DNA of 20,000 nt from Asterionella formosa (lineage: Eukaryota): NCBI GenBank assembly GCA_002256025.1, contig NKIB01013093.1, forward strand, positions 44,327 through 64,326, written 5' to 3'. Below, piece after piece: positions 1-20,000 of this stretch. Position 1 is the first letter of the stretch; every line of letters begins with the position of its first letter. A program made the translations under genes and the position numbers. The notes under the pieces were generated by a model, which worked only from the letters and a program-made list of their open reading frames with translations, was not told where the DNA came from and did no database searches.

Positions 1-350
1 TTGAGTGCCACGACACCACGAAGAGTTCCGCCACCATCAGGCAATGGAAAGTATCCTAGCGCACATCGCTTTAAATTTTCCCCCGCTCCGTTTTTTTCTA
101 TAAAGTCGTAAAATGCCATGGCATCCTTGGAGCGGTCCATATCGACAGCGCTGGTTTCGCTTGTTTTTGCAGAAGAACCGAATCCCTTGACTCCGGCAGA
201 AGCGGGACCAGTCTTCTTCTTTTTCTTGTCATCCTTGGCAAAGCGGGGTGTGGATTTTTGAAATTTGGACGATGGGAAGGTTGCAAATCCATGTACGCAT
301 GAATTTGCCAAGCCAAATAGAAAAATGGCGGTGACCTTTACAGGTTTCAT
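1..350 (-). CDS. 5' part of a probable plastid-targeted SET-domain (Rubisco LSMT-like) protein methyltransferase; continues beyond the window edge
   Basis: Not in the ORF track because it has no stop in the window. ATG at 350-348 opens a frame to position 1: MKPVKVTAIFLFGLANSCVHG|FATFPSSKFQKSTPRFAKDDKKKKKTGPASAGVKGFGSS...AFYDFIEKNGAGENLKRCALGYFPLPDGGGTLRGVVAL. Hydrophobic signal peptide followed by F and a Ser/Lys-rich transit peptide; RGVVA resembles the first SET-domain strand (RG[LV][VF]A). The CDS call is firmer than the product call. Confidence 0.7.
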   Translation of the reverse strand, partial: MKPVKVTAIFLFGLANSCVHGFATFPSSKFQKSTPRFAKDDKKKKKTGPASAGVKGFGSSAKTSETSAVDMDRSKDAMAFYDFIEKNGAGENLKRCALGYFPLPDGGGTLRGVVAL

Positions 351-553
351 AGTTTCTCTCCTTCGACTTAGGGGGGAGAGTGGTTATTAAAAACTCTTGT
401 GGAAGAGACTACTGATATTATGACGACAGAAGCCGAAGCATTCAAATGCAAGCACCGCCACACTTGTCGGGAGCCATCCAGTTTGACAAATGTCATAAAT
501 ACAACCGGTAGCTCAATATTGAATTGGTACCGCTAGGTTCCTGGTACCTGGTA

Positions 554-636
554 CTACATAGCTATATAGCTTATGATAGCCTATCGTATTACATACCGGT
601 AGCTACATAGCTTATGATACCGGTAGCCTATCGTAT
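554..636. repeat. Imperfect direct duplication (554-589 / 603-636) in the divergent intergenic region
   Basis: ctacatagct(atatagct)tatgaTAgcctatcgtat versus ctacatagcttatgaTACCGGTAgcctatcgtat; the copies differ only by short indels at TA sites. Confidence 0.8.
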
Positions 637-984
637 CCTCTGCCATTAGCCAAATGTGACGCACCACGCTCAGCCATCAATCACATCCTCAGCATAAAAG
701 CAATTCATCTACCAGTACCGGTACTTACCGGATGGATACCGTATGATGTTATGATAAAGATCTACCCCATACGTACAGGTAGTACTGTTGATCATCTATC
801 TTTATTTTCATACATGATTATACATATGCGTATGCAAACCATGTGCAGACAATGTGGATAGAGTAGACTACATACCGGTACATGATAATATCTTCTTACG
901 TACCTGTATTTACAATCAAAATCATTCTTTCCATGTTGCGACAATAACAGTAACAACAAGCGCAGAAACAACAATGCCGAGACA

Positions 985-2546
985 ATGACATCAACTCTGA
1001 TGACGACCATCACACTCACCCTACTCCTCTCTGTAGGAGATGCTGCTTTCACGTCTGCTCCTCGCATGATCGAGCAGCCCCGACCCTCCCGTCGAGCTGT
1101 TGTTGTTTCGTCCATCTTTGGAGGAAGTCTATTCGGAGGAGGATCCGTCGAGCCGAGCAAGGGGGCCACCAACGAGGTCCTCAAAAGTTCCCATGGTATG
1201 AAGCAACGCCGCTTGGGCGGGTCAGACATTCTAGTGAGTGCCCTAGGACTGGGCACCCAACGATGGGTATCGACGGACTTTAACGCTCCCAACGAGCAAG
1301 AATGCTTTGCGTTTATGGACGAAGCGATTCTGAAGCACGGCGTCAATTTGATTGATACGGCAGAGCAATATCCCATTCCTAGCGACGGAAGTCGAGCGAA
1401 GGAAGGAGATACAGAACGATGCATCGGGAAGTGGATGAAAGAACGGAAGGTGTCAAGAGAGAAAGTCGTGATTGCCACCAAGATTACTGGAGGGCGGAAT
1501 GTCACGCCCAAGAATATCAAGGCTGATTGTGAAGGGTCCTTAAAGAGGTTGGGAACAAACTATATTGATGTCTATCAGGTAAGTTCGTTGCAGGAATGTC
1601 ATGAATTAGATATTGGCCTCGTGCTCAAGTTAATGTTTTGATGCATGTAGCTTCACTGGCCGCAAAGATATTCTCCACAGTCGAATTGGGGTCAATCCAT
1701 GGCTTATAACATTGACAACGACAGCAACCCCTACTGGCGGTCCAATGGAGGACCAACCTCGTTTGAGGACCTGTGCTTGGCGATGGAAGGACTCATTCAA
1801 GAAGGAAAGATTCGGGGATGGGGATTGTGCAATGACAATGCATATGGTCTCACTGCCTGCACAAGGACTGCTAAGGCATTAGGAGTCACCCCGCCGTGTT
1901 CAATACAGGGTGATTTCAGTCTCATTGATCGCAAATCTGAAGAAAATGGAGTAGCTGAAGCTGCATCACCCTTTAATGAAAATGTTGGTTTCATGTCATG
2001 TACGTAACATAACTTGTCTCTTTTGTTTGTTCTAACGTCGGGATCAGAACCAGGAATTCACCAATGACTTTTTTCAATTCTCCAGACAATGCCCTCGCGG
2101 GTGGAATGTTGACTGGCAAATATCTGAGTGTCCCTTCCGCTTCAGACGATATTGGTGAACGCGCCAATGCTTCATTTCGTCAACCTCGGGGTCGCATGGA
2201 CACGCGTGGATGGGGCCAGACCCTCTATAGGTATCGAACTGACGCGGTCCAAGATGCGATACGGGACTATGCCACAATTGCTAACGAGCACAAAATGACG
2301 CTCACGGAATTGAGTTTGCGATGGACACAGCAAAGATCCTTGGTAACGACGACGCTGGTAGGGCATTCGACACTGGAACAGTTGCAAGAAAGTTTAAAAT
2401 ACTTTACAATGAAGGAGCCACTCTCGGATGAAATCATGTGGGCCGTGGATCGTGTGCACATGAGAAATCGACTTCCTATTTTCAGTTCCAATAGAGTAGG
2501 ATCAGATTGGTATGGATCGGGTGAGATTGGTGAACCGATTCCATAA
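985..2546 (+). CDS. Aldo/keto reductase, Tas-like, probably plastid-targeted; join(985..1578,1651..1999,2086..2546), about 467 aa
   Basis: Three ORF-track fragments splice in frame: IDVYQ|LHWPQR and VGFMS-Y-NALAGGMLTGKY. AKR catalytic residues are visible in DTAEQY (Asp, Tyr), IATK (Lys) and LHWP (His), plus LGLGT and SLKRLGTNYID. N-terminal hydrophobic segment ends in GDAAF. The start could be the ATG at 985 or at 1000. Confidence 0.92.
1579..1650 (+). other. Spliceosomal intron 1 of the AKR gene (72 nt)
   Basis: GTAAGT donor, CATGTAG acceptor; contains an in-frame stop; removal restores YQLHWP. Confidence 0.92.
2000..2085 (+). other. Spliceosomal intron 2 of the AKR gene (86 nt)
   Basis: GTACGT donor, TTCTCCAG acceptor; removal gives the split codon T|AC (Tyr) and restores SYNALAGG. 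Confidence 0.9.
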
Positions 2547-2795
2547 GCAATTCTTTGCTGTTAGGATCGAAACATTTTTAATTCAAGAAATGACCCATAT
2601 CATTGCTACGGTTAGCAATGGGAGAATAATCACCTTTAAAAGTTTACCTAGCTATAGCAATACGAGTTGATTCAGACAGTGCCATTGCCAATTCGGCTTG
2701 GCCATCAGTCAAAATAGATCAAACTCAAGGCTACCCAAAGTCCAACTACAATACCTCACGCATGTATGGAGTTTGCCTCTGCCGAAAGAATAGTT

Positions 2796-3254
2796 TTACC
2801 ACTTGTTTTCCGAAGCTTGGTCAAGCACATATGCCACGACATTCTCAAAATCCTCAGGAGATTTGACAGTTCCACCAAACAAGAGTGCCCCCTTGTGAAC
2901 TGCTCCATTCTGCACAAATGCTTGAATGGCAACAGGATCCATACCAAAGTTCTTCTGAAGCGTGTCTTTTTGAAGGTCCTTTTCTTTCACCACGCGATTC
3001 TGTCCTCCAGCGTGACAGGCAGCACAATTGGCAGTAAAGAGTTCCTCGCCAGCTGCCACGTCTACTGCCGATGCTGCAGGCGCAAACATAGCGGTAAAGA
3101 AGAGCGCGGTTGCTGCGGTTGTCGCCACTCCCTCATACATGGACTTGGACATTTCCAACGACGTGCGTTTTGTGGTTGGAGTGACAGCCACAAAGCCAAA
3201 GGCGGATGCAGAAGTCGCGAGAAAGAGGGCAAGGAGGGACAAGATTCGAACCAT
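2796..3254 (-). CDS. petJ: Cytochrome c6-like (PetJ family) thylakoid-lumen protein, atypical paralogue
   Basis: Tripartite presequence: signal peptide ending ASA|F, transit peptide, lumenal signal ending PAASA|. Mature part VDVAAGEELFTANCAACHAGGQN has the CxxCH haem motif and ends VVAYVLDQASENKW, typical of c6. The symbol denotes the family; the distal ligand region is non-canonical. Confidence 0.85.
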   Translation of the reverse strand: MVRILSLLALFLATSASAFGFVAVTPTTKRTSLEMSKSMYEGVATTAATALFFTAMFAPAASAVDVAAGEELFTANCAACHAGGQNRVVKEKDLQKDTLQKNFGMDPVAIQAFVQNGAVHKGALLFGGTVKSPEDFENVVAYVLDQASENKW

Positions 3255-5117
3255 GGTGCAAAAGGATTTACTGTGGATGTTGTGTCTTACATAGTTGTGT
3301 TTCTTCGTTTAGCTTAGGCAACAAAGATACAGATTCTCAATCGTTGTTTTATGCATTGTGAAGTTACTTCGCTTATTACCTGGTAGTCCCAGGTCCTGGT
3401 ACCATGTACACTGAGGATATGTCTATGTAGTTTTACCGTATGTACCGGTAGTTCAATTCTCTACTGACACATGGATACACAAGACCAAAAGTTGATGTCA
3501 TGATTCCAAACAGACAAAACGTCGATTCGAGTTTGCTTGAACATATGTACAGTATTACATACCAGTAGCTAGTATGCATTACCGGTATGTCGTTCTCAAG
3601 AAGATACCGTCAAAATTCGGATTGCTTAGTTTCGTCATATTTCATGTATGATGCTGGTATCGTCGTACGTTCGTCCAATAATAAGTATACCGGTAGTATG
3701 CAAGAATCAAAAGAATCATCAGCCCCGCAAAGAAAATATTGAGAACCATGCATCAATGCAGTTCTACTGGACAAAGTACAAGGATTCCATGTAGCTCCAC
3801 CGGAAAAGTATTTGAGAAAATGATTGAAACTTTTCATCATCTGCAAGACGAACACGGTGAGGCTAGTGATTTCCGGTTCAAGTTAGAGTACAGGTACAGC
3901 AAATCACCTTCACGGCCTTCTCCCAGACGATTGTCGGGTAGGTGCCTGGTACGAGATCATTGTAGCTAGTTAGCATCCTAACAAAGGCTAAATTAATTCA
4001 TGGAATCCTGTGTTGTACACACATCGATACCTTTTTCGTGAGTTCATGTGTGTTGGAAAAGAATTTTGATACAGGCATCATGATCAACTCACGCATACAT
4101 CACATACGACTAGCCATGTTCCATCATTTCATTGTTACATGACCTGATGGCTGTTCCCATCAATCAGCCTCTTGACAAACACTTATTGCGCTTGGTAGAC
4201 CTTACAGAAAATCATTGAGTAGTTGATGCAGGTTCTGAACAAGTTAAATAGTAAGGCATGTTTGGCATTAGCTAGATTTGCAGCTAGATTTGCAGCTAAT
4301 GTATAATTTCCTTTTGTTACAAATCTTTCCCTCCATCATGCACACAGAACTTGGCTATACTCAGCAGAAAATCAAGTTCCTCTTTCCATGTGAATTCTTC
4401 TTCTTTGACATGATGAACTTTGTCTAACAAACTCGACCCACCTAGAATTGATTTTTAGATAATCTGTAATTTTATGTGCTGGCCAGCATATTGCACTAGG
4501 GATTGGGTCATAGGTGCGACTACATTGTATTTTGCTGAGATTGGAATGTCAGCAAAATTACCACAACTTGCAGGTACATGGTACATTAAAAACTTCATAC
4601 TCCTTTCCATGGGCAGGTATCTCCTCACATAGAACTTACCTGTTGTAGTACTAGTACTGTTATCTTTTGCTGCTAGAGCTCTTGCTAGTTTTTTGCTATT
4701 GACCTAATTCTCACTGTTTCTTAATTTTAAAAGCTTGAACTAAAACCTAGTTTTGATCCCATTCATCACGCTTTGAGAACCTGTTCTGTGTGATCCCTTT
4801 TTGTTGATACAATCCTCCTTCTGATTGATCTAAAATGTCAATCTCATTAGCAAGGTTCTTGACATGGAAATGCACCATGTGATTCATTGGACCATAGTTG
4901 AGTCCACAGTCTTCATGATCCATCATAGCTATTGACACTATCATTTTGAAACTGGTAATACCCTATGAGTTCTGTTGAACTTAGAGTGTAGACTTGTTCT
5001 TATCATGGGATTTTTTATGGTATTATTGTGATTACACATTTGAATCCATTATATCATCCCACACTTTCACGGAATGCACAACAAAAATATGGTGGAAAGA
5101 TGCCATTGAATCATATT

Positions 5118-6443
5118 TTAATACCAAAATTCTTGATATCGCCTCACTATTTCTTCCTTCACTTGTCGTTCATCGCGTTGTGCATCTGGGTGATAGAGGA
5201 GGTCATACATGAACAATGTGGCTCGCTCAGATATTTGTCTTGCCTTTTGGTCATTGTCTCTGACCCACTGCACCATTTCTTCTGCATTAGCCCCATCAAC
5301 ATCCATAGGAATGTAATGTACCCAAGGCTCCAGTAATTCTTCCATCGCCCAAGATGTCCTTGTCGGCTTTGGCATAAGAACCACAGATTTGCTAAGCAGA
5401 TTCCATTTAAGCCCTGATGCCACATCATTGCCTTCGAAGCTGATTAATATTTTGTAACTTTGAAACTCTCCCATGGACAATCGTTCCTTGGTGAGTTTGA
5501 CTCCATTCACAGTGTCTGGTATCAAGCCGACGGTGTCATCGATACCAGCATCAATTAATTTCGAGTTCATGTGTTCTAACACAAAGCGACATCTCTGGTT
5601 TTCTCGGCAATGCTGTAGTGGTGGCAAATCGCTGGGTGCATGACCTTTCCCAGTGAACGCCCCTCTCCAAATGGCTAGCGGTTTCTTCTGTTCCCATGCC
5701 CTATCACAACTCCTCGAATCTTCCAACGGCTCCCAGTGGCGAATTGTCTCCAACTTCCAGATAATACTACCGGTGGGGATGGCTGATATCAGTTCATTAT
5801 TATCTGGACATTGACTCGTCAGATCTTGTAGTTCCTGACGGGTCATGGCATTTCGCCATTTGCCAATCATCGGCACGCTATCGTCATTGACAGCAACATC
5901 TCCAAAGTGAGCCACTAGTGGAGTCCGTCTCGATAGAGGAGTGTCAAACTGATCATTGATATCCATCAAATCTTGTACATTTTGGCAGTAACTACGCATG
6001 GAGCCTCGTTGGTGCACATGCGGGCTTTCTCCCCCCCTGGAATCTGCACAATCATCAACAACGGGCCGGTTCAACAGTAACTTGCTGTCGGGTTGGACAA
6101 GGCCAAGAAAAAGTGCCTCCTCGTCGTTGCTGGTGTTGTGAACTTGCAATGTGGGGTAGGGCCCATCCTCGTTCCGGCTGTATTGGATATTAGGAAGAGT
6201 GAAATTGTGGCAGAGCCTTACTGCGTACCAACGATGCATGTATATCTTGACGCGGTCCTCCACACTTGGGAATCGGTCCTCTCGGGACAGTGGATGCCAC
6301 TCGGCATGGAAGGAAAATGGTAATGGCAAGAATGCTGGGCGTAGAAAGGAATGAATATAAGAAACATTGCCCACGACAACGAACAAGAAGAGGAATACTC
6401 CAATTACTCGAAGGTGATGGCCAAAGATACGGCGAGCGCTCAT
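5118..6443 (-). CDS. Glycosyltransferase family 90 (CAP10-like) type II membrane protein, 441 aa
   Basis: Single long ORF with an N-terminal TM anchor and GT90 motifs WEQKKPLAIWRGAFTG, YKILISFEGNDVASGLKW, SKSVVL, LEPWVHYIP and AQQI-like ARQISERA. Confidence 0.88.
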   Translation of the reverse strand: MSARRIFGHHLRVIGVFLFLFVVVGNVSYIHSFLRPAFLPLPFSFHAEWHPLSREDRFPSVEDRVKIYMHRWYAVRLCHNFTLPNIQYSRNEDGPYPTLQVHNTSNDEEALFLGLVQPDSKLLLNRPVVDDCADSRGGESPHVHQRGSMRSYCQNVQDLMDINDQFDTPLSRRTPLVAHFGDVAVNDDSVPMIGKWRNAMTRQELQDLTSQCPDNNELISAIPTGSIIWKLETIRHWEPLEDSRSCDRAWEQKKPLAIWRGAFTGKGHAPSDLPPLQHCRENQRCRFVLEHMNSKLIDAGIDDTVGLIPDTVNGVKLTKERLSMGEFQSYKILISFEGNDVASGLKWNLLSKSVVLMPKPTRTSWAMEELLEPWVHYIPMDVDGANAEEMVQWVRDNDQKARQISERATLFMYDLLYHPDAQRDERQVKEEIVRRYQEFWY

Positions 6444-7192
6444 TTGGTCCTTGGAACGGATCGAAACGAGTCTACCGTACTACACTGCGTTTCGTGTCAA
6501 CGCAGTTCTGTTTGGCTTGGCTTGCAGCCCTGACTGTGCTGTCAATGAAAGGAAGGATTGGGATTGCTCAATAGAGATGTGCCGCAGGGGACAATGACAG
6601 CGAAGAATGATTTTGTTCGAATGTGTCAAGGGCACTGCTATCATAAGTATACCGGTACTCGGCATGGTTCGGTTGTTTGTTTGATATAGCTATACCGGTA
6701 TTACTCCAACCATCCACGTAGTAGTATATATTGATACACATGACTGAAGAAAAAAATACAAGAATCGAGGACAACGATGACGAATCTGTTATCAAGGATT
6801 TCTCAAATGCAGTATATGCCGGTCGTGGCTAAGCAACTGGAGAGATCGGCTCCCGCCACACCAGCCAAAGATGATCTTTCGAACGCACATTTTATGTACG
6901 TACAGGAACCATCATACGTTGCTACATACAGGAATCGGAATGGCTACATTTTTAAACCGGCATGCTGCATTTTAATAATCAATGCCCCTTCTTTTGTAGA
7001 AAAATCATTTTATTCAACTTACGGTATACCGGTAATAACAATTAATACGAACAGTGTGACTACATTTTTTTATGAGCGATCATTCAAGATTACATTGAAT
7101 TCCATCACAACACTCCTGCATCGCAGTTGTTGGCTACATTCTTGCAGAGTAAGTTCGACCAGAAAGTCACATCATACCGGGTATTTGGAAGG

Positions 7193-7909
7193 ATGCATCA
7201 TATTAGACGTCTCTCGGTATTATTCGCACCGTTCATACTGAAAGTATTTGCACTGTTCATTGTTGCGTCAATACAAACAACCAACGCTTGGTCCATTCCG
7301 ATATCACGACGACAAGCCTTCGACCATGCCATTCTTGTATCAACGATGATACCATCATGGCCCACACAGGCTCGAAACTTGCCGGAGGATAATGGTGCTG
7401 ATCTGTCAAATGTTGGAACAGTGCAAGCGCTGTTACCCATTATTGACATCGAACAAGTCCTGTCAACAATGCAATCGACATTGACCACATCACCATCGGG
7501 GATTCTTCTCCTTCCGTCGTCTATTCCAACCAATGAACTGCAATTCAAAAAAATCTTTGATGCCTATAGCATCCCAGTCACATACAAACAAAAGTTTCGC
7601 AACAACAATGCATTTTTGGTGTACTACACTCAAGGCTATGATGGTCCCAATCGACCCAATTTAGAAGATTTGTCAGAACGTGAACTGCTGCAGCAAGAGC
7701 AGTATGGAGCTAGAAACGAGTGTTGGTTGGCTTGGAATGAACTTGTTAATGAAGTGGAGTATGTGACTAGATCGGGTGATTATTCAACTAGCGATGAACT
7801 GGGTTTACTATTGAACACCACGATTGCAGCTGTCACTGCATATTTAACATTGGCACCCAATCAGGTGGAAGGAAGAACAATGTGGCAGGCAAAAAATCCA
7901 AGCATCTGA
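7193..7909 (+). CDS. Predicted thylakoid-lumen protein of unknown function (238 aa)
   Basis: First ATG in the 7127-7909 frame is at 7193. Hydrophobic signal peptide ending TNA|W, then SRRQ (twin-Arg), a hydrophobic stretch and a PTQA| lumenal-peptidase-like site, followed by a globular-looking region (FKKIFDAYS...AFLVYYTQGYDGPNRP...QYGARNECW). Confidence 0.75.
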   Translation: MHHIRRLSVLFAPFILKVFALFIVASIQTTNAWSIPISRRQAFDHAILVSTMIPSWPTQARNLPEDNGADLSNVGTVQALLPIIDIEQVLSTMQSTLTTSPSGILLLPSSIPTNELQFKKIFDAYSIPVTYKQKFRNNNAFLVYYTQGYDGPNRPNLEDLSERELLQQEQYGARNECWLAWNELVNEVEYVTRSGDYSTSDELGLLLNTTIAAVTAYLTLAPNQVEGRTMWQAKNPSI

Positions 7910-9939
7910 AATGAATGTGGATAACCATCAGAATTGAGCTCATTGTTCATGTCAAGGGGTCTATTGGACAGTAATGGAGCAGTTGTAATTAGGAAAGGAA
8001 GACTGCAGTCTTTTGTACAACTGAGTGCCCACCAGCAGATTGATTGCAATACTTTTGTCATGGTTAGTATATCATTTGGGCTACAGCCAGCTTCCATTCA
8101 TAACTGTTTGAATTTCCAGGAATATTTTCTGTCCTCCTCAACATTATTGTGTTTTTTGGGAATCAAACAACCGACTTGACAATGTTGATGTATCCCTGTT
8201 TTTACATCACCAGGCTCGTAAAAATCAATTAGAGAATGTAGCATGAGTTTACTCAGACTGATCAAATAATGGTAATCAGCTCATAGGGGAAAATTTCTTG
8301 TCAGTGTAAAGTTGTTGAGCTGTGGAGGTCCCAACTCATATCTTGTATTGGCTTGTATATACCAGACTATGCAGTGCACCTAGTGTGCTCATATATCATA
8401 AATATTTAGACAATACTCATAAAAAGAGCCAAATACTGTGTGTCATTGTATAGTTATTATCAATTATGTTGGATGAAGAATTTCACTGCAAAAACTAGCT
8501 TGCCAGGAAGAACAAGGGTACTGGTACTTAAATCGTAGGTTCAAACATCAAAACGAGGGTGGGGGTCATGAAAAGGTAAAATAGTATTCAACTATATGCA
8601 GAAGCAAGTGAAGAGGTTCATTCCCTTATGGCTGATAGAATTAAATATTTCTGATCAAAGCAGTTTTCTAATAAACAAACCAGGAGATATCAAGTCAAAA
8701 AGTATGTGAGCATCTTATTTATGATAAAGATGTGCTACGTGCGAAGCCAATCCTGAAAATCGTTGAAGGGCACCAGGCTATCATAGCTGCTTTCTGGACA
8801 AGTGATCTAGTAAGTGCGGTGATAATGTGAACTATGTGAACTATGTTATGATTTCTAATATCATCATTGTCATCATAATCATCAGCACTGAACAGTCGCT
8901 AACATTGGCTACTTCTAAAAACTAGTTAACGAGAGGAAAGGTAGTCGTGATCTCCAAGTAATGATTATCCTTGTTTGAATCTGATCTTACATCATTTGAC
9001 CAATTCAGCTCTTTTCTAACCAAATTAATAAATACAGCTTGTACCACTATTGCAGTTGGATTGTACATAAATTTGCAATATGTTCGATGTCAGCAAGGAG
9101 GTACTAGCGGATTGCCTCTAATTTTGAACATGGGTGTTATTCAATTAAAATCCAGCTCAATTCTCCATGGACCCCCGCCTTCTATTACCCTCCAATATGT
9201 GCCTTCTTGCGCCAAACTCTTCTGTCTTGTTTTACTATTTGGTGTTGGTAGCTGAATATTCTCTAAAATGTCAACCCCAATTTGAGAAGATGCAACACCA
9301 TTTGTCATTTCTTGCTCCAGTATTATACTTCAGAAACATTATGATGTACATGACCGAATAACTTCGGACAGTTGGTAGCAATGACCCAACATCCATTTAA
9401 AATGCAGAAAAATACCACAAACCATGCTGCCGCCTTCATGGATTATCAACATCAACAACTTCATGGTAAAAACAGGTGCCCTATTTAGGCAACAAACAAA
9501 CAATTCTGAGAAATCATCATGTATCATTTCATGCATGTTTTATCAGAATTTTTCAAATTGTACTATTCCTAAGGGAATGAACCTGAAGGAACTATAGTAA
9601 TCTGCGATTTCCTAAACATCGAAGAGTTCACTACAAGGCATTCCTGTATATGCGTATAAACCAATGATATATCTATTGCAACAAAATTTCTATCCATCAT
9701 TATGAAGATATGTATGAGTTAACGTCAAGACATTCACACACATGCAAACATAGTATAGCTATACCGCTGTTGTGCATTCATATGTATGTATGCCAGCCAT
9801 GTAATTTTCTGTGTGATGCATATCCCTTCTCACTAGTACTAGGACTTCAGTTTTTGTAGTGGAGACTCAGTCATATTATTCGAATAGATTATACACTGGT
9901 ATTACAGTACCGGTATGATGGTACCTTGTTGTACCTAGG

Positions 9940-10132
9940 TGAGCGATCTTGCAAATCAATACAGATGTAAATAGGGTTAGTGTTATATCATATATATCAG
10001 AACTCAATAATGAAAGAACTCGACTAACCCTTAATGTATACTTTGGTGTCGACTTAGAGAACGAGTTGCACACAAGGATTAACTCATATATCCAACAATT
10101 ACTACTACTACTACTTCTAGTTAGATACTTCA
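9940..10132 (+). repeat. 5' LTR (193 bp)
   Basis: TGAGCGATCTTG...AGATACTTCA; 8 mismatches against the 3' LTR over the first ~145 bp by manual alignment; TATA-like tatatata tract. Confidence 0.93.
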
Positions 10133-11005
10133 CTTTGAGTTCAAAAAGAGTCCAATTAAAATTAATAATCATGTTGATGTACTGTCCTCTCAAGTTCCAG
10201 TGGTCCCATTGATGAAGGATAACAACATACAGAGCATCAAGACTCAGACCTCTTTGTGTATCCTTACAAGCCAGGTCGATTTTTGGAGTCTTTCAACAAA
10301 GATATGATCAATTGACACTCAGGGGAATCTTGTTAATTGATTTCAGTAAATTCTGTGATATGGCTAACACATATATCTTCAGTCCAGCAGATTCCTCTCT
10401 TGTTATCCTACTGCTACAGAATATGCATTTATAGATATCGCCTTGTCTGACTGGATGAGCGTTGCAATACATCCAGCCAGATGCTCAGTCCTATGACAGT
10501 CTCAACAAAATCATGGTGATGTGGCTGGAGCATTATTGTACTCATGACTTGTTTTTTGAGAGTCAGCATCATTGGATGTGGATTTTCTGATAATACTCAA
10601 TTAAACCGTTCAACATGCTGTTGATGAATGTCGCTGCCTGTTTCAAGACCTTAAAGAAGTTCCTAAAACTCATGATAACTCATCCAGAAGATCAAGAGGT
10701 TTCCGCCAAGGAAGATTTGAGGTTGATTGTCATTTTGCTTGATTTACAATGTGTGGCAACAAGTGCTGTTTGAATGGAACAATGAAAATAACACAAAAGA
10801 ATTGATTCGCTTTGTTTTGACTTACTTCGAGAGTCAACAATAATTCAAAGATCAACTCAAGCACATCCTCAAGCATGAGTTCTACCATAAGCCGAAATCG
10901 ACTTCGCATCGCTGAAGGCAATCGTGTTATGTCGAGAGAACGCACGTGCCTGGTGTCAATTTTCTAACACAAAATCGAAAATAAATAGTTAAAAGTTGAA
11001 GAAAA

Positions 11006-11106
11006 TCCCGTGATGCATCAAGAAAACAAGCGTGACTTGTGTCAATTTTAACAAAAGATTGTCTTTGCATTGCTGATTTCAGTCCCGTGATGCATCAAGA
11101 AAACAA
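11006..11106. repeat. 24-bp perfect direct repeat (11006-11029, 11083-11106) inside the LTR element
   Basis: tcccgtgatgcatcaagaaaacaa occurs twice; a second motif cgtg.ct.gtgtcaatttt occurs at 10945 and 11031. Confidence 0.8.
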
Positions 11107-12299
11107 CCATTTCCAGCGTCAATTTGTACATGATTATTTTATACTAAGTGGTAATGATAGGGCACATGCATTTTAATGCAGCTGGCCATCCATGGGATAG
11201 TGAAACAACGGTCAAACATAAGTCCTATCAAGAAAACATTACTAACACTACTAACCCTGATCCTGTTCCTGTTCCTGTTCCTGTTCCTCTTGCATGAAAT
11301 TCTACGCAGAGCGAATTATCATACTGACACAGCTAACCTGCCCTATTCATGTTTTTCTTCTGTGCATGTTTTATACAAGTAAATCCATGGATTAACCCTA
11401 TGATGATGTCTGGTTAGGGTACTGTGCCGAGGGCCATATCTGCCGACTTTTATGAATCTGCCCAGGAAAATTTAGTGGTCATGATGAATCCTCCTGGTGG
11501 TCAGCTAGTGGCCTATGTGCCTAATAAAAGCCAGCAGAATGCTGAACAGATCGCCTTAACAGAAGTATGTGCAACAATAGCAATGCTATGATTTTTATAA
11601 TATATATATATGTATATTTATGAGCAATAGTACATTGAATATGTCTTACATCAATCATTACCTGGATAACATTTGCTATATTTATAGGATAATTACAGGT
11701 TGGAAATCACCGCTATTGAAAGGCGGGATATGATTTTAAAATGCAAAGGTAGATTCAATATATCATTCCATATGCACATCTCAAGGCCTGATTCCGGTCT
11801 CATTTCACTCTTTGCCTAAGAATGCATAAGCTTCATTGCATTTCATTCCCTTTTCACTACCAACCCAATGATTGGTGGCTGCTGTGTAGCTATATACATG
11901 ACATAAGATGAATGTTATTTGATCACGGTGGGTCCTGATCTTTAACTTATGAATAGATTGTACTTCAGGACATTTCGTTGTCCATCGAACATTTATAATT
12001 AATATATACCATTCATAGCAGGTATGATCTTTTATTCCTTTGCCAGTACTCTTTCATAAAAAATGCATGATGCTCCAACAATGTCATCCGCCATCTTGTA
12101 TCCTGTAACAGAAGTACCTGGTCTTAGTACATTCTGCGAGTTTGCTCATTTGTCCAGCTGGTTAATTGATGATGGATTTTGTACAAAATAACATGTCCTG
12201 TGTGGTGGATATATCAGTGTTTTTTTGCATGTCATTGATTCCTATAATGATACAGAACATTTTCATAATGGGGTCTGATATTTTGATAGATCTATCAAG

Positions 12300-14220
12300 G
12301 ATTATGTTTACACATGGAACATTAAAGCTGCAAACTATACAGTTACGGAAAGGTGCTGTTATGGCTGAAATAAATGTATTTAACCACAAGTCATCAAGCA
12401 CACCAATTCCAAATGAAATGGTCTGTTGAAGAAACTGACTCATTAGGATATCGATAAACTCCAACCAACCTCAAATTTTGGTTTTCACAATTAAAAAAGG
12501 ATTTAAATGGAACTGGTCCATTTGTCTGGCTACCTATGCATACATCAACAAGCTTTTGAATCAATGAAAGCATTGTTAGTTGCTGCAGATACACTCATGC
12601 GTTATCCTAATCGTAATTTTCCTTTCCATATTTTTACTGATGTTTCTGATTTTCAATTAAGAAACTTTCAAAGAATTTCGCTCTAGCTATGTAATTGAAA
12701 GCGGTTCTACATGTTCACACTGAGCATCGTATTTTTTTTTATAATACCCTACACAGACACTCAACATCTTCTCCGGTGGAGGATTTATATTGAAGAATAT
12801 CTTCTTACTTTTCACGATGTGAAGGGTACTGATAAAGCTAACTATTACAGATTTCTAGTATCTCTCGCCTCTCGAGGCTTGAGTCTTTGGTTGGGGATGA
12901 TATTGGGCCGAAATCTTCAGCATCAACTCCACTTCTACTTTCTCAATTGAATTAGATGATGAACCTCCTCTGTGTACCTGTTTACTCAATGATCCAATCT
13001 TGGCAGACAATATTCAATATCCTCTGGATTATAATTCAATACATGATAGACAATTGCTGGATATACAATTGATTCTCAATCAAACCACAAATCTCATTCT
13101 TAATCAACAAACACATCCGTTGAAATTTCCCTCTATCAATTTTCATGATATACATTTAATATGTTTTGTGAAGAATCCAGGAGATACTTGGCATATTGCT
13201 ATTCCTACATCACTATTGGATCCTATTATTAGTTGGTATCATCAGATGTCAGCTCATGTGGGTATGACAAGATTAAATGCTACAATTTCTTCACATTTTT
13301 TAACCCTCCATTAAAAGCAAGAGTGGAACATATTGCAAGCATATGTGAAACATGTTAAGACGTACAAAATTACCTGGTGCTGGGTTTTGGTGAACTTCCA
13401 CCAAGGAATGCATTGTTATTACAATGGTCAGAAGTCACAGTGGATTTCATTGGTCCATGGAAGATAACAGTGGCCGCACAAACGATTGAATTTCGTGCTC
13501 TAACTTGAGTTAACACAGTCACCAATTTACCAGAAATTTCATGTATCAATAACAAGACATAAGAATATATTGCAATGAAATTAGAAAATGATTTGTGAGG
13601 CAGATATCTCCGTCCAGAACGTTGTATATATGACAATGGAGGTGAATTTACTGGTATTCCTTTCATACACATGTTAGTGTTGAATGGAATTAAAAATGGG
13701 ACTATTATAGTCAAGAATCCACAAACAAATGCTATCTGTGAATGTTTACATCAATCTATCAGTAACATTCTACGAGATATGTTAAAGGCTCATCCTCCAA
13801 TCAAGGAATTTCAAGTTCAGAATATTGTGGATACATGTTTTGTAGCTGCATCATATGCAGCTCGAGCTACTATTTATAGTACATTGCATATTTCACAAGG
13901 AATAGACTATGGCTGAGTTTTCCAACATGATATGATATAAAATATTCCTTTGATTACAGATATGCAATTAGTATTGGGATATCAATGTCGAAAAGTGATA
14001 ATTGACAAATGTCGATGTCATGCTAATTTCCATCATCGTTCTTGTGATTACAAAGTTGGTGACGAGATTTTAATCCTAGTATTGGATAATCCTACTACCT
14101 TGGATGAGTGTGGACAAGGTCCTTATTCTAATATTCAAGTATACCAATGGTAAAGTTACTTTTCAACAAACCATGCATAATACGGAATGAATGAATATTC
14201 ATTGCATCAAACCTTTTCAA
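12300..14220 (+). pseudogene. Disrupted Gypsy pol (RT C-terminal part, RNase H, integrase)
   Basis: RT relic WSVEETDSLGY (~12419); RNase [13 protein letters not shown] (~12624) and LLRWRIYIEEY; integrase Zn finger WYHQMSAH (13234) and CETC; core VDFIGPW (13440), YDNGGEF, NPQTNAICE; GPY motif (~14118). Many stops and frameshifts. The left boundary is approximate. Confidence 0.9.
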
Positions 14221-14248
14221 ACAAGGTAAAAGGTTTTCCCTTGGTGTT

Positions 14249-14257
14249 GTGGGAGAG
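14249..14257 (+). other. Polypurine tract of the LTR element
   Basis: gtgggagag directly abuts the TG of the 3' LTR. Confidence 0.75.
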
Positions 14258-14460
14258 TGAGCGATCTTGCACATCAATACAGATGTATATAGGGTTAGTG
14301 TTATATCATATATATCAGAACTCAATAATGAAGGAACTCGACTAACCCTTATTGCATACTATGGTGCCGACTTTGAGAACGAGTTGCACACAAGGATTAA
14401 CTAATAAGCTCATATTCAAAAAATACTACTACTTCCAGCTAGTTACCGGTAGATATTTCA
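14258..14460 (+). repeat. 3' LTR (203 bp)
   Basis: TGAGCGATCTTG...AGATATTTCA; matches 9940-10132 with small indels near the 3' end. Confidence 0.93.
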
Positions 14461-14764
14461 CCAGGTACCAGGGTACACCGGGTCGATAATACTGGTATAT
14501 CATTGTAGTTCACGACCAAGCACCAGGTACACCTGGTACTGTAAAAGTTACAAGTACCGTATCTGGATTATCCAGTACCGGTAAGTGTGTAGACGAGCAC
14601 AAATACTCGACACGACTCAAATTGAGCACCTGCTGGTACGTATAAGGGTTTTCGGTACCAGGTGCTACATAACTATCGGTAGATACAATCATTGCCTCAG
14701 CAAACGAACCACCACGACCCACCATCCATAAAATGACTACATCGGGTTTTGACGAACGAAATAA

Positions 14765-15997
14765 ATGGGAAACAAACCAATCAAGGTCGGCATCCAGTTG
14801 GATCGATTTACGTATAAATCTGGGAGTGAACTGACAGGACGGGTCTTTCTGTCCGTGTCAGACGGCGCGGAAGGCATTCCAATTAGCAGCACTGGCGTCA
14901 CTTTGGCTATCGTCGGCGAAGAATATTATGGAATAGTAGTGCGAGGACAGAATCCTCAAACAAAAGCCCCCGTCAATGAGGTAGATGAGGTACATCAGTT
15001 CCTCCGTATAGAGGTACCACTGACAGCATTCCAGTCGAAATGTATCCCATCGACTGGTCAATATGAGTATCCGTTTCAGTGGACAATCCCTGCCCATTTG
15101 CCCAGCTCCATGGCATGCCAATATTTCAACGTGCACTGCGGAATCCGGTACAAAATCACTGCCTTCTTGAACCAACCAGCAGCAAGGCACATCTCGGAAT
15201 ATACCGCGACTCAACTTTTTAAAATTTCCGCTGAAGGCCAGCACAAGGCAGCGACCACAGGCATTGTCGTTGTCGAACCAGAATACATTCCCGTCCATGT
15301 TTGTTGTTTCAATAAAGGTTCCATGATGCTGGGATTTGACATTTCATCAACGAATGTCTCGCCAAATTCGACTCTAGAAGTTGGAATTGTTGGAACGAAT
15401 GCATCTTTTGTTGATGTCCACTATCTAAAGGCGGAGTTGTTTGAAGCGGTTGAGTGCCCCTTTCCCCATGACAACGGCCATAATAAGTATACGATGAGGC
15501 GGCTATTAGCAGAAAGGAAGTTTGGACCAAATGAGCATTGGGCTCCTATTATTAACACTCCTCGTTTGAGTTACATGGATCAAGTGCAGGTAACTGAAGA
15601 AACAGTTGGTCGAGTCCATGGAGTTTTGCGATTGCCAACTGATGCTAGAGATACCTATCAAGGATCTTTTATTGTAGTCAGTCACTCCCTTGTAGTTACT
15701 GCAGTGACTTCAGGAGCATGCTTTGTCACTTCACCCTCGACCTTCATTCCTGTTCGAATGGGGAGACAGGAGGCTTCTATCGATGACGATGACACAGTTG
15801 GCCTTCACCAAGGTGCTCCCATTGGGGGTAACTTATGTGAGTTGCAAGATGATCCTCCTATGGAATCTGCTCAATTTTTACCTGTCGGTTGGTCGCCCCA
15901 TGAAGCAGATGTAGTTTTCATTCCAGCTTCTACAGTTTCACTTGAAGGCGACTACAGCTTAGTGGAACTCACGCCGACAGCTCTAGATCCTTTGTGA
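14765..15997 (+). CDS. Arrestin N-terminal-domain (alpha-arrestin-like) protein, 410 aa
   Basis: Intact ORF with Arrestin_N-like motifs YKSGSELTGRVFL, GEE, GQYEYPFQWTIPAHLPSS and GIRYKITA, and an Arrestin_C-like TYQGSFIVVSHSLVV. Confidence 0.82.
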   Translation: MGNKPIKVGIQLDRFTYKSGSELTGRVFLSVSDGAEGIPISSTGVTLAIVGEEYYGIVVRGQNPQTKAPVNEVDEVHQFLRIEVPLTAFQSKCIPSTGQYEYPFQWTIPAHLPSSMACQYFNVHCGIRYKITAFLNQPAARHISEYTATQLFKISAEGQHKAATTGIVVVEPEYIPVHVCCFNKGSMMLGFDISSTNVSPNSTLEVGIVGTNASFVDVHYLKAELFEAVECPFPHDNGHNKYTMRRLLAERKFGPNEHWAPIINTPRLSYMDQVQVTEETVGRVHGVLRLPTDARDTYQGSFIVVSHSLVVTAVTSGACFVTSPSTFIPVRMGRQEASIDDDDTVGLHQGAPIGGNLCELQDDPPMESAQFLPVGWSPHEADVVFIPASTVSLEGDYSLVELTPTALDPL

Positions 15998-16559
15998 CGA
16001 AACGAAAATATCATTCGAAGGAATTTTTTGACAACAAATTCAAAGACAATGGTTTTGGTTGATGACCCAAAAATTTGAGGGTTTAGGGGACAAGAAGTTT
16101 TGATATTTATAAATTATTTTCAGAGGGCAGAAGGTTCGAGTTCATTGTAGTCACATTGGTAACTAGATTCGAACATTGTGCTCACGAGTGATGGGAATCT
16201 ACCATTAAAAGCAAGAGAAGAAAAATTAAACCTGACAAAGACGAACCAGGAGGCATATAGTTCACCGAAGAAAAACTATATACCGGTAAATAAATACCTT
16301 TCTTTTTAATTTAGCAGACAGTTGACTAATTATTCAACGAAAGCAATACTCTAATCTTCGCAAAGTTGCAAAAAATGGCATTCATTCAATCAGTACTCAA
16401 GTAAAACCAAGACCTCGTAAGCATGTTCATTCTACACCTTCCTTCGATGCTTGTTAGTTATTAAGTAGTGTGGAATATTCTCTATTATTCATCCATATAA
16501 TATATACAACCATTTCACTCCCTCTGATTTCCGATGCTCCTCATGTATTCTATTTATCT

Positions 16560-16607
16560 TTCAGCCATTTCAGTAATGCCATCTGGTTACTCCTGAAACA
16601 ACGTCAT
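16560..16607 (-). promoter_or_regulatory. Candidate eukaryotic SECIS element in the 3' UTR of the 16673-17128 gene
   Basis: Minus strand reads AUGAC-GUUGUUUCAG-GAGUAACCAGAUGGCAUUA-CUGAAAUGGC-UGAA: an AUGAN/NGAN non-Watson-Crick core in register on a 10-bp helix (16602-16593 with 16573-16564; 7 WC + 3 GU) with a structured apical region. The lower helix is weak and the apical AA is not at canonical spacing. Confidence 0.65.
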
Positions 16608-16672
16608 TCACTGCTATATAACATTTCGGCAGCGTAAATTTCCATTGGTAGCGGTATTTTAGTACGACGCAA

Positions 16673-17128
16673 CTAGACCCGTTGTCATCCAACCTTTGGG
16701 TCGCAAGGCAAATCTTTCATTCCTCGAATATTTGCCCCTGGTTGTTTCCTTCTCCCTCCACCACTAGATGAAGGAGATGTTATACCACTAGCACTACTAG
16801 TCGTGATGCGATTGAAACATGTGTAGGCACCCAGTGCAATCAGTAATGCAATAGCTACCATGGTAACAACAAAGAACAAGGAACGAGTAAGTAACAAAAC
16901 CATCCCACAGTGTACACAACAACAAAATCGTAGCTACTTCCAAGCATTTGACGCACTCCCAGAGGGTCCCAGAAGAAAAGAAATAATGGCAAGTGATACC
17001 AAGAATTGCTTCACGTCGAGGTTGAATCCAAAGACATCAACAGTGGTACCACCAGAAGACGTCAAGGTCTCATCGCCGGCTACGACTTCGCCGTTGACAA
17101 TCCTTGTCTTTGTCTTTCTCGCTACCAT
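16673..17128 (-). CDS. Small membrane protein, FAM241/DUF4605-like with SelK/SelS-like tail; candidate selenoprotein; complement(join(16673..16854,16957..17128)); ends at 16685 if TGA is a stop
   Basis: Two ORF-track fragments splice to MVARKTKTRIVNGEVVAGDETLTSSGGTTVDVFGFNLDVKQFLVSLAIISFLLGPSGTIALLIALGAYTCFNRITTSSASGITSPSSSGGGRRKQPGANIRGMKDLPCDPKVG-(TGA 16687-16685)-QRV-TAG. 113 aa to TGA, 117 aa with Sec. The gene call is firmer than the Sec readthrough. Confidence 0.8.
16855..16956 (-). other. Spliceosomal intron (102 nt) of the small membrane-protein gene
   Basis: GTGCGT donor, CTTAC branch-like site, T-rich tract, TAG acceptor; contains an in-frame TAG; removal gives A|CT (Thr) and a continuous hydrophobic hairpin. 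Confidence 0.82.
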
Positions 17129-17385
17129 TCCAATATGGTATTTACCACAGTTGGGAAGTAAAAGTCGTCACGATTTTAAATGAGGCTGAGGATCTTGTAG
17201 AGTCTACATACACCCCCAACATGTGCCTCATCACAAATGGAACAAAGAAAATGTAGACAACCTTGGTGTGCTACGGGAATCCCATGGAAGCGCGAATGAC
17301 TAAAAACAGGAACCAGGCAGGCGGCAGATTGCTTCATCCACACATGTGCATGGTGTTGTTTTCTGGTACCTCGTACTATTCGGTG

Positions 17386-17492
17386 TACCTGGTACCTGGT
17401 ACCTGGTAAAACTACATTCTTATGTAGGTAGCAATACCTGGTACCTGGTACCTGGTACCAGGTACCTGGTACCTGGTACCCTGGTACCAGTA
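17386..17492. repeat. (TACCTGG)n heptamer arrays
   Basis: 17386-17408 is TA(CCTGG TA)x3; 17435-17492 is TA separated by CCTGG, CCTGG, CCTGG, CCAGG, CCTGG, CCTGG, CCCTGG, CCAG. Confidence 0.9.
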
Positions 17493-18089
17493 AGTAAAGC
17501 ATAATAATCGAGCTTATAAGTTCAAGGGTTTTGCTAATCCTAGACCTACAGGCGGGTCTACCTGGTGGCCACAGAAATTGCACCCAGCGTTTTAGTACCG
17601 GTAGTCGAGTTTTGAGCTCACAAACAACATTTGAAAAGCTTTTGAGATCCCATGCATCATTCTGTTACTGTTAGTATGGATGACTTACCCTGTTTCGCCG
17701 CCCAACAAAAGGTTGACCCTGGTTTGGAATCTCTTATGATCATTCCAGGCAGGTCAAAAGCTATCAAGAAGAAATGTTTTGTAATGAGGGGTCAATCTTT
17801 ATGGGACAACTCTCATACAAGTTAATCCCATGCAGCAATCACCTTGCATGGTGAAATTGACCAAGAAGGTCACCCATGTTATGGTAATGGGTTTATTGCA
17901 TGCAAGGGTATAGACCCTATATTTGTGGCATTCCACCAAACAAGAAGAAGATGCACCAGTTGTTGGTTTCTTGAACAATAGAGAATAGCCCCTCCCTCCC
18001 CCAAATGAAATATTACGAGGTTCTCAAATATACTATTGTTTATGTCCTTTCAGCCCCTCACACGATATGGTAGGGCTTTCAGATACCGG

Positions 18090-19537
18090 TAGTCGTGTCC
18101 TCCAACTCACCATGAAGTATCGTGGAGCCATGGATCTTGTCAAGAATTTTGTACTTTTTAGTAATTGCAACAACAAAAACAATTATAATAATAGCACAAC
18201 ATTCAAAGCTGCTATTACCAGTAGCAGTAGACGAGAATTGGAAGCCATATTGTTCCGGCTGATCCAGAATGGGGTACCGGTACCCTGTATCCCTTGGGGT
18301 CACCATTGGGTATTGCAAATGGTGTACTACTCTCTACCAGCCACAGTATGGGTCTATGAGTACACACAGGCACAAAATACAATGCGACAGAAGAAACGAT
18401 GCATCGACACTGCGGCTGATAGTCAAACAGGTATTATAATGGCAAACAGTGCAACTATTGGTATTGCACATCAGGATTGATCCAAGATTACGTCCCTTTC
18501 ACGGAATGCTCCCTTCTTGTATGCACTAGCTAGGTCTCACCAATGAACGAGGTGAAACCAAACCAACCAAGTCAGCAAAAATAAAGCGATGTAAAAAATT
18601 TGTGGAAATTGTTAGTCACTTGATCCAAATTGCATTGGTGGAACCCACTGCTGCTGCTGCTCCTGCTGCTGCTGCTGCTCCTCCTCCTGCTCCTCCTGCT
18701 CCTGCTCCTGCTCCTGCTCTTACTACTCTTAAGAGAATCATATTATGTACTGACATGGGATGTGGTCAAGGATACTTGACATTTTCGTTACAGCATCATT
18801 ATTTAAAGGAAAAGTGTCATGGGAAGCAAATACAAATCCACTCGAAAGGGATTGATATGAGACCCAAATTGGCTAAGGAAATGAATGATATTGCAACGAA
18901 GCTGAACATGGAAGGATTAGCGTTTGAAGGAGGAACTATTGAAGATGGGTTATTTCCTCAGACTGATGACCATGAGCGGTCAATAGTACATGCTGCAACC
19001 ACAGAAAACCCATCACTTGACATTTTGATTGCCCTGTATGCATGCGATTCTGCCACAGATGATGCCATTTGGTATGGAATGTTACAGCAATCAGATATTA
19101 TTGTGGTGGCCCCATGTTGTCACAAACAAATTCGACAACAACTTGACCAATGCTTGTCTACAACTACCACTACCACCAGTCATCCACTTGGATCTGTCTT
19201 ACAGCACAATGTGTACAAAGAACGCATGGCCGAAATGGTCACTGATTCCATCTGTGCTCTATTACTGGAATTGACCAATTATCGAACACAAGTCTTTGAA
19301 TTTGTTGGTGGAGAGCACACATCAAAGAATCATGTCATGATTAATGCAGTGAAATGAACCAAGAAACGAACTGTCCAAGAACAATGTGAGTTGAGGACCA
19401 AGTTAAAGGCACTGGCAACCTTGCATGGGGTCGTCAATCAACAATTGGCCAAGTGGATGAATGTAGAGTTGAGTGATAACATTCCATCAACAACAACAAC
19501 CATGAAGCTATCAACCAAGAAAATGCCTCCTTTGTAA
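18090..19537 (+). pseudogene. SAM-dependent methyltransferase (Methyltransf_32-like) pseudogene
   Basis: Motifs KKFVEIV, DMGCGQGYLTF, GIDMRPKL, IALYACDSATDDAIW, APCCHKQIR, EFVGGEHTSKN. Lesions: TGA at 18478-18480, a 4-bp GCTA insertion and frameshift near 18527-18532, TGA at 19355-19357 followed by 59 more open codons (...LKALATLHGVVNQQLAKWM...MPPL, TAA 19535-19537). The 5' boundary is approximate. Confidence 0.8.
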
Positions 19538-20000
19538 GGAGTGTATCAACCTTGGTTTTGAGAAATTTGTATAAATCAATCATGGCAGTTCCCACTGTAT
19601 TATTTAACTATCATGATTATTTGCATGTAAACAAGAAAATAATGAAAGACTAAAATGGAACTTTACTGATTGCAGGCAGTCATGTCTTACCTTGAGAAGT
19701 TTACTGATGGAGGGGAGTGGGATTAAGTAGTCTACCGGTTTTTTGGCACGGTGGTTTTCTCTATCATTTTCTTTATCATAATTCTTGTTAGTCGCTGTTG
19801 AGAACTGCTGCAAATATTTAGCTATCGTTGTAAGAATCCACATTAAAGCCGCTTCGAACGCTTACTTATACCTCTGCCTCGATCAGCCAGTCCATGGTGG
19901 TGCAAGGAACATGTTGTGTTCCATCTCAGCATTCTCGTTACTACAACTCCTAATCTTTGCCTTGTGTATTGACAAAACTAAACTTGTTAGGGCGTCAAAT

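What the first reader, a model, noticed from the sequence alone, without database searches (positions are those of the whole stretch)
16560..17128. Candidate undescribed selenoprotein: FAM241-like membrane hairpin with C-terminal Cys...Gly-Sec tail and a downstream SECIS
Seen in sequence: after splicing, a 113-aa protein with a RIVNGEVV N-terminus, a two-helix hydrophobic hairpin (LAIISFLLGPSGTIALLIALG) and a Ser/Gly/basic disordered tail ends DLPCDPKVG-TGA-CAA-CGG-GTC-TAG. The TGA is 3 codons before a true TAG, and an AUGA...GA hairpin starts about 78 nt downstream of it. Established knowledge: diatoms use selenocysteine; SelK and SelS are small ER membrane proteins with a Gly/Pro/basic tail and a Gly-preceded Sec 2-3 residues from the C-terminus; human FAM241B starts MVRILANGEIV and has a similar LLxxLGxxG hairpin but, to my knowledge, is not a selenoprotein. 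Inference: this is a Sec-containing FAM241/SelK-like ER protein with a possible Cys-x5-Sec redox pair, which standard annotation would truncate at TGA.
Basis: partly seen in the sequence, partly recalled or inferred. Interest (0 to 1): 0.85.

Follow-up and report, generated by a model that had tools for sequence, protein, structure and literature searches.

The report
Small diatom membrane selenoprotein gene
A small two-exon diatom gene for a membrane-anchored protein very probably reads its apparent TGA stop as selenocysteine four residues before the true end, so databases list the whole family too short and without its likely reactive residue.

Summary
On the minus strand, ATG 17128, a 102-nt GT..AG intron (16956-16855) and exon 2 give a 113-aa protein. 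It ends DLPCDPKVG, then TGA (16687-16685), then Q-R-V and TAG. RNA contigs from 3 of 4 runs carry the splice joint.

The TGA is very probably selenocysteine (about 0.85). All 26 database relatives that include the tail stop at exactly this position after a near-invariant motif. The one divergent orthologue with DNA (L001/L002) keeps TGA, Q-R-V and a second stop, with third-position synonymous changes only, and similarity ends after that stop. Both species carry, downstream on the same strand, an AUGA...GA stem-loop with identical core flanks. In the window it lies 80 nt after TGA, under RNA-library contigs.

Rfam SECIS models do not match, and the window hairpin is not thermodynamically unusual.

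The protein has the SelK/SelS-type architecture: hydrophobic anchor, Gly/Ser/basic tail, C-terminal Sec. It is not a Pfam SelK_SelG member (1 of 21 queries, below cut-off) or a DUF4605 member (0 of 21). The FAM241 link is only a lead (language-model score 0.79).

Verdict: probably a new sequence family of a known kind of selenoprotein, unannotated in diatoms.

The parts
16957..17128 (-). Exon 1 coding part: start ATG at 17128, 57 codons plus 1 base. It holds the N-terminal RIVNGEVV motif, the DVFGFNL motif and the first hydrophobic helix, ending LLGPSG.
   Evidence: RNA contigs cover 16957-17216 (X1) and 16957-17248 (X2). Relatives start the same way.
16855..16956 (-). Intron, 102 nt, GT..AG, phase 1. 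It sits between the two hydrophobic helices, and its position is shared by relatives.
   Evidence: The joint 16854|16957 is in contigs of 3 of 4 RNA runs. Genomic gene calls of relatives (P0003, P0007, P0011, P0015) carry an insertion at the same place. L002 has an intron there too.
16688..16854 (-). Exon 2 coding part up to the TGA: second hydrophobic helix (IALLIALGAYTCF), a Ser/Gly/basic tail, and the conserved NIRGMKDLPCDPKVG.
16685..16687 (-). In-frame TGA, proposed selenocysteine codon (residue 114). Cys108 lies six residues upstream (Cys-x5-Sec).
   Evidence: TGA is kept in L001/L002. 26 of 26 tail-bearing database relatives stop exactly here.
16673..16684 (-). Three codons after the TGA (Gln-Arg-Val), then the true stop TAG (16675-16673).
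   Evidence: L001/L002 have the same three residues, with synonymous changes in 2 of 3 codons, and TAA at the same place. After that, 19 of 60 bases are identical.
16536..16633 (-). SECIS-like stem-loop in the 3' UTR. Outer helix I pairs reach 16633/16536. An internal loop holds AUGA (16607-16604) opposite GA (16562-16561). Helix II has 10 bp (16602-16593 with 16573-16564). The apical part (16592-16574) has two mini-stems and an unpaired AA at 16588-16587.
   Evidence: The unconstrained minimum-energy fold gives this architecture. It is the only hit of the ad hoc scan in 40 kb. Its core flanks (a 10-base block on the 5' side and a 7-base block on the 3' side) are identical in L002 2279-2344. 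There is no Rfam SECIS match.
16357..16672 (-). 3' UTR, at least as far as contigs from RNA libraries run on from exon 2.
   Evidence: Contigs cover 16436-16854 (X1, poly(A) library) and 16357-16854 (X7). Contigs cannot show the poly(A) site.

Best explanation
This is an expressed two-exon diatom gene for a small membrane-anchored selenoprotein of 117 residues. Its UGA at residue 114 is recoded as selenocysteine by a SECIS stem-loop that starts 80 nt downstream in the 3' UTR. Translation then ends at UAG after Gln-Arg-Val.

The protein has a short conserved N-terminal part with beta-hairpin motifs (RIVNGEVV and DVFGFNL). A 30-residue hydrophobic helix-break-helix anchor follows. Then comes a disordered Ser/Gly/Arg/Lys-rich tail that ends in the near-invariant motif (I/V)(R/K)G(V/I/M)(K/S)DLPCDPKxG-Sec.

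Inferred, not shown: it works like the SelK/SelS class, with a membrane-tethered flexible tail that presents a reactive Sec at its tip. The conserved Cys six residues upstream would form a reversible selenylsulfide with Sec, as Cys174-Sec188 is proposed to do in SelS.

By sequence it is its own family, found so far in diatoms. It is not a recognisable member of Pfam SelK_SelG or DUF4605.
For: Gene and splice.
- The sequence gives the gene model.
- The splice joint is in 3 of 4 RNA runs.
- The exact spliced 113-aa protein is in public collections.

Stop position.
- Of 43 proteins stored, 26 carry the tail.
- All 26 end exactly three residues after DLPxxP; 24 of 26 end in Gly and 22 of 26 have the Cys.
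- These relatives share only 27-52% identity with the window protein apart from its own near-identical copy (97%). They include Seminavis, Attheya, Entomoneis, Grammatophora and Gedaniella.

DNA of the one divergent orthologue (L001/L002).
- BLASTP aligns only the last 19 residues of exon 2, 16 of 19 identical, including the position of TGA and Q-R-V.
- In the last 13 sense codons, 7 differ, all at third positions and all synonymous, including 2 of the 3 codons after TGA.
- TGA is kept, the second stop is at the same place (TAG against TAA), and then 19 of 60 bases match.

SECIS.
- The window element is the only 1 of 282 candidates passing an energy-plus-stem filter in 40 kb. Shuffles gave 1 hit in 600 kb.
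- L002 has, on the same strand about 740 nt after its TGA, a stem-loop with the same 10-base 5' and 7-base 3' core flanks. The pattern occurs once in the window, with 0 of 200 shuffles matching, and once in L002.
- The L002 fold shows helix I, an internal loop with AUGA/GA, and helix II, with z = -2.19.
- Contigs from RNA libraries cover the window element contiguously with exon 2.

Context.
- Diatoms use Sec: 16 selenoprotein genes and a Sec tRNA in Thalassiosira pseudonana (PMC2375036, passages read).

Architecture.
- Hydrophobic stretch F42-F71.
- The AlphaFold model has helices 39-53 and 55-76 at pLDDT 82-85, with a disordered tail.
- The 42-residue tail has 7 Gly, 7 Ser, 4 Pro and net charge +5.
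- This fits the stated features of the SELENOK/SELENOS group (PMC10650576, section 2.6 passages).
Against: - No Rfam SECIS family matches the window element or the L001 UTR, even at E <= 10 on short stretches. I had no known diatom SECIS as a positive control.
- The window stem-loop folds no better than shuffles (z -0.91 and -0.01).
- The unpaired AA lies 15 nt after AUGA, which is further than I recall for canonical SECIS elements.
- My scan thresholds were chosen after seeing the candidate.
- DNA evidence for the stop codon comes from only two species. L001 and L002 are near-identical, 94% mean column identity with gaps counted, and count once.
- In L002 the element is about 740 nt from the TGA, and I have no RNA evidence that it is on the same transcript.
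- Sec would be fourth from the end, not second or third as stated for SelK/SelS.
- No protein-level or selenium evidence exists.
- Membrane topology, location and redox function are inference only.
Confidence: 0.82

Rival explanations
1. The TGA is an ordinary stop. The protein is the 113-aa form that the databases list. The conserved bases after it are a termination context with a back-up stop, and the hairpin is fortuitous.
For: All database entries end at Gly. Rfam SECIS models do not match. The window hairpin has no thermodynamic signal. Only two species could be checked at the DNA level.
Against: A C-terminus fixed to the residue across relatives of about 27-52% identity is unusual for a true end. 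The three codons after TGA keep their amino acids through third-position changes. Similarity ends right after the second stop. The identical SECIS-like core flanks in both species are not expected by chance.
Confidence: 0.1
2. It is a selenoprotein, but simply the diatom orthologue of SelK (SELENOK). It would have diverged beyond the reach of the Pfam model, so it would be a member of an already known family.
For: It has the same overall plan: conserved N-terminus, hydrophobic anchor, Gly-rich basic tail and Gly-Sec near the end (PMC10650576). One relative (P0028, Entomoneis) matches PF10961 SelK_SelG at E = 0.0039 and 18.2 bits, over its second helix and Gly-rich tail. Some relatives replace Cys-Asp by prolines (DLPPPPSGG, DLPPPPKSS). 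From recall, this resembles the proline-rich end of animal SelK. The algal survey lists SELENOK among algal families (PMC7539508, passages).
Against: PF10961 reaches its cut-off (23.3 bits) in 0 of 21 queries and appears at all in only 1 of 21. That one match covers a low-complexity Gly-rich stretch. No SelK-named cluster came up in the language-model search. The anchor here is a helix-break-helix with conserved Gly residues, and a conserved Cys precedes Sec. Neither is a stated SelK feature. I could not run a profile-profile comparison because no SelK sequence was available from the tools.
Confidence: 0.3
3. It is a selenoprotein that is homologous to animal FAM241A/B (DUF4605). FAM241 would then be a tail-less, Sec-less relative.
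For: The language-model search ranks a chordate DUF4605 cluster third (0.79, 161 of 256 shared features), after a diatom cluster (0.92) and an oomycete cluster (0.82). No other named family appears when DUF4605 is left out. FAM241 proteins are described as having a conserved 20-residue N-terminus plus a conserved domain with a transmembrane segment (PMC11880036, passages). That is the same order of elements as here.
Against: PF15378 matched 0 of 21 queries at E <= 10. The tool rates scores under 0.9 as leads only. FAM241 ends soon after its membrane segment and was reported as not detected in single-cell eukaryotes (PMC11880036).
Confidence: 0.25
4. The TGA is read through by a near-cognate tRNA (Trp, Cys or Arg) rather than by Sec-tRNA.
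For: Coding conservation after the TGA shows translation past it but does not say which residue is inserted.
Against: A SECIS-like element with conserved core flanks is present in both species. The Gly-Sec C-terminal context is typical of selenoproteins (PMC10650576). Diatoms have the Sec machinery (PMC2375036).
Confidence: 0.03

Closest known systems
Selenoprotein K (SELENOK; Pfam PF10961 SelK_SelG)
   Same: Both are small proteins of about 100 residues. Both have a conserved N-terminus, a hydrophobic anchor in the N-terminal half and a disordered Gly-rich, positively charged tail. In both, Sec is preceded by Gly a few residues from the end, and no thioredoxin fold is present.
   Different: There is no Pfam match at the cut-off (0 of 21; 1 of 21 below it). 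Sec is fourth from the end, not second or third. A conserved Cys lies six residues before Sec. The anchor is a 30-residue helix-break-helix with conserved Gly54/Gly57, not a plain single helix.
Selenoprotein S (SELENOS)
   Same: It is a membrane-anchored protein whose disordered tail carries a Cys and a C-terminal Sec proposed to form a selenylsulfide (Cys174-Sec188; PMC3628699, abstract). It is grouped with SelK by architecture, not by sequence.
   Different: SelS is about 189 aa and has a long cytosolic region. Its Cys-Sec spacing is 13, against 5 here. No sequence similarity was found.
FAM241A/FAM241B (Pfam PF15378 DUF4605)
   Same: The order of elements is the same: conserved N-terminal motif, variable linker, then a conserved segment with the membrane helix. 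It is the nearest named family by language-model features (0.79).
   Different: PF15378 matches 0 of 21 queries. FAM241 lacks the long tail and has no Sec. It was reported only from multicellular animals. The similarity is untested at profile level.
C-terminal Gly-Cys-Sec-Gly redox centre of animal thioredoxin reductase (recalled, not tested)
   Same: A flexible C-terminal tail carries a Cys/Sec pair that cycles through a selenylsulfide.
   Different: In thioredoxin reductase the Cys and Sec are adjacent, and the tail belongs to a large flavoenzyme. Here the pair is Cys-x5-Sec on a small membrane protein with no known electron donor.

Membership tests
Eukaryotic selenoprotein gene (general criteria) | In-frame UGA conserved among orthologues | tested here: met
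   TGA is present in the window and in L001/L002, that is 2 of 2 species with DNA. 26 of 26 tail-bearing database proteins stop at this position. Their stop codons could not be seen.
Eukaryotic selenoprotein gene (general criteria) | Protein-coding conservation continues past the UGA to the next stop | tested here: met
   Q-R-V is kept, with 2 synonymous third-position changes. The second stop is at the same place. After it, 19 of 60 bases are identical.
Eukaryotic selenoprotein gene (general criteria) | SECIS element (AUGA...AA...GA kink-turn stem-loop) in the 3' UTR | tested here: inconclusive
   Rfam SECIS models gave no match. My own scan and folds show a SECIS-like architecture with identical core flanks in both species. 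SECISearch3 was not available.
Eukaryotic selenoprotein gene (general criteria) | The organism has the Sec machinery, and selenium is incorporated into the protein | not testable with these tools
   No genome is held for the window, and there is no tRNA in the window. Diatoms in general use Sec (PMC2375036).
SELENOK/SELENOS-like group (architectural definition, PMC10650576 section 2.6) | Single transmembrane domain in the N-terminal region | tested here: inconclusive
   One 30-residue hydrophobic stretch, F42-F71, is modelled as two helices, 39-53 and 55-76. Whether it is a single kinked span or a hairpin was not resolved.
SELENOK/SELENOS-like group (architectural definition, PMC10650576 section 2.6) | Gly-rich segment rich in Gly, Pro and positive charges | tested here: met
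   The 42-residue tail has 7 Gly, 4 Pro, 7 Lys+Arg and net charge +5. Relatives have longer Gly runs.
SELENOK/SELENOS-like group (architectural definition, PMC10650576 section 2.6) | Sec second or third from the C-terminus | tested here: not met
   Sec is fourth from the end (Sec-Gln-Arg-Val) in both species. It is C-terminal, but outside the stated positions.
SELENOK/SELENOS-like group (architectural definition, PMC10650576 section 2.6) | ER membrane location, type III topology | not testable with these tools
   There is no localisation data.
Pfam PF10961 SelK_SelG | Match to the family model at or above the gathering score (23.3 bits) | tested here: not met
   0 of 21 queries reach the cut-off. 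1 of 21 (P0028) scores 18.2 bits at E = 0.0039.
Pfam PF15378 DUF4605 (FAM241) | Match to the family model | tested here: not met
   0 of 21 queries match at E <= 10. The only link is a language-model similarity of 0.79.

The most novel reading that the evidence does not exclude
The diatom family would be a bridge between two groups: SelK-type membrane selenoproteins and the animal FAM241 proteins, whose function is unknown. FAM241 would then be a relative that lost the Sec tail. The ancestral job of the fold would be to tether a Cys-x5-Sec selenylsulfide redox switch to an endomembrane. This would add a new selenoprotein family to diatom selenoproteomes and give FAM241 its first mechanistic lead.
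Probability: 0.2. Interest if true: 0.75.

Novelty: new variant of a known kind. Interest (0 to 1): 0.6.

Why it matters
- Annotation. Every database copy of this family that I saw is called uncharacterised and is cut at the TGA. Its probable reactive residue is therefore missing from diatom proteomes and from selenium budgets of a major group of primary producers.
- Detection methods. A Sec only four residues from the end, with almost nothing after it to align, is the kind of case that homology-based selenoprotein finders can miss.
- Biochemistry. A conserved Cys-x5-Sec on a membrane-tethered disordered tail is a simple, testable redox module.
- FAM241. If the weak link to FAM241 holds, it would give a first functional hypothesis for a conserved human protein family of unknown function.

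Tried and rejected
- Rfam. Scans at E <= 10 over 16000-17300, 16520-16650 and the L001 UTR gave no SECIS family, only chance-level hits to unrelated models.
- First pairing tried. I paired AUGA with the GA at 16571-16570. It gives a poor helix II (inner energy -0.5; whole-segment constrained fold -6.0 kcal/mol). I dropped it for the GA at 16562-16561, which the unconstrained fold supports.
- L001/L002 candidate at 240 nt after the stop. It has a weak helix II and no convincing helix I, and the two alleles differ around it. I dropped it for the element at 2279-2344 of L002.
- Own genome and contig searches with Pfam models: not held.
- Scan of prokaryote genome contigs: one chance match inside an unrelated ORF of an archaeal MAG (L003).
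- Scan of viral contigs: nothing.
- Family profile against PDB sequences: only chance-level membrane-protein hits, E >= 0.19.
- AlphaFold model: mean pLDDT 63.6. It is useful only for secondary structure, and I ran no fold search on it.
- Supplement of the algal selenoproteome paper: unreadable. I therefore cannot say whether that survey or its database already lists this gene, for example under SELENOK or 'Hypo'.
- Earlier findings of this scan: none for this genome or sequence.
- The X6 contig over 16150-16851 runs on for 1397 more bases into the convergent neighbour gene, so it says nothing about the end of the UTR.
- Parts of the laid stretch without contig cover are not interpreted.
Full report
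**What is in the sequence**

- On the minus strand an ATG at 17128 opens a 57-codon exon that ends ...LAIISFLLGPSG plus one base.
- A 102-nt intron follows (16956-16855, GTGCGT...GGTAG).
- Exon 2 continues TIALLIALGAYTCFNRITTSSASGITSPSSSGGGRRKQPGANIRGMKDLPCDPKVG.
- Then come TGA (16687-16685), three codons for Gln-Arg-Val, and TAG (16675-16673).
- The spliced product is 113 aa up to the TGA and 117 aa if the TGA is read.
- Left unspliced, the frame stops after ...GPSGSASNAWK.

**Expression and splicing**

I laid the contigs of four RNA runs on 16150-17400 (the runs came).
- A joint from 16854 to 16957 that skips 102 bases (CT..AC on the plus strand, so GT..AG on the gene's strand) stands in contigs of 3 of 4 runs (X1, X2, X7). 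The same three runs also hold an unspliced contig over 16825-16986.
- Contigs cover exon 1 up to 17216 (X1) and 17248 (X2).
- On the 3' side, contigs run on from exon 2 down to 16436 (X1, a poly(A) library) and 16357 (X7).
- The stretch holding the hairpin therefore lies under RNA-library contigs that continue from the coding exon. Contigs cannot show the poly(A) site.
- The exact spliced 113-aa protein is also on record in public collections (P0002; a 97% variant is P0012).

**The family**

Word-indexed and exhaustive searches found relatives only among diatom-type sequences.

| Query | Result |
|---|---|
| exon 1 protein, longer proteins | 2 with E <= 1 among 60 candidates |
| P0002 | 10 with E <= 1 among 52 candidates |
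| exon 1 protein, exhaustive | 10 proteins at E <= 0.001 in 1.84 billion representatives |
| profile A1 | 32 at E <= 10 among 8000 scored candidates |

- Named sources are Seminavis robusta, Attheya, Entomoneis, Grammatophora and Gedaniella. All entries are 'uncharacterized' or 'expressed unknown protein'.
- Conserved features are the N-terminal (R/K)I.(V/A)(N/S)G.(V/L)V motif, DVFGFN, Gly54 and Gly57 between the two hydrophobic halves, ALGAY, and the tail motif.
- Several genomic gene calls carry an in-frame insertion exactly where the window has its intron. L002 has an intron there too. The intron position is therefore old.

**Why the TGA is probably Sec**

Stop position. Of the 43 proteins stored, 26 contain the tail.
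- All 26 end exactly three residues after DLPxxP.
- 24 of 26 end in Gly and 22 of 26 have the Cys.
- The other 17 are my exon-1 translation, N-terminal fragments or unspliced calls, and one unrelated 888-aa weak hit.
- Some of the 26 are copies from one species.
- A C-terminus fixed to the residue, directly after the best-conserved motif of proteins that share 27-52% identity with the window protein apart from its own near-identical copy (97%), is what truncation at a Sec codon looks like.

DNA of an orthologue.
- They are near-identical to each other, so they count as one species.
- BLASTP aligns only the last 19 residues of their exon 2 to the window's, 16 of 19 identical. This includes the TGA position and Q-R-V.
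- Among the last 13 sense codons, 7 differ, all at third positions and all synonymous.
- TGA is kept, and 2 of the 3 codons after it carry synonymous changes.
- The second stop is at the same place (TAG against TAA).
- The next 60 bases are 19 of 60 identical.
- Selection on the protein therefore extends across the TGA and ends at the second stop.

**The SECIS-like element**

Negative results first.
- Rfam's SECIS models find nothing, even at E <= 10 on short stretches. I had no known diatom SECIS to check whether those models work for diatoms.
- The window hairpin is not thermodynamically special (z = -0.91 for 81 nt; z = -0.01 for 111 nt).

Positive results.
- The unconstrained minimum-energy fold of 16640-16530 puts AUGA (16607-16604) and GA (16562-16561) opposite each other in an internal loop. 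That loop sits between outer pairs and a 10-bp helix II (16602-16593 with 16573-16564). An apical part follows with two mini-stems and an unpaired AA.
- I scanned for ATGA, one base, a closed stem-loop, one base, GA. This is the only 1 of 282 candidates on both strands of the window with inner energy <= -10 kcal/mol and an outer stem >= 8 bp. Block shuffles gave 1 such hit in 600 kb. The thresholds are post hoc.
- The same scan on the 1485 bases after the stop in L002 has as its best-energy candidate an element at 2279-2344.
- The core flanks of that element are letter-for-letter those of the window: a 10-base block around AUGA and a 7-base block around GA.
- A pattern of these two blocks occurs once in the window (0 of 200 shuffles had a match) and once in L002. 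L001 ends before that place.
- The L002 element folds without constraints into helix I, an internal loop with AUGA/GA, helix II and an apical stem, with z = -2.19 and 7 of 200 shuffles folding as well. AA lies 10 nt after AUGA, a spacing that I recall as canonical.
- It lies about 740 nt after the TGA. Stop-to-stop frames of up to 167 aa lie in between. The two longest gave no Pfam match above cut-off.
- I have no RNA data for that species.

**What kind of protein it is**

- The hydrophobic stretch F42-F71 is 30 residues, with the conserved Gly54-Pro-Ser-Gly57 in its middle.
- An AlphaFold model built on 12 sequences (mean pLDDT 63.6; 82-85 over residues 31-70) gives two short beta-hairpins (9-16 and 29-38), helices 39-53 and 55-76, and a disordered tail.
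- Whether the two helices form a hairpin or one kinked span is not resolved.
- The 42-residue tail has 7 Gly, 7 Ser, 4 Pro and net charge +5.
- This is the plan that a review gives for the SELENOK/SELENOS group: an N-terminal membrane domain, a Gly/Pro/basic disordered segment and a C-terminal Sec. The review groups them by architecture, without significant sequence similarity (PMC10650576, section 2.6 passages).
- Two points differ. Sec is fourth from the end rather than second or third. A conserved Cys stands six residues before it, which recalls the Cys174-Sec188 selenylsulfide proposed for SelS (PMC3628699, abstract seen).
- In 4 of 26 tails the Cys-Asp is replaced by Pro or Lys-Pro (Attheya and two unnamed sequences).

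**Membership tests**

I scanned 19 family proteins and 2 window fragments against Pfam at E <= 10.
- DUF4605 (PF15378) matched 0 of 21.
- SelK_SelG (PF10961) matched 1 of 21: P0028 at 18.2 bits against a cut-off of 23.3, E = 0.0039, over the second helix and a Gly run.
- The language-model search ranked a diatom cluster first (0.92), an oomycete cluster second (0.82) and a chordate DUF4605 cluster third (0.79). No other named family appeared once DUF4605 was left out. The tool rates scores under 0.9 as leads.
- The FAM241 paper describes a conserved 20-residue N-terminus and a domain with a transmembrane segment near the C-terminus, not detected in single-cell eukaryotes (PMC11880036, passages).
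- I could not run a profile-profile comparison with either family. No SelK or FAM241 sequence was obtainable from the tools, and sequence from memory is not accepted.
- I therefore do not file the protein under either Pfam family. It works like a SelK/SelS-type protein. Its descent is open.

**Is it in print?**

- Lobanov et al. 2007 list 16 selenoproteins for Thalassiosira pseudonana, without SelK or SelS (PMC2375036, Table 2 and section 11 read).
- Jiang et al. 2020 report 42 algal families and 20-44 genes per diatom. They place SELENOK and SELENOS among the least widely distributed families. Their three new families are different proteins (PMC7539508, passages).
- Their method needs conserved sequence flanking the TGA, and here only three residues follow it.
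- Their supplement could not be read and their database is out of reach. The gene may already be listed there.
- Searches for FAM241B with selenoprotein, for DUF4605, and for diatoms with selenoproteins and SELENOK found no description of this family.

**Verdict**

The Sec reading is well supported, at about 0.85. The mechanism (a membrane-tethered Cys-x5-Sec redox tail) is inference. The FAM241 link is an untested lead. I rate it a new variant of a known kind, of moderate to good interest.

Noticed in passing
window 17385-17488: Two arrays of a 7-base tandem repeat (3.4 and 7.6 copies) lie about 260-360 bases upstream of the start codon, beyond the 5' ends of the RNA contigs.
   Followed up: partly
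window 14765-15997 (+): The convergent neighbour encodes an arrestin N+C domain protein. One RNA contig (X6) runs from exon 2 of the selenoprotein gene across the gap into this gene, so the two 3' ends may overlap or were merged in assembly.
   Followed up: partly
window 16825-16986: Intron-retaining contigs stand beside the spliced ones in the same three RNA runs. Retention would end the protein after ...GPSGSASNAWK. They may be pre-mRNA, DNA carry-over or a real isoform.
   Followed up: no
L001 940-1000 / L002 1780-1850: The two near-identical contigs differ by two substitutions and a 9-base indel, clustered in a 60-base stretch of the 3' UTR that also holds two ATGA motifs. The rest of the UTR is almost invariant.
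   Followed up: partly
window 889-1641 (+), 5118-6479 (-), 18530-19357 (+): Other open frames match aldo/keto reductase, glycosyltransferase family 90 and a methyltransferase domain. These are ordinary eukaryotic neighbours.
   Followed up: no
P0041, P0042 (database proteins, unnamed sources): Two more distant relatives start MVKIV(N/G)G and end DLPKPPPKS or DLPPPPKSS, without Cys or a final Gly. They may mark a wider, non-diatom branch whose stop codon is worth checking.
   Followed up: no
L003 1501-1587: An archaeal MAG contig matched the tail motif (KDLPCDP) inside a long unrelated open frame. It is a chance hit.
   Followed up: yes
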